Origin: Candidatus Thorarchaeota archaeon
Lineage (GTDB): Archaea; Asgardarchaeota; Thorarchaeia; Thorarchaeales; Thorarchaeaceae
Assembly (NCBI GenBank): GCA_004524445.1
Contig: SDNP01000004.1
Location: forward strand, 39,596 to 103,595
Length of the DNA stretch: 64,000 bases
Direction of reading: 5' to 3'
This document shows, piece by piece, positions 1 through 64,000 of this stretch; position 1 is the first letter of the stretch, and the number at the start of each line of letters is the position of its first letter. The notes under the pieces were generated by a model. It ran no database searches, was not told the DNA's origin, and saw only the letters and a program-made list of their open reading frames with translations. Made by a program: the position numbers and the translations under genes.

Positions 1-817
1 ATGGATTGGAAAACATCACATAAGGGTCCTCGACGCATTCATCGGTATGGGTTATGACAAAAGTACCAGTACCCGTTGTGGCTTTGATAATTCCAGTTTC
101 AATTGTTCCAGTTCCCAAGGCGGAACATTGCTGGTCGCCACTTCCCATTACGACAGTAGTTCCTTTGGCAAGTCCAGTCGCTTTCGATGCTAGATCAGTT
201 ATTTGACCTAACGTGGTTCCGGGTTCAACAATATCAACGAGCTTATCTCTATTGATGTTCGTCTTTTCGAGCAATTCCTCAGACCATTCTAAGGTGTCAT
301 GATCAATAGGACCAAAACGTGCGTTTGCAGGTTCACTCACCATCCTTTCACAGAGCCGATAATTGATATAAGCGTCAAGATGGATGAATTTGTCAGCCTC
401 TTTGTACAATTTCGGACGCTCATCCATAAACCACATTATTTTGTTTACGCTTTTCCGCGGTCCAATTTGCTCAGCTAGTTCCTTGCTTCGTTCACTGGAT
501 CGGTTATCTACCCAAGTCACAGTGGGCGCAAGTGGATTGCCGTTCCCATCTACTGGTGTAATGCAATCACGTGTTGTTGTGACTATCGTTGCAAAGACAG
601 AGTTTGCCCCACCATGATATCCCGTCAGCGCCCTCTGCATGGTATTGCAGGCGGTTCTCCAAAAGGTTTCGGAGAGCTGTTCATGTGTTCCAACATCGCG
701 TGGTTTCGTGGGATATTCCTCATATGCCTTGCTTAGTTCCTTACCTTCTTCATTCATGAGCACTGATCGTGCGCCAGTGGTACCAATATCGAATACTGCG
801 AAAACCCTGTCTGTCAT
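1..817 (-). CDS. FGGY-family carbohydrate kinase (xylulokinase-like), 3' end outside the window
   Basis: Not in the ORF track. Reverse strand from ATG at 817 reads MTDRVFAVFDIGTTGARSVLMNEEGKELSKAYEEYP; DxGTT phosphate motif and later GSGDQQC motif; GGTGG SD upstream. Confidence 0.9.
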   Translation of the reverse strand, partial: MTDRVFAVFDIGTTGARSVLMNEEGKELSKAYEEYPTKPRDVGTHEQLSETFWRTACNTMQRALTGYHGGANSVFATIVTTTRDCITPVDGNGNPLAPTVTWVDNRSSERSKELAEQIGPRKSVNKIMWFMDERPKLYKEADKFIHLDAYINYRLCERMVSEPANARFGPIDHDTLEWSEELLEKTNINRDKLVDIVEPGTTLGQITDLASKATGLAKGTTVVMGSGDQQCSALGTGTIETGIIKATTGTGTFVITHTDECVEDPYVMFSNP

Positions 818-1246
818 GATATACCACCTGATTTGTTACTAAAATCAGTACTCATGGTGCAATATGAATAATCTGTTTTTCAAAGCTGCAGGACCTTGGC
901 ATGGTTGAATATCATGTCATTGTTGGCTCTTGGCCATTTCCCATCGAGAAGAAGACCAGAAAATACAATACCATACTATAACGGAGTCGTATGAGGTTTG
1001 AGCGTGAAATATCAACAGAAAGGAGATCCATCCTTTGAGTCCCTTAGAAAGCAGGTGATTGAGAAAGCCACGGATTTTGAAAGACAACAAAAAGGCGTTG
1101 CCGCTGCTCTTTGGTTCAAGTAATGTTATGGGAGAACCGATTAAGGCGAACAGAATTCTATTAAAAGGCTTCGAGCAATATCCAGATTAATTAAGCAACT
1201 GGAAGAATAACGACACACAGCTTCGACTCATCTGTGAGGCACAATT

Positions 1247-2179
1247 ATGCTGCAGGACTACCCGATTCATTCTGAGATACAAGAGAATATCTATCTTCTC
1301 CGTGGGAAGAATGCGTCCCGCTTTCCTCAGGCAAACTCAATACTCATTGATGACGAGTTGCTCACCCTCATAGATGCTGGAACACACATTGATCATATCG
1401 AGCATGCATTGAGGGATATTGGTCATTCGCTTCTTGATATCGACCAAATTGTGCTTACACACTTCCATATAGATCATAAAGGTCACGCTGAACAAATTCG
1501 GCAGGTCTCTGATTGTGAAGTAATTTGTCATCCGCTTGCTGAGGAGGGAATTGCTACATTTGAGGGAATGGTCGACTACTACGGGATTAAGGGGCACAAA
1601 TTCTTCCCCGAGTGGAATGACCTCCTTAGTTCCTTTTTGCCTCATATTCGCTCAAACTATAAGGTGACCGGGCATTTTGAAGATCGAAGACCGATTGATT
1701 GTGGAAGTATACAATTAATGCCGATCTACACCCCGGGGCACACTATTGACCACACCGTAATGGGTATTGGCGGGTATGATGTGATGCTGCTGGTTGATAT
1801 AGATTTAACGTCATTTGGACCGTGGTACGGTAATGCAGTTAGTGATATCCAAGATTTCAAGAAATCTATGGAAACTATTATCGAATTGGAGCCCACGACC
1901 GGAATAAGCAGTCATCTTCTTGAGCCAGTCAGTGGTCAATTGGACGCTAGACTGAATACATATCTTGATGAATTTGACCAGAGGGAAAATCGCATCCTCG
2001 AATACATAAGAAGTGGAAAGAAGACAATCCAAGACTTGGCGAATAAACCCACTATTTATCCAAGATTCCCAAACAAAGCGTATCGAATTTTTGAGGAATT
2101 TATGATAAGAAAACACATAGAAGATATGGAGAGAAGAAACATTCTCAGCGTCTGCGACGGCAAACTATCAGTTCATTAG
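1247..2179 (+). CDS. MBL-fold metallo-hydrolase
   Basis: LIDAG, THFHIDH (HxHxDH), TPGHT motifs; short C-terminal wHTH-like tail. Confidence 0.9.
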   Translation: MLQDYPIHSEIQENIYLLRGKNASRFPQANSILIDDELLTLIDAGTHIDHIEHALRDIGHSLLDIDQIVLTHFHIDHKGHAEQIRQVSDCEVICHPLAEEGIATFEGMVDYYGIKGHKFFPEWNDLLSSFLPHIRSNYKVTGHFEDRRPIDCGSIQLMPIYTPGHTIDHTVMGIGGYDVMLLVDIDLTSFGPWYGNAVSDIQDFKKSMETIIELEPTTGISSHLLEPVSGQLDARLNTYLDEFDQRENRILEYIRSGKKTIQDLANKPTIYPRFPNKAYRIFEEFMIRKHIEDMERRNILSVCDGKLSVH

Positions 2180-2253
2180 GATGTGAGCAATCTCACACAG
2201 AGCGAGTGAGCGGCAAGTAGCACCACTCACTCTACGGATGCAGTAAGGATTGA

Positions 2254-3054
2254 TTACTTGTGTGAGAAGTCAGGGTCTCGTTTTGAGAGGAACGCATCTA
2301 CTCCTTCTTCTTTGTCTTCTGTATCGAAGACCTCAGTAAAAAGATCAACCTCTAATTCAAGATTCTTGCCAACGGGCAAAACCCATGCCGCATTCAATGA
2401 CTTCTTGGCAAGTTTAATCGCAACTCCCGGCTTCTTGGCTAAATCCTGAGCAAGACCAGCAGTTTCTTCTCTCAATCTTTCTACTGATTCGAATACTTCA
2501 TTTACCAGTCCCAAACGCTTGGCCTCTTCAGCGATGATTTGCTCCCCAGTAAACACCAATTCTTTAGCCATCCCAAGACCGACCAGCCGAGGCAGCCGTA
2601 CAGTACCACCAAATCCAGGAATAATCCCGAGATTTATCTCAGGCTGTCCAAAGCGGGCGTTAGTCGAAGCATACCGAATGTCGCATGCCATAGCAATTTC
2701 ACAACCGCCTCCTAAAGCGAATCCATTAACACAAGCTATCACAGGCTTTGTCATGGATTCTATTTCGGTGCAAAGGTCTTGACCAGCTTGAGCCAAGGGA
2801 CGTACTGTCTTCGAATCCTTATCCCGGAATTCATTGATATCTGCCCCAGCTGCAAAAGCCTTTTCTCCAGCACCAGTAAGGATGATTACTCTAATCGTAT
2901 CATCATCTTCTGCCTTTTTCATGGCATTTCTCAATTCTTGGACAACAAAGGTGTTCAGCGCATTGTATTTCTGGGGTCTGTTAATCGTGATTGTTGCAAT
3001 TGACCCATCAACACTGTAGAGGACTTCATTCTCTGACAATTCATTCTCCTCCAT
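2254..3054 (-). CDS. Enoyl-CoA hydratase/isomerase (crotonase family)
   Basis: AFAAGADI, GFALGGGCE, FGQPEINLGIIPGFGG motifs. Confidence 0.95.
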   Translation of the reverse strand: MEENELSENEVLYSVDGSIATITINRPQKYNALNTFVVQELRNAMKKAEDDDTIRVIILTGAGEKAFAAGADINEFRDKDSKTVRPLAQAGQDLCTEIESMTKPVIACVNGFALGGGCEIAMACDIRYASTNARFGQPEINLGIIPGFGGTVRLPRLVGLGMAKELVFTGEQIIAEEAKRLGLVNEVFESVERLREETAGLAQDLAKKPGVAIKLAKKSLNAAWVLPVGKNLELEVDLFTEVFDTEDKEEGVDAFLSKRDPDFSHK

Positions 3055-3211
3055 ATTACTGACCCCGACTTGTTACTTCCACTAAATAAGCATTCTCAAG
3101 TGCATCGAAACATGATGAACGGAAAAATTCTGATATAGGATGGCACCCTCTAACCTTATTTAGTAGGAATGCCGCTCGGTTTTATGAAAACGGTGTAGCG
3201 GTGCGAGAAAT

Positions 3212-3550
3212 ATGCGGAATCTGAGAACTGACGCTTTGAGAAAATCCTTACTCGCAATGAAAAATTCATTAATCAGTTCTTATGAACTAAAGACTGCAAT
3301 TCGCGAAGAGAGTCTTTTTGAAAGAGCCTGGAAAAGAGAAGAGCCAGACTATTTGATATTCTCAGATTATCGCAGAAATGAAGGAAGACGCAGAATCCTT
3401 GATGCCGCAGAAATCATTGATGGAGCATTAGAACAGCTGGAAAGTTGCGATCAAATGGCAGCCTCAAAGCTTTATTTGCAGACGCTAAACGCAGTCGCGC
3501 TACTCACTAAATGGGCGGGCATTCTTGAATCTAGTGTTAGAGAATCCTAA
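3212..3550 (+). CDS. Hypothetical helical protein (112 aa)
   Basis: Fills the intergenic gap; GGTG SD upstream; no recognisable motif. Confidence 0.7.
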   Translation: MRNLRTDALRKSLLAMKNSLISSYELKTAIREESLFERAWKREEPDYLIFSDYRRNEGRRRILDAAEIIDGALEQLESCDQMAASKLYLQTLNAVALLTKWAGILESSVRES

Positions 3551-3587
3551 AAAAGAAGATTGGGAGGGGAAAAAACCCCTCATCGTT

Positions 3588-4004
3588 CTATACAAGCCAC
3601 TTATAGGTAATTTTGTGCTTATCGATTGTTTCGAATGCGAGCTTCAAGTCCATGCCAACTTCAGGTTGAGACATGAGATTCGTGATATGAGCTGTCAGTC
3701 GACAGCCAGATGGAAATTCACCAATTCCTACGACGTAGGGCGCCTTTGATGCCAAGCTTGCTGGAGCAAAATCCACGATAACATATGACCGTAATTTCGC
3801 CTCTCGCTCGGTGAATTCTTCAAGTTCACATATACTCAGGTCCTTCTGGCAGTGCTCCCGTGGCGGGAGATATTCTGCCCCACACTCTGGACAGACGCTT
3901 TTCATTAGCCGCTCTTCATCGAGGGCTTCTAGAAAGTCTTGCATGAACGGAGTTACTGCTTTGTCGGTCGCATATCCGAGATAGAGTTCTTTTTCTTCTG
4001 CCAT
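3588..4004 (-). CDS. DUF35 Zn-ribbon/OB-fold protein (thiolase partner)
   Basis: CPECG...PPREHC Zn ribbon plus OB fold; directly downstream of the thiolase. Start 4004 or 4013. Confidence 0.9.
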   Translation of the reverse strand: MAEEKELYLGYATDKAVTPFMQDFLEALDEERLMKSVCPECGAEYLPPREHCQKDLSICELEEFTEREAKLRSYVIVDFAPASLASKAPYVVGIGEFPSGCRLTAHITNLMSQPEVGMDLKLAFETIDKHKITYKWLV

Positions 4005-4006
4005 GT

Positions 4007-5173
4007 TTACCATCCCCTCTCAAAGATAAAGACGTTCACAAATTGCCCTGATTGACCAACATTGTGGGCGAGCCCCAACTGAATATCGTCAATCTGTCTC
4101 GATTGTTCCTCTGCTTCGCCTCGCATCTGCTTGAGAATCTCATAAGTCATAGAAACCCCTGTTGCACCCAACGGATGACCTTTACTCTTCAGTCCACCGT
4201 CGCAGTTAACCGGAATCTTGCCGTCGTGGTAGACCTCCTTGTTCTCAATAAGTTCGCGACCCTTACCGGGCTCAGCAAATCCAAGGTCTTCGTATGCAAT
4301 TAATTCAGCGATGGTAAAGCAATCATGGACCTGTGCCATGTCGATATCCTCGGGCCCAACTCCTGCCATCTCGTATGCGGCCTTGCCAGCCCTCACTGCT
4401 CCAGGTATTGATGTAAGTGAGTCACGATCCTGTACCATCATTGCTGATGCGCCAGCACCGATGCCCTTAATCCACATAGGTTCATCGGTGAATTCCTTGA
4501 CTCTGTCCTCGGCAGCAATAACGCATGCTGCAGCACCATCAGAGATAAGGCTACAATCGTAAAGATTCAACGGTCTTGCGATGGGTACCGAGTTATGCGC
4601 TTCTTCAAGAGTGACTTCACGCGGTAGATGAGCCTTCGGATTCTGAGCACCATAATGATGCGACTTGACTGCAATTTTGGATAGGACTTCATGCGGCAAG
4701 TCATATTCATACATGTATCTTGATGCCATCAGAGCATAGAAGGCGGGGAATGATATGCCATATGGGTACTCCCATCGCATATCGCCTGCCTGTGACATAT
4801 ATTCGGTTGCGGTTGCTGATGAAACGCGGTTCATCTGCTCAACCCCGACCACCAGCATAACATCGTATAATCCTGCTGCAACCATTCCCCAGGCCGCTCT
4901 TAGTGAGGCGGTTCCTGTTGTACAAGCAGACTCGACTCTTAAGTGAGGTTTATCATCTATTCCGAGATAGTCAGCAATCAATGCAGACCCGGCGCCTTGC
5001 CCAGTAAACTGAGAAGCAGCATAAGATAGGATTGATGCATCAATTCTATCTTGCGTTATGCCTTCCTCATAGATAGGTCTATAGGCCTCTGCACAGAGTT
5101 CTCTCATTGTTGCATCAAAGCGTTTTCCGAATTTGGCGTGGCCCGCGGCCACTACTGCAACTTTTCTAGCCAT
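4007..5173 (-). CDS. Thiolase (archaeal/SCP-x type acetyl-CoA acetyltransferase)
   Basis: ESACTTG catalytic Cys, HDCFTIAE, GGLKSKGHPLGATG. Confidence 0.95.
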   Translation of the reverse strand: MARKVAVVAAGHAKFGKRFDATMRELCAEAYRPIYEEGITQDRIDASILSYAASQFTGQGAGSALIADYLGIDDKPHLRVESACTTGTASLRAAWGMVAAGLYDVMLVVGVEQMNRVSSATATEYMSQAGDMRWEYPYGISFPAFYALMASRYMYEYDLPHEVLSKIAVKSHHYGAQNPKAHLPREVTLEEAHNSVPIARPLNLYDCSLISDGAAACVIAAEDRVKEFTDEPMWIKGIGAGASAMMVQDRDSLTSIPGAVRAGKAAYEMAGVGPEDIDMAQVHDCFTIAELIAYEDLGFAEPGKGRELIENKEVYHDGKIPVNCDGGLKSKGHPLGATGVSMTYEILKQMRGEAEEQSRQIDDIQLGLAHNVGQSGQFVNVFIFERGW

Positions 5174-5425
5174 TTCATTTCCTCCATGGGAGAATTCTGT
5201 TCGATAACACAGCTCCCAATGTGTTTGGTTAATTTATGCAACATCAGGCATCCTGTCTTAAGGCTGTCGGAATCGTGAGGATGAACGAAAAGCGCAGTTC
5301 CTATTTTTAATTTATCAGGCATTGCACAAATTCCTGCAATTATGGTGGTTTTGTCGTATAGTAGGTTTTATTGACTGCCAGAGCTTAGTATTTACTGCAA
5401 TTCAGCTAAGGATGAGAGACATGAA

Positions 5426-6673
5426 ATGAGTACATCAAAAGAGAAGATTTGGAAAAAAATAGATAAAGAACATGATGAAATTCTTAAACTGGCTGGTGAT
5501 TTAATCAGATTCCCCAGTGAGAACCCTCCTGGAGACATGACTGAGATTGCCGATTTTGTTGTTGAGTATCTATCGGATTATGGATTGGATTGTGAAACCC
5601 ATGAACCAGAATCTGGCGTGATCAACATTTTGTGCAAACTTGGATCTGGCAAAGAAAAACGCCTGGTTTTGAATGGTCACCTCGACGTTGTGCCTGTTGG
5701 TGACAAAGACGATTGGAGCTTTCCACCGTTCAGTGGGGAGGTGAAGGATGGCTTTCTCCTCGGTCGCGGTGCAAGCGACATGAAAGGAGGAGATACGGGT
5801 ATCATCAGCGCGATGAGGCTTCTTGTTGATTATGAAGATGAGTTGGATGGTACTGTTACGCTCACGCTTGTTCCCGACGAGGAAACCATGGGAGAATTGG
5901 GGACAGGATGGATTTTGGATGAGAAACTGGTAGACCCAACTGCATGTGTGATTGCAGAACCAACCGACCTACCTCTGATAGATATTGGACAGAAGGGAGC
6001 TTACTGGGGAAAAGTCGTTGTTAAAGGCACACCAATTCATGGTAGTCTTTCACCATATAAAGGAGATAGTGCAATTCGAAAAGCCTGCAAAGTCATGGAA
6101 AAAATGTTCGATATCACCAAAGTCAACGTCGAGGCTCCGGAGGATATCAAGAAGGTTATTGAGGAATCTAAGCCTTTGATTGAAGACTTGATTGGCGAGG
6201 AAGGTGTTGGCATAATCCTGAGTTCACCCACGCTCAATATCGGGATAATAAGAGGAGGCAATAAGGTCAATATTGTTCCTGATAGATGTGAACTCGAATT
6301 CGATATGCGATTGCCTATTGGTTTTGATGTCAGCAAAGCATCCGGGCATATGGAAGAAATCTTGAAGGACTTTGGTGAAGACGCAGTGCTCGATATTGGC
6401 ACAGCGATTGACCCCAATTATACAGCCCCTGATGCCCCAATAGTCACATCGACAATGGAGAATGTTGAGAAGGTTCTTGGCAGAGAGCCTCGAATATTCA
6501 CACAATGGGCTTCAAGTGATGCAAGGCATTTCAGAAATCGAGGAATTGACACAGTACATTATGGACCAGCGATAATCGAGGGTATTCACGGAATCGATGA
6601 AAAGGTAAAAGCGGATGATGTCGTACAGGCAACCAAAGTATACACTGGAGTCGTCCTTGACTACCTTTCCTAA
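5426..6673 (+). CDS. M20 family metallopeptidase/deacylase (ArgE/DapE-like)
   Basis: NGHLDVVP, GRGASDMKGG, DEE, AEPT, H..DE motifs. Confidence 0.93.
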   Translation: MSTSKEKIWKKIDKEHDEILKLAGDLIRFPSENPPGDMTEIADFVVEYLSDYGLDCETHEPESGVINILCKLGSGKEKRLVLNGHLDVVPVGDKDDWSFPPFSGEVKDGFLLGRGASDMKGGDTGIISAMRLLVDYEDELDGTVTLTLVPDEETMGELGTGWILDEKLVDPTACVIAEPTDLPLIDIGQKGAYWGKVVVKGTPIHGSLSPYKGDSAIRKACKVMEKMFDITKVNVEAPEDIKKVIEESKPLIEDLIGEEGVGIILSSPTLNIGIIRGGNKVNIVPDRCELEFDMRLPIGFDVSKASGHMEEILKDFGEDAVLDIGTAIDPNYTAPDAPIVTSTMENVEKVLGREPRIFTQWASSDARHFRNRGIDTVHYGPAIIEGIHGIDEKVKADDVVQATKVYTGVVLDYLS

Positions 6674-6720
6674 ACTGTCTTGATACTTCATCATGTTAGA
6701 GAGCTCAAATGGGTATCCAC

Positions 6721-7389
6721 TCAGAGGAGCTCTCTGATAACCCTAGCAAGGATAGTACGTGACAGAAGAGCTGGCACGCCAACCTCTCTCTTCATGAAAT
6801 CACTCAGCTCATCACTGTACCCGATGCAATCGAGTGCAATAAGGTCGACGCCTTCATTCCGAAATCGTTCTGCAATTCTCTCAATTTCATTCATATCTTG
6901 TTCTTGATAGGGGGAGAGATCTTGGACAAATACTTCAAGATTTTCACGTTTCCATTTCTCAGTCACAACTTTCTTCTGCTCGGGATTGGGTATCAAAACG
7001 CCTAATTTACCTGATTGAAGAATGCCCTCCAATAATTGCCCCATTAATTCCGATGGTTTTAGCATAATCTTCTTTGATTGGAGTTCAGGAAACTCGCCAG
7101 TGCAGAGAATCGCGATAAAGTCAACTTCTGGCTCCAAATTCTGGATACATTGATTCATTTTTCCAACTATCTTGGAATGACCCAATTTTACTTCTGTCCC
7201 ATCTGTCAATCGTGTGACAAGTAGCTCTTCCCCGGGAGAGGGCTCCAAGGCTCTTATTTCCTCCAGCGAGAGGTCATCAAGGGCACCACAGTGGATAGTT
7301 TCAATACTGGAGCCAAGAATAGGTTCTACATCTGTCATCACATCAGTTCGTGGTGATTGTCCAATAGTTATCATTGCGACCTTTTTCAT
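6721..7389 (-). CDS. AroM family protein
   Basis: TIGQSPRTDV N-terminus, LVTRLTDG, LCTGEF, LDCIGY. Confidence 0.88.
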   Translation of the reverse strand: MKKVAMITIGQSPRTDVMTDVEPILGSSIETIHCGALDDLSLEEIRALEPSPGEELLVTRLTDGTEVKLGHSKIVGKMNQCIQNLEPEVDFIAILCTGEFPELQSKKIMLKPSELMGQLLEGILQSGKLGVLIPNPEQKKVVTEKWKRENLEVFVQDLSPYQEQDMNEIERIAERFRNEGVDLIALDCIGYSDELSDFMKREVGVPALLSRTILARVIRELL

Positions 7390-7413
7390 TTGCTTGTCCT
7401 CTCTCTTTGTTGG

Positions 7414-8346
7414 TCACATTTTCCGAAGTTTTGAAGCCATCTCTCCATATCTATTCAGCAGAATATCGAGTTCATCTTCCCTATAGAATTTGCAGATTCC
7501 GCTGGTATAATCTCTCGCTACTTCGACGCAGAATCGTGCTGCACCCTCCAATCCGTTTACATAGTTAGCTCCTCCCCCACTACCAGGAACCGGTAGAGTG
7601 GCTGTGGTTGCCACCCCTACAAGAGGAGCCGAGGACATGACCCAAGGCTGCATTATGGAGTTGATATGATAAACATCGTTTCCATAAGGGGTAATATCTT
7701 GCATAGTTATTGGGGCGACAGCAGCCGCTTTGCCTGTCACTCGCTCGTAAATGTTGATTATATCATCACTTACCTTCAGAATCCAGCCATCTTTTACAGT
7801 AGGAGTTATTGCAAATCCTTCAGTTTTGATGACGCGATTTCCTTTTGTCGCGTCAACTGATAGAATAGCATCCATTCTGTCATCAACGAGCTCGCTCAAT
7901 ACATCCATGATGGGGACGGGGGAGATCATAAATGGAACTGGATCATGGGGTAATGTCGGGGCATCTGGTGCAACATGAGTTGTGACTATGACATCGCCCT
8001 CGAGTACATCACCTCTTTTGGCGGATGTTGCCAGCTTCATAGCATCAGCCAAGGCAACAATCGCTCCATCTGCATCAGAAACCAAACCAAGCACCTCGGG
8101 TCGAGCTCCAATACCACCTAATTGCCCCACAATGCCAAGTGTTGGAGCATCCCCACCACTTTCCCCACCATTTTTTCCGGGGATGAGAACTTTCACTACA
8201 TCTGTTTTTCCCTTATCACCCTCAAGGCGGGTTATGTCTATGTTCTCAACTCCAAATGGAACTAAGAATTCCTTAACTGCTTCGCCATCTATTTCCGGGT
8301 GGTCAATTAGATCCATGATTTCGATAATTTGTTTCATACATGACAT
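7414..8346 (-). CDS. DUF1177 family protein
   Basis: GQLGGIGARP, VSDADGA, PHDPVPFM, DATKGNR, DITPYGNDVYHINSIMQP; next to AroM as usual for this family. Confidence 0.85.
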   Translation of the reverse strand: MSCMKQIIEIMDLIDHPEIDGEAVKEFLVPFGVENIDITRLEGDKGKTDVVKVLIPGKNGGESGGDAPTLGIVGQLGGIGARPEVLGLVSDADGAIVALADAMKLATSAKRGDVLEGDVIVTTHVAPDAPTLPHDPVPFMISPVPIMDVLSELVDDRMDAILSVDATKGNRVIKTEGFAITPTVKDGWILKVSDDIINIYERVTGKAAAVAPITMQDITPYGNDVYHINSIMQPWVMSSAPLVGVATTATLPVPGSGGGANYVNGLEGAARFCVEVARDYTSGICKFYREDELDILLNRYGEMASKLRKM

Positions 8347-8352
8347 GACATT

Positions 8353-9033
8353 TCATTCTCCGTTCTGAATTTGATTTCCTCGCGCTGCATAGTAGGTAAC
8401 TAGTCCCGATGAAATAACGGGGTCCACAACCGGTATATGCAATTCATTCCGGATTCTGGGTGCTAATCGTGCAGTTGAGAGACCCGTACAAGCTAAGAGA
8501 ATTACCCTAGCATGATTATCATCAACTAATTTTCGTGCCAAATCGATATACTTGTTTAGTGATTTATTGATATCAAGTGTCGTTTCAACATCTTCGGGCT
8601 TCAGGTAACTCCAAGTGGTTCGGCCCAATGCATCAGCGACCACTCCTGGTACCTTCTCATCTATTCCGAGAATACCGATAGGAAATCCCAGCGACCTAGC
8701 TACATAGGCAGAGGTCCTTCCGGCTCCAACAACCGGAATCTCAAGCTTTTCTTGGAGCTCAGATACTCCAGGGTCTGCTGCACAGCTCACAAATAGAGCA
8801 TTCAAATCTTCATTTTTGACCATTCGATTAGCAGTTTCAATGACGTAAGGGATTGCGCGAGCTTCTTCTTCTTCATTCGGAATCCCACTTGGAAAACCAT
8901 CAATTCTATCAGTGACCATCTGCAATTTAGGGTCTCGAACATATTCGGAGATTATCCGAGCATGTGTTCTGAGGAAATCCCAGTCATCTGTCGTGACGAC
9001 GCGAATAACTCCAATCTTTAATTTCGATGCCAT
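8353..9033 (-). CDS. Asp/Glu/hydantoin racemase family protein
   Basis: SCAADPG and LACTG two-cysteine motifs; IPVVDPV. Confidence 0.88.
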   Translation of the reverse strand: MASKLKIGVIRVVTTDDWDFLRTHARIISEYVRDPKLQMVTDRIDGFPSGIPNEEEEARAIPYVIETANRMVKNEDLNALFVSCAADPGVSELQEKLEIPVVGAGRTSAYVARSLGFPIGILGIDEKVPGVVADALGRTTWSYLKPEDVETTLDINKSLNKYIDLARKLVDDNHARVILLACTGLSTARLAPRIRNELHIPVVDPVISSGLVTYYAARGNQIQNGE

Positions 9034-9083
9034 TTTCCTGTATCATCCTTTGAAGCTTGCAAGGCTGATAGCCCAGCAAGTCC

Positions 9084-10010
9084 TCATGCGCCAAGCCCTA
9101 GGAAGGATAGCAGCTGATTGAATAGAGCAATCAACCAGCCTATGATCCAACTCATGAAATCGATGATCCACTGAATGAGATTTGGTCGAAGGATGTTGTA
9201 AAGGAACTGGTAGTTGAACCATCCATAGACCACGCTGAGTACAACGATTCCAAGAGTCATTAAGATTGCCAGAGCCAATACACCATAGTCCAAGGCTTTG
9301 AAGGAAATCTCCTGCCTAAACGTTCGGTTGGCAGGGTCATAGGTGAATGCTCTAGACTCAATAGTTCTGGAAATATCAATCCCTCTGAGTACAGTTAGAT
9401 ATATGCTAGGCACAATAACTGGAACATACGCTCTCATTTTTGTAATTGGGTTCCTTATATCGAATTTCGCACCTCTTGATTTTTGTGCTTCGATAACCGT
9501 ACGGAATTGATTGATCATCAGTGGGACAGATGCAAATGCAATTCCAAGGGAAACAGCAGCCTCAACCGGAAACCGTAGCCGCACCAATGCAATCAATAAA
9601 TCTGAAACAGGCGTGACTAAGGTAATCAGTCGTGTAACAATAATGAAGAAGATGAATCTCTCTCCACTTGAAATACCAATCAATGTGGTTCGTAATGTTA
9701 CAGGGCCAAACTCCGTGAAGGGAATCAGGTAGAAATATATGTAATCACCTGGCAGGGGAGGAACTGTTAGGTAATTGACCACAATAAATAGAATCATTGC
9801 GGGTAACGATGCCTTCAGAACGAGCATCAGCTTTTCGCGAGGAATGCCAGCAACACGATACATTCCCAACGTCATCAGGAGAATGATAAAGAAGACTATC
9901 GGGTCGAAGACAACCACTGTTAGTATTACTAGACCCAAGAAGATGAATATCTTTGTCCGAGGATCCATTCTATGAAGAATGCTATCACCAGGCACGTATT
10001 CCATTGCCAT
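9084..10010 (-). CDS. ecfT: ECF transporter transmembrane component T
   Basis: LHRMDPRTK start, AQKSRG and IESRAF motifs, multiple TM segments. Confidence 0.92.
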   Translation of the reverse strand: MAMEYVPGDSILHRMDPRTKIFIFLGLVILTVVVFDPIVFFIILLMTLGMYRVAGIPREKLMLVLKASLPAMILFIVVNYLTVPPLPGDYIYFYLIPFTEFGPVTLRTTLIGISSGERFIFFIIVTRLITLVTPVSDLLIALVRLRFPVEAAVSLGIAFASVPLMINQFRTVIEAQKSRGAKFDIRNPITKMRAYVPVIVPSIYLTVLRGIDISRTIESRAFTYDPANRTFRQEISFKALDYGVLALAILMTLGIVVLSVVYGWFNYQFLYNILRPNLIQWIIDFMSWIIGWLIALFNQLLSFLGLGA

Positions 10011-11792
10011 CTACTGCTGACCTCCTTCTTTCAAGAGTTCTTCCATAAGACTCACCGCTTTCTCGATTGTAAGAATATCCGGCGGAACTTCAAACTTTTG
10101 GCTTAATCGTATGAATAGCTGTGTCATTGCAGGGGGGGTAAGATGAGTGGTCGCTAATTGATCCGTTTGAATGAATACTTCTTCGGGAGTGCCATCTAGC
10201 AATATTTTGCCATCATGCATTATTACACATCGCTCTGCATATTCTGCAGCTAATGACATATCGTGGGTTATCACAATTATTGTTTTGCCTTCTTTGTGTA
10301 ATTCCCTCATGAGGTCCATAATCTCTCTGCGACGGCGAGGATCCTGTCCAGTTGTGGGCTCGTCAACGATTATTACGTCTGGATCTAGCGCTAGAATGGA
10401 TGTGATTACAACTCTCTGTCGGTCACCTTTGCTCAATGAATAGGGGCGCTCTTCCAACAAGTCTTCTATGTCCATTCTACGAGCAACTTCTTGCACTCGT
10501 TTCTTTCGCTCATCCTTCTTCATTCCGATATTTTTCAACCCAAACTCAAGCTCATCGGAAACCTTACTTGAAAAGAGCTGCTGGTCAGGGTTTTGGAAAA
10601 CATAACCAACATCAGTGACCAACTTGTAAGTCGGAATCTCCTGAGAGTCGGTTCCACGTATATATACCACCCCTTCTCCGGGTTCAAGAAGTCCGTTGAA
10701 GTGCTTGACAAGAGTTGTTTTGCCAGATCCATTCTGCCCCAATATTGCGGTAAACTCGTTTTCATGTATCTCCAAGTTCACTCCCTTTAGGGCATGTGTT
10801 CCAGTTTCATACCAGAATTGCACATCTTCGACACGAATCAATGCTTCTCCCTGTCTGGGGACAGATTCTCTATCTTTTACCTCATCCACCGGAGCTCCAC
10901 CTGACCGCTCTGGCACACCTGCCTTGGATAAGACATTGGAGAAGTATTCAACTCCTTCCTCCAAAGTCATGGGAATTTGTCCAAATTCATCGCCAATTAG
11001 CCCTTTGTCTCTTAACTGATATGCAAGTAACGACATCTGAGGTGGCCAAAGGCCGATGTCTCGAAGCATCTCAGCCTTTCCACCGAGGATTTCTCTTGGT
11101 GGACCCATGGCTACAATTTCACCTTCATTGAGAACCATAACACGATCTGCTATGTCGATTAAGGCTTCGAGCTCGTGCTCCACAAGGACGAATGTCTTGT
11201 TTTCCTCATCTGCAATCTTATGAATGAGGTCAAATACCTGTTCGGTTCCATAAGGATCCAAGTTCGAAGTTGGTTCGTCCAAAACATATATGTCAGGACT
11301 CATAGATAAGATAGAGGCGAGAGCTAATGCTTGCTGCTGACCCCCTGACAGAGCGAAAGGGGGGCGATCCCTGGCATGATTTAGCCCGACGAAGTCGAGG
11401 GCATAATCGATACGTTCTTCGATTTCTTCTCTAGGCAGAGCGATATTTTCGGGACCAAAGGCAACCTCTTCCGCAACTGAACCAGAAATCAACTGACTGG
11501 CGGGGTCTTGAAAGAGAAGCCCAACATGTCTCGATAACCTGCCCACATATGACTTCTGCGTGTCAATACCAGCGACGGTGATTTCACCCTCCAACTTCCC
11601 AGAATAGAAATGGGGTATAAGGCCGTTCAGCAGGTTACAGAAAGTAGTCTTTCCCGCCCCATTAGGGCCTGTGAGTAGTAGAATCTCACCCTTATCTAGA
11701 TCTATAGAGATGTTCTTCAACACCTGTTCCGATGTCCCAGCATATCTCCAATTAACCTTCTTAACGGATACCTGTGGCTCTCCTTGACTCAT
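10011..11792 (-). CDS. ecfA: ECF transporter ATPase with two fused ABC domains
   Basis: Two Walker A motifs (GPNGAGKT, GQNGSGKT), FQ(D/N)P Q-loops, LSGGQ/LSKGD signatures, DEPT. Confidence 0.93.
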   Translation of the reverse strand: MSQGEPQVSVKKVNWRYAGTSEQVLKNISIDLDKGEILLLTGPNGAGKTTFCNLLNGLIPHFYSGKLEGEITVAGIDTQKSYVGRLSRHVGLLFQDPASQLISGSVAEEVAFGPENIALPREEIEERIDYALDFVGLNHARDRPPFALSGGQQQALALASILSMSPDIYVLDEPTSNLDPYGTEQVFDLIHKIADEENKTFVLVEHELEALIDIADRVMVLNEGEIVAMGPPREILGGKAEMLRDIGLWPPQMSLLAYQLRDKGLIGDEFGQIPMTLEEGVEYFSNVLSKAGVPERSGGAPVDEVKDRESVPRQGEALIRVEDVQFWYETGTHALKGVNLEIHENEFTAILGQNGSGKTTLVKHFNGLLEPGEGVVYIRGTDSQEIPTYKLVTDVGYVFQNPDQQLFSSKVSDELEFGLKNIGMKKDERKKRVQEVARRMDIEDLLEERPYSLSKGDRQRVVITSILALDPDVIIVDEPTTGQDPRRRREIMDLMRELHKEGKTIIVITHDMSLAAEYAERCVIMHDGKILLDGTPEEVFIQTDQLATTHLTPPAMTQLFIRLSQKFEVPPDILTIEKAVSLMEELLKEGGQQ

Positions 11793-11910
11793 GAATTAAG
11801 CAACTCGTGTACAATTATTATAGAAACAATAGTAGCACCCCTATTTGAATCAGATGATTAGGCAATAGGATAGCAAAAAGAAAAGGGGAAAGGCCGGGGG
11901 CCTTTCTAGA

Positions 11911-12165
11911 CTAGAACCATTCCTGCTTTCTACCATACCATAGGCAGACAATCAGGATGATTATCACAACAACGGATAGAATGCCCTGTACTACCAGACT
12001 TGCAATGGTACCTGAACCAAAGATGGCTTCTACGATGGGGAGAAGAATCCGCGTACCTAGTGCTTCAAACCCACCGCTAACGAAGAAGGTCACCAAAACG
12101 AAGAGAGCAAAAAGCACGACCAGACATACTAACCAGTACATCGTTTTCTTGTTATCCTCTACCAT
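11911..12165 (-). CDS. Small two-TM membrane protein
   Basis: 84 aa, two hydrophobic helices; start overlaps the stop of the upstream S component. Confidence 0.75.
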   Translation of the reverse strand: MVEDNKKTMYWLVCLVVLFALFVLVTFFVSGGFEALGTRILLPIVEAIFGSGTIASLVVQGILSVVVIIILIVCLWYGRKQEWF

Positions 12166-12722
12166 GGTGCCTCACCTTCCGACCATCCAAAGATATCAGG
12201 CAACGCTGCAACTACTGCGCTGAATATGACTATCTGGAAAATTCCATACAGTGTGTAGTACCATCCGAAGACAATCGGGTATGTTGGATAGAATGGATAG
12301 AATCCCAAGAGTGAGTTGGCAAATATGAACAGGGGAGCCTCAATAAAGAATTGAAGCAGCCAAGTCAGTATCCAAAACACAATCCAACGCTTCTTTTCGT
12401 CTTCTATTTTTAGCACTACGTATTTCCATACAAATGCCCAGTAGATGCCTTTTACGGGTTGCAAGAGTAGGTCTACTTGCGGGAGACCCGAGGGAATTCC
12501 TCTAGCGATACCAACAATAATTCCGACTATTGGTCCTCCTGCCATTCCTGCAAGAATTGGCATTAGAGCACCTGGTCCAATGACCAAAGGCGGAACCATA
12601 GGAATCGCAATTCCCAAGGCTCTGAACGCAAACGCCGCAGCACCGAATGCTGCCGCTAAACCCATCTGGCGACTTGTGATGAAGGGCTTTCGTCCTCCTT
12701 CTGTTTCACCCAATACGTTCAC
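12159..12722 (-). CDS. Probable ECF transporter substrate-binding S component
   Basis: About 190 aa, highly hydrophobic, AAAFGA and GPIVGIIVG motifs; upstream of ecfA/ecfT. Confidence 0.8.
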   Translation of the reverse strand: MNVLGETEGGRKPFITSRQMGLAAAFGAAAFAFRALGIAIPMVPPLVIGPGALMPILAGMAGGPIVGIIVGIARGIPSGLPQVDLLLQPVKGIYWAFVWKYVVLKIEDEKKRWIVFWILTWLLQFFIEAPLFIFANSLLGFYPFYPTYPIVFGWYYTLYGIFQIVIFSAVVAALPDIFGWSEGEAPW

Positions 12723-12878
12723 CTCTCGATAGAATACAGTGTGCGTCCCCCGTTTTATTTATTGCGGAAACCCAATTAGAACTCGATTTGGTTAGATTTA
12801 CACGTGATTCATACTAGATTCTATTTCCAAATTGAAAAAGAAAAGAAAGGAGAGTACCCTGTGGTACTCTGAGCTGGT

Positions 12879-13691
12879 TTACTTACCCGTGAACTTGCCT
12901 CGTCTCTTCTCGAAGACTGCAGAGATGCCTTCAGCCAAGTCTTCTGTTTCAAAGCATGCCACTGCGGCTTCAACTTCGAATTCAAGATTATCGTCATAAT
13001 CTTCTTCAAAAGCCATATGTGTTGCTTTCTTAGCCCAGTTCAATGCAATTGGCGCATTGCCGCCGAGCTTGGCACCGTACCACATTGCTTGACTCAGAAG
13101 CTCTTCTTTGGGCACAACTTTGCTGACAAGACCCATTTCCAGTGCCTCTTCTCCGGATACCTGGCCACCGGTAAGGATCAGCTCCATTGCTTTACCGAGA
13201 CCGATAATGCGGGGTAATCTGACACAGCCACCCCACGCGGGAATCAAACCGAGACTAACCTCGGGAGTGCCAATTTTTGCTTCTTCATCACAAACACGGA
13301 TATCACATGCGAGTGCGATCTCGGTACCTCCCCCAAGACAGAGGCCATGAATCGCCGCAATGACAGGTTTGCTGAGTTTCGCAATTGTGTCAATAGCTTT
13401 TTGTCCTTGTCCAACCAGGTCCTTGACTTCTTCACTTTTGCCAAGAAGTCCTTGAGCCATCTTTAGGTCAGCACCAGTACAAAAGACTTTATCATGTGCT
13501 GATGCTAAGACGACGGAGCGAACATCATCATCCTTCTCTGCTTCTTCAAGAGCAGCGACCAAATCCTGTATAAACTGGTCATTAATGCTGTTCAGCGAGT
13601 CAACACGGTTGAACTTGATTAAGGCAACGTTCTTCACAGGTGAGAGAAACGAACCTTCCTTTGAGTATAGCATTGTTTCGAATTCGGGCAT
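12879..13691 (-). CDS. Enoyl-CoA hydratase/isomerase
   Basis: FCTGADL, GLCLGGGTE, PEVSLGLIPAWGG. Start moved to ATG 13691 (MPEFET), which has a GTGGT SD. Confidence 0.93.
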   Translation of the reverse strand: MPEFETMLYSKEGSFLSPVKNVALIKFNRVDSLNSINDQFIQDLVAALEEAEKDDDVRSVVLASAHDKVFCTGADLKMAQGLLGKSEEVKDLVGQGQKAIDTIAKLSKPVIAAIHGLCLGGGTEIALACDIRVCDEEAKIGTPEVSLGLIPAWGGCVRLPRIIGLGKAMELILTGGQVSGEEALEMGLVSKVVPKEELLSQAMWYGAKLGGNAPIALNWAKKATHMAFEEDYDDNLEFEVEAAVACFETEDLAEGISAVFEKRRGKFTGK

Positions 13692-13817
13692 TTTTACCAC
13701 CTTAGCGCTACTATACTGCTCTGATGAATGTACCGCCTTATAAACCTCCTTCATTGAGGAGTCAACACAGTTTAAAAAAGAAAGGAATGGCAAGGACATT
13801 GCCTTGCCAGAAGTAGA

Positions 13818-14948
13818 CTACTTCAGCATCTCTGGCACTGAATAACACTCGCCGTGTTTCTCCTCCAGTTTCTCTATCTCTTCTTTGACCTTGTCATGGC
13901 CAATATCTTCGGCCATCTCGAATGGTCCTTTGGGAAAACTCGCACCCAGTTTCATGGCTTTGTCAATGGCATCCTTCTTAGCAATTTCCTCGTCAACGAG
14001 TATCATGGCTTCGCGGATTACAGGGACCTGAATACGAGTGACAAGCCAATCAGGGTCTGCACCTTTGGGTTCTTCAGGTTCCTCCGGCTCACCACCATAT
14101 TTGTAAAAGCCTTCTTTTGCTTTGGTACCAATCTTTCCATCTTCAACAAGCTGCTTCAGAGTTTCAGGTGGCTTGAAACAGTCGCCGAGTTCTTGATAGA
14201 GAGTACTCATAGCGTGATATGCGATATCAAGACCAACAAAATCTCCTAATGCAAAAGGTCCTGCCGGAAATTTCGCCTTGCTTGTCATAGCTGAGTCGAT
14301 TTCCTCTTTCGTGGCGATACCATCCTCATAAAGGAGGATTGCCTCTCTGAGAACGGGCATGAGAATTCTATTTACGATAAAACCAGGGCTGTCTCTGGCT
14401 TTGACTGGTTCCTTTCCCTGTTTCTCGCCCACCTTGATGGCAGTTTCAATAGTTTCATCGCTGGTCTTTTCGCCAATGACAATCTCAATGAGCTTCATTG
14501 CCGCCACCGGACTGAAATAGTGCATACCAATGAACTTCTCAGGCCGATCCGTAGCAGTTGCCAGCTCATCAATACTTAGAGAAGATGTGTTTGTTGCCAG
14601 GATTGCATGGGGTGGAGCATGCTTGTCAGCCTTCGAAAACACTTCTTTCTTCACTTTCATGTTCTCAAAGATCGCTTCTATTATCAAGTCGGCATCTCCC
14701 ACCGCATCTTCAAGATTTGTTGTTGACTTCAAACGGCCCATTAGGCTTTGTGCTTCAGATAGGCTTAGCTTACCCTTATCGACACCAGTCATTACATCTG
14801 AACGGATGCGTTCCATACCATCCTCAAGCGCATCCTGGTTCACATCCACCATCGTGACATCAAAACCATGCCATGCTGAGATGTATGCAATACCTGAACC
14901 CATTAAGCCAGCCCCAACAACTGCGATCTTGTTAACGTCCATGGACAT
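13818..14948 (-). CDS. 3-hydroxyacyl-CoA dehydrogenase with duplicated C-terminal domain
   Basis: GAGLMGSGIA Rossmann motif, ATNTSSL, GMHYFSP, PGFIVNRIL; second copy of the dimerisation domain (REAM...GPFE). Confidence 0.95.
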   Translation of the reverse strand: MSMDVNKIAVVGAGLMGSGIAYISAWHGFDVTMVDVNQDALEDGMERIRSDVMTGVDKGKLSLSEAQSLMGRLKSTTNLEDAVGDADLIIEAIFENMKVKKEVFSKADKHAPPHAILATNTSSLSIDELATATDRPEKFIGMHYFSPVAAMKLIEIVIGEKTSDETIETAIKVGEKQGKEPVKARDSPGFIVNRILMPVLREAILLYEDGIATKEEIDSAMTSKAKFPAGPFALGDFVGLDIAYHAMSTLYQELGDCFKPPETLKQLVEDGKIGTKAKEGFYKYGGEPEEPEEPKGADPDWLVTRIQVPVIREAMILVDEEIAKKDAIDKAMKLGASFPKGPFEMAEDIGHDKVKEEIEKLEEKHGECYSVPEMLK

Positions 14949-14953
14949 TCCTC

Positions 14954-15313
14954 CTATAGAGCACTCGTCATGGCAACCAAGATGAGATTGGCAAGAGGAT
15001 CGCTCTCATGAGCATTCCCAATGACCTTGAGAGATCCGTCTTTCATCGTCTGCTTGAACGGAACATCACCTGTAAATATGCCCAGTAGGGTTTCAGCATC
15101 GGACTCATAGATTACGTCTGGGCTTGGATATAGCCCATCTCGGAGAGTCATGCTATCCTTAGTAATAACCACGTATTGGTCGCCCTCCTCCGTTCGCACC
15201 TGAAGGATTTTACCGTCGTATGGTCCAACCCATTCAGCAAGTCGCTTCTGTAGGTCCTCTTTCTCCCTGATTTGAGCCATCAGGAACTTGAAAAATTCTT
15301 GTAGCTGTGACAT
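14954..15313 (-). CDS. SCP2 sterol/lipid-binding domain protein
   Basis: PDVIYESDAETLLGIFTG...MKDGSLKVIGN matches the SCP2 pattern; start MSQLQE. Confidence 0.78.
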   Translation of the reverse strand: MSQLQEFFKFLMAQIREKEDLQKRLAEWVGPYDGKILQVRTEEGDQYVVITKDSMTLRDGLYPSPDVIYESDAETLLGIFTGDVPFKQTMKDGSLKVIGNAHESDPLANLILVAMTSAL

Positions 15314-15317
15314 CTCT

Positions 15318-15590
15318 CTATTCCTCCTTCTCCATCCATAAATCAATGGCTTCCTGCATCACTTCTTCAATGGTGACAGACCACATATTCCCCTTTCTCT
15401 TCTTGATCTCGTCAAGAAAAGCCTTGTATTTGGGATAGTGCATTAGCACCACAATACGACCCTTTCGGTCATTTATGAATGCCTGATGGATCATTTTCTT
15501 GGTGGTCCAATACTCATGTTCGATGTCTCCTTCTTCCAGGGTTGGATAAAAGGGCCATTCACCTGTTGGATGATCACGATATTTTGCCAT
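15318..15590 (-). CDS. Small protein with C-terminal RHH-like segment
   Basis: Tightly packed in the operon; C-terminal strand-helix-helix pattern ending EEVMQEAIDLWM. Confidence 0.65.
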   Translation of the reverse strand: MAKYRDHPTGEWPFYPTLEEGDIEHEYWTTKKMIHQAFINDRKGRIVVLMHYPKYKAFLDEIKKRKGNMWSVTIEEVMQEAIDLWMEKEE

Positions 15591-15848
15591 TTAGGATCTC
15601 CTCCATTTCTTCACTTCATCACCTGTAGCTTCTTTAAAGCCAGGCCGGAAGGGCCATTGAACAACATAACGCATTCCCTTGACACCATCGACCTCTCCGG
15701 AGGACCATCTACCAGTGTACACTCGAGCTCCTGTATTATTACAGAATTGCTCCATAACAACTTCGATGAATCCTTCGGGAGTAAGATTAGCCTCTTCGGA
15801 CAGCTCTTTCATATTCTCCATGGTTTCTTTATCAAAACTAACTTCCAT
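15591..15848 (-). CDS. Small protein with N-terminal RHH-like segment
   Basis: MEVSFDKETMENMKELSEEANLTPEGFIEVVMEQF resembles the CopG/RHH pattern. Confidence 0.65.
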   Translation of the reverse strand: MEVSFDKETMENMKELSEEANLTPEGFIEVVMEQFCNNTGARVYTGRWSSGEVDGVKGMRYVVQWPFRPGFKEATGDEVKKWRRS

Positions 15849-15853
15849 CCTTC

Positions 15854-16621
15854 TTATTCCTCCTTATCCTTGAATGCAAGACGGGTATAGGGCAGACCCC
15901 ATCGCTCCTGATACATGAGGCCTTCCAACGGAGGCCTGCTTGGACCAAGTGCTCTTTCTGAAACTCTCTGACCTATGCAGAAGGCAGTAAGAGGTGTCCA
16001 AATTGGTGGGATTCCTAGTCTATCGCGAATTAGTTCTGCATGTCGCGGGTCTGAACAGACCAATGCCTCGTATCCGCATCCGTAGCCCAGCTCCGTGGCT
16101 GTCAGCCACATATTTTGAACAGCCATGCCACATACAACTGAGCCAAAAAGCTCATTCGGATATAGGTAGCCCGCGTCGTGCCAGCTCTCACTGGCGCATA
16201 TAACGATACAAGTATCACTCTTCTCTGGATAGCGGAATAGCTCTCCATCTCTGAGCCTTGCATATACTGCTGCACGATACGGATCGCTGATGAACCAATT
16301 GCGTCCACTGGTCAGTTCAAAGGGGGCTCCACCAAATGCGGTCTGAGCCATTTCCTGAGCAATGTCAGCAAGGAAAGTTTTCATTTCTTCATCATCGCGT
16401 ATAACGACGAATCGCATCATGAGCATATTTTCTGGACTCGGGGCGTGTCGAGCAGCTTCCAAAATCATTTCAATATGTTCATCTGGAATGGGTTCTCCGG
16501 TAAATTCCCGGATTGAACGCCGTTGCCGTATGAGCTTCAGAGACTGCAGGTCTTGAACAGTACCTGCTGCTCCTTTGGCTTCTCCGGCTGATTCCGATTT
16601 AGCATCTGTTGCCATAATCAT
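15854..16621 (-). CDS. Nitroreductase family flavoprotein
   Basis: RRSIREF, EAARHAPS, AVQNMWLTATELGYG motifs. Confidence 0.92.
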   Translation of the reverse strand: MIMATDAKSESAGEAKGAAGTVQDLQSLKLIRQRRSIREFTGEPIPDEHIEMILEAARHAPSPENMLMMRFVVIRDDEEMKTFLADIAQEMAQTAFGGAPFELTSGRNWFISDPYRAAVYARLRDGELFRYPEKSDTCIVICASESWHDAGYLYPNELFGSVVCGMAVQNMWLTATELGYGCGYEALVCSDPRHAELIRDRLGIPPIWTPLTAFCIGQRVSERALGPSRPPLEGLMYQERWGLPYTRLAFKDKEE

Positions 16622-16890
16622 ACCTCATTCGTTTGAATAGTATACCTGTGGTGACGAGCTCTTACATTTATTCCTTCCGAGAAGAGATTTTCAGGACTAA
16701 AATATCCCATTATATGTAGAAACACAGAAAGGATGTGTTGCGGGGGTTTTACGCTCATATTCACCCAGTATTAGCTGAAGCACACAATATGAAATATTCA
16801 GGTATGTGTTTCAATAGTTGGAGCACACAAATCCTCCCGGTGACTAGTGCGTTCCTAGACTGAAGAGGAGCCTGATGCTCCTCCTCACAT

Positions 16891-17940
16891 CTATTTCTCG
16901 TTGGTTATACCCAGCACACCAAAATCCAGAGACTCTCTTAGGATTTTCACTACCACTGGGACCTTCTCAATGTTCTCGGTAGTAACAGTTCCAATTAGTG
17001 AATCTACAATTTGTCCAGTAGTATAGGTGTCGTAACCCGTCATCATTATGGGAACCTCCTTCTCTCTCGCCTGAGCCAGCGTTCGAATATTGGGACCCAT
17101 ACCACCTGTCAGAATGAGGAGATTTGTGTCAGTTTCCATAGCCGCCATACAGATATCTGCTCTATCTCCACTGGTGATTACTGCCTTGTTCTTTGCCCTT
17201 CTGAACCATTTTAGTGCATTCTCGGGTGCCATACTGCCCACCATGAAACGATCTACAAGGATATCTTCCTTGTCTTCACCAACAACCATTTGTCCGTCTA
17301 GTGCCTTCAGAATCTCTTGAACACTAGGAGCAAAGAGCTCACGATTCCTATAGATTGAACCTAAAAAGTCCATGTCACTGGATTTAATGAATTCTCTTAT
17401 GCTTCCAGAAACAATCGTCTTTAGCATAGGGGGAACCATATTGAGGGCTATTGTCAAATCCTTGACATTGTGTCTGAGAAAGAGATCCTTTTGGAGCAAT
17501 ACGTCATCAATGGCTGTGACATCCTGAAAATTCACAAGGCAGATAGCCTTTGCACCAAGCTCTTCAGCAATCTGAGGGGTAGAGAGATTCACATGGAGAA
17601 GATGCCACGGAGCTTCTGTACCTTCGATCAATACTATATCTTTCCCATCGGACACGTTACTATACGCGTCCAAGATTCTACTCCGTAATTGTTTATATCC
17701 AATTCTCAATAATTCATCATAGCTTGATTTCATTCTCTCGATGGGACAAATATTGCTCAGATTGGCACGAAGGTTTAGAACCTGTTTCATCAAAGAGGCA
17801 TCCGGGTCATTCGGAGCGCCTACTGGCTTGAAATATCCAACCTTCAAGCCCTGCTGCTTGGCGTATTCTGAGAGAGCTAGAGCCACCAATGTCTTCCCGG
17901 TTAGGGTCTGACCGCTTATCACGTAATTTTCCGGCATCAT
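16891..17940 (-). CDS. Phosphotransacetylase-family protein (BioD-like P-loop + DRTGG domain)
   Basis: TGKT, GYFKPVG, IEG, ITSGDRAD, LILTGG; overlaps the stop of the acetate-CoA ligase gene. Confidence 0.88.
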   Translation of the reverse strand: MMPENYVISGQTLTGKTLVALALSEYAKQQGLKVGYFKPVGAPNDPDASLMKQVLNLRANLSNICPIERMKSSYDELLRIGYKQLRSRILDAYSNVSDGKDIVLIEGTEAPWHLLHVNLSTPQIAEELGAKAICLVNFQDVTAIDDVLLQKDLFLRHNVKDLTIALNMVPPMLKTIVSGSIREFIKSSDMDFLGSIYRNRELFAPSVQEILKALDGQMVVGEDKEDILVDRFMVGSMAPENALKWFRRAKNKAVITSGDRADICMAAMETDTNLLILTGGMGPNIRTLAQAREKEVPIMMTGYDTYTTGQIVDSLIGTVTTENIEKVPVVVKILRESLDFGVLGITNEK

Positions 17941-20057
17941 TTTTCACCTCCAATTGTAATTTTGACATCAACAGCAGATACACCTTTGCCTTTCTCGTAA
18001 GCAAAGGCCGGATTAATGTCAAGTTCCACAATTTCTTCAAAATCGGTGACAAGCTGACTGATTCGTAGAATAGTATCTTGAATTGCCACTATGTCGCTTG
18101 GCGGCTCCCCTCGTACACCCTCAAGCAAAGTGCCAATTTTGGTTTCTTTCATCAGTTCACTAGCATCACTTCTTGTCATGGGAGCGAGCCGAAAGGCAAT
18201 ATCCTTCAAGTAGTTTACAAATATGCCGCCAGCTCCAAACATTATGAGCGGCCCAAACTGAACATCCCGCGAGCATCCAATTATCAGCTCTTTTCCTTCT
18301 TCAGCCATCTCCTGCACATCCACACCATAGATGATGGCTTTGGGCATATGTTTCCGAGCGTTCTCAACGATTTCAAGAAACGCCGCTTCTACTTCTCGAG
18401 GTGTTTTGAGACCCACCTTAATACCGCCAATGTCGCTCTTGTGGACAATATCAGGACTAGCAATTTTTAACACCACAGGATATCCGAGTTCCTCTGCTTT
18501 TGCTGTGGCCTCCTCAGCACTGGTTGCCAGTCTGATTTTAGCTACAGGAATACCATAGCATTCCGCAATCGCATGAGCCTCACTGCCCAACAGAACTCGT
18601 CTTTCATCTTCGCGAACCTCCTGTATGATCTCCTTCACTCTGTCAGTATCAGCTTTATACTTGGGTATTGATTCATCCTTCACGCTATCTCTATTCAATA
18701 CATATTGATAGAGCTCAGCCAACGCATTAACAGCACGTTCCGGAAAGTCAAAGACTGGAATTCCTCCGTCTGTCAGGACAATTCTGGGATATACCATTGA
18801 ATTGCCACCCATGAATACAGCAAGCAGCGGCTTGTCCGGATATTTTTTGTGAGATTCAACAATCACTTGTGCAGTTTCTGTTTCTTTTGTCATGGCCTGA
18901 GGAGTAACCAGTACTAATACAGAGTCAACCTTCTCATCTCGCAGAGCTGCCTCTGTGCAAAGTGCATAGTCTTCAGGTTGAGCAGTCCCAAGCGCATCAA
19001 TCGGATTGTAGACTGCTGCTGCTGGAGGCAGCTCCTCTCGCAGAAGTTCAACTGTGTTCTGAGAGAGCTCCGCAATCTCTAATCCATGTGCTTCGCATGC
19101 ATCTGTGGTGATGATGCCAGGACCGCCTGCATTGGTGATAATTGCCACCTGATTTCCAGCTGGGAGATGCATATCATCAAACACGTTTGCGATATCAAAA
19201 AGCTCAGCCATACTGGTTGCTCGGCTTACGCCTGACTGTTTGAATGCGGTGTCATATGCGGTATCACTGCCTGCGAGAGATCCCGTGTGCGATGAAGCCG
19301 CTCTTGCCCCAGCTTGACTTACCCCAGACTTGATCACAAAGATGGGCTTCTTTTGAACTACTTTCTTGCACACATCCATAAATTTCCGTCCATCAACTAC
19401 GGATTCAATATAGAGCAGAACAAATGTTGAATCAGGGTCTCTTCCAAATGCCTGAATCAAGTCGGCTTCATCAAGTTGTGCCTTATTTCCCAGACTGACA
19501 AATTTGGAAAATCCAATTCTTTCCATGAGACTCCAATCTAGAATTCCCGTCATCAGAGCACCCGACTGAGATGCAAATGCGATTGTACCCTTTGAGGGTG
19601 TTCCTGCAGAGAATGAAGCATTGTAGGGCGCATGAGTGTTGATTATTCCGAGACAATTCGGACCCAGCATAACCATCCCGTGTTCTTCTGCAACTTTTGC
19701 TATTTCCTTTTCAGCCTCTGCTCCTTCATGTCCAATCTCTTTGAATCCGGCAGTTATGATTACCAATGCCTTGACTTCTTTTTCAGCGCATTGCTTAACA
19801 ACGGTCAGAACGTATTTGGCAGGAATGACTATAACAGCCATATCAACATCGCTAGCAATATCATTTACAGCTCTATATGCCTGATGTCCAAGAATTTCTC
19901 CAGCTTTTGGATTGACTGGATAGATTCTGCCGCCGAATCCGCTATCGATGAGATTTCGCATCACATCGTTGCCAAGTTTTCCCTTTGTTGCGGATGCGCC
20001 AATCACTGCAATCGATTTTGGATCGAACATCACATCAATTCCTTTTTGTCTGTCCAA
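17937..20057 (-). CDS. acd: Acetate/acyl-CoA ligase (ADP-forming), fused alpha-beta
   Basis: IAVIGAS CoA-binding, GPNCLG, SQSGA, SHTGSLAG phospho-His, ATP-grasp HKSDIGG, ELDINP. Likely TTG start at 20057 (track start 20108). Confidence 0.93.
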   Translation of the reverse strand: MDRQKGIDVMFDPKSIAVIGASATKGKLGNDVMRNLIDSGFGGRIYPVNPKAGEILGHQAYRAVNDIASDVDMAVIVIPAKYVLTVVKQCAEKEVKALVIITAGFKEIGHEGAEAEKEIAKVAEEHGMVMLGPNCLGIINTHAPYNASFSAGTPSKGTIAFASQSGALMTGILDWSLMERIGFSKFVSLGNKAQLDEADLIQAFGRDPDSTFVLLYIESVVDGRKFMDVCKKVVQKKPIFVIKSGVSQAGARAASSHTGSLAGSDTAYDTAFKQSGVSRATSMAELFDIANVFDDMHLPAGNQVAIITNAGGPGIITTDACEAHGLEIAELSQNTVELLREELPPAAAVYNPIDALGTAQPEDYALCTEAALRDEKVDSVLVLVTPQAMTKETETAQVIVESHKKYPDKPLLAVFMGGNSMVYPRIVLTDGGIPVFDFPERAVNALAELYQYVLNRDSVKDESIPKYKADTDRVKEIIQEVREDERRVLLGSEAHAIAECYGIPVAKIRLATSAEEATAKAEELGYPVVLKIASPDIVHKSDIGGIKVGLKTPREVEAAFLEIVENARKHMPKAIIYGVDVQEMAEEGKELIIGCSRDVQFGPLIMFGAGGIFVNYLKDIAFRLAPMTRSDASELMKETKIGTLLEGVRGEPPSDIVAIQDTILRISQLVTDFEEIVELDINPAFAYEKGKGVSAVDVKITIGGEK

Positions 20058-20206
20058 TTTCCTACACAACCTCATGACAGTTAGATTCGTGCTTTTGGGG
20101 CAATGCATGAGTGATATAACTCATTGCCTAACGGCCGTGTAGGGAGGATGATTTCTACCACTAAAAAACTATGTTTCCTTCACCTCATCTCTTTGGATTG
20201 ATGAGG

Positions 20207-20292
20207 GTATCTACCCAGTATTACTCACTTCCATATTTATGTATGACCCAGGTGTTACTTAGATGAATACCTCGGTAGGCTCAATGTAGTAC
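20207..20292. promoter_or_regulatory. Putative RHH operator array: GTAnTAC-like boxes at about 11-bp phase around a TATA-like element
   Basis: GTATTAC 20218, GTATGAC 20241, GTGTTAC 20252, GTAGTAC 20286; partial boxes at 20207, 20264, 20275; TTTATGTA at 20236. Confidence 0.45.
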
Positions 20293-20329
20293 TGCCGAAA
20301 TCTTCACAGAGAGATAATTGGTGGAAAAA

Positions 20330-20470
20330 ATGAAACTTGTAACACTACATGTCCCAGAAACCTACATCGATGGATTGGAGAAATTGGTTGACAGCAATCT
20401 CTATCCCAATAGATCTGAGGCAATTCGTATAGCAATCCGTGACCTGCTTAAAAGAGAGCTCTGGGGTTAG
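20330..20470 (+). CDS. CopG/CdrS-like ribbon-helix-helix transcription regulator (46 aa)
   Basis: Below the ORF-track cutoff. MKLVTLHVPETYIDGLEKLVDSNLYPNRSEAIRIAIRDLLKRELWG; PNRSEAIR.A.RDL signature; GGTGG SD. Confidence 0.92.
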   Translation: MKLVTLHVPETYIDGLEKLVDSNLYPNRSEAIRIAIRDLLKRELWG

Positions 20471-20793
20471 ATTCAGCCTTCACCTAGGACCGCCTTCGTG
20501 TGAGAAACGCCACGAACCTGTATGGCTGAGCGTCCACCCCGCCCTTTCATTTATGCAGAGTAATGAGATACAAGTGCAGGTCAAGATTTGATTTTGACTA
20601 CCGGCCTAGTAATGGGCAATTATTTCAGAACTGAATTTTGTTGATTGCGATTTTCCAAATTAGTTGGTTGAATATGGACCTATCCAGCAAAAACAGCAAA
20701 TCTTCATTGTGTCTACCTGAATTGCTTTAACTGGATAAATGATTACATTCATGTAAATTGCAATTTTGCTTTCCCCGTCAGGAGAAACCATTC

Positions 20794-21768
20794 ATGGACT
20801 CAGATGTCAAAGAAAAAATGAAACAACACAAGACCATCAGAGTTATTCGTGGTTGCCCTTGTTTCAAAGTCTTCGGTGATGAAAAGCTCTGTGTCAATGA
20901 CGACAGCATTTTGGAACTTGATGTTATGGAGATGGATCCATCGTTCTTCAATTTACATACAACGAAAGAATCACTAGAAAAAGAGAAGGCCGATAAGGGA
21001 AATCTATGTTATCTCTGCATATACTCCAACTATCCTGACAATAGGGTGTACTGTATTTCACAGGGTTGGAACCTTAGGATACATGGCAAGGACGTCAGAG
21101 CTGATGAGCTGGAAGATGCAATGCAATTTCTATCAACAACTGATAAATCCGCCAGTGCAGAACTATGTAGTGATTGTCTCTATAAATTCCTCCTCACTCT
21201 GGGAGAATCTTTTACCGACATTATGTCAGAAACTGAGAAAATGGAGGAAATCAAGAAATATGTTGATGAATTCTCCATCATGATAGCAATCAAGCTGAGT
21301 GAAACAGATGATCAGATGGGGGCAATAGGGCAATTAGAAGATAAGGGTGAAGAATTAGACCATGTTGCGATTATTCAGAGATACCTTATTCAACTTCAGG
21401 ACCAACAAAATGAATACGTGAAGATTCATGAGAGACTTGAGAGAGAGGACGCTCCGTGTTGGATATTAGATTTGATTGAGGAAAGGCAGAAACTGGCACG
21501 TCTTGAATTTCAATTTTACAGTCAAGTCCTTCTTCTGAGGAGCATTACCGATTTTCATTTGGTAATCAAAGTGCTGTATTTTATTCTGGAAACCTCTTCT
21601 AGAATTCTTGCGCTTAACTCGGACATCCACAGCAAAATCCCTTCAGAAGAATTCATCGAGAAAAGCAAATACGACGGTGAACTGGCTATACTTTTAAATT
21701 ATAAGAGCAAGGGCAGAGCTATTGAACATAACTTCGGAAACATTCTTCAAATCCTCGGAAGATTGTGA
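20794..21768 (+). CDS. Cys-rich hypothetical protein, paralog 1
   Basis: ATG 20794 with GGAG SD; colinear similarity to the next gene. Confidence 0.85.
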   Translation: MDSDVKEKMKQHKTIRVIRGCPCFKVFGDEKLCVNDDSILELDVMEMDPSFFNLHTTKESLEKEKADKGNLCYLCIYSNYPDNRVYCISQGWNLRIHGKDVRADELEDAMQFLSTTDKSASAELCSDCLYKFLLTLGESFTDIMSETEKMEEIKKYVDEFSIMIAIKLSETDDQMGAIGQLEDKGEELDHVAIIQRYLIQLQDQQNEYVKIHERLEREDAPCWILDLIEERQKLARLEFQFYSQVLLLRSITDFHLVIKVLYFILETSSRILALNSDIHSKIPSEEFIEKSKYDGELAILLNYKSKGRAIEHNFGNILQILGRL

Positions 21769-21802
21769 AAAAGATGGGATATGAATAGGGAAGAGAGCAG
21801 TA

Positions 21803-22702
21803 ATGAAGGAGCCAAAGGCATTCGGGTTCTGCCCCTGTTATAGGGACTTCAAGGGTGAAATCCTCTGTGTTAATGATGACGATATAATAGACATCGAACC
21901 CATGACGCTAGGCACAGACATTCTTGGATCCAATCCTACTACAGAGGAGATAGAGCGATTCAGGTGCGACGACGGCCAGACATGCTATATGTCCATTTAC
22001 ATAGACAATGGCGGAGTCTATTGTTTATCTCAGGGGTGGCCTATTCGTATTCATGGGAGAGATGTGTCTGCAGAAGACTTGATCACAGCACTCAGGCTCT
22101 ATTTCATTGGCGAGATTCAACCCACTCTTGATTGTGCAACTTGCATATACGGCATCCTCCTTGCTTTAGTAATGTCAGAAGAGAAGCAATTTGACTCAAT
22201 CAAAAGATACCTTGATGAGTTCTCTTTAAAAATCGCTATCAATCTGAGCGAACTAAGCTCAGTGGAAGATGAGGAAGAAATTGATTACTTCGGAATCGTC
22301 AGAGCATATCTTGTAGATCTCCTCGAACAACAGAAATTCTGGCACAAAGCACAAAGAGGTATAGAGGAAAAAGAAGAAGATGGAGATTGGCTGAAAATTC
22401 TGGCCAGGCATATGGAAACACTTGATCGTCTGCAATTCCAGTTCTATAGCCAGGTTCTGAATATAAGAGGGACTGAGAACCAAAGAATACTGGTTAGGAT
22501 GCTGTACCATATTCTGAATACCGCGAAGGATATCTTCGAGGCAAATGATGCAGTATCAACGATAATCATGTCTGATAGAGGCACGTCATACAGAAACAAT
22601 AATGATAACGATATTGCAAATAGAATGGAAGAGTACGTTGAGAGGAGCATGACCATCGACCACTTTTTCGGGAACATTCTAGATATAATGAAGTCCACAT
22701 AA
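21803..22702 (+). CDS. Cys-rich hypothetical protein, paralog 2
   Basis: Shares CPC, LCVNDD, VYC.SQGW..RIHG.DV, CxxC, FQFYSQVL and FGNIL blocks with 20794..21768. Confidence 0.85.
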   Translation: MKEPKAFGFCPCYRDFKGEILCVNDDDIIDIEPMTLGTDILGSNPTTEEIERFRCDDGQTCYMSIYIDNGGVYCLSQGWPIRIHGRDVSAEDLITALRLYFIGEIQPTLDCATCIYGILLALVMSEEKQFDSIKRYLDEFSLKIAINLSELSSVEDEEEIDYFGIVRAYLVDLLEQQKFWHKAQRGIEEKEEDGDWLKILARHMETLDRLQFQFYSQVLNIRGTENQRILVRMLYHILNTAKDIFEANDAVSTIIMSDRGTSYRNNNDNDIANRMEEYVERSMTIDHFFGNILDIMKST

Positions 22703-22782
22703 CTGCCAATTCGGTCGCTGCAGAGTCATTATGATTCCTAGAACAGACGACTTTGACTTCTGCCATTCAAATTTCTGATTAC

Positions 22783-23739
22783 TTAGTTGTCAAATCCGTA
22801 AGTATTGACAAGCCACTGCACATATTTCCTTACCCCATTTTCCAAGCTTGTTTTGGGTTGCCAACCCAACGACTTGAGCAGACTTATGTCAATATCCGTG
22901 ATTACAACGTCTCCTGCCCATCCCCTCTTAGAACCTGTATATTCAATCCTTGCCTCTTCCAAGTTGAGAGATTCCACTACCAATTCAGCTATGCGTGAAA
23001 CCTTGAGCCGCTCACCAGAACCAATGTTTATGGGAAGATAGCCCCCATCTATATTTTGTGATACGCAGAGTGTTGCATCAACTGCATCACTGACATACAT
23101 GTAGGATTTTTCTTGACGCCCATCTCCTAGGACCTCCAATCGTGAGGGGTTTCTCTTCAGCTTCATGAAGAAATCATATATGACTCCATGCGTTGAACGA
23201 GACCCAATGATATTGGCGAATCGTAAGCTTGCACATTTAATGCCGTAGAGCGTTGAAAAGGATGAAAGATACATCTCTACAGCACCCTTTGCAGCCCCGT
23301 AATTGCTTATCGGGCGGAATGCGGTCGACTCAGGCGTGGGAAACTCATCAGTTTCACCATAGACTGTTCCTCCTGAGGATGCAAAAAGAATCTTGGCAAC
23401 ATCATTCTTTCTGGATTCATCCAATAGTTTCATGCTCCCTACGACATTGATTTCAAAATCCCAATACGGTTTCTGGACACTAAGACGTACATCTGGCTGC
23501 GCTGCAAAATGCAAAACAATGTCAACATCTTCAAGAGCTCTTTCTAGGTCATCATTAGATGTTATCGATCCTTTGATGAAACGGAAGTTATCCTTGCTCA
23601 TATGGGATTCAATATTGGATTTCAAGCCCCCTGAGAGGTCATCTAGTACTACTACGTCGTTCTTTTCGATCAGGGAGTCAACCAAATGACTTCCGATAAA
23701 CCCAGCCCCGCCAGTTACCAGCACTCTACTCATATTCAA
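22783..23739 (-). CDS. NAD-dependent epimerase/dehydratase (UDP-glucose 4-epimerase-like)
   Basis: TGGAGFIGSH, YGAAK catalytic motif, GWAGDV. Confidence 0.93.
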   Translation of the reverse strand: MNMSRVLVTGGAGFIGSHLVDSLIEKNDVVVLDDLSGGLKSNIESHMSKDNFRFIKGSITSNDDLERALEDVDIVLHFAAQPDVRLSVQKPYWDFEINVVGSMKLLDESRKNDVAKILFASSGGTVYGETDEFPTPESTAFRPISNYGAAKGAVEMYLSSFSTLYGIKCASLRFANIIGSRSTHGVIYDFFMKLKRNPSRLEVLGDGRQEKSYMYVSDAVDATLCVSQNIDGGYLPINIGSGERLKVSRIAELVVESLNLEEARIEYTGSKRGWAGDVVITDIDISLLKSLGWQPKTSLENGVRKYVQWLVNTYGFDN

Positions 23740-23780
23740 GACCTAATCACGAAAAAAAGGCGGTTGATAAATATGTATTC

Positions 23781-24383
23781 CTAGACGGAAAAACGCGGGT
23801 CTTCCAGTATTGCTCGAATAAAATCTATGGCAGAATGAGTAACTCGTTCAATATTCCACTCATCAACAAACTCACGGTATAATCTCCATTCCTCCAAAAA
23901 TGCTGACCCGATAACTCCTAGCTCTTCTTTTGTAACTGGGTCACCTTTTCCCATCCCAGAGCAAATTTCAACCAGGGCATGAAGACCCCATTTCATATCG
24001 CCATCAGAACGTTCGAACACAAATGGGAAGCTCCGGCATACACCAGGCCGAGCAGGATGAACCATACACAAATTATCCTTCAGAAACACGCAAGAATCAT
24101 CTTCTAGCTTCTTAAGTGCAGGATATGCAGGTCCTCTTTCTGTTAAGACTGATGGTGTGTCTTGAAGACCCATTGGAATAGTTTCATCCTCGGGAACAAC
24201 ATAGAAGTCGAGAGCTCGCATCATTTGATTTGCAGAAAGTCCAAGAGCATACGCAAGCCTCGCAATATCTCTTCCATTTACCGTCACCAAAATTTGCTCG
24301 TGCCGACAACACGCCCCACATTGTGTGCATTCAAATCGAACGTCAGTAGATATGTCTTTCCTGCTATTGCCATTCTCAGACAG
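23781..24383 (-). CDS. YkgJ family (CxxCxxCC) Zn/Fe-chelating cysteine-cluster protein, probable CTG start
   Basis: In-frame sequence upstream of the track start encodes FECTQCGACC; later CVFL...CMVHPARPGVCRSFPF. Confidence 0.88.
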   Translation of the reverse strand: MSENGNSRKDISTDVRFECTQCGACCRHEQILVTVNGRDIARLAYALGLSANQMMRALDFYVVPEDETIPMGLQDTPSVLTERGPAYPALKKLEDDSCVFLKDNLCMVHPARPGVCRSFPFVFERSDGDMKWGLHALVEICSGMGKGDPVTKEELGVIGSAFLEEWRLYREFVDEWNIERVTHSAIDFIRAILEDPRFSV

Positions 24384-24395
24384 CTAGGGCACGAC

Positions 24396-25562
24396 CTAAG
24401 AAAAAGTTTCGAGGTACTTCTTCAGCTTTGTGAGACCGTTTTCGATTGACTCCATATCAGTTGCATATGAGAATCTCAAATTGTAATCATAATCGGTACC
24501 AAATGCTACTCCGGGAGTGCTACATACTCCGACCATTTTCAGCAGCAGTTCTGCCAGGGTTGCACTGGTAAGTCCATATTCTGAGAAGTCTGGAAAGACA
24601 TAGAATGCACCCATAGGGTTAGCACACTGGATGCCTTCAATCTCACAAAAGAGCTCTGTTATGCGATCACGGCGCCTTTGATACTCGGCTCTAACATTCT
24701 CAATAAAGCTCTGATCTCCCCTTAAGGCTTCAATGCCAGCATGTTGAACAAACGATGTAGCACACGAAGTTGTATTTTGCTGAATACGTACCAAGTTATT
24801 GATAGATTCAGGATTGCCTATTGCGTAGCCTAGTCTCCAACCAGTCATAGAATAAGCTTTGGAAAACCCGCTTATTGCCATCGTACGCTCCATAGAGGGG
24901 TCAACTTTTAGCATACTCTTCTGTTCAAAGCCATCGTAGACTAATGCATCATATATCTCATCACTGAAGACCAAGAAATCATAGTCTTCTGCCACATCGT
25001 GTATCAGCTTCAAATCCTCTTCGTCTAACACCCCACCCGTTGGGTTATTCGGGCTATTGACTATGATAGCGCTAACATGCCTATTTGCACGAGCCTTCAA
25101 TAATTCCGGGTCCAGTTTGTAATCCATGCTAGTAGGTACATCAATTGGTTTTCCACCAGCAGTTCTTACCATGACGCGATATGTTGGCCAGGCCGGCGAC
25201 AAAACTAGGACATCATCTCCTTGGTCGATTGCAGCATAGAGCCCACCAAAGAGCGCCATCTTTGCCCCGGGTGTAACAATAACATTCCTTCTGCCATCAA
25301 TCTTAATCCCCCTTTTCCCATAGGTTTCTTCTATGGCGTCCAAGAGCGGAGGTATGCCCCGCGCGGGCGTGTAGCGTGTATGCCCAGCCTTGAGTGCATC
25401 GATTGCAGCGTCTACTATATTCTTCGGAGTGTCATAATCCGGCTGCCCAACCTCAAAGTGATAGACTTGTCGACCCTCTCGTTCAAGACGATTGGCCAAT
25501 TCAAACATCTTGAGGGTACCCGATGCCGGAATTCTTTCCATTATGTGAGATGTCCAGTCCAT
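24396..25562 (-). CDS. PLP-dependent aminotransferase class I/II (aspartate aminotransferase-like)
   Basis: GQPD, NSPNNPTG, SDEIY, SKAYSMTGWRLGY. Confidence 0.95.
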   Translation of the reverse strand: MDWTSHIMERIPASGTLKMFELANRLEREGRQVYHFEVGQPDYDTPKNIVDAAIDALKAGHTRYTPARGIPPLLDAIEETYGKRGIKIDGRRNVIVTPGAKMALFGGLYAAIDQGDDVLVLSPAWPTYRVMVRTAGGKPIDVPTSMDYKLDPELLKARANRHVSAIIVNSPNNPTGGVLDEEDLKLIHDVAEDYDFLVFSDEIYDALVYDGFEQKSMLKVDPSMERTMAISGFSKAYSMTGWRLGYAIGNPESINNLVRIQQNTTSCATSFVQHAGIEALRGDQSFIENVRAEYQRRRDRITELFCEIEGIQCANPMGAFYVFPDFSEYGLTSATLAELLLKMVGVCSTPGVAFGTDYDYNLRFSYATDMESIENGLTKLKKYLETFS

Positions 25563-25625
25563 ATCAGACCCACCAAGGCGTGACTATAAGCACTCTACAG
25601 ATGTATGGTTCTTCTCTGAGTGGTA

Positions 25626-26471
25626 TTATATCCCTTTTGGCAACATACAATCTCTAAGACTCTTCTCAAGTAACGTCTTTTGATGTTCAGTACCATGTAC
25701 GTTGATATGGTCGACAGCAGCCTGCCCTAAGCCCTGATTGTGTGCCTTCAGAAGGTGAGGGATATCAAAGGGGTCAAATCCGAGTAGTTTCGCACAGTAG
25801 GAGTCGATAGCTACGGGGTCCTCTCCAACGACTACCCCACCAACGAATTTGGTCTTCTTTTCTTCTCGCTTGCCAAGAACAACATTTGTCATTTCAAGAA
25901 TGGTAAAATCGGGTTTGTAATGGAAGAGTAAGTCTTGCAACACATCATCGATTGCATCATGATATACAGACTTGTCTTTCTCGGGAATCAGGCCAAACAG
26001 ATTCTTAACAGACCCACCTATAGTACATATATTGGGTTCTGCCTTCAGAGTTGCGAGATTTACAAGAAATTGCGAGTTCTCTATTGTTTCTGGCATCTCA
26101 TGTTTTTGAAAGAAATTCCCCGGAAAATCCACAGGCACCTTCTCATCCTGGCTGAGATTCTTGAAGCGTACACGCTCAGATAACGCAGTAGTACAACCCA
26201 AATTATGGAAAGCGCTTTCTGCACTACGAATCGGATTGTCACTCTCAACAACAACCAGTTTCGCAATATCTTCAAACACATTCACTACAGACATCATCAT
26301 TCCTAGGGAGGTATTTCCAGGCAATGCAGGATCATATATGGATGGTTTGATGATAATTTCATCAATGCCCTCTGCGAACCGAACTGGTTGGGGAAGCTTT
26401 GAAATGGCGACAGATAAAGCCTCCAAGGGGTTCTTCTTCACGGCCACCGAAATATCAGTAGTTAATTGCAT
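25626..26471 (-). CDS. DUF362 domain protein
   Basis: IIIKP, NLATLK, GSVKNLFGLIP, DPVAID motifs. Confidence 0.8.
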   Translation of the reverse strand: MQLTTDISVAVKKNPLEALSVAISKLPQPVRFAEGIDEIIIKPSIYDPALPGNTSLGMMMSVVNVFEDIAKLVVVESDNPIRSAESAFHNLGCTTALSERVRFKNLSQDEKVPVDFPGNFFQKHEMPETIENSQFLVNLATLKAEPNICTIGGSVKNLFGLIPEKDKSVYHDAIDDVLQDLLFHYKPDFTILEMTNVVLGKREEKKTKFVGGVVVGEDPVAIDSYCAKLLGFDPFDIPHLLKAHNQGLGQAAVDHINVHGTEHQKTLLEKSLRDCMLPKGI

Positions 26472-26582
26472 AGCTTACAATACCTATCGTGGGATTTTCA
26501 GTTGAGTGAAACGCCATAATTTGAGCAGGATCACTCGAACGAGATACAAAATCATCTCATTCACACTATTCGTATTCTTGAT

Positions 26583-27539
26583 TCAGGTTCCGAAGAATAA
26601 TCGCCTAGCTCTGCGCTTCCGCTCTTCCTCGCTATCGTCAGTTTCAGGTGGCGGCGGAGGCGGAGGGGGCGTTTGTTTCTCATTTTCTTCTGTCCCATCT
26701 GAAGCTTCGCCAACATCTTCGTCCTCCAAGTCCTCATCATCTTCTAATTCCTCGGGCACCGGCGGTTCATCCATCGGACTCCAAGATTTAGGTGCAGACA
26801 TTGATTCCTTCTCCGTGTATTCACCTTCGGAAGTTTCATCCATTTCTGACTCGTAGTCTTTCCAAGTGAAGGATGGTTCATCAGAATCCTCTAAATCAGA
26901 TGTGTCCACATCTTCTTCAATCTCAGAGTCTGTTTCCTCATGGCCAATAGCATCCGAGTCTATTGGTGCTACTTCTGCAATAGTATCTGCAGTTTCTATT
27001 GGCTCTTCACTTGAGGGCTCAGCGGGCTCTGTTTCTTCCAATTCATAGGGCATTGGCTCAGCTACTTCAAAATCCTCTTCGAAATCGCGTGCCTCACCAT
27101 CCGTCAATGATTCTTCACTCATTGAGGCAGTAGTTCCGGCGATTGAGTCAACCATGCCAGAAGACGATTCGTCTACAGATAACTCGTCATGTTCTTCTTC
27201 CGTCAAGTACTCTTCGTCGGATTCTTGTTCATACTCGGCATCTTCTGGAAAATGGCTGGATTCGAAATCCGTTCCGGGATGCTCATCTTCCAATTCTTCA
27301 TCTTCCTCATCAGCGTATTCTTTGTCATCTTTTTCCCTGTCGAATCTCAGACCTAGCTGTTCACTAAGACAGCTTTCACATCGTTTCGCAGCTGCAATCA
27401 GTCCATCATGAATAAACTCTTCGAGGGTTTTTGCATCCGCTTTGTATCTGCTTGACCATTTTACAAATGAATCGACCATTCTAAGGGCATCTCGGACACC
27501 CATCCAGTATTCATCTGATTTCTTCTTCTCGGAATTCAA
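26583..27539 (-). CDS. Acidic low-complexity protein with N-terminal CxxC helical domain and C-terminal Pro8 tract
   Basis: TTG start 27539 after GGAGTGGTG; long E/D-rich region; ends PPPPPPPPETDDSEEERKRRARRLFFGT. Confidence 0.85.
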   Translation of the reverse strand: MNSEKKKSDEYWMGVRDALRMVDSFVKWSSRYKADAKTLEEFIHDGLIAAAKRCESCLSEQLGLRFDREKDDKEYADEEDEELEDEHPGTDFESSHFPEDAEYEQESDEEYLTEEEHDELSVDESSSGMVDSIAGTTASMSEESLTDGEARDFEEDFEVAEPMPYELEETEPAEPSSEEPIETADTIAEVAPIDSDAIGHEETDSEIEEDVDTSDLEDSDEPSFTWKDYESEMDETSEGEYTEKESMSAPKSWSPMDEPPVPEELEDDEDLEDEDVGEASDGTEENEKQTPPPPPPPPETDDSEEERKRRARRLFFGT

Positions 27540-27608
27540 ATCGAGCACCACTCCGGAGCTTGTGATATATTGAGAAAAGGGTTTCCATAACAAGTCTAGT
27601 ATTATAGG

Positions 27609-28067
27609 CTATTTTTTCCTCTTTTCCAAAATCTCTTCAACGAGTTCGCCAAGATTGTATATCAATTGGTTCTTCTGATAGTCTTCAATTTGATCCCCCA
27701 CAAAGACAATCCGAGTAGGGATCCCTGCTCCCAGCTTCTCACGGACCTCGTTCCTGTAGATAGATTCTATTTCAGGATCGGGCTCTTTCATTATAATGAG
27801 CACGCCCTTCGCACCAGTAAATGTGACGGTCAAGAGAACGTCAAGCGCGGTGTGCTTTGGAGACATGGTCACGGCACGTACATCAGTGCCCTCAGCTTCA
27901 ATTTCAGTTGATCCTATTCGAATTCCATCAATTGAAACCACATTCTCATTAAGAACACGCAATACTTCATCCAATAAGGAATCATCAGGACCAACAACGG
28001 TTACTTTGAACAGATACTTGGCCCTTCTCTTTTTGCCATCAGATTCATTATTCGTTTTAGGCGACAT
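27609..28067 (-). CDS. Degenerate Rab/Ras-like small GTPase-fold protein
   Basis: KYLFKVTVVG, FTGAKGVLII, IPTRIVFVG align with Rab beta1, beta4, beta5; GKT, DxxG and NKxD are absent. Confidence 0.65.
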   Translation of the reverse strand: MSPKTNNESDGKKRRAKYLFKVTVVGPDDSLLDEVLRVLNENVVSIDGIRIGSTEIEAEGTDVRAVTMSPKHTALDVLLTVTFTGAKGVLIIMKEPDPEIESIYRNEVREKLGAGIPTRIVFVGDQIEDYQKNQLIYNLGELVEEILEKRKK

Positions 28068-28221
28068 TTGATTTTCCTCATGATTCTTGGCCTTTCATAT
28101 CGCGAGTGCTATGAAATCTATGAAAACAAAGTGTGGATTGGCTGATATGTCTTATCTTCACATCAAAATTCATGGAACCATGCTAGCCTAACACTCTTAA
28201 GAAGCTCCAATCAAGTGCGAT

Positions 28222-28581
28222 TTGGAGATTCACTTGGTAACAAAAGATGATGTATTTGAAGCTCTCAAGTCAGTACAGGATCCCGAGCATCCCATCTCTA
28301 TTACTGATCCGAGAATTGGTATTGTAAAGAAGGATTACGTCAATACGAATGATGAAAGCATTTCTGTTCAATTCAAACCAACCGTGCCATACTGTCCGAT
28401 GGGTGGATTAATTGGCGTATTGATTAGAAGACGGTTGGAAGAGGTATTCCACCATAAGAAGATAGAGGTTTCACTGGTACCGGGAACTCATAGTCAAGAA
28501 GACGCAGTGAATCAGATGGTATCGGATGACACCAGATACAATCAAATCCTAAACAAAATGAAAGAACAAGGAATGGCATAG
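28222..28581 (+). CDS. DUF59/MIP18-family Fe-S cluster assembly protein
   Basis: VQDPEHPISI, PTVPYCPMG motifs. Confidence 0.9.
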   Translation: MEIHLVTKDDVFEALKSVQDPEHPISITDPRIGIVKKDYVNTNDESISVQFKPTVPYCPMGGLIGVLIRRRLEEVFHHKKIEVSLVPGTHSQEDAVNQMVSDDTRYNQILNKMKEQGMA

Positions 28582-28636
28582 GCAACCCTGTTATTCCACT
28601 CATATCCGTAGAATACTGAAGAATAGAGATGATTTT

Positions 28637-28990
28637 ATGCGTAAAGGTGGTTTCCTAATATCGCTTGGCACCATTTTGGTTATAATTGGATTCATCTTTC
28701 TTATGGTGGAAGGCGGCTCTGTTGATACATTCTTCTTTGTTTTTCCATTCTTCTTTTTCGCAGGCAGTAGCTCGCCCGATTTTATGATTATCCTACTCGT
28801 AATGATCTTTCTCGCGTTTACTCTGTTCTTTTTTTGCATACCGCTGAGATGGGGTTCGCGAAGCCCTCGTGCACTCGATTATGAGCACCAGGCTGAAATA
28901 CAAGAATATTGCCCATATTGTCATAGCAGAATCAGTAATGATGCCATTTATTGCCACAAATGCGGCGAGAGAGTTGTAGATTCCGAGTAA
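28637..28990 (+). CDS. Membrane protein with C-terminal zinc ribbon
   Basis: Hydrophobic N-terminal half; CPYC...CHKCG. Confidence 0.82.
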   Translation: MRKGGFLISLGTILVIIGFIFLMVEGGSVDTFFFVFPFFFFAGSSSPDFMIILLVMIFLAFTLFFFCIPLRWGSRSPRALDYEHQAEIQEYCPYCHSRISNDAIYCHKCGERVVDSE

Positions 28991-29007
28991 GCACATTGGG
29001 ATTACAA

Positions 29008-29490
29008 ATGCAATTGAGTGTGTCTTGTGTGGTCAACGTAAGAATCCCCGGGGTTGAAGATTTATCAAGAATCAACGAGATAGAGGAGGAAAGTTTCCCA
29101 CACCCTTGGAATCCAGATGTATTTCAAGACATTGTGGAGTATCAAGGCAAACTGATGCTCGAAGGTGCAATCATCCGAATGATAGTGGCGACTAAGCAAG
29201 ATAGAGTTGCAGGATATATTGTATGGACAGAAGGTCGGAATCTTTCCGAAGGGCATATCCTCAATATTGCAGTCAGGAAAAAGCTATGGGGTCGGGGTAT
29301 AGGTCGCAAGCTACTTGAGTATTCAATAGACTCCATGACTCAGCAGAATATGAACCAAGTACGTCTTGAAGTGCGTGAGGGCAATTTGAGAGCCAGAGAG
29401 TTTTATGAACAACGGGGATTTCAACAAAAGGGCAGGTTCCCCGCCTATTATGAAGATGAGGATGCACTCTGCTATTATTTACGTCTTTAA
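29008..29490 (+). CDS. rimI: RimI/Ard1-type N-acetyltransferase (GNAT)
   Basis: IEEESFPHPW, HILNIAV, GRGIG, LEVREGN, YYEDEDA. Start 29008 or 29029. Confidence 0.88.
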   Translation: MQLSVSCVVNVRIPGVEDLSRINEIEEESFPHPWNPDVFQDIVEYQGKLMLEGAIIRMIVATKQDRVAGYIVWTEGRNLSEGHILNIAVRKKLWGRGIGRKLLEYSIDSMTQQNMNQVRLEVREGNLRAREFYEQRGFQQKGRFPAYYEDEDALCYYLRL

Positions 29491-32400
29491 TTCTTTGCGG
29501 CTGGTGATCATCTTAGGACCGATGACATCTCGATAGAGATTCAAATACGACTGGTCGCGTGAAACTATGAATAGCTGGTCCTCTTGCAAAGCACCGCCAA
29601 GAAGGATTTCTCGACTGTCAATCACAGCAAGTGCCATTGGGACAGACGTCTGCCAGATTCTCCAACCCTTGAGTACATCCAGTTCTGGAGATGGTTCGTC
29701 GCTTTCGGGGACAACCAATATCCTACGACCGGGCTCCTTAATTCTAGAGAGTTTCTTGAGATCAAGACAATCGGTCGAGAATACAGAAAGAAGCACCGAG
29801 TTTTCTGCTCTATTTGCCATGTCCTGCATATGAGCACATGCCTCCTCCTCGCCAGAAATATACCAAGTATCTTTAGTAGGAATTAGAGCCAATTCCTTTC
29901 CTGCTTCATTAATGGCTTCGATTGAATTAACAGTATTCGTGCCAGCAGTTTTTGCCTTCTTAATAGCATCTTGCAGGCTAGTTCTGATTTTGGTTAGTGT
30001 CTGTTTCCTGCTGGCAGCCCAGTCTTTGAAATCAGCAGTCGATTCATTGCGAGTAGAGGTGAATTTCTCAGAACGTATCTCACGAAGATTGGATGTTGAT
30101 TCGGTCATATCAGCCATAGCTCCTTCTCCGGTCTTACTCAGATTGTCTATTTTTGCTGATACGCTGTTACGAATCTCCTCATTGATTCCATATGCCTTGC
30201 TACTGAATTCTGCTTTCAGGTCGAGTCCTATTGATTCAAATTTTCGAGCGGCTTTTTGGTTGGCAAGCATTACATTCTGTTGAGTATTTTCGAATAGAGT
30301 CCTCCTCGAACGGGTCATCTGTGCGACAATCCGCTTTAACAGACTCTCAAATTCTTCAGCGGTAGTATCAGCTAGAGCGGCGACCTCAACAAAGCCAGCC
30401 TTCATATCATCTTCAGCTTGCTCCACCTCTTCTCGAGCAGGACTAATTATCTCGATTAGGCTCTCTGAAACCAGTTGTGAAGTTGCTTCAGCAACATTTG
30501 CCAGTTCATCCATGGTCTGGTTTATTGATGCATCACTAGTGGAGCTGAAGTTATCAAGGGTTGCCCTTACCCGCCCCTCGTTCTTTGATAGCATATTCTG
30601 AACAATGGTTTCAAGTTGACCCGCCTGACTCTCTCCAAATTCGTTAAGAGACTCCAATGACTCATCTGCTGATTTCTGTAGTCCTTGCCGCATTACAGCA
30701 ATATCGCCATTGAGTTTTGTTGCCAACTCGTTTACAGAAGAGGATACATTCTTCGTTGTTTTGTTGATATAGGAGGAACTCGATTCGATTGCCTTTCTTG
30801 ACTCAACTTTTCTCTCATCGATTGATGAGAGAACTTCATCTCTAGCAGATTCATGGGCAGCTAAAACCTCTTCTTCTCTATCAGTAAGGCTTTGCTGGTA
30901 TTCGCCAATCTTCTCAGAAGTTGATTGAATAACTTCACCAGCAACATTATCCATTTTCTTGCTAGTATCTGAGAGCACCCGCTGCCAAGATTCTTGTTCC
31001 CCAGAAATGTACGAGTCTATTGTATTACGAACTCCTGTTGAATTTTTAGTCAGAATATCCTCAGTTTCCTGACCGAGAGAGGATAAGCGCCCAGAAACAT
31101 TATCTCTTGCACCAAGAACAGAAGTATGGAACTCCTTGGATACTTTGACTAAGTTGTCACCAAAGTGTCTGACAGTGGAAGCTTCCAGTTCAGCAAGTGA
31201 TTCTTCAGTTTCGCTGAGTCCTCCATTAATTTCTTGTAGAACCATCTCTGATGATTTGGAGATATCCTGTTTCTTCTCTGTCGTGAATTCGTCGAGCATT
31301 CTCCGCATTGCCGCCAAATTATCCTTAACCTTGTCAACACGTAGACCAACTTCGGAGGCGAATTCCTGTTGTAGTTTGATTGAATCTTCATCCAGACTTT
31401 CCATTTCGGATTTCAGGGAATTTTTGAACTCAGTATGAGCAGACGAAATCATGTTTCTTGCCTCAACAGCTTGGCTCGACAGAAGTCCATTGAATGTCGA
31501 TTCGATGCTTTGAGTCAATGATATGAACTGACGAGTGATATCCTCTAATTGAATATGGAGCTCCCCGCGCATTTCCTCAGCGTGACTATCTATTCTCGAA
31601 ACTTGTTCACTGATTGTTTGATCAACTTCCTTCTGGACTCGGGCATAATGTGAATCTATTGTTGAAACGCTTTCAGCCAGACGTTCATTCAGCTTGGCGT
31701 TAAGCATATCGTATACAGTTTCAGCCTTCCCAACTTGTTTTTGAGCGGAAGTTAGATATTCTTGCGTTATCTCATCCAATACGGAGTTTATACTAGTTTC
31801 GTATTCATTGGTAGAAACTTCGATTTTAGATAGGATCGCCTCGTTCCTAGTGGCAGTCGATGAACGAACACCAGAAAATGATGATTTTACTCGATTCGTG
31901 AAACTCTCAGCTAGCTTGCCCAATTCATTCGATTCATTCTCGAGAACGCTACTGATTTCTTTTGTGGCGCCCTGTACTTTTTTATCAATATTTCTGCCTG
32001 CTTTGGAGCCCCATTTCTCAAGGTCCGCATCAAGCTTCTTGCTTGTTTGTTCCAACCTGACGGTTTGAGCCTCAGCCTGTTTGTTGAGAAGGCCTGCGAC
32101 ATTAGAACGTGCCTCATTGATGAAAAGCTCTGTGTTGCTAGAAATCCCTCTTGCCATCGAGCGCAGTTCTGTATGTTCCTCTGTTGTTGTTGCACTCACT
32201 CGGTCAAGGTGACCGCTGATGATACTTCTCATAACTTCATGGAAGCTATTTTGACCATTGGCAAGTTGATCAAGCTGAGATCTCATCGATTGCTGCGTTG
32301 TTTCCACTTGCGATGTGACCTCTTCTTTCCATGCGTCAATTCCTTCATCTGTGTCCACAGTAGTGGCAATGGCGGATTCAATTCTCTTCTTGGTAAGATC

Positions 32401-33378
32401 TGCATGCCTTCTATTGAATTCCCTAGCTGTGCTAATCACTTCTTCGAGCGATGCTTGAGCTTCAATGGATGCTTGAGAGAGGTCAGTTTCAGCTTCAGTA
32501 GTCTTGCTTTTGAGATTCTCGGAGAGAAGCATTAGTATCTCTGAAATTTCGTTGGAGGTTTCGAGAGCGTGGGCGTCCATTTTGGATTGGATTTCTTCGG
32601 TAGTGGATCTGAGGGAGGCTAACGTTTCAGAAGTTGCTTTGATAACAGCATTCTTGGCGGCATTAATGAATGCATCAGTTCTTTTCTTCAACTCAGCGAC
32701 AGATGTCTTCACTTCTTTCTGATCATGTTCTAGGGATTGGTCATATTCTTTGGCAAGGGCATCATTTTGTTCCTTTAGCTGATTTTGAGTGGCATCGAGC
32801 TCGGCATGCAGTTCAGCCAAATCAGTACCAATAGTCTCTTCAAGTCCTTCATCCAGACCGGAAAGAATCTTTGACAATTCTTCGTTGTATTCATTCAGGG
32901 TTTTGTTGGTCGATGAAACAACAGCATCGACTGTGCTCTTCAGTTTATGGAGAATACCTTCTTCATAATCAGTATAGATGCCCTGCAATTCACTATCCGC
33001 TGCCTCGTAAGAATCTAAGAGGCTCTCTACCATTTGGTCGGTCTTTTCAGCATGAGATTTCAACTCCTCTGTCTTTGATACAGAGATTTCTTCTAGTTGT
33101 GTAATCAATGTTGAAACCGACTCTGAGATCGCTGTAAGTGGGAGGATTGCCCGATAGATCGTGACTACTCCCTCTATTGGTTCAACAAGCCCTTTCTTTT
33201 CCAACCGTTTCAAGGCTCGTTCGACCTTGTCCAGACCCTCATTCAAAATAAGAGCCACTCCGCCTGCGGTCATGTTCCCTCCTCTTATTACTGGGAGGAG
33301 CACCAAGGCTTCAGTTTTTGACAGTCCTAAATTTTCCTTCAATACCGGAATTGCACGAATACTTTTGCTTTTGCTCAA
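29479..33378 (-). CDS. TrmB-like wHTH + about 1100-aa helical/coiled-coil region + TrmB effector-like C-terminal domain
   Basis: N-terminal LGLSKTEA...LKRLEKKGLVE...YRAILP; C-terminal WYISGEE...RAENSVLLS and AVIDSREILLG; no Walker motifs. Confidence 0.75.
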   Translation of the reverse strand: MSKSKSIRAIPVLKENLGLSKTEALVLLPVIRGGNMTAGGVALILNEGLDKVERALKRLEKKGLVEPIEGVVTIYRAILPLTAISESVSTLITQLEEISVSKTEELKSHAEKTDQMVESLLDSYEAADSELQGIYTDYEEGILHKLKSTVDAVVSSTNKTLNEYNEELSKILSGLDEGLEETIGTDLAELHAELDATQNQLKEQNDALAKEYDQSLEHDQKEVKTSVAELKKRTDAFINAAKNAVIKATSETLASLRSTTEEIQSKMDAHALETSNEISEILMLLSENLKSKTTEAETDLSQASIEAQASLEEVISTAREFNRRHADLTKKRIESAIATTVDTDEGIDAWKEEVTSQVETTQQSMRSQLDQLANGQNSFHEVMRSIISGHLDRVSATTTEEHTELRSMARGISSNTELFINEARSNVAGLLNKQAEAQTVRLEQTSKKLDADLEKWGSKAGRNIDKKVQGATKEISSVLENESNELGKLAESFTNRVKSSFSGVRSSTATRNEAILSKIEVSTNEYETSINSVLDEITQEYLTSAQKQVGKAETVYDMLNAKLNERLAESVSTIDSHYARVQKEVDQTISEQVSRIDSHAEEMRGELHIQLEDITRQFISLTQSIESTFNGLLSSQAVEARNMISSAHTEFKNSLKSEMESLDEDSIKLQQEFASEVGLRVDKVKDNLAAMRRMLDEFTTEKKQDISKSSEMVLQEINGGLSETEESLAELEASTVRHFGDNLVKVSKEFHTSVLGARDNVSGRLSSLGQETEDILTKNSTGVRNTIDSYISGEQESWQRVLSDTSKKMDNVAGEVIQSTSEKIGEYQQSLTDREEEVLAAHESARDEVLSSIDERKVESRKAIESSSSYINKTTKNVSSSVNELATKLNGDIAVMRQGLQKSADESLESLNEFGESQAGQLETIVQNMLSKNEGRVRATLDNFSSTSDASINQTMDELANVAEATSQLVSESLIEIISPAREEVEQAEDDMKAGFVEVAALADTTAEEFESLLKRIVAQMTRSRRTLFENTQQNVMLANQKAARKFESIGLDLKAEFSSKAYGINEEIRNSVSAKIDNLSKTGEGAMADMTESTSNLREIRSEKFTSTRNESTADFKDWAASRKQTLTKIRTSLQDAIKKAKTAGTNTVNSIEAINEAGKELALIPTKDTWYISGEEEACAHMQDMANRAENSVLLSVFSTDCLDLKKLSRIKEPGRRILVVPESDEPSPELDVLKGWRIWQTSVPMALAVIDSREILLGGALQEDQLFIVSRDQSYLNLYRDVIGPKMITSRKELKT

Positions 33379-33418
33379 ATCGAATCTACCGCCTATTTCC
33401 GAGATAACTCCCAGACTT

Positions 33419-34225
33419 TTAGGTTTGCTCTACAAGACCTGCAACCAACTCAAATAGATTTTTCAGTGAAGATATCTTCACAGGAGGCTGAATGTTGTCA
33501 ACAACAGCCTCAACCTCTACAATCAATGAATCCTTCTCGCTCTTGGCAATGGCAACTTCAAACAGACGAGAAATATTCTTCTTAAGAGGACCTATTTCTT
33601 CTTTGGAGAACGTCCCTTTAGCTTCTATAGTAAGAATCCACCAATTCGTGGTTAAGTCACTCACTCTGGCGTCCAGATTGAACCACTTTGAAAAGAGATT
33701 GGAATATAGCTTGAACGCATTGAAATCCAAAATAGCTTCATTTAGCGGGTTGATCAACACGATGCCTCTTTCGAAATCAAAATGGAAAATATTGCCATTC
33801 CCAGCGACCAACATTACATTATTCTCGTTGACTTTGGAATAGTTTTCCCACTCCTTCTTGAACTTGGAATTGAAGTGCCTAATCGAGCTTACTCTTAGTG
33901 TCGATAACAGGTCCTTAATGGGGAGTCTCTTATCTTTCATAACCCGACCCCTCTGGTCCAAAATATACCGACGTACTTGGTCGAGGTACTGCGAATAGCA
34001 GAACTTGGGTAGGTTCTGGGGTTCAACCCCTAGCTCGATTAATACATTTAGGAAGTTCCGATCTTTACAAGCTGGACGGACAGTACAGCTCAGACGATCC
34101 TCCTGGCATGCCTGGCACTTGACAGAGTACAACTCCATCATATCTTTGGCCAATTCGCTATCAGCTTCGATATTCAGAATATCTATCCGTTCAGCCAAAT
34201 CACCCTTATGTTCAACAATTCTCAT
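33419..34225 (-). CDS. Hypothetical protein with N-terminal Cys cluster
   Basis: CQAC-x6-C-x5-C and FCYSQY; same strand, directly upstream of the TrmB-coiled-coil gene. Confidence 0.8.
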   Translation of the reverse strand: MRIVEHKGDLAERIDILNIEADSELAKDMMELYSVKCQACQEDRLSCTVRPACKDRNFLNVLIELGVEPQNLPKFCYSQYLDQVRRYILDQRGRVMKDKRLPIKDLLSTLRVSSIRHFNSKFKKEWENYSKVNENNVMLVAGNGNIFHFDFERGIVLINPLNEAILDFNAFKLYSNLFSKWFNLDARVSDLTTNWWILTIEAKGTFSKEEIGPLKKNISRLFEVAIAKSEKDSLIVEVEAVVDNIQPPVKISSLKNLFELVAGLVEQT

Positions 34226-34386
34226 ACCAGACTCATCTCCTAATTAGACTACTTCAGGGATTCTGTGTTTTTTCAGAACTATACTTGATAGAATGACCAC
34301 TGATTGCAGTCGAATCAATTTTGGAGATTTACTATGATAAACCTATGGAAGTCGGACCCGCAAAAAATCCAGTTCTAAAGAGGAAA

Positions 34387-35475
34387 CTAGCCCTTCTGCA
34401 GCTTTTTAGACCAGTCGCGAAGATCCTTGTTGAGTCGTGCAATATCATTTTCATTCAAGGTAGCAGTTGGCGGATATGACTTCAGCTCACGCGCGCGCTT
34501 TCCAAACTGAAATAAAACGGGGGTATGACCCTCAATTAATGTCGTTAGCTTATCCCTAACCTGCTCAAGAGCCCTTGCCATTTCCTTTGCTTCAGTTTTT
34601 GGATTTACCAGATTCTTCAAGTTTGCCATCAATCCATCAATATCTGAGGGTAGTTCGTCGGGCCTGGGTGATTCCGATTCACCATTCTCTTCAGAAGAAG
34701 TCTTTTTTTGCACAGGTTTCTTCTTTGATGCCGTGGAATCATTGTGTGCTTCATCCAATTTGTCGAGAGCGTCCGATAAGTCCTCAATAGTCTTGTTGTA
34801 TTTTCTTTCTATATCGTCAAGCTGACGGACGATTATGCTCACTATTTCTTTGGTTTCGGAAAATGATACGGACATCTCATCTAGGCGCTCTTCAAGAACA
34901 GATAGACCAGCAACATACTGCTGCATATCTTCAATCTTCTTTTCCAAGACATCCAGTTTCTGGGTTTTAATCTCGTTGATTCCTTCGTCAACGGATTCCA
35001 TTTTCTTTAGCAGACTATCTGTCTTCTTCTCAAGTTCGTCACTCTCGCTCGCTTCAGCAAGTGCGTTCATATCTGCCTTCAAGTCATTCACTGCTATCAG
35101 GACATCATCAATTTTCTTGAACATAACCTCAGTTTCTTTGGCATCCAGAATTTTTGAAACCTCTTTATCAAGTGCCTCCAAATTCTTTGAGAGTCCATCA
35201 ACCTTCTTGTCAATGGCATCCATTCCTTTTGAAGTGTCAGATTCATCTATTGCCTTCTCAAGACCGTCAACAGACTTCAGCAAATCATCGACCTTGGATA
35301 CAGATTCCATCTGTGAAGAAACAGCTTCTATCTTATCTTCCATGGAGCTGACTTTTTCATCAATGTCGGAAAGAGTCGAGAGAGGTTCCAATGCGTCTTT
35401 CATCTCTGCAACTTCCTTACCGAGATTGTCAATCTTTTCATCGAGTTCGGAGATTTTTTTACTCTCGCCTGACAT
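34387..35475 (-). CDS. Coiled-coil protein with C-terminal helical domain
   Basis: Heptad-rich first 240 aa (repeating KKxD units), disordered linker, folded C-terminal bundle; GGGGAG SD. Confidence 0.85.
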   Translation of the reverse strand: MSGESKKISELDEKIDNLGKEVAEMKDALEPLSTLSDIDEKVSSMEDKIEAVSSQMESVSKVDDLLKSVDGLEKAIDESDTSKGMDAIDKKVDGLSKNLEALDKEVSKILDAKETEVMFKKIDDVLIAVNDLKADMNALAEASESDELEKKTDSLLKKMESVDEGINEIKTQKLDVLEKKIEDMQQYVAGLSVLEERLDEMSVSFSETKEIVSIIVRQLDDIERKYNKTIEDLSDALDKLDEAHNDSTASKKKPVQKKTSSEENGESESPRPDELPSDIDGLMANLKNLVNPKTEAKEMARALEQVRDKLTTLIEGHTPVLFQFGKRARELKSYPPTATLNENDIARLNKDLRDWSKKLQKG

Positions 35476-35567
35476 ATGCTCCCCTACTGTGGCGCTGTTG
35501 GTTATTTGTGAAAGTGAACAAGTTATTTAGGCTTTCGGGGGTGTGTTCCTTCCTTTAATCCGTATTT

Positions 35568-36392
35568 TCAAACGTCTCTTGCACGTATTATTTCTATGTC
35601 GAATTTCTCGAGAAGGGGGAGAATATTATTACGCTGTGAGGATTTGGTGCCTTTCCAATCGATAATAGCTGACTCAATAGTTTCAAGTGACCTACCTATC
35701 ATTTGCTTTGCGACTTCTTCAGTCATATTTTCCAGGGCATATTTTGGAGCCATGTGGCCGAATATTGCTTCGCCCCCTAACACCATTTTATTGAATTTGC
35801 TGACATAATGAGTCCCCCCAATTCCTATAGAAGCAGTCTTGGAGAAGGGTTCGCCACTGCAATCAACTGCGGCTTTTGCTACGGCGCTGGCTCCGCCTCT
35901 ATGTTTCCAGTATGTTTCATCACTTCCAAGTTCTACGAACACCAGAGGAGTGCTCATCGATGTAGGACCATGATGAGTAGCTTCCATAGACACGTCAAAT
36001 TCAGCCAAGTCATTGTCTTCTTGAGCGTCGTTGAGGGACTTGAGGGCTCTTGACACGAGGCTTGCAGCAGAAATCGATAACGTTGATGGTTCGCCGCCAA
36101 ATCTTGCCTCTGAGCCGAGATTACCCGTGCTATGTGTTAGGAGGGCTGGCTTTCCAGATTTTGACCGATGTCTGGAACAGAAGATATACGCCTCTGCTTC
36201 GAAATGTTTGTCAAGATGATTTGTAAGAATCAAATCACGGGCACTGGTTACTAGCTTGGTATGTTTGTTCATAGCCCATATAGGATTGCTATCGAATGTT
36301 TCTCCTGTTTCCTCGAATCCAAACTCCTCTATGAGTATTTTCCGAATTGTAAGACTTGCGATATCCTTCTCAGAAGTGACGAGAACTCTCAA
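35568..36392 (-). CDS. dtdA: D-aminoacyl-tRNA deacylase (archaeal DTD2)
   Basis: SRHRS...LLTHSTGN, EATHHGP, FVELGS, GGTHY; TTG start overlaps the upstream TGA, with GAGGTG SD. Confidence 0.93.
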   Translation of the reverse strand: MRVLVTSEKDIASLTIRKILIEEFGFEETGETFDSNPIWAMNKHTKLVTSARDLILTNHLDKHFEAEAYIFCSRHRSKSGKPALLTHSTGNLGSEARFGGEPSTLSISAASLVSRALKSLNDAQEDNDLAEFDVSMEATHHGPTSMSTPLVFVELGSDETYWKHRGGASAVAKAAVDCSGEPFSKTASIGIGGTHYVSKFNKMVLGGEAIFGHMAPKYALENMTEEVAKQMIGRSLETIESAIIDWKGTKSSQRNNILPLLEKFDIEIIRARDV

Positions 36393-37645
36393 GAAGGCAC
36401 CTCTTTCGCCTTCGTGCGACATTTCGCCAGAAGAGGCTCCAGTCCATGGTCTTCTATCTCAATGTGAACTCTCTCATCAAATGCCTTCTTGATTTCTATC
36501 TCAATTCTTCGCTTAAAGACTTCGATTTTCTCCATCTGACGTTCGATGTCATCCGCAATTCTCAACAAGTCATTCTTGTGATATTCCAGATTCTTCTTAG
36601 CTTCGTTCACTTCTTCCTGGAGTTTCTCATCACGCCTGTACACATCTGATTCAGCATATTCCCGACGTTTTTTCTCAATTTCTTTTGCTTGCTGCTGCAA
36701 GTCCAGGAGCATGCCATCTCGGATTGCCTCAATTTCCTCGACTGCTCTTCGGGCTAAACGATCCTTTATCTTCAGTGTATCCTTCTCAACTGCCTTCTCT
36801 ACTCCAGCAAGACCCTCAAGAAGCGCGGGATGTCCATCAGGCTCTTCAACTATTGCCGTGTAGGGCTCCTCCCAGTAGTCATTGAGCGCCTTCTGACCCG
36901 AGGGCCCGACCATGACCCCTGTATCTTGTTGTGTAAATTTCTTCACAGGCTTTCTGAGTGTATTCAGTTTCATCTTCAAGACAACTGCAACATGGTCAGC
37001 ATCCTCATCCAAATTCAAGAGATCTGAAACATTAGACTTCTCTTTGAAGTCAACATATGTCTGCTTTGATCCGTCATACTCTTTACGAGCCTGTTCCATC
37101 TTCATGGTTACTTGTCTAATCTGTTCTTCAAATTGCTCTTTGCCATAAGTCAGGTCTTTCAGCGTATCGATCCTTGAGCCAATTCTTTCGAGGTCTTTGA
37201 CCCATGAATACTCGAAGAGCAGCTTGCTGAGATTCTTCATCTCATTAGCTAGTTCCTTCATGTAGACGTCTAGTTGTTTGATGGTACCCTTGTGACGTTT
37301 ATCCATCCTTTTTATCCATCTAGCTCCCGCCCCCCATAGTTCTTGGATGAAATCCTGAATCTCTTCCTGCATCTCTTCTGTGCTTTCGTAGGTTATGTCG
37401 CTTTTTACTTCAAAATCATCAACAGTTTCCCGAATCTTGAGAGCAAATCGGGTTGCAATTCCTAGTGCTTCTTCGTCGTCTTCTTCGCTCTCATCTCTTA
37501 GCTGTGTGGCTATTGAATCGACATCTCGAAGTGACCGCTCAACCGATTTATAGCTCTTTTCGGCTTCCTTAATGAAGTCCTTAGACTCATCTTGCAGGCG
37601 GTTCCGATACCATTCTTCGAGTTCAGGGATTGTTAATTTCTTCAT
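36389..37645 (-). CDS. Coiled-coil hypothetical protein (418 aa)
   Basis: E/K-rich helical sequence, no NTPase motifs; translationally coupled to dtdA. Confidence 0.85.
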   Translation of the reverse strand: MKKLTIPELEEWYRNRLQDESKDFIKEAEKSYKSVERSLRDVDSIATQLRDESEEDDEEALGIATRFALKIRETVDDFEVKSDITYESTEEMQEEIQDFIQELWGAGARWIKRMDKRHKGTIKQLDVYMKELANEMKNLSKLLFEYSWVKDLERIGSRIDTLKDLTYGKEQFEEQIRQVTMKMEQARKEYDGSKQTYVDFKEKSNVSDLLNLDEDADHVAVVLKMKLNTLRKPVKKFTQQDTGVMVGPSGQKALNDYWEEPYTAIVEEPDGHPALLEGLAGVEKAVEKDTLKIKDRLARRAVEEIEAIRDGMLLDLQQQAKEIEKKRREYAESDVYRRDEKLQEEVNEAKKNLEYHKNDLLRIADDIERQMEKIEVFKRRIEIEIKKAFDERVHIEIEDHGLEPLLAKCRTKAKEVPS

Positions 37646-37753
37646 TGCACAGAAGCACCCACTCTATAGCCAGAATTCCGTGAGCACTTTATCAACTTTA
37701 TGAAACAAGAGTGAATATACTACTGCAACCAACTCTTGGTTCAGAGCCCATTC

Positions 37754-37760
37754 TTTATAT
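37754..37760 (+). promoter_or_regulatory. Putative TATA box for the candidate selenoprotein gene
   Basis: TTTATAT about 45 nt upstream of GTG 37805. Confidence 0.45.
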
Positions 37761-37804
37761 CAGATGATGAGTGACCATGACTTAGCATTGGACAAGTGGT
37801 CATT

Positions 37805-38611
37805 GTGGCAGAAATCTTGGAAACTGGGAATCGAGCTCCCAGGCTTGACATGGCATATGCCGTAGAGTGTGCCTCATGAGGAGAAGGTCGCTATGGCCTG
37901 TATCTCAAAAGGCTCAGTCTGATTGACCCTGACAAAAACGACCGACTGGTATTGAGGAATCCTGCAAACTACAAGTCTGGTTTCTGGACCTCCTTCAAAA
38001 CTGATCGTGGAACGTGCTATACGGCATCCACGGAGCCCAAAGAGCTCATGAAGGTCGAATCAAAGACTGAAAAGGACGGTTTGCTTCGTGTTGTCCTTAA
38101 TCATACACCTGAAGGCGAAAACCAAGCGGTGCTGCAATTCAAGCATACCCTTTGGAGCAAAAACAAGCCATATCTGCTATGGCGTTTTAGTACGAAAAAC
38201 GTCAGTAATAGCAAGGTGAGTGATCTGAGAGTGTATGCTCTTATGGACTTTGATGTTGGGGGACCAACCAGCTACAAAGATGACATAGCACAATACGATA
38301 CCAATAATCATGTGATGGTCGTGTTTGACGATAATCCCGTGGCTGTTGCTATGACGTCAAGAACTGAGCCTCATTGTTGGGGAATAAAATCTCCTATCAA
38401 TCTCAAGATAACACAGGACTTACGCGACCTTCCAGGCAACACAGAAGAAGGGCCAAGAGACCTTGCAGTAGGCCTGCAATGGAATCTTGGTCATATTCCG
38501 CCAGACGAGAGCAGAGATATTGATTTGCTTTTGTCTATTGGATCCAGCCGTGAAGAGGCGATAGAGCTCATTCCAGACGGATTAGAACTATTCGATAAGA
38601 AATTGCGATGA
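37805..38611 (+). CDS. Candidate selenoprotein (268 aa; C22-A-S-U25) with a beta-sandwich (galactose-mutarotase/GH N-terminal-like) body
   Basis: GTG 37805 with GTGGT SD is in frame with the 37952 ORF; the only interruption is TGA 37877-37879, three codons after TGT (Cys). Confidence 0.65.
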
Positions 38612-38645
38612 TGCCAATTCGTAAAGCAAATGCAGAATTGGAGTA

Positions 38646-38752
38646 GCACAGGGCAGCACCCTGCACTCTTGTCGGAAAAAATCGTAGAAGAGGGACTGCA
38701 TGAGTACCCTCTTCACTGCGATTATGTACTAGAGCAATGAATCCCGTTGTGC
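38646..38752 (+). promoter_or_regulatory. Extended 3'-UTR stem-loop (candidate SECIS-like or other structured RNA)
   Basis: AATCGTAG/CTGCGATT, AAGAGGG/CCCTCTT and ACT/AGT nested stems (38680-38723), extendable by CTCT/AGAG and GCACA/TGTGC. Confidence 0.45.
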
Positions 38753-38763
38753 CATGTTTCACA

Positions 38764-39195
38764 CTAGAGAGTTTCCGTAGAGTCCAATTCGTTCACTACT
38801 AGTCTTGCAACTTCTGTGTACTCTGCGGGACATCCACGATTATCTGCATTGCCACCTTGCAAGAGTTCTAAATCAACTAAGACTCTCATATTCCATTTCA
38901 CTGTGCTATATGGGATGCCAGTCTTCGTTGACACTTGATCGGCCAACGCAGTCAATGTCATGTCTTGCTCACACCAATGCAGCGTATGCACGCAACCCCG
39001 CAGAACCTCTTTCTGAGTCTCAGATAGCTTATACGCTGCCAGAGAAAGATATGCAGAGAGCAATCCTCTGAAAGAAGGCAAATTCGAACCTATATCGCAG
39101 TAGCGGCAGATATCACTGCCACTGGAGAACAGATTCACCTCGGGGAGTAATTTCATACTCACCTTGGGAGCTTGTGACCCGACATTGATGGGCAT
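38764..39195 (-). CDS. Winged-helix DNA-binding domain protein
   Basis: LTALADQVSTKTGIPYSTVKWNMRVLVDLELL HTH followed by a wing; start uncertain. Confidence 0.75.
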   Translation of the reverse strand: MPINVGSQAPKVSMKLLPEVNLFSSGSDICRYCDIGSNLPSFRGLLSAYLSLAAYKLSETQKEVLRGCVHTLHWCEQDMTLTALADQVSTKTGIPYSTVKWNMRVLVDLELLQGGNADNRGCPAEYTEVARLVVNELDSTETL

Positions 39196-39318
39196 CTAAT
39201 TCGTCGAATTTTGATTCAGTACCCATTTTGTTTTTTCACCTCTTTTTAATAGGGTCATAAGCTATTTTCAAAAACGTGCTTTTAAGGTTTTTCAGAAGAG
39301 TAAAAACCCGCTAGAATG

Positions 39319-39813
39319 CTATTCCATCTCGGATGGAACATCCAATCCTAGTTTCTTGAGTCGTGCGAATCCTTTACTATAAAGACTCATGTGGTGCCGG
39401 ATATCTTCTTCAGTATCAGCAAGATCTCCTAGTTGTCCCACTATATTATCCAGGCCGCCTTCTTTGTACTCATCAAGCATGATGCTGAAGGTGTCACTCA
39501 TAGAGAGCATCATGCTTTCTACACGGTCATTTAGCTCAATCATGGACCGTACTGTTTCAATTGCAGCCTCGTCTGGCATGTGTGGAAGAAAATCTTCCAA
39601 GGCGACTCCAGCCGCCCGGCACATGTCAACTCTTCCTGGGATGACGTCATCTATCATATTTGTAATCCACCCCACTCGCTCTTGGTTGGTCAAATCTCGC
39701 AGGCTATCCATTGAGAAATACGTAGTCCAAGGCATAAACTCTGTACTCTCATATGCAATCCAATCATCAAATGCACTGAGTACTCTGTGCCATGCTGCAG
39801 CGGTCTCAGACAT
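39319..39813 (-). CDS. Hypothetical helical protein
   Basis: Acidic helical ORF; start MSETAA avoids overlap with the divergent gene. Confidence 0.78.
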   Translation of the reverse strand: MSETAAAWHRVLSAFDDWIAYESTEFMPWTTYFSMDSLRDLTNQERVGWITNMIDDVIPGRVDMCRAAGVALEDFLPHMPDEAAIETVRSMIELNDRVESMMLSMSDTFSIMLDEYKEGGLDNIVGQLGDLADTEEDIRHHMSLYSKGFARLKKLGLDVPSEME

Positions 39814-39876
39814 GTCTATCGTTATGGATATTCTACAGCGCATGATATAAAGTAGTGTGCAGTATAAGAGAACAAG

Positions 39877-40566
39877 ATGAACCCACCCCAATTGAGTGAA
39901 ATCCTAGAGATGCTGAAGGCAACAAAAGAATCACATTTGGTGCCAATTGAAAATGAGATTCCATATTCCATATTGCATGGTTATGCAACACAATCTGATG
40001 ATAACAGATGGGTTCTCGATAGAAGTGGCCGGATAGATTTAGCACTCATGGCAGTTTCATTAGGTGCAGAGATAGAACAAGTGGTCAGCCATTTGAATTG
40101 GAAAGACTTCGAGAGTTTCATTGCGAGAATCCTAAGAGAACATAATTATGAATGCGTGGAGAGCTTCCGCCAGGTGGGAAACAGCGATAGAAAGGGTATG
40201 GAAATTGATGTCATAGGCATTCGCAATAGAGTGATAGTCTCTGTTGACGCCAAGATGTGGAGCATTCGTGGAGGGAAAGCATCTGCTCTTCGTGCTGCGG
40301 CGGAGAAGCAAGCAAAAAGAACACACAGGTTAGGCAGTGAGCTATCTAAGCTTGCTGAAAAAGTTCATAATATGCAAATGGGCGAATACGTCATGAGACC
40401 CATGGTTGTGACTTGGCTCATTGAGGATGTAGAAATTCATGATGGCGTGCCAGTTGTTCCAGTCTTCAAATTCAATTCATTTTTGTTGAACTATGCAATG
40501 TTCGAGGATAGACTCAAATCATTCACTGGAATTCTTGGGGTTCAATATAACCAGACTAGACTCTAG
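39877..40566 (+). CDS. PD-(D/E)xK restriction-endonuclease-like protein (Mrr-type)
   Basis: WKDFESFIA, EIDVIG, VDAKMW motifs. Confidence 0.8.
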   Translation: MNPPQLSEILEMLKATKESHLVPIENEIPYSILHGYATQSDDNRWVLDRSGRIDLALMAVSLGAEIEQVVSHLNWKDFESFIARILREHNYECVESFRQVGNSDRKGMEIDVIGIRNRVIVSVDAKMWSIRGGKASALRAAAEKQAKRTHRLGSELSKLAEKVHNMQMGEYVMRPMVVTWLIEDVEIHDGVPVVPVFKFNSFLLNYAMFEDRLKSFTGILGVQYNQTRL

Positions 40567-41582
40567 CAACGCCAATTTATCTCTCTTACAACATTGGTTA
40601 CAGTATCCATCTTCATCATTTCAATAAACTGATGATCTCCGGGTAGCAATTCTTGATGGTTTTGGATCGCTGGATATGTTGAGAGATTTTCTACGGTAGC
40701 TCTTCCAACATTGACAACTCGTTCTTCTGGACTCTTGGCAATGACGCGTTCGAAGGTTTCTACTCTCTCACATAGGGCACTTATAGCAAAGTGGAGATGT
40801 GAATCCTCTATAGCATCGAGATTCATCGAAGCACAGCCTGCACCACAAGACGGTCCCGTGCCCTCAAGATTTCCGTGAATGACTACCAGTATTTGTTGTT
40901 CAATATTCCCACCTGAGAGCCAACTGGAAAAGAAGGAATCTAATTGAATACATTCGGTGATTGATGAATGATATTGGGGAACAAATGCACCAAGCGTCTG
41001 AATTGACATAGACACTCCAAGTGGAGATTCAGGAGGGCGCACTCTAGAATCGGAACACAAAACAGTAAGCAGACGGTCATCTAGGTAGTTTGGATGTCTA
41101 ATCCGTCCCAGAACGGATTTCTCTTCTTCTGAAGCTCTCTCATATCCATGCGGGAATATTGTTGCATATCCACTAAGATAATCAATTCTCAAAGCAATAA
41201 TTGGGACTCCTGCCAGGGCTGGATGTTTGTTGATAGAATCAAGACTTTTTTCGATTGTATCATCAGATTCCTCCTGGTCAAACGTAATGATGACAGCCTT
41301 GCGTTCATCGAAGTTTGAAGTGTACGCTGCTGGCCCCGCAAAAAGAATCGGTGATTCTCTTGGAGAAGGAAGCGCCATCCCGGGAACCCTTGTACCGCCA
41401 AATGCATCACCTTGCTGGAATTGTAGTAGATGAAGATCTTGTGATGAACGGTTAACAGGTGAAATAAGGAAGTAACGGGGTGATTGACCCTCCGCAGCAA
41501 TATCCATTAGTCGTTTTAGTTCAGGGTTCTCTTTTCGCGACTTCGCTAGGTCTTCTGAGATGGTAGCAATCCGATTTAGCAT
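40563..41582 (-). CDS. Divergent beta-carbonic anhydrase-like protein (degenerate N-terminal + intact C-terminal domain)
   Basis: CSDSRV and H-x9-CGA zinc ligands in the C-terminal half; GQSPRYFLIS without the Cys in the N-terminal half. Confidence 0.6.
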   Translation of the reverse strand: MLNRIATISEDLAKSRKENPELKRLMDIAAEGQSPRYFLISPVNRSSQDLHLLQFQQGDAFGGTRVPGMALPSPRESPILFAGPAAYTSNFDERKAVIITFDQEESDDTIEKSLDSINKHPALAGVPIIALRIDYLSGYATIFPHGYERASEEEKSVLGRIRHPNYLDDRLLTVLCSDSRVRPPESPLGVSMSIQTLGAFVPQYHSSITECIQLDSFFSSWLSGGNIEQQILVVIHGNLEGTGPSCGAGCASMNLDAIEDSHLHFAISALCERVETFERVIAKSPEERVVNVGRATVENLSTYPAIQNHQELLPGDHQFIEMMKMDTVTNVVREINWRC

Positions 41583-41823
41583 TGTGATGACCACTTCCAG
41601 CAGGCGGATATGTTATGCCTAAAAAACTCGTAGATAGCTGACCATAATCCCTACCTCGTCAGGTGAGAGCCATTATCAAATGTTAAACAACGTGGTTTAT
41701 ATGAGCCGTTATTAACCTAAAAAGCTAACATATTCTCATCACGCTATTAGGATAATCTACTGGCACCTCTATGTCTGATGAGTAATCCTTCCATGACAGA
41801 CATACTTCCCTTGAGTAGACAAA

Positions 41824-42525
41824 TCATATGTAGAAGCCAAAACGGGGAAGCATGAGCCAAATTCCAAGAGCGACTAATAGACAGCCCACAATGATTTCAA
41901 TCGTTCGAGCAGATCTGGCCATCTTAGAAGCAAGACGGTCTCTGCTTTCGCCAGTGACGAGTGCAATGGCAAGATATGGCGTTAGTACCCCAATGCTTAG
42001 CATGACGAACATGAGAATAGTCATGAGTAAGTCAATCTGAGAGCCGAAAATAAATCCCAGTGCTAATATCGACGGGCCAGTGCAAGGTGCAGCCAACAGT
42101 GCGTATGCAAATCCAACACCAAACACTCCAATCAAACCTTTGGGATTGCCAGGATCGCTACGTATATTGATCTTTGTTATTCCAGTCATCTCACGAAGTT
42201 TTGGGAAGAGCGTGAAAATTCCGAAGACGATGATGATACCACCTAGAACAGCCTGAATTAGGAGATAGTTTTGTATCAAGTAAAGTCCGATAAAACTTGA
42301 GATTGCTATGAATACGCCCAGTGAAATAAGGATCCCCGCAGTAAGAACAATAGTCACTAGAACACTTCTCGTTCTACTATCCTCTGATTGAAGATTCCTA
42401 ATTAGGAATAGAGGGAGCAGTGGAAATAAGCAGGGCGAAGTCGCAATATACAAGCCAACACCAAACACAGTACCCAATTGAACAACCCACTGGACGAGTA
42501 GAGCAAAGAATTCTTGCATAAACAT
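41824..42525 (-). CDS. ccdA: CcdA/DsbD-beta transmembrane disulfide reductase
   Basis: SPCLFPLLP and APCTGP cysteine motifs; about 6 TM segments. Confidence 0.9.
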   Translation of the reverse strand: MFMQEFFALLVQWVVQLGTVFGVGLYIATSPCLFPLLPLFLIRNLQSEDSRTRSVLVTIVLTAGILISLGVFIAISSFIGLYLIQNYLLIQAVLGGIIIVFGIFTLFPKLREMTGITKINIRSDPGNPKGLIGVFGVGFAYALLAAPCTGPSILALGFIFGSQIDLLMTILMFVMLSIGVLTPYLAIALVTGESRDRLASKMARSARTIEIIVGCLLVALGIWLMLPRFGFYI

Positions 42526-42809
42526 AAACCACTCTTTAATCGCTTTTTTCTGAAATCACATCTAGCCCCAAATTCATGGTTCAGATGTCTTAGCATTCAG
42601 ATTCAAACGCATCTGAAAATTTTATTGTATAGTGTAGGGTTGTAGGGCATATAAGCAAGTCTCTGAAGCGATGTATTTCTTTTTCTCAAAACTAATGATC
42701 GCAGGATGTTCATTGAAGGAGATTTGAGTATTGTAACCACAATTTTTTCTTAACCATGTGTCTCTGAACCAATGACCGGTTTTTTAACCTTGATTGTTGT
42801 TTCTATATT

Positions 42810-43694
42810 ATGCGATTAGGGATTTCATACCATGAGAACGTGAACAACTGGGCGACAGCCAGTTTACTTGACACCATGAAGAAGAAAGGGCATGATGCGG
42901 TCCCCATTAGATTAGCAGATATGGGTGCTGAAATCCCTAGCAGATTCATCCATATTGATGATGATGTGACCAATCTTGCTGGCATTATTGTTAGAACGAT
43001 AGGATTCGGCACTGGAGACCAGATAACATTCAGAATTAGCTTGCTTGAACAGTTTGAAGATGCAGGGATATATGTAATGAATCCAGCATATTCATTCCGT
43101 CGGGCAAAGGATAAGTACGCAACTCTCACAGCCTTGCATAAGAATGGCATAGCGGTCCCAAAAACATTCATCGGCGAAAATCTTGAAGCAGCCATGGAAT
43201 TTGTTGAGGAGGTGGGAGATGTCGTAATCAAGCCGCTCATTGGAGCTAGAGGGCTGGGCTCAATCCGAGCCAAGCATGAGGAACTCACCTATAGAGCAAT
43301 GAAATTCGTTCATCAGCTTGGGCAGGTCTTGTATGTTCAACAGATGATAGACAAGCCTGACAGAGATATTCGGGCATTTGTAATCGGCGGCGAGCTGGTT
43401 GGCGCAATGTACAGATACCTTCCTGAAGACGATGACGACGAATGGAGAACAAACGTGCATGGCGGTGGTCGAGCAGAAGCTGCAAGTCTGTCAGCTGAAT
43501 ATGAAGAATGCGCAGTAAAAACAGCAGAAGTTCTCCAACTGGATTATACTGGCGTAGATATCTTGGAGTCAAAAAACGGGCCCGTGGTTATAGAGGCCAA
43601 CGCATCACCTTCATGGAGTGCCTTATCCAGAGTGACTGGCTTGGATGTTGCTGATATGATAGTTGACCATCTCGTTGAAAAAGCGAAGCGATGA
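42810..43694 (+). CDS. RimK-family ATP-grasp alpha-L-glutamate ligase (MptN/CofF-like)
   Basis: DKY, VPKT, KPLIGARGLG, DIRAFVIG, WRTNVHGGG, GVDILE, EANASP. Confidence 0.92.
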   Translation: MRLGISYHENVNNWATASLLDTMKKKGHDAVPIRLADMGAEIPSRFIHIDDDVTNLAGIIVRTIGFGTGDQITFRISLLEQFEDAGIYVMNPAYSFRRAKDKYATLTALHKNGIAVPKTFIGENLEAAMEFVEEVGDVVIKPLIGARGLGSIRAKHEELTYRAMKFVHQLGQVLYVQQMIDKPDRDIRAFVIGGELVGAMYRYLPEDDDDEWRTNVHGGGRAEAASLSAEYEECAVKTAEVLQLDYTGVDILESKNGPVVIEANASPSWSALSRVTGLDVADMIVDHLVEKAKR

Positions 43695-43773
43695 TTTGGT
43701 GCTTTGCTTTTTTGTTAATTGCAGCAATCAGGCAATTTTTTAAATCAAACCCAAGCGGCTCGCTCGAGCACTG

Positions 43774-44109
43774 ATGACCACATATGACAGTAAGAAAAAT
43801 GGGTCAATCTACACCACTCCTTGTGGGCGGATAGGATGCATAGCAGTTTATTCCAGCAGAGATTGCCATATGTGCGAATATATTGAAGAAATAGTAAGAC
43901 ATGCAGTCATAGCGGAGGGCATTCGAGGGGAGATTGTAAACCGTGTTCCAGAGAAGGATCCTCACGGAGGCTTGCCATTCGATTCTGTATACGCATATCC
44001 TTCAGTGCGGGTATGTGATAGCATTCTAAATGGAATTCCTACAGAAAAAGAGGTTCGAGATGCTCTTAGAAGAGCAAATCACCTAAAGTGTTTCTTGAAG
44101 GCTGACTAG
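43774..44109 (+). CDS. Small thioredoxin/glutaredoxin-fold protein
   Basis: VYSSRDCHMC (CxxC), AYPSV cis-Pro loop, GIPT motif. Confidence 0.72.
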   Translation: MTTYDSKKNGSIYTTPCGRIGCIAVYSSRDCHMCEYIEEIVRHAVIAEGIRGEIVNRVPEKDPHGGLPFDSVYAYPSVRVCDSILNGIPTEKEVRDALRRANHLKCFLKAD

Positions 44110-44134
44110 AAAAAGAACCAGTGAACTGATCCAT

Positions 44135-44872
44135 CTATTCCTTCTTGGTCATCAATGCTTTTACTTCATCACGAGGGAGAATTCTGAACTCCTTATCTTC
44201 AGTATCGATGACACCTATGTCAATGGTTTCATCTTCTTCGTCTTCCTCTTCGGATTTCGCCTCAGATTGACGAATACCTCTGAGCGCTAGGTCAATTGCT
44301 CCGTCTAAATCTGGCAACTTCTTACCTGCAAGTTCTTTCTCAAAGAAATCCCTCACGACATCGGCATCCTTTCCAATCGCATGTGCTTTCCATCCCCAGA
44401 AAGAACCTGAAGGATCGGTGGAATAGAGTTGAGGCCCGAAATCATCCACTCCTGCGACAAGCAGCGAAACACCAAATGGACGCACTCCACCGTATTGGGT
44501 ATGCATCTGTTTAGTATCGCAGATATCAACAACTAAGGATTGAATTGAGATGGGTTCGTCATAAGAGAGTCTATTCACTTGGGATCTGACCCGAGCTTGG
44601 TCAATGAGCTTTCGAGCATCAGCATGAAGTCCGGCAATAGCGGTGCCAACATGATCGTCAATCAAGAGAATCTTCTTGAGAGTTGATAGGTCAATTAGCT
44701 TGTTGGGGGTCCGCTTTTCTCCTGCAAGTACCACACCGTTTGTTGCCTTCACTCCAACTGCCAAGGGACCGTGTCTAACAGCCTCTGTGGCATATTCAAC
44801 TTGGTACAAACGACCCTCTGGACTGAAAACCGTGATAGCTCTGTCGTAGCCCATCGATTGATTTGGAAACAT
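44135..44872 (-). CDS. psmA: Proteasome subunit alpha
   Basis: GYDRAITVFSPEGRLYQVEYA, RPFGVSLLVAG, DPSG. Start MFPNQS at 44872. Confidence 0.97.
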   Translation of the reverse strand: MFPNQSMGYDRAITVFSPEGRLYQVEYATEAVRHGPLAVGVKATNGVVLAGEKRTPNKLIDLSTLKKILLIDDHVGTAIAGLHADARKLIDQARVRSQVNRLSYDEPISIQSLVVDICDTKQMHTQYGGVRPFGVSLLVAGVDDFGPQLYSTDPSGSFWGWKAHAIGKDADVVRDFFEKELAGKKLPDLDGAIDLALRGIRQSEAKSEEEDEEDETIDIGVIDTEDKEFRILPRDEVKALMTKKE

Positions 44873-44998
44873 GATAACTCTACTCTCTGCAATTATGGGA
44901 CCCGAAAACGATATGGTCAGTAGAACGACACATGAAGCCAGTTTATAAAAGTATTCAACTGGCATAGAGATACGGGCTTTGGAGCAGATAGCTTTGGG

Positions 44999-45697
44999 CT
45001 AGCGAAACTGTAGATCCACTTCAACGCCCCCAGACGCTTCATCAATTATCTCTTCCAAATCCTCCTTCTTGGGTCGCGTTAAATTCGTTGCTTCGCTTTC
45101 CCGAACTCCAGATGAAGGTACATAGTCTTGAACTACATAGCGCCCCTCAAACCCCAGTTCTTCAAGAATATCGATAATGTCTACAATATCTTGAGGACTT
45201 AGTAGATTCCCTGCGTAGGTAGTTCTTGGCCAGAGGTCGACATTCGATTTTAGTAGCAGGTCGATTGATTTCTTCACATTGGGCCAAGGGCTGTGTTTTG
45301 TTCTACAGACTTTTTCATATCTCGTGGGCGAGGCCTTTAGGTCAAGCCAAACTGAATCTAGATATGGGATGCACTCCTCCAGTACCGATGGGACAGATCC
45401 CTGAGAGTTTAGATTGATGTGAAAGTCTCCCTTTTTGCTTAATGCCTTGAGTAAATCAGGTAATTCCTTCTGGATTGTTGGTTCCCCACCAGTTACGCAA
45501 TAGCCGTCTACCAAGTGACCGCTTGCACCAGAGAGCACCTCAGAAACAGACATTTCCATTCCTGAATTAAGAGGAATTATGTTTGCATTTTGACAATACG
45601 GACAATCGAAGTTACAACCAGCAGTAAAGATGACCGTAACAGGAATGCCAGGAACGTCAACAAGACTTACATCAATGATTGAAGCGATTCGCATCAC
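44999..45697 (-). CDS. Radical SAM protein, anaerobic ribonucleotide reductase activase-like
   Basis: SLVD.PG, GCNFDCPYCQN, TGGEPTIQ, DLKA, RTT. Confidence 0.85.
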   Translation of the reverse strand: MMRIASIIDVSLVDVPGIPVTVIFTAGCNFDCPYCQNANIIPLNSGMEMSVSEVLSGASGHLVDGYCVTGGEPTIQKELPDLLKALSKKGDFHINLNSQGSVPSVLEECIPYLDSVWLDLKASPTRYEKVCRTKHSPWPNVKKSIDLLLKSNVDLWPRTTYAGNLLSPQDIVDIIDILEELGFEGRYVVQDYVPSSGVRESEATNLTRPKKEDLEEIIDEASGGVEVDLQFR

Positions 45698-45863
45698 TTT
45701 CTCATCTTCTAATCACTTTCCATCTCACAACTCAATAAATGTCCATCGATATTGAAATGTGAATACCACAACCCCTCAAAAAAATCATGATAGTATATAT
45801 TATAGGGTAATCATTCGAATGATTTTTCTAGAATCCTTATTAATTTAAGTTCATTTAGCAATA

Positions 45864-46148
45864 ATGGGACCAGAAATGGCGGAATTAAGCGTAACAAAAG
45901 ACGATATTCTAAGGAGCACTCTTTTTCACATTCAAATCAACCGCTGTGAATACATTGATGACTTTCCAGAAGCGGTTTCGGAAGTATTCAACAAAATGAT
46001 TGATGAGAATGGAATGCCAAGCTACAAGAAACTGAAAAGAAAGCTATACAAAATAGATACCAGCTTCTTCAGTATCAACAAAGGTAAAACAAAGAAGAAG
46101 GACTTCTATGAAGGTTTGTATGAACGAATCGAGAGAAAAACCGAATAG
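45864..46148 (+). CDS. Hypothetical protein (94 aa)
   Basis: Fills the gap after an AT-rich promoter-like region; K/E-rich. Confidence 0.65.
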   Translation: MGPEMAELSVTKDDILRSTLFHIQINRCEYIDDFPEAVSEVFNKMIDENGMPSYKKLKRKLYKIDTSFFSINKGKTKKKDFYEGLYERIERKTE

Positions 46149-46153
46149 GATCT

Positions 46154-47605
46154 TTATTCAGCAAGCCTGAGTGTCAGTACAAACTTGGCACCCATGCTGG
46201 GCTGTCCTGGCACACGGTCAAAGATTTCAAGTTTTCCGCCGTATTTTGTGGCCATTTGTGAAACCAAGGTCAGACCCACTCCACCAGCCCGCCTAGACTT
46301 ATCGAATAGGGCTTCTTTTCTACTGTCACTGATTCCAGGGCCATTATCAGCGATGGCTATTTCTACCATATCACCTAATCGCCTTATTTCCACCCAGATT
46401 TTTCGCTCATCTTTGGGATTGTGTCTTGCAGCATTCTCAAGAAGATTCCAGATAAGCTCACCTAGAAGAGCGTCCGCATGAACAATGATCTTATCCTGGA
46501 GCCCAACGACTTTGACCTGCGCACAATGTACGCGGCGGACAACCGACACTTTCTCCTCGACTACTTCTGTGAGATTGACTTTTGCTGTAGGCAAATGCCG
46601 GAGCTGTCCAGCACGTTTCACCTTAGTAATCAGTCGGTTACACCTCTCCACCGCATCCTGGATATCCATACGAGCATCATCAATGTAAGAATCAGGTAGT
46701 TCTTCGTCGAGAAGCCCTGAAGATGTCATAATCACCTGAAGTTGATTTGCTATATCATGAGTAAGCAAATCAAGATAAAATTGAATCGACTCCTCAGCTT
46801 CCTTCTGGGAGGATATATCAGTTACTACTGCAAAGGTGCCAAGAAACTCATTCTCGGGAGAGAAGTACGGCATAGCTGAAACGATTGTTGGAACCACTTT
46901 CCCAGACTTAGTTTCCCATTTCAATTCATAGTGATCAGAAATGCCAGCCTTACGTTCCTCACGTTTGCTCTCGACAAACTTGCTATCTTTTTCTTTAGTG
47001 AATTCAATCCAGCCGTGTCCAATAATCTCCTCAGGATCACGTTCAAGCATGTCACAAAAGGCGTTGTTTGCATAGACGATACGCCCCTTTTCATCATCAA
47101 TTGACAGCCCGTCATTCATTGTTTCAACGAGTGTGCGATATTTTTCTTCACTCTGCTCGAGAGCCTTCCTATCTGTAACCTGTTGTGTTATATCCAAAAT
47201 ATGTAAGACAGTCTTCTTCCCTTGGGAATCTGTTGGAGCAACTGATGCTATGAGGTCAAGAGTTGCTTTGTCCCCACCTAACCGGGTGACTTCTATGCGA
47301 TATGCACCGGGACCAATATCCCCTTTTTGACGTCTTGAAAACTTTTCCGAAACTCTTGAAGCCACATCACTTGCAAGAAACTCTCGAAAATCATGCCCAA
47401 TATATCCTTCAGCAGGTCTCCCGAGAACATTCAGTGCGACTTCATTGACATAATCTATCTTATAATCTTCATTTACAATCATGATTGCCTCGTGGCTATG
47501 TTTCATGAGATGTTCGAGTATGGGTTGTGTAATCCTCACTTTGCCTAACTGCATAGTTGTGTCACTTGAAGATGTGCCGTCCGTTTTCTGGTCTCTCGAA
47601 TTCAT
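46154..47605 (-). CDS. Cytoplasmic PAS-PAS sensor histidine kinase
   Basis: Two PAS/PAC repeats, H-box THDIANQL, NLLENAARH, DNGPGI, GGVGL. Confidence 0.93.
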   Translation of the reverse strand: MNSRDQKTDGTSSSDTTMQLGKVRITQPILEHLMKHSHEAIMIVNEDYKIDYVNEVALNVLGRPAEGYIGHDFREFLASDVASRVSEKFSRRQKGDIGPGAYRIEVTRLGGDKATLDLIASVAPTDSQGKKTVLHILDITQQVTDRKALEQSEEKYRTLVETMNDGLSIDDEKGRIVYANNAFCDMLERDPEEIIGHGWIEFTKEKDSKFVESKREERKAGISDHYELKWETKSGKVVPTIVSAMPYFSPENEFLGTFAVVTDISSQKEAEESIQFYLDLLTHDIANQLQVIMTSSGLLDEELPDSYIDDARMDIQDAVERCNRLITKVKRAGQLRHLPTAKVNLTEVVEEKVSVVRRVHCAQVKVVGLQDKIIVHADALLGELIWNLLENAARHNPKDERKIWVEIRRLGDMVEIAIADNGPGISDSRKEALFDKSRRAGGVGLTLVSQMATKYGGKLEIFDRVPGQPSMGAKFVLTLRLAE

Positions 47606-47754
47606 TCATTCTATCTCCGACGATGATGACCAGGACTGTGAAATTCCCGTCCTAACCTGCAACAGCCGCTGAGAGCCGATTTGCTCAACAATCACGGGGA
47701 TATACGACAGATATTTACCAATGTCATATGCTATATAAATTTCGTAGCTGCTAT

Positions 47755-49119
47755 TTATGAGGTTTTGTCATATCTCGCCCAAGCAGATGATGGCGGCTTC
47801 TGTTTCCCATAACCAACGATATCATCCATTTTCACAATCAAAGAATTCATCCAAGGCATGTTTTCTACGATCCAAAGGATTAGCCTGTGCAGTAAGCCGT
47901 CTTCTTTGTTATAAGGACAGGAACGTAGACAATTAGAACACTCTGAGCCGTTTTCAATCCAGAAACCATAGCAGGTTTCGGGGTTGATATACCATTTCTT
48001 TACTCCAGGATTGTTTGATTTGGTCTCTCCTGTTATGGTCCTTTCAGGTCCAAAGGGGATGGACTGTGACGGGCAATGTTCAGCACATTTCTCACATACT
48101 TCACAGAATCTTATAACAGATTCTGCAAATTTGGTGTCGGGCTGATCCGGCTCCAAGGGCATATCGGTGAAAACCTTTGCCAGTCTAACCCTTGGCCCGT
48201 ACTTCTTTGTTATCAGGAGACCATGCCGGCCATAACCCCCAAGACCCGCATCGATAGCTAACGGCACGCTCAAGCCAACATCATTGCCGCAGGATACCGC
48301 TGAGTATCCGAGTCTTCGAATGAAGGCTGCAAGTTCAATTTCAAGAAAAGCCATCTGTGAGTAGCCTAGGGCTGTTGCCGCAGAACTAGTAAAGGATGGG
48401 GACGTTGCAATGGATTCATAGTCCATCTCGATAGCCATGACAATTGCACGATTAAATCCCTCAGGTATATCATACTGATTTCCCTTTCGATCTTCTGAAT
48501 ATAGCCATCTTCTATCAAGCTGGGCAATGCCGACAAGGTCTGCACCTATGAATCTGGCAGCACGCTTTATGGCAAGAGCTAGTTCAGCTGGTGCGGCTTG
48601 TATTGTTCGATTTCTTTTGGGTCTTGTAATTTCCTCTTGGGGAACACCAGTGACAAGTGTTCTTGCATCGTATAGGTGCCAGTTGGCAACAGCTAATTCA
48701 TGTTCGAACCGCCCGTAGCCTTCAATATTGCTTTCAATCATGGCCTCCGCACCATGCCACTCGTCCTTTCCATAGTGCTCAAAACTTGAGTCATTTCGGA
48801 CTCTTGCAAAAATCATATTAGATTCAGAAAAACGGGAATAATCCTCCGAAATCTCATAGGGTTTATTCTGAGGTGTTGAAGCCCTCAAACGCGTCTTCTG
48901 ATGCTTTTTTCGGTTGTGGAGGTGAATGTTCGTTATAGCACCATAAGGGCAGGAACGGATGCAGCTCAGGCACTCAGTGCATTTGGCTTCATCAATAACA
49001 GGATACCCTTTGGAAACGGAGAATGAAAGAGGGGCGTCTTCGCCGTGAATGCTTCTACATGCATCTACACATTCTCTATTACAGGTACCATTCTTGCATA
49101 GGGGAACCAAGACTTCCAT
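47755..49119 (-). CDS. Reductive dehalogenase-like (RdhA/QueG family) cobalamin Fe-S protein with extra N-terminal ferredoxin domain
   Basis: GADLVGIA.LD.RWLYS, AGLG..GRHGLLIT..YGPRVRL, CEVCEKCAEHCP, CSNCLRSCP, KKWY; N-terminal CTECLSCIRSCP. Confidence 0.85.
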   Translation of the reverse strand: MEVLVPLCKNGTCNRECVDACRSIHGEDAPLSFSVSKGYPVIDEAKCTECLSCIRSCPYGAITNIHLHNRKKHQKTRLRASTPQNKPYEISEDYSRFSESNMIFARVRNDSSFEHYGKDEWHGAEAMIESNIEGYGRFEHELAVANWHLYDARTLVTGVPQEEITRPKRNRTIQAAPAELALAIKRAARFIGADLVGIAQLDRRWLYSEDRKGNQYDIPEGFNRAIVMAIEMDYESIATSPSFTSSAATALGYSQMAFLEIELAAFIRRLGYSAVSCGNDVGLSVPLAIDAGLGGYGRHGLLITKKYGPRVRLAKVFTDMPLEPDQPDTKFAESVIRFCEVCEKCAEHCPSQSIPFGPERTITGETKSNNPGVKKWYINPETCYGFWIENGSECSNCLRSCPYNKEDGLLHRLILWIVENMPWMNSLIVKMDDIVGYGKQKPPSSAWARYDKTS

Positions 49120-49209
49120 GCTAACACCCGGTCTGGGCATCATGAGAGTATCGACAATTAACTCCTTCTCTTGAGCAGTGAATCCAACTGTAAGCACAGG
49201 ATCGTGAAA

Positions 49210-50298
49210 TCAATCGTAATCCAATGATAGCTCGGGAAATACGCAATCTTTGACTCTTTTTACGTTCTCTCTAGTAATGTCCCAAATTTCTTCATCATCA
49301 CGAAAAGGAGGTTCTTCATCAGGAATTTCCATGTGAAGTCCGGATAATAATGAAATAATTAGTTTGGCTCCTGTTTTGAAGACTTCAGGATTATATCCGC
49401 CACCAGAAACAACTCCCAAACAGCCATTGCAGTTCCGATGTGAGAATTCATGAAACCATTCTGCGACATAATGGATAGTCTTGAATGTGAGGTTCAGGTG
49501 AGCCAAAGGGTCTCGATAGTGTGCATCGAAACTGGGAAGAAGTAGTATGAAATCCGGCTTGAAGAAGTGGACTAGCGGCGGGACCAATTCATCAAAAGCG
49601 TAGCGGTACACATCGTCACCGGCATCCATTGGAAAATGCATATTGACGTTATAGCCTCTACCAGAATCTGACCCGATATCCTCAACAAAACCATCATGAG
49701 GGTACATCCACTCGGGATCTTCGTGAAATGAAATGGTCATGACTGCAGAATCATTGTAGAAATAATCTTGAGTTCCATTTCCGTGATGCACATCGAAATC
49801 TGCAATTAAAACCCGTTCGTAGCCTAGTTCCTTTAAAAGAATGACTGCCATGGCGATGTCATTGAAGATACAGAAGCCGCCTCCATGGTCGTAAAAAGCA
49901 TGATGAAAGCCTCCGGTAGGCGAATAGAAGTGATCAATTCGGCGATTGTGCATAGCTCGAATTCCCGAGATAATAGTTCCAGAGGCTAGGAGGGAATTTT
50001 CGAGGATGCCAACAAATCCAGGTGTGTCAATGTCTATATCCCCTTTGCCAGTCGTCGAGATCTCCGTGACTTTCTGAATGTAGTCTTTAGAATGTGCCTT
50101 TCTCAGCAGTTCATCCGATACAGGTTCAGGGTTAATGATCTCGATAGGGGAGGTATCAAGAATGCCAGATTCAAGCAAGAAGTCGTGTACCATCTGGAAA
50201 CGTCCCACTCGTACTGGATGACGGGCTCCAAAATCGAACGTTTCGAGTTTTGGGTCCCACATGAATCCAACTGAGCAATGGGAGGGATCATCATTCAT
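49210..50298 (-). CDS. Histone deacetylase/AcuC family amidohydrolase
   Basis: GGFHHA, GFCIFND, DFDVHHGNGT, DAHYRDPL, GGGY. Confidence 0.95.
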   Translation of the reverse strand: MNDDPSHCSVGFMWDPKLETFDFGARHPVRVGRFQMVHDFLLESGILDTSPIEIINPEPVSDELLRKAHSKDYIQKVTEISTTGKGDIDIDTPGFVGILENSLLASGTIISGIRAMHNRRIDHFYSPTGGFHHAFYDHGGGFCIFNDIAMAVILLKELGYERVLIADFDVHHGNGTQDYFYNDSAVMTISFHEDPEWMYPHDGFVEDIGSDSGRGYNVNMHFPMDAGDDVYRYAFDELVPPLVHFFKPDFILLLPSFDAHYRDPLAHLNLTFKTIHYVAEWFHEFSHRNCNGCLGVVSGGGYNPEVFKTGAKLIISLLSGLHMEIPDEEPPFRDDEEIWDITRENVKRVKDCVFPELSLDYD

Positions 50299-50362
50299 TG
50301 AGCCAGCGCAGTATTGAAAACTTATATGGGTACCGCGCGTAAGAATCGCGGTGCGCGGTTAG

Positions 50363-51808
50363 TTGAGGCTTCGAGAGATAGCGAAGGTGCCGATTTCTTC
50401 TGATGCTTACAGCCTCTATGTAAGGCAAAGGACTCAGGCAAATCCCCAGGTCTTTTCACTGGACTATGGAGATCAATTGAAGGTGTATGATACTTCAGGG
50501 TCCCTACAATCATCGAGAAACTGGAGCAGCAAGGTTCGATGTATTGCAGTGGGAGATGTTGAGGGGGAGGGACATGATGCGCTTGTGGGAGGGGTAGGAA
50601 AGCGAATATTAGTTATAGACCATCAAGGTAGTCTATTGTGGAAGATTGACCTTGAGAGTAACGTCATTGCCTGTGACGCAAGAGATGTTGATGGCGATGA
50701 TGCAGCAGAGGTTGCAGTTGCTCTTCGGAACAAACGTGTCATACTCTGGAATGATGACAAGGTCGCCCTTTTCACTCGTAAAATGGATTTTCCTATAGCT
50801 GATGTTTGGCTTGAGGACATGACGGATGATTCCGAACTCGAGCTAATTGTTGCAGACAGGCGGGGAAATGTTGTCATTCTTACATCAACAGGCTATGAAT
50901 TGATGAGGCTTGAACTCGGAGAGGCAATCACGGTCTTTGCGGTCATCAGGTTTGGGAAGAAAAAGCTGTTTGTAACGGGAAATCACTCAAAGCTTCTGAA
51001 GATTTGGGATATCAAAGGAAGAAGAATCAATGAATTGAAACTAAGTGGTGAGCCTTCAGCCATATCGGCAGGAGTTCCAGCTGAAAAAACCGACCTAGCG
51101 TATATTGTTGTCAGCACAGAGGATAACCGGCTTGGTTTCTGGGAAATCCGTGATAAGACAAGAGTTTCCGATTCAGAGAAGACAACCCTCCAAGAGATTG
51201 AAGCAACCAAGACGATTCTATACCGAAGAGCCATAAGATGTGGAAATTGCGGAGCTCCAACCTCTCCCGAGTCGTCCCGATGCGAATCATGTGGTGCAAT
51301 ACTCGAGGTTCTTGACGAATATGCACTTCAGGAGTACATAAGTGAGGCATTGGATTCCATTACCTCGAAGCATGAGAAGATTAAGCTCAAAGAACTAGAC
51401 AGGATACTTAGACGAACTCTGCCGAAACCAGCATCATATAACCTTAGGCGAAGTCTTCAGACAATGATTGAAAAGCGAATCGTAGAAGGTCATATCGATG
51501 GCAATGTTTTCGTGCGGACGCGCCCCTGGAAGATTAAGAGCTCAAACAGACCGAGGAGAGATGAGATTCGAAGACTCCCAGAAGTCATTTTCTCATTGCT
51601 CAAGAAGGAGAAGAGTTTCGAGATCCAACTTGTCGAGAAGAAGACAGGCATTGACAGATCTGTCTTGAGAAAATCACTTCTAATCCTTCTAGGCGATGAG
51701 GAAATAGAAGGCAGAATGAGTGACAATGAATTTATTCTTGAAGAAAGTCAAGAGATAGAAAGCTTTGTCAGCAAGTTACTAGAAGAGATTGAATCTATTT
51801 CAAAATAA
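50363..51808 (+). CDS. FG-GAP-like beta-propeller + zinc ribbon + two PCI-like winged-helix domains
   Basis: DVEGEG, DVDGDD, DMTDDS blades and LKIWD; CGNCGAP...CESCG; IVEGHID and IEGRMS wHTH ends. Confidence 0.72.
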   Translation: MRLREIAKVPISSDAYSLYVRQRTQANPQVFSLDYGDQLKVYDTSGSLQSSRNWSSKVRCIAVGDVEGEGHDALVGGVGKRILVIDHQGSLLWKIDLESNVIACDARDVDGDDAAEVAVALRNKRVILWNDDKVALFTRKMDFPIADVWLEDMTDDSELELIVADRRGNVVILTSTGYELMRLELGEAITVFAVIRFGKKKLFVTGNHSKLLKIWDIKGRRINELKLSGEPSAISAGVPAEKTDLAYIVVSTEDNRLGFWEIRDKTRVSDSEKTTLQEIEATKTILYRRAIRCGNCGAPTSPESSRCESCGAILEVLDEYALQEYISEALDSITSKHEKIKLKELDRILRRTLPKPASYNLRRSLQTMIEKRIVEGHIDGNVFVRTRPWKIKSSNRPRRDEIRRLPEVIFSLLKKEKSFEIQLVEKKTGIDRSVLRKSLLILLGDEEIEGRMSDNEFILEESQEIESFVSKLLEEIESISK

Positions 51809-51849
51809 TAATGAAGAATCGTGGTAAGCCCATTGGAGGAATATAGAAG

Positions 51850-54696
51850 ATGAAAATTAGTAAGCGTATAATAATCGCATTCGTGACTGTGTCATTAATT
51901 CCGATTTTGGTGATGTCAGCATTATCAGCGGTCACGATATACAATGTTTCGACTGAGAATGCAAATGATGCGGCAGCAGCTTTAGAGAATGAAGAAACCG
52001 AGAATCTAAGGCGTCTTGCCGGTGATACAGCCCTGTTTATTGACGAACGCATGCAGCACTATTTGGATGGTGTCTATATGATGGAAGAGTATTCTGAGGC
52101 CCTCTTCAACAAGGAAATCAATGCAACTCCGACATATTCGTATTATTGGGACCCAGACATTGAGGAGGCAAGGGGCCATCCTATTCCGGGAATAGACCCG
52201 GATTATGAGGAGGATTACGACTCGTATGATATCTCCTTTGACGTGAGCTGCTATTACATGCCCAGACCATATTACCCAACTCCTGGAGACCCATTCACAC
52301 TTGACGAAGATACTGAATATTATCTGAATGTTTCAAGCAATATGGATAATATCTATCGAGCGCTACATGAAATGAGTCCCGATTATATCTGGCTCTACAT
52401 GTATTTTGACCAGGCCGTTGCCCCTGGCCATCTCTTCAGAAACTATCCATATGATAATCTGGAGTATTTCCTTGGCGATGTGCCCGCTGAAGATTATGAC
52501 CCACAAGTTGAAGAATGGTACACAAACGCTGCATCAGTGGGAGTTAATGATGACAGTGTGGCTATCACAAGCCCCTATGGGGACCCATCCACAGGGCTCG
52601 TCATATCGATGGGACGGCCTGTCTATGTGAATGAGACCGATTACATCGGAGTGGTATCAGCGGATGTCACACTAGATACGGTTCTTGCCAATGTGCTGAA
52701 TATTAGAGTCCTCGATAGCGGATATGCGTACCTTTTGGAATCGGATGGTGCTGTGCTTGCTCATCCCGAATTCACCACGGAAGGTCAAACTATCTATGAT
52801 CTAGAATTCGAAGACAGTACAAGTAGTGAGGCGCAAGCGTTTAGTGATATCCTGACAGATGCCCTTGCCAGTGAGTCAGGTCAAGACACATTCACGAAGG
52901 ATGGAGAGGAGTGGCTTATCACTTACAAGGAAGTTCCTAACACAGATTTTCTCCTCGCGGTTGTAGTTCCGGTATCAGAAGCCATTCAGCCCGCAGCCAA
53001 TATCCTCTCGCAAGTATTGGCTAATACGACCTTCTTGACCATCGTCCTAGGCGGTATTCTCGCAGGTGTAGCAGTGCTAGTTGGCGCAGTTGCTTACCGT
53101 AGAGGCAAAGCGGTTGTTGAACCTATCAAGGAAATGACTCGACTTGTGGAAAAGATGTCCAAGCAGGACTTCACGCGAAGCGTGTCCACGAGTGGAGCTA
53201 TGTATGAAGAGATAGGTACAACGGTTGACGCCCTACTTAGTTTCCAGGAGGCTTGTAGGTTTGGTAACCAGGCATTCATCAGGGGGGACCTGAACCGTGC
53301 AATGTCCAACTATCAGAACCTCCTTGAGATTAGCAGACGTCTGAATATCAAAGCCGGCGAGCAAACAATGCTCCTAAACATTGGCAATGTCTTTCGACAA
53401 CGGGGAGACACGGGTAACGCACTCGATTATTATGAGAGAGCCCTTGCATTAGCTAAAGAGCTTCTCTTCCAAGCAAAAGAGGGTGATGCCGATGAAACAG
53501 ATGCCATGGTACGAGTTGCGTCTGCTTATCACAACATGGCACTAGTAAGGATGGACAGGCAAGAATATGATGAAGCAATCACGTTGCTTGAAGACGCAAG
53601 AGCGATTGATGAAACTCTTGGCAACCAAAGAGGACTGGCAAAACGAGCAGATGCCATGGGTCTTGTACTTATGAGAGAAGGCAGAGAAAGCCAAGCAGAA
53701 TCCAAGTTCAAAGAAGCGCAGACTGTTGCTGAGAAGGAAGGGTATGACCGGACTCTAGCCTACATCCACTATCATCTTGGTGAATTGTTCGCACAGAGAG
53801 AAAATTGGAATTCGGCAAAATCTGAGTATCAAACCGCCATTAATCTTGGTGAACATACAGAGGAATACTGGCTGGTTGTATATGCAATGCAAGAATTGGC
53901 CGATACGCTTGACCATCTTGATGAACCCACACATGACCTCCGTCGAAGAGCAGAGAAGCTGAGAAGGTCAATACTATTCAAGAAAAGCGTCATCTTTGTA
54001 ATTGACTACTCAGGTAGTATGAGGGCTCAAGATAGAATAAGAGCTGCAGTTGACGGTGCAAAGGAGATTTTGAACAGCCAAGTGAATCCCCAAGACCGTG
54101 TAAGTATTATTGTGTTCAACAATACGTACAGGCAAATTCTACCTCTGACGAGAAGGGGGGAACATGACGACCCGAGAGATAGCAAAATAGTAAGAGCGCT
54201 TGAATCACTCAGACATCCTAATTATGCCACAGCATTTTACGATGCTCTAGGCAAGGCATTGGAGGATCTCGACAAGATAGAGTCCAGTGAGCATCGATGG
54301 ATTATAGCACTTACTGATGGGCAGGATAACAGTTCAGAGAAGTACTCGTTGGATGCCTTAGAGGGAATAGATACAGAGGAGGAGCGGTACAAGGAGGGTA
54401 GACCTCTGACTATTGAGGGCTACATCCGTGACAATCATCTTGATGTCTTCTTGATCATCATTGGAGTTGGTGAGGAGCTTAGAGAGCCTATAGAAGCAAA
54501 TATCCGATCTCCAGATACGGGAAGACGGATGACATTCGAAGAGCTTCTCGAATCGGTTTGTGAGTCTATCCCGCAGGGCCAGTACTTCTCCGTGGTTGAT
54601 ACAAAGGATGTACATCTGGACATTCAACAGGCATTTCAGGAGGTAGGCGTAATGATGGCGCAGCTGGAAATGGGAGGAATGACGGACGACTACTAG
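51850..54696 (+). CDS. Membrane receptor TM-dCache-TM-HAMP-TPR-vWA
   Basis: dCache (EWY, PYGDP, GVVSADV, GYAYLL), HAMP (EPIKEM...EEIG), TPR repeats, vWA with MIDAS DYSGSM / T / LTDG. Confidence 0.85.
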   Translation: MKISKRIIIAFVTVSLIPILVMSALSAVTIYNVSTENANDAAAALENEETENLRRLAGDTALFIDERMQHYLDGVYMMEEYSEALFNKEINATPTYSYYWDPDIEEARGHPIPGIDPDYEEDYDSYDISFDVSCYYMPRPYYPTPGDPFTLDEDTEYYLNVSSNMDNIYRALHEMSPDYIWLYMYFDQAVAPGHLFRNYPYDNLEYFLGDVPAEDYDPQVEEWYTNAASVGVNDDSVAITSPYGDPSTGLVISMGRPVYVNETDYIGVVSADVTLDTVLANVLNIRVLDSGYAYLLESDGAVLAHPEFTTEGQTIYDLEFEDSTSSEAQAFSDILTDALASESGQDTFTKDGEEWLITYKEVPNTDFLLAVVVPVSEAIQPAANILSQVLANTTFLTIVLGGILAGVAVLVGAVAYRRGKAVVEPIKEMTRLVEKMSKQDFTRSVSTSGAMYEEIGTTVDALLSFQEACRFGNQAFIRGDLNRAMSNYQNLLEISRRLNIKAGEQTMLLNIGNVFRQRGDTGNALDYYERALALAKELLFQAKEGDADETDAMVRVASAYHNMALVRMDRQEYDEAITLLEDARAIDETLGNQRGLAKRADAMGLVLMREGRESQAESKFKEAQTVAEKEGYDRTLAYIHYHLGELFAQRENWNSAKSEYQTAINLGEHTEEYWLVVYAMQELADTLDHLDEPTHDLRRRAEKLRRSILFKKSVIFVIDYSGSMRAQDRIRAAVDGAKEILNSQVNPQDRVSIIVFNNTYRQILPLTRRGEHDDPRDSKIVRALESLRHPNYATAFYDALGKALEDLDKIESSEHRWIIALTDGQDNSSEKYSLDALEGIDTEEERYKEGRPLTIEGYIRDNHLDVFLIIIGVGEELREPIEANIRSPDTGRRMTFEELLESVCESIPQGQYFSVVDTKDVHLDIQQAFQEVGVMMAQLEMGGMTDDY

Positions 54697-54710
54697 GAGG
54701 TGCAAGAAGA

Positions 54711-56162
54711 ATGGCGACAACTAAGAAAAAAGGCAGCTTTCGACGAAATGTAATAGTGACCTTCCTCACAATCGCAGTGATATCCATGACCGTAACTGGT
54801 CTGATCTCACTTGCATTCGTGGACTTGACGGGAGGGTACACAACAGACCAAAGCTCGAATGCACTCCAAGAACAAATTGAGAGAAATATGGGGCAGACAG
54901 CCGAGTCCAACTCACTAGTGGTTAGGCAAAAGCTAGAGAGTGCTGAGGGCATGGTCAACGCCATGGCAGAAGAGGTTGAAGCTTTGTTCGATAGTGATTC
55001 AACATATTTCCCTAGAGAGGTCTACTACGACTACTTCTTCCAGAACACGGCAGAAGGCCCATATCCTGCTGATGTCCATTATGAAGAGGAGTATGGTATC
55101 AATGTTTCATGGAACTACAGTAGTTGGTATATTCCAGGCTCTAACTCCACCAACTACGAAGCTTACGAGGCTGTTGAGTCGGCGAAGCTAGAAAGGGTTT
55201 CCAATATGGACTACATATTCCAATACATTCACTCTCAGATGCCAGAGTTCAGATGGCTCTATGTAGGTTTTGAGAACGACTTATGGATTAATTACCCGGG
55301 AAGCATTGTGGGAGGTAGTACCTCTGAACGTAATAATCCCGCGCTGCAGTTCAAGGCATCAGAGGAGGGATGGTATCAAGAGCTCAGAGCTGCGGGTCGC
55401 GATACAATATTCGTAGAGCCATACTATGACCCGATAGATGGAGTTCTACTCATATCCATCGGAAGGGCGTTCTATAATGAGAGCGGTCAGGTAATGGGCA
55501 TTATTGCAGGGGATATCACAGTAGATGACATAAGGAACAAGATTCTTGATGTGGAGATTCTGGAAACAGGGTACGCTGCACTCATAACTTCAGGAGGAGG
55601 AATCGTTGCACATCCGAACGTGGAAGACAGGCACTATGGGCTATACGACGACCAGCTCCCACCACTGGAAGATTTCGAGGTCAATTCTGATTTGTCACCT
55701 GCGCAGATCGCACAGATAACCTCAGGAAACACTGGCACGACGACATTCCAAAAGGATGGGGAAGAGTATATCCTTGCCTACACACCAGTTGGCGTTGGAG
55801 GCTACATCTGCATTATCATCGTTCCAAGGGAGGAGGCTCTTGCAGCAATCCCTGCACTTGAGGCCAGAATACAAAATGCAGACCTTCAAGCGACGACGTT
55901 CATCATTGCAGTTACCGTTGGTGGTATATTGGTTGCAGGGGCTGTCGCAGTAGTCGTATCCAATCAAATAACTCGCCCTCTACAATATTTGATGGACTTG
56001 GCAAACAGGAATGTATCTGCCATGATAAAGCAAGAAAGGCTAGATACTACTGACCTCCAAGTTGATAGGGTCTATACTGGAAAGGATGATGAGATTGGTG
56101 AATTAGCACGGGCATTCCAAGGGATGCTCGACACCATTCGAGAAGAGGAGAGCGAGGAATAG
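54711..56162 (+). CDS. Membrane receptor TM-dCache-TM-HAMP without output domain
   Basis: Paralogous dCache (GWY, PYYDP, GIIAGDI, GYAAL); ends right after HAMP (ITRPL...DEIGELARAF). Confidence 0.87.
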   Translation: MATTKKKGSFRRNVIVTFLTIAVISMTVTGLISLAFVDLTGGYTTDQSSNALQEQIERNMGQTAESNSLVVRQKLESAEGMVNAMAEEVEALFDSDSTYFPREVYYDYFFQNTAEGPYPADVHYEEEYGINVSWNYSSWYIPGSNSTNYEAYEAVESAKLERVSNMDYIFQYIHSQMPEFRWLYVGFENDLWINYPGSIVGGSTSERNNPALQFKASEEGWYQELRAAGRDTIFVEPYYDPIDGVLLISIGRAFYNESGQVMGIIAGDITVDDIRNKILDVEILETGYAALITSGGGIVAHPNVEDRHYGLYDDQLPPLEDFEVNSDLSPAQIAQITSGNTGTTTFQKDGEEYILAYTPVGVGGYICIIIVPREEALAAIPALEARIQNADLQATTFIIAVTVGGILVAGAVAVVVSNQITRPLQYLMDLANRNVSAMIKQERLDTTDLQVDRVYTGKDDEIGELARAFQGMLDTIREEESEE

Positions 56163-56182
56163 ACCAATTTCAGAAACGCGAG

Positions 56183-58021
56183 ATGCAGAATATGCAGAAT
56201 TGGACCACAGATGATGCCAAAGTAGTGTACGGTCTGAATAAGAATGACCTACATTTCCTCAACATAACAGAAGAGGGGAATCTTTGCATTGAACTTAATG
56301 GAAAAAGAATCACAATAGAAGATTTGGTGAACCGTGTTCACCACGAGGACGGAATGAAGAAGGGATACACCTCATCCTTCACGCTTCGGATGCCCCAATT
56401 GATCACATACCAAATCCTGAAGTTGAAGAGGAGTTTCCAGAAACTTATTGACGATTTGGATTATGAGGGGGATTTTTGTGGGATATACCCTGTGAAGGTC
56501 AACCAACGAAAAGACTGCGTAGTGCCAGTCATTATGTCAGATCCCAATTACGGAATAGAAGCGGGTACAAAGGCAGAATTACATCTCATTCGAGAGGTCG
56601 TTGGTGAAGAAAAACATCGGCTCATCATTTGTAATGGTGCAAAGGACCCCGAGTATCTCTCAACAATCGAGGAGTTCACTAGAGATGGCTACAACATAGG
56701 AATCAGCATCGAATCGGTAGATGAGGCAAACCGGGTCTTGGATATATTCGAGCCTAATGAGATTAATTTGGTGTTGCGCCTTAAACCGTATCTGACAGTA
56801 CGCGGGCACTGGTCACATTCTGCTGGAAGGGACTCCAAGTTTGGACTCAGCATTCACGACCTATTCGATGTTGTTGATCTCCTGAAAAGCAACGGCTTTG
56901 AAAATTCGGTGACGACAATTCTTGGGCATGTGGGTTCTCAAATCACAGCAATTGAGGATTTCAGGAAATTCTCGCGCTTCATGACCCGTACATTCTACGA
57001 AATTCGGGATATGGGGTTTGGGAACCTAGACATCATTGATTTTGGTGGAGGATTGCCCATTGATTATACAAGCAGTCATCCACCGAACATGATGGAGCTC
57101 TATGCAACAGCCATCATCGAGGGAATCATGGATGAAATGAATAATCAGATCGGCGAAAGAAAAGCTCCAGATATTATGATAGAGTCTGGACGAGGGATAA
57201 CTGCCTTGAGCTCACTTGTACTCGTTGAGGCACTCGAAGTGCGATGTGTATATCCGTCGGTTGATGATTTGCCTCAGCTTAGAAAACACCTTGAAGCATG
57301 GATATCGAAGTTGACTGCCGCTACCTCATTGAAAGAGATATTAGATATTTGGGAGGAATTCCTTTCTGAATCGATGCCAGAGGCCCGTTCTCTATCTGAG
57401 CTGAAGGAACAAGAGAAATTGCGTGGGGCATTCCGTTCTGAGATTCGGAGACATATTGCAGACTTGGGTGTTGATTCAGTCATTGCAAACCCGGTGGTTG
57501 AGGAGCTTTGGCATCCTGAGCATATTGTTGTAGGGAATTTCAGTGTCTTCAACAGCGCGGGAGACCATGTGCTTGTGAAGCAGCATTTCCCCATCCTGCC
57601 TGTGAGAGACCTCCATGTAATGCCAGAAACAACAGTGCGTCTCGTGGATATTACCTGCGATTCCGATGGCGAAATCTCCCAATTTCACAGAAAGGGCACA
57701 GGAGAGATATGGTATACCCAAGATTATAGGCCACTCACAATGCCGGTTGAACGAATGGGTGTTGGAATTCCTGTTGGAAAACTAGGGAATGTGAAAGGCT
57801 CTCACTTTGTTATCGCTCTGACAGGCGCGTACCAAGATGTGATTGAGATGGACCATAATCTCCTGGGAGACCTCCCTGACGTTGAGCTTCTTCTTGATAA
57901 GGATGGAAAATGGGAAACACGCTGGATGGCTGGAGCCCAAAACATGGAGGAAATCCTTGAAGACGTGGGATATTTTGGTCTTGATATAGATGAGGATCCC
58001 TACATGTCTGGTGACGACTGA
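56183..58021 (+). CDS. speA: Biosynthetic PLP-dependent arginine decarboxylase (bacterial/plant type)
   Basis: YPVKVNQ, EAGTKAEL, CNGAKD, SKFGL, HVGSQI, GGGL, ESGR, DITCDSDG, GAYQ. Confidence 0.92.
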   Translation: MQNMQNWTTDDAKVVYGLNKNDLHFLNITEEGNLCIELNGKRITIEDLVNRVHHEDGMKKGYTSSFTLRMPQLITYQILKLKRSFQKLIDDLDYEGDFCGIYPVKVNQRKDCVVPVIMSDPNYGIEAGTKAELHLIREVVGEEKHRLIICNGAKDPEYLSTIEEFTRDGYNIGISIESVDEANRVLDIFEPNEINLVLRLKPYLTVRGHWSHSAGRDSKFGLSIHDLFDVVDLLKSNGFENSVTTILGHVGSQITAIEDFRKFSRFMTRTFYEIRDMGFGNLDIIDFGGGLPIDYTSSHPPNMMELYATAIIEGIMDEMNNQIGERKAPDIMIESGRGITALSSLVLVEALEVRCVYPSVDDLPQLRKHLEAWISKLTAATSLKEILDIWEEFLSESMPEARSLSELKEQEKLRGAFRSEIRRHIADLGVDSVIANPVVEELWHPEHIVVGNFSVFNSAGDHVLVKQHFPILPVRDLHVMPETTVRLVDITCDSDGEISQFHRKGTGEIWYTQDYRPLTMPVERMGVGIPVGKLGNVKGSHFVIALTGAYQDVIEMDHNLLGDLPDVELLLDKDGKWETRWMAGAQNMEEILEDVGYFGLDIDEDPYMSGDD

Positions 58022-58833
58022 TGGCGGTAGATGAGTCCAAGTTTGAAATCGTACGTGACTTGCTTACCGGTCATTGCGTACTAGTAGCGTTCAGTGGGGG
58101 TGTGGATAGTTCAGTATTAGCACATAATGCAAAGAGATGGGCAAAAGAAGTCAGCCTCCTCCTAGTTAGTAGTGAAACCGTCACAAGTGAAGAGATTGAG
58201 AACGCCAAGTCCGTTGCAAGTGAGCTGGAATTAGACCTCGATGTTATTGATTTTGACTGGTTGAGTCAAGGCAATCTCGCAAGCAATCCAATCGACCGTT
58301 GTTATCAATGCAAAAAGGCACTCGCGAAACTGTGGAAAGAACGTGCAAATGAGCTTGGACTCGATATGGTTGTGGAGGGAACAACGGCGACAGAGATGTC
58401 TGGAAGAAGGCCAGGAGAACAGGCTCTTAGAGAGGAGGGCATCACATCACCATTTCTTGTAGCTGAGCTAACAAAACCCGATCTTCGAGCATATGCTCTA
58501 GAACATAATCTATCCATAGCTGAACGGCCTTCAATGGCTTGCTTGGCTACACGGTTTCCTTATGACACACAAATTACTAAGAACCTGCTCCGAAAAATAG
58601 ACGAGTTTGAGGAGAAGATTCGGGAATTCACCGGCGTAGGTAGGTTACGAGCTCGATATCATGATGAAATTGTCAGAATTGAGGTTGCGCCTGAAGAACG
58701 TGATGCATTCTTTGACAAGAGGATTCTCGATGACATCCATCAAATAGGGAAATCTCTTGGCTTTCAGTATATCACACTTGATATGAAGGGATACAGATCA
58801 GGGGCCATGGACGAGCCCTTATGTGATGATTAG
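58021..58833 (+). CDS. larE: LarE-family ATP-dependent sulfur transferase
   Basis: AFSGGVDS PP-loop, RCYQCK, RPG, ACLATRFPY, GYRSGAM; ATG overlaps the speA stop. Confidence 0.9.
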   Translation: MAVDESKFEIVRDLLTGHCVLVAFSGGVDSSVLAHNAKRWAKEVSLLLVSSETVTSEEIENAKSVASELELDLDVIDFDWLSQGNLASNPIDRCYQCKKALAKLWKERANELGLDMVVEGTTATEMSGRRPGEQALREEGITSPFLVAELTKPDLRAYALEHNLSIAERPSMACLATRFPYDTQITKNLLRKIDEFEEKIREFTGVGRLRARYHDEIVRIEVAPEERDAFFDKRILDDIHQIGKSLGFQYITLDMKGYRSGAMDEPLCDD

Positions 58834-58860
58834 AATGGCAGGATAAACGAAAGGTCCTCT

Positions 58861-59223
58861 TTACAAATCTCGCAACTCTGATTTTATGGTACCTGAGCAG
58901 TAAGGACAAAGTGCGGTCATTGGACCCGCCCAGCTCACCATTTCCATGCTGATTCTGCCACCACAATGCGGACATTTGTCTGGGAGGTCATAAACAGACT
59001 TGCGGACTTCTTTTTTTCTCCCAGGGTATACTGTTTCTTTCTTTTCTCTTCCATTTGAGATTGACATGAAAATAGCGATGAAAAGAAAAGGAATTGGAAT
59101 TAGCCAACCTGCGGTACCTGTTACAAAGGACATCAATCCGCAGATCAGGATGAAGACATTAAGGAAACTTATTTTGAAATATTTTGATGCTTTCGTTCGC
59201 CCACCAGACATATAATCACTCAT
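58861..59223 (-). CDS. Two-TM membrane protein with C-terminal zinc ribbon
   Basis: Two hydrophobic helices; CPHCGG...CPYCSG. Confidence 0.8.
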   Translation of the reverse strand: MSDYMSGGRTKASKYFKISFLNVFILICGLMSFVTGTAGWLIPIPFLFIAIFMSISNGREKKETVYPGRKKEVRKSVYDLPDKCPHCGGRISMEMVSWAGPMTALCPYCSGTIKSELRDL

Positions 59224-59327
59224 TAGAGAATGTGAAAATCAGTATTTGAGTGGCTGCCCCCAATTCAAGCTTCTATTGATAATGGCCCATATGACTAGCA
59301 GGACCAGGTAACAAGGAAGTGGAGATA

Positions 59328-59789
59328 TCATAAATGCTTGATCCAAATCACTGCATGATCGTCAGGATAGAATCCTGCAATTTCCGCACCTTCACTGAAA
59401 CCAATGCCTTTGTAGAAGTTTCGTGCTGTTTCATTTGTTCGTTCCATAAAAAGAAAAATCACACGCAAAGCATGCCCATGTTCAGAGAAGTATTCAATCG
59501 CTTGATTCGTCAATATTTCGACTAGTTTCGTCGCGATTCCTTGTCGCCTGTATTCTTCGCTCACGCCAAGTGACACTATCTCAGCAATTCCATCCTCAAG
59601 ACCGCCCCTTGTTTCCCATGATACAGTCCCGCATATTTGCTCACCATCTGTGGATAAAATAGTGCGAGTGTGTTCTATCAGATCGTCTGCAAACCGAGCT
59701 GCTCGTTCAACATTATCTTCTATTTCTTCTAGATACATTTTGATGAGCAACGGTTTGTCATCAATCAACGCGGTTCTGTATTCTATCAT
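59328..59789 (-). CDS. GNAT family N-acetyltransferase
   Basis: LGVSEEYRRQGIA, NETARNFYKGIGF. Confidence 0.92.
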   Translation of the reverse strand: MIEYRTALIDDKPLLIKMYLEEIEDNVERAARFADDLIEHTRTILSTDGEQICGTVSWETRGGLEDGIAEIVSLGVSEEYRRQGIATKLVEILTNQAIEYFSEHGHALRVIFLFMERTNETARNFYKGIGFSEGAEIAGFYPDDHAVIWIKHL

Positions 59790-59877
59790 GTGAACAACTC
59801 GACTTATCCTCTAACTCCTTTGCCTTTTTCTCTACAACAGGTTTTCACAGTATTCACTTCAAATGGCTCTGACTGCT

Positions 59878-61065
59878 CTATTCATCTATGCATATCAGCT
59901 GTCTTTGTGGAGTTGACAGAAACTCACATCCTTTCTTAGTTATGACAATATCCTCCTCTAGACTCACCTGACCATAGTCCTCAGTTGTCACATACAGCTC
60001 AAGGGTGAAGACATTTCCAACTTCCACCTCGCCTTTTGGAATGTCACCATAGCGTTCCCACAGAGGGCCCAACAAAACACCACCATCATGGGCATGCTGC
60101 CCCACTTGGTGTCCAAGAGCATGTTGATACTCTTCGTAGCCATGGTCTAAAACGTAATCTCGGGCGATCGAATCAACCTCGTATCCTTTCATTCCCGGTT
60201 CTATTTTGTCAGCAGCAAGTTGGATGGCATCACGGACCGTGTTGAATGCGGAGTTGATTTGGTCTGGAACGTCTTTTTCTTTGCCGAAGAAGAACATGCG
60301 CTGTATATCAGAACAATAGCCAAAGTATTTCACGCCGAAATCAAAGTGAAGTAGATGACCCTCCTTCGTCTTGTTTTCCGTAGGACCCGCATGTCCGAAC
60401 TCCTTGTTGGGCCCAGCGTCAACCGCAGGGCAGTGGTCTGGTGCCCATGCAGGACCCACGTCACTGTCCCTCATAAGATCATGAAAACGTTGATAGATCT
60501 CTAGTTCGGTTTGACCGGGTCGAACTTCCGCTCTAATGATGGAGTATATTTTCTCTGTGATTTGGACGGCCTTTTTTATTAGATCCAATTCAGTCTTGGT
60601 CTTTCTTCCTCGAAGACGACCTACGATGTCTTCAGCACTCATGAATCGCTGCTCAAAATCGGTATCCTGAAGAAGCTCTTTGAGACTGCGGTACATTCCC
60701 ACGGTCAAGCCATCAGCAGCAACATCGTTCTTACTGTAGTTCAATGCAATCTTCGAGGGGTTGATTTCTCGTATCTCATCAATCAATAGCTCCTTGATGG
60801 ATTTCGTGTAAGGCTCAATCCTATCGAACAGTTTCTTTTCTCTAAGACCATCTGCGTCAAAATTGCCAACAATAGCGATGCGGCTTCCTTCCTTCGTATA
60901 TATCAAAGCTGACTGCCATACCAAGTCTCCATCTAATATCAAATCCAGTGCGGGGTCGCGGAGCTGGGAAGTTTCTCTGACCCAAATCAACCACGAGTCA
61001 ACATCCAGCTCCGATAGAATTCCCTGAACTTGTTCGTTCTTTTCTTTGTATATGTTAGATTTCAT
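59878..61065 (-). CDS. M24 family Xaa-Pro aminopeptidase
   Basis: DFGV..GYCSDIQR, HALGHQVG..HDGG, FTLE, EEDI. Start MKSNIY. Confidence 0.92.
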   Translation of the reverse strand: MKSNIYKEKNEQVQGILSELDVDSWLIWVRETSQLRDPALDLILDGDLVWQSALIYTKEGSRIAIVGNFDADGLREKKLFDRIEPYTKSIKELLIDEIREINPSKIALNYSKNDVAADGLTVGMYRSLKELLQDTDFEQRFMSAEDIVGRLRGRKTKTELDLIKKAVQITEKIYSIIRAEVRPGQTELEIYQRFHDLMRDSDVGPAWAPDHCPAVDAGPNKEFGHAGPTENKTKEGHLLHFDFGVKYFGYCSDIQRMFFFGKEKDVPDQINSAFNTVRDAIQLAADKIEPGMKGYEVDSIARDYVLDHGYEEYQHALGHQVGQHAHDGGVLLGPLWERYGDIPKGEVEVGNVFTLELYVTTEDYGQVSLEEDIVITKKGCEFLSTPQRQLICIDE

Positions 61066-61166
61066 TGCAAGGCACTCCGACCTATCACAGCATTCTTGCC
61101 GGACAGTAGATGTTTCTACGCACAAACCCCTTAAGATACTCAGAGATATATCTTCGGGGACATGTC

Positions 61167-62294
61167 TTGGAGATTAATCTGATTGGCCTCATCCTTGTAT
61201 TGCTTGGCACAAGTATTTGTGTTTCAGCAGTTATTATTGCTTTCAATCAATGGAAAAGATTGGGTGCCGATCTGTACAAGCAATTAAGCATTGCATTCGT
61301 TTTCCTATCTCTGATGTGCATCGGTTATATGTTCGCAGCCCTCTACAATGCGAGCGTATACCAAGACATGGTTTTGAGATGGCAGATTTTCTTCGCATCT
61401 TTCGGCCTGGCATTTCTAGGATTTATGGTGCGGGCGTTTGAATACCTCAAGAAGAAACCAGAGGAATCGAGAGTAAACTCTGTGTTCATTCTGGCGGGGG
61501 CAGTTATAGCCACACGATTCTTGCCGGGACAATATGATGTGGTTTGGATTCAGAATGGCTGGGAACAGCACTATGGAATGGGGCTTATTGTACTCTCCAT
61601 TCTTCTCTATGCAGTCACCATAGCATATACAATTCCCGTGTTTTACAGAGCATGGTCCAGAATCAAGCAAACTAATAGATACAGAATGTGGGTGAGGAGC
61701 TTATTCGCGCTTCTTTTCCTAAGCGCCGCGTTGGTTGGAGCATATCTTATAGCATCGCGAGTGTTTCATTGGGTCCCTGACATATTCACTTCAATTAGCT
61801 ATTTCTTGTTTGCCCCATTCATAGGAATTGTGGTCGGCCTGACAAACAAATTGTTGATTTCTTATCCCACCATATTCTTTGTATCAACCCATGACCTGAT
61901 AGAATTACAGATTATTTCGAAAGATAGCAATGAAATGACATACCGGTTTAGCTTTGATGAACACAGTGCAAAGGAAAGGAGTCTGGTTCCTGGTGCACAT
62001 CACACAATAAGACAGGTCTTTCGGCAATTGCTGGACACCTCTGAAGAATTGGAAAGCATACGTGTGCAAGAAGGAGAGGTGCTGGTATACGAGGGTGAAC
62101 AAACAACCGGACTACTATACACAATAAGAGGTTCGCAGTTGTTCAAAAATCTCCTAAAGCTTACTGCGGAGAAATTTGAGAATGATTATGATCCGAGCAG
62201 TTTCTCAGAAGCTCATGCTGATGATTTCGAGATGTATCTTCGCGACGTCTTTCAGTTTGCCCTAACTAGGCCGGAAGAGGTACTTGAACGATAA
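61167..62294 (+). CDS. Seven-TM membrane protein with C-terminal longin-like domain, paralog 1
   Basis: Seven hydrophobic segments then a beta-beta-alpha-beta-beta-beta-alpha-alpha domain; TTG start after GGGGA. Confidence 0.75.
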   Translation: MEINLIGLILVLLGTSICVSAVIIAFNQWKRLGADLYKQLSIAFVFLSLMCIGYMFAALYNASVYQDMVLRWQIFFASFGLAFLGFMVRAFEYLKKKPEESRVNSVFILAGAVIATRFLPGQYDVVWIQNGWEQHYGMGLIVLSILLYAVTIAYTIPVFYRAWSRIKQTNRYRMWVRSLFALLFLSAALVGAYLIASRVFHWVPDIFTSISYFLFAPFIGIVVGLTNKLLISYPTIFFVSTHDLIELQIISKDSNEMTYRFSFDEHSAKERSLVPGAHHTIRQVFRQLLDTSEELESIRVQEGEVLVYEGEQTTGLLYTIRGSQLFKNLLKLTAEKFENDYDPSSFSEAHADDFEMYLRDVFQFALTRPEEVLER

Positions 62295-62380
62295 AAGCAT
62301 GAATGGCCATGTTTCTCAAATGATTTATTTGCGAATTTCCCATAGTTTTCTCGCCACCAGAATGTTCGGGGATACTAATC

Positions 62381-63565
62381 TTGGACACGCCACTCATGAT
62401 CACCAGTTTATTTGCAGCATGTTGTGCGGTATTTGCCACTTTCGTGTCTGAGAAACTTCATAGGCGACTTGAGGTTGATTTTTTCAAAAATAGTGCTATG
62501 TTTCATCTATGCACAACGATTTGGTTAACGGGATTTATCATCCAATCCCTACACAGCTATCCTGATGGATATGTGACGGCCGCAATTTCACACGTTATCT
62601 TTTCACCATTTCTATACCTCGGACTGGCATTTCTTGTATCTGCCACTGAGAGTGTCAAAGGATCAAAGAGGTCATTTCTTGAAGACATCTCATTCTTGCT
62701 TGCCGGCATAATGATTGCAGGAGGATTCCACCGGGATTCTTTCACGCTAACTTGGACTGCTATTGGATGGGTACAGGAATTCCATCCTCTGTATTTACTG
62801 GGCAGAATAATGATGGTACTGCTCTGCTTTGCGGCCCTACTGCCTTTAGCGATTCGAGCGAGGAAGCGACTGACATTTTCGATTAGAAGCGACCAGTATC
62901 TGGTAATTCCGATGGCCATTCTCGCGGTTCTCCTGCCAATAACCATGACGTTGTACGGGCAGGGATATATTCTATCCTACCTTCCGCCTATCCTTATGTA
63001 TCCTGAAGTAGTTACGACTGTGACTGGTTTCTTCCTACTATGGGTGGGTATCCTGCTTTCCAAACACCCCACAATTCTCTTCTCAACCATAAATGACATT
63101 CTTGACCTATATATCATTGATTCAGGCAGTGGCCTCCCTCAGTATAGTTACAGTTTTGGGAATCGGAAAGTGCGAGAAGGAGGAGAGGTTCTTTCTGCAT
63201 TTTTCACAAGCATCCGACACTTTGTCAAACAGGAAATAGCTGCCGGAGAGATTGAAAAAATCGTGATTGGTGATAGTGAAGTCGTTGTATGTGATGGCCT
63301 CTTTTGTTTTGGTATTCTTCTTGCGCGAAAGAGCTCACGCCTAGTCCAGTTGTTGCTGGAAGTAATCCTGTCCGAATTTGAAGCAGCGTACGCTTTCGAA
63401 TTAACCGAACCCAATAGAACCAATCGATTTAGTGAATTTGATTACACAATCGAGAGGTATTTTGAATTCGCCCTTCGTGGCTCGTTTGCCAAAGATAGTG
63501 GAGAAGGTCCGAATATTAGCTTAGATTCAACTGACTATGTTCATGATTTAGAAGAGAGCACCTGA
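62381..63565 (+). CDS. Seven-TM membrane protein with C-terminal longin-like domain, paralog 2
   Basis: LYIIDSGSGLPQYSYSF, LSAFFTSIRHFVKQ, EFEAAY, FSEFD pattern of Asgard longins; PTI.FS shared with paralog 1. Confidence 0.8.
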   Translation: MDTPLMITSLFAACCAVFATFVSEKLHRRLEVDFFKNSAMFHLCTTIWLTGFIIQSLHSYPDGYVTAAISHVIFSPFLYLGLAFLVSATESVKGSKRSFLEDISFLLAGIMIAGGFHRDSFTLTWTAIGWVQEFHPLYLLGRIMMVLLCFAALLPLAIRARKRLTFSIRSDQYLVIPMAILAVLLPITMTLYGQGYILSYLPPILMYPEVVTTVTGFFLLWVGILLSKHPTILFSTINDILDLYIIDSGSGLPQYSYSFGNRKVREGGEVLSAFFTSIRHFVKQEIAAGEIEKIVIGDSEVVVCDGLFCFGILLARKSSRLVQLLLEVILSEFEAAYAFELTEPNRTNRFSEFDYTIERYFEFALRGSFAKDSGEGPNISLDSTDYVHDLEEST

Positions 63566-63886
63566 CCAGTATTCTCAGGTGTATTCCATATGAGATTATC
63601 GCGATTGCACATTTCGCAGAAACGGTTAAAAATGTTATTTCTTCATTGGGCTCTACAATTAGATAAATAAGGAAAATCCCGATATTGAATTGGGGGCTCA
63701 GGATTGAGAACGGACTCTTGCCGATATGGATGCCTTGTTCTCTTGATTTCCATTGCCACATTGAACCCGCATTTCAACTGGAATTTTTATTCTTACGGTT
63801 CTCTTCTGGAAGGAAAAAAAGCAAATAGTACCGAACTAAGAGCGGCAACGAGTGTCATGAATCAATGATTATTCAGAGGCATAAGC

Positions 63887-64000
63887 ATGGACCTTCCCTC
63901 ATCACTAGAACCCGACAGGATTCAGCCGAGTCAGCTCTATATATCACAGAAGAAACTCGACGCGGTTCTGAGCCTCTTTGATGAGGCTAGAGAGCAAGAA
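63887..64000 (+). CDS. 5' part of a ParB-like domain protein, 3' end outside the window
   Basis: MDLPSSLEPDRIQPSQLYISQKKL; QPSQLYIS..KL motif; GAGG SD. Confidence 0.55.
   Translation, partial: MDLPSSLEPDRIQPSQLYISQKKLDAVLSLFDEAREQE

Follow-up and report, generated by a model that had tools for sequence, protein, structure and literature searches.

A 64,000-nucleotide stretch of Thorarchaeota DNA (hereafter the window) carries, directly upstream of a gene for an arginine decarboxylase (SpeA), two genes for predicted membrane receptors that we call BIG and SMALL. What do these receptors sense, and does their ligand bear any relation to the product of the enzyme encoded next to them? To our knowledge, the ligands of very few archaeal receptors have been identified, and Asgard signalling has hardly been studied by experiment. 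Moreover, we found no paper on the gene module described below.

A receptor pair within a tight gene cluster

The two receptor genes and speA lie on the plus strand and are separated by gaps of only 14 nt (positions 54697-54710) and 20 nt (56163-56182), an arrangement noted in the initial annotation and confirmed from the open reading frame coordinates. BIG (948 aa, 51850..54696, plus strand) comprises a transmembrane segment (TM1, residues 7-31), a dCache_1 domain, a second transmembrane segment (TM2, residues 393-416), a HAMP-like segment, TPR repeats and a VWA domain with a metal-ion-dependent adhesion site (MIDAS). Its dCache_1 domain (PF02743) scores 72.7 bits against a Pfam gathering threshold of 45, and its further Pfam matches are TPR_12 and VWA_2. 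The product of this gene had been described as a TM-dCache-TM-HAMP protein. The membrane segments and sensor domain stand, but the plain HAMP ending does not, because the HAMP match (PF00672) reaches only 15.1 bits against a gathering threshold of 25 and is followed by the TPR repeats and the VWA domain. The MIDAS is intact, with D719, S721, S723 and D823 invariant among 49 BIG orthologues.

SMALL (483 aa, 54711..56162, plus strand) is a paralogue of BIG (29% identity over about 420 residues, E 2e-40) with a similar front end, consisting of TM1 (residues 14-37), a dCache_1 domain (73.9 bits against the same threshold of 45) and TM2 (residues 395-416), where the transmembrane segments of both sensors were taken directly from the sequence. 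A HAMP domain follows TM2 (27.0 bits against the threshold of 25), after which the protein ends without an output domain.

Immediately upstream of BIG is a gene for a propeller/zinc-ribbon protein (481 aa, 50363..51808, plus strand), recognized by Pfam beta-propeller and Zn-ribbon matches, which opens the tight cluster. In a synteny sample of 201 Asgard genomes, whose families are labelled here f1, f5, f9, f12, f14, f22 and f27, this gene is found immediately 5′ of BIG in all f1 loci, and it also adjoins the receptor pair in f9 and f22. The earlier description of the locus was incomplete in that it left out both this co-conserved gene and the TPR-VWA tail of BIG. At the other end of the cluster, the speA stop codon overlaps by 1 nt the start of a gene for a LarE-family PP-loop sulfur transferase (270 aa, 58021..58833, plus strand; TIGR00268, 235 bits against a cut-off of 150). 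This larE gene is a variable passenger, following SpeA in 26 of 53 SpeA-containing f1 loci and in none outside f1.

Spacing along propeller, BIG, SMALL, speA and larE is 41, 14, 20 and -1 nt. BIG (GGAGG, 8 nt ahead of the start) and SMALL (GGAGGTG) each have a Shine-Dalgarno sequence, and a TATA-like box is present only ahead of the propeller gene. These features are signs of an operon comprising the propeller gene, BIG, SMALL and speA. Domain annotation of the locus revealed no transporter or exporter genes in or beside it.

An acidic residue in place of the carboxylate-binding arginine

Amino-acid sensors of the dCache_1AA class (PctA/B/C, Mlp24/Mlp37 and Tlp3; Gumerov et al. 2022, PMC8915833) bind the ligand carboxylate through R126 and the amino group through Y144 and D173. 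The Asgard receptors have the same fold. Specifically, a Foldseek search with an AlphaFold2 model of SMALL (mean pLDDT 87.7) returned top matches that are all dCache domains, with target TM-scores of up to 0.79, and the closest structures are amino-acid binders, some of them solved with arginine. They also have the same motif register, aromatic-x4-[R]-x-W-Y...Y...D, with five of the six positions retained.

In BIG, the motif reads Y216-DPQV-E221-E-W223-Y224 (52495..52521, plus strand), and the predicted amino-group contacts follow as P242-Y243-G-D245 and D272 (52570..52671, plus strand). Alignment to Mlp24 (6IOP), at an E value of 8e-15 that is among the best for BIG, sets DYDPQVEEWY against DYDPRKRPWY with no gaps in the motif. 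The equivalent regions of SMALL are F214-KASE-E219-G-W221-Y222 (55350..55376, plus strand), where alignment to 3C8C sets EEGWY against VRPWY, and P237-Y238-Y-D240, D243 and D268 (55416..55520, plus strand). The motifs quoted in the initial annotation, YDPQVEEWY and FKASEEGWY, are therefore present in the translations. Its central claim, that Glu replaces the Arg of the amino-acid motif in both paralogues, is upheld by motif-gapless alignments to Mlp24/Mlp37 and by conservation. Indeed, the Arg that defines dCache_1AA was never seen at the R126-equivalent position in 72 SMALL and 49 BIG orthologues. Position 221 of BIG is E in 42 of 49 and Q in the other 7, whereas position 219 of SMALL is E in 48, D in 21, N in 2 and Q in 1 (acidic in 69 of 72), and an acid at this position also holds in other Asgard families.

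The remaining positions of the amino-acid motif (Y121, W128, Y129, Y144 and D173) correspond to Y216, W223, Y224, Y243 and D272 in BIG and to F214, W221, Y222, Y238 and D268 in SMALL. Y216, W223 and Y224 are invariant in the BIG orthologues, the W-Y pair of SMALL is likewise fully or almost fully conserved, and position 214 of SMALL is aromatic (Y, W or F) throughout. The amine contacts had also been said to be retained, and both the Tyr of the PY dipeptide and the final Asp are indeed conserved: BIG keeps Y243 in 45 of 49 orthologues and D245 and D272 in 49 of 49, and the 72 SMALL orthologues all have P237, Y238, D240 and D268, with D or E at position 243.

These patterns suggest that both pockets derive from the amino-acid-sensor type, with the carboxylate-binding Arg exchanged for Glu or Asp, with the Tyr and Asp residues that would contact a protonated amino group retained, and with other acidic positions conserved as well. 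A pocket of this kind would be expected to exclude ligands with an alpha-carboxylate and to prefer cations without one. The obvious candidates would be agmatine, putrescine or another polyamine, and agmatine is only one candidate among cations of this kind.

Several features count against an amine ligand. An acidic pocket could equally accept a divalent metal or the side chain of a basic amino acid, the best structural matches bind amino acids, and 32 of the 72 SMALL orthologues have Arg at position 4 of the motif, from where this residue could reach the pocket. The pair might sense some other cation that bears on SpeA (the substrate arginine or another basic amino acid held by the side chain, a divalent metal, or pH) and so tune arginine decarboxylation. 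The conserved acids E/D219, D240, D/E243 and D268 would suit a guanidinium group or a metal, the position-4 Arg could still hold a carboxylate, and the nearest structures do bind amino acids. However, the alpha-carboxylate in the solved complexes is held by the very Arg that is absent here (PMC8915833), Glu in its place should repel that group, and both proteins of this locus lack the position-4 Arg, with Ser present in SMALL. We consider sensing of such a cation improbable.

Conversion of an amino-acid sensor into an amine sensor by loss of the carboxylate-binding Arg is the route by which dCache_1AM domains arose (PctD, PacA, McpX and the M. mazei kinase 3LIB; Cerna-Vargas et al. 2023, PMC10589655), and the Asgard pair would follow the same evolutionary logic. 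3LIB and 3LI8 are the top sequence matches of SMALL and of the SMALL family profile. Judged by the 3LIB alignment and orthologue counts, the aromatic pair of the AM motif (PctD F188/Y189) is W-Y in the Asgard sensors, the hydrophobic-x-Ser element (M215/S217) is L-I-S or V-I-S and the final Asp (D235) is D268/D272. In contrast, 3LIB carries Ser at the Arg position, where the Asgard sensors carry an acid, and, by a 3LIB alignment that is gapped in this stretch, the place of the cation-pi aromatic (PctD Y206) may be taken in SMALL by an invariant Asp (D240) two residues after the PY tyrosine. Y239 of SMALL (Y or F in 65 of 72 orthologues) might instead play the part of this aromatic. The AM motif further includes W155 and a helical insertion (R103-D133 pair above the pocket), and within archaea it has been found in only one phylum, Halobacteriota (PMC10589655).

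A further chemical parallel may be offered by TlpQ and McpU, Pseudomonas receptors for polyamines, agmatine and histamine. Their dCache domains have a strongly negative pocket in which Y208/D210/D239 and E170 contact agmatine and polyamines; KD values for agmatine are 0.15-0.48 uM, and putrescine, cadaverine and spermidine are also bound (PMC6234866). In this type of pocket the Tyr-x-Asp and the distal Asp hold the primary amine, and the additional acid serves the second nitrogen. SMALL shows the same sequence pattern of Tyr-x-Asp, distal Asp and extra Glu (Y238-x-D240...D268 plus E219), although the Asgard family profile matches neither McpU (6F9G) nor TlpQ (6FU4) even at E 10, and thus the positions cannot be aligned. 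TlpQ and McpU are MCP chemoreceptors for foraging with no speA link reported in PMC6234866, whereas the Asgard pair adjoins speA.

SpeA and its linkage to the receptors

The adjoining enzyme is a SpeA-type PLP-dependent arginine decarboxylase (612 aa, 56183..58021, plus strand; NF003763 at 2e-100). It matches SpeA of E. coli (3NZQ) and C. jejuni (3NZP) collinearly over the full length, with the same domain order and catalytic motifs (YPVKVNQ, EAGTKAEL, HVGSQ, GGGL, ESGR and CDSDG are all present). The original speA call is thus sound with respect to the intact catalytic motifs, but the protein misses the NCBIfam equivalog cut-offs (NF003763, 337 against 369; TIGR01273, 308 against 624). In deposited Thorarchaeota genomes, Asgard SpeA is often annotated as 'hypothetical'.

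The usual archaeal arginine decarboxylase is the pyruvoyl enzyme PdaD. This genome (90% complete) carries speA as its only PF02784 gene, and no PdaD, AdoMetDC fold, OKR_DC_1 or second PF02784 gene was found in it; PdaD was likewise found in none of the 43 f1 genomes examined. SpeA is therefore the predicted stand-in for PdaD in these Asgard families. The genome also encodes TiaS and deoxyhypusine synthase, and because these enzymes need agmatine or polyamine, SpeA is expected to serve a housekeeping role rather than to act as a dedicated signal synthase.

SpeA is directly downstream of SMALL in 34 of the 201 genomes (29 f1, 3 f14 and 2 f27), a count of which much reflects vertical inheritance inside one family. 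It also lies next to BIG in divergent orientation in f22 and f5, and one f12 genome has it 6 kb from the pair. The linkage thus extends to several Asgard families and has survived rearrangement, so the concern raised in the initial annotation, that it might exist in this genome only, falls away. In the SpeA tree, unlinked enzymes nest among linked ones, which indicates that the linkage is ancestral. Conversely, f9 has the receptor pair without SpeA and away from PdaD, so SpeA is not a requirement for the pair. Five f1 genomes retain SpeA and lack orthologues of the propeller gene, BIG and SMALL; in one of these, from the same genus, a clean 5.23-kb deletion (window 50566-55796) has removed the propeller gene, BIG and most of SMALL.

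This pattern of loss bears on the earlier proposal of an autoinducer-like system, in which the product of SpeA would be a secreted agmatine or polyamine signal and the pair a dedicated cell-density receptor. Synthase and receptors do share one conserved operon, and the pocket suits a decarboxylated amine. However, SpeA is the sole recognizable arginine or ornithine decarboxylase here, with PdaD in none of the 43 f1 genomes, and so is not a dedicated synthase. Moreover, the demand from TiaS and deoxyhypusine synthase gives it a housekeeping function, the operon and its surroundings encode no transporter, and the receptors are repeatedly lost while SpeA stays. The proposal is weak, and we regard it as very unlikely.

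It is also conceivable, albeit unlikely, that there is no signalling relation at all, and that the module senses something unrelated while speA shares its neighbourhood and promoter by inheritance. Gene order in f1 is generally well kept, with HDAC-family and M24 peptidase genes equally constant as neighbours, and the f9 pair without SpeA and the several genomes with SpeA but no pair fit this reading. Against it, receptors and speA have stayed adjacent in five or six families, despite an inversion (the divergent f22 and f5 arrangements), while all other neighbours change; outside f1, for example, the HDAC-family, M24 peptidase and larE genes do not travel with the pair. In addition, a separate archaeal promoter would hardly fit into the spacing of 14-50 nt, and the pocket chemistry fits the product class of SpeA. 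A conserved Asgard operon of propeller, BIG, SMALL and speA is the best explanation.

A possible circuit for external amines

The anatomy, motif substitution, conservation, synteny and co-loss of the module suggest that its sensors may tie outside amines to polyamine metabolism. We hold it to be an even call whether the pair is an optional sensor that uses no kinase, detects a cationic ligand without a carboxylate and is coupled to agmatine/polyamine metabolism. In such a system, BIG and SMALL, two extracytoplasmic dCache_1 paralogues, probably combine into a single hetero-oligomeric receptor. Unlike dCache_1AA sensors, they form a fixed gene pair, and where those sensors feed an MCP, kinase or cyclase, the Asgard proteins end in TPR-VWA or in nothing. 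The HAMP segments would relay the signal to the TPR repeats and MIDAS-bearing VWA domain of BIG, a non-enzymatic output that may work through protein docking. Docking would most likely involve the propeller protein, which is conserved together with the receptors and is probably their partner in the cytoplasm. Predicted co-transcription with SpeA, the lineage's only recognizable arginine decarboxylase, leads us to read the module as an optional accessory circuit that would match agmatine or polyamine production, or the response to it, to outside amines.

A fuller version of this model is a long shot: a kinase-free, heteromeric Asgard dCache receptor for agmatine or polyamine from the same cell or from its neighbours, controlling polyamine synthesis or a community response through a docking-only relay from HAMP to TPR to VWA-MIDAS to the propeller/zinc-ribbon protein. 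The pairing of dCache and VWA domains may also have a connection to the alpha2delta/CACHD1 architecture of eukaryotes.

The locus offers a specific ligand hypothesis, a cationic amine without a carboxylate, together with named candidate pocket residues and, in SpeA, a genomic partner that points to physiology; the genomes lacking the propeller gene, BIG and SMALL are natural knock-outs for comparison. If amine binding holds true, the pair would represent a second route from amino-acid to amine sensing, by exchange of Arg for Glu or Asp, beside the dCache_1AM route. It would also constitute the first proposed regulatory input to polyamine synthesis among the archaea related to eukaryotes, with an output that lacks enzyme domains.

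A probable operon of two dCache proteins and a SpeA-like decarboxylase

Two paralogous dCache_1 receptor proteins, here called BIG (51850–54696, + strand, 948 aa) and SMALL (54711–56162, + strand, 483 aa), are encoded between the gene for a β-propeller/zinc-ribbon protein (50363–51808, + strand, 481 aa; the propeller gene) and that for a SpeA-like protein (56183–58021, + strand, 612 aa). A gene for a LarE-family sulfur transferase (58021–58833, + strand, 270 aa) follows, its start sharing 1 nt with the stop codon of speA. The gaps between the first four genes are 41, 14 and 20 nt, ribosome-binding sites of the GGAGG type precede BIG and SMALL, and the sole TATA-like element, CTTATAT, falls within the 64 nt that separate the propeller gene from a divergent HDAC-family gene (49210–50298, − strand; PF00850, 8e-73). 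Taken together, the gene spacing, ribosome-binding sites and single TATA-like element make it likely that one predicted transcript runs from the propeller gene to speA/larE. The operon locus contains no exporter or transporter gene. LarE follows SpeA in 26 of the 53 loci that show SpeA in f1, the Thorarchaeota family to which the window belongs, and in no other family among the loci compared.

Throughout f1, the operon is flanked by the divergent HDAC-family gene, and a small GNAT acetyltransferase gene (59328–59789, − strand) lies 0.5 kb beyond larE. Both families include enzymes that acetylate or deacetylate polyamines. An NCBIfam search of these two genes gave no polyamine-specific assignment, and a reading of the neighbourhood as a cluster for acetylating and deacetylating polyamines was rejected for this reason. 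A histidine-kinase-like gene with a PAS-PAS-HATPase_c architecture (46154–47605, − strand), 3 kb upstream of the operon, is kept in several f1 loci.

The initial annotation described the pair as two TM–dCache–TM–HAMP proteins. This description suits SMALL, which carries a dCache_1 domain (73.9 bits) and a HAMP domain (27.0 bits) and ends about 10 residues past the latter, but is incomplete for BIG, in which a dCache_1 domain (72.7 bits, cut-off 45) is joined to TPR repeats and a VWA domain. Hydrophobic segments of BIG span residues 7–31 and 393–416, and its HAMP-like stretch scores 15.1 bits, which is under threshold. The TPR–VWA tail rules out a plain HAMP-only pair. The MIDAS site of BIG is intact (D719-x-S721-x-S723 ... 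D823) and invariant across 49 orthologues.

BIG and SMALL are paralogues in their sensor parts, which share 29% identity (E 2e-40). SMALL was modelled with AlphaFold2 from 72 orthologues (mean pLDDT 87.7), and Foldseek matches the model to the solved dCache domains of Mlp24, PctA, CtaA, Tlp3, PscC, an M. mazei kinase, PacA and α2δ, with target TM-scores of up to 0.79. The receptor family profile also matches the dCache domains of human CACHD1 (PDB 8S7C; 6e-8) and of calcium-channel α2δ. Like BIG, these proteins combine dCache and VWA, although their VWA domain is inserted in the Cache domain, whereas that of BIG is C-terminal and cytoplasmic.

Pocket residues and the predicted ligand class

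Amino-acid sensors of the dCache_1AA class carry the motif Y121-x4-R126-x-W128-Y129 ... Y144 ... D173, wherein R126 and W128 contact the ligand carboxylate and Y144 and D173 contact the amino group; affinity falls 61-fold in R126A and binding is lost in D173A (PMC8915833). The alignment of BIG with Mlp24 (6IOP), at E 8e-15, leaves the motif ungapped (Mlp24/BIG: DYDPRKRPWY/DYDPQVEEWY, PYVD/PYGD and YDV/ADV), and the corresponding segments of 3C8C and SMALL are VRPWY/EEGWY, PYAD/PYYD and YDV/GDI. By these alignments, E221 of BIG and E219 of SMALL fall exactly at the Arg position, which bears out the Arg-to-Glu exchange that had been proposed for both pockets.

This position is rarely neutral in SMALL orthologues (n = 72, 52–94% identity; E in 48, D in 21, N in 2 and Q in 1) and is E in 42 and Q in 7 of the BIG orthologues (n = 49). 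The acid is kept in other Asgard families as well, and the residue that follows is frequently acidic in SMALL orthologues and acidic in 40/49 of those of BIG. The accompanying claim, that both proteins retain the amine contacts, also holds, with Y238-x-D240/D268 (SMALL) and Y243-x-D245/D272 (BIG) strongly conserved. Specifically, P237, Y238, D240 and D268 of SMALL are invariant and its residue 243 is always D or E; D245 and D272 of BIG are invariant, and Y243 is present in 45/49. Motif position 1 is Y, W or F in 72/72 SMALL orthologues and Y216 in 49/49 of BIG. The W–Y pair is invariant in BIG (W223 and Y224) and nearly so in SMALL (W221 in 65/72, the remainder F; Y222 in 71/72). One reservation concerns position 4, which is Arg in 32/72 SMALL orthologues, Ser in the window protein and Gln in BIG; the AlphaFold2 model of SMALL places this stretch in a loop preceding a helix, where the side chain may face either into the pocket or away from it. 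Across the Asgard families, the SMALL pocket is complete in every one, but that of BIG has degenerated in f14 and f9.

With Arg exchanged for Glu or Asp, the pocket loses its carboxylate anchor, gains negative charge and retains its amine anchors; it is thus predicted to bind a cation that lacks a carboxylate. Arginine, another basic amino acid, a metal or pH might be sensed instead; we regard these alternatives as quite improbable.

Amine sensors of the dCache_1AM class are derived from amino-acid sensors by loss of the R126-type Arg, and a survey found the AM motif in a single archaeal phylum, Halobacteriota (PMC10589655). TlpQ and McpU bind agmatine with KD values of 0.15 and 0.48 µM, as well as putrescine, cadaverine and spermidine, in a strongly negative pocket comprising Y208/D210/D239 and E170 (PMC6234866). 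BIG and SMALL likewise have Tyr-x-Asp ... Asp and an additional acid, a likeness of sequence pattern; McpU (6F9G) and TlpQ (6FU4) are unmatched by the receptor family profile even at E 10, and both are absent among the Foldseek matches listed for the SMALL model (rank 50 and above). By sequence, the profile matches the M. mazei domains 3LIB/3LI8 best (2.5e-14). Although 3LIB belongs to the AM-motif sensors, it has Ser at the Arg position, where BIG and SMALL have Glu, and an aromatic residue where they have an invariant Asp. Membership of dCache_1AA was rejected because the Arg is absent, and the sensor domains are filed as dCache_1 of amino-acid-type descent that depart from the AA motif in its defining Arg, rather than under dCache_1AM or the TlpQ/McpU type.

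Linkage of SpeA to the receptor pair across Asgard archaea

The BIG–SMALL pair occurs in 51 of 201 Asgard genomes, in constant order and with a few nucleotides between the genes. SpeA is encoded directly 3′ of the pair, in the same orientation, in 29 f1, 3 f14 and 2 f27 genomes, and adjoins BIG divergently in families f22 (2 genomes) and f5 (1 genome). It is 6 kb upstream of the pair in one f12 genome and on a separate contig in another. Three genomes (f9 and f24) have the pair without SpeA, and in 7 pair-bearing genomes the SpeA position is cut off by contig ends or genome incompleteness. The linkage is therefore not private to the window genome, since SpeA adjoins the pair in f1, f14, f27, f22 and f5. 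A further set of Thorarchaeota-type loci has SpeA next wherever a locus reaches past SMALL.

Within f1, HDAC-family and M24 peptidase genes are as constant beside the pair as SpeA, so the linkage there is in part plain inherited synteny. The same constancy would suit receptors for an unrelated ligand whose association with SpeA is merely inherited, a reading we consider unlikely, because outside f1 only BIG, SMALL and SpeA remain together (joined by a propeller gene in f9 and f22). This persistence is a stronger argument for a functional tie than the f1 synteny. Furthermore, unlinked SpeA copies are nested in clades of linked ones in the SpeA tree, which indicates that the linkage is old and separation derived.

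Several loci depart from the common arrangement. In f9, a propeller protein, not SpeA, follows the pair (L019, 10838–12706; L020, 4268–5854), and that of L020 matches BBS2_Mid at 33.4 bits (Pfam cut-off 27). In f27, a second PLP decarboxylase of 480 aa (Orn_Arg_deC_N and Orn_DAP_Arg_deC) lies close behind the receptor-linked SpeA (L013, 12585–14027, adjoining SpeA; L014, 5748–7193) and may catalyse a further polyamine-pathway step. One f5 genome carries two near-identical tandem SpeA copies and no receptor pair (L025, 7640–9322 and 10642–12324).

Agmatine supply and natural losses of the receptor genes

SpeA is a full-length match to the biosynthetic arginine decarboxylase model NF003763 (2e-100), under the equivalog cut-offs, and keeps the motifs of 3NZP and 3NZQ (PLP-lysine YPVKVNQ, EAGTKAEL, HVGSQ, GGGL, ESGR and CDSDG). 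The best 120 sequences in a homologue search are solely of Thorarchaeota type. The window genome (90% complete) shows no pyruvoyl PdaD, AdoMetDC-fold protein, OKR_DC_1 match above cut-off or second PF02784 gene. It also encodes an arginase-family gene, deoxyhypusine synthase and TiaS, which modifies tRNA-Ile with agmatine. PdaD and SpeA show largely complementary distributions across the 201 Asgard genomes (PdaD 0/43 and SpeA 38/43 in f1; PdaD 34/40 and SpeA 0/40 in f9). The lack of another recognisable decarboxylase in the genome, the presence of TiaS and this complementarity point to SpeA as the housekeeping agmatine source of the lineage.

Locus L021, from the same genus as the window genome, contains one clean junction equivalent to a 5.23-kb deletion of window positions 50566–55796. 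The deletion runs from about residue 68 of the propeller protein to about residue 363 of SMALL, removing all of BIG and the SMALL sensor. Out-of-frame remnants persist between the HDAC-family gene and SpeA, and HDAC, SpeA (76% identical) and LarE are still in place. Altogether, orthologues of the propeller gene, BIG and SMALL are all missing from five f1 genomes of four genera (88–98% complete, that of L021 included), which keep SpeA. By this joint loss with SpeA retained, the three genes behave as one dispensable unit, and SpeA is independent of them. In one block-losing f1 genome, SpeA (L026, 8171–9898) directly adjoins the HDAC-family gene and is an outlier in its divergence (34% identity; a branch of 2.6–2.8 in the tree versus a median of 0.48).

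The initial annotation had suggested an autoinducer-like system of synthase plus receptor, for which the adjacency of the genes might speak. True autoinducer signalling is very unlikely, given that the receptor genes are lost while SpeA stays. The loss pattern agrees with an accessory module for regulation or sensing and poorly with a dedicated synthase–receptor pair.

No published description of a propeller–BIG–SMALL–SpeA module was found in searches of the literature on Asgard/Thorarchaeota Cache receptors, arginine decarboxylase and agmatine. We propose, with confidence that is evenly balanced, that BIG and SMALL assemble into a hetero-oligomeric receptor whose dCache domains sense a cationic amine. 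Its output would be non-enzymatic, passing from HAMP through TPR to the VWA-MIDAS domain, which probably docks the propeller protein. Such a receptor would couple amines outside the cell to agmatine/polyamine metabolism.
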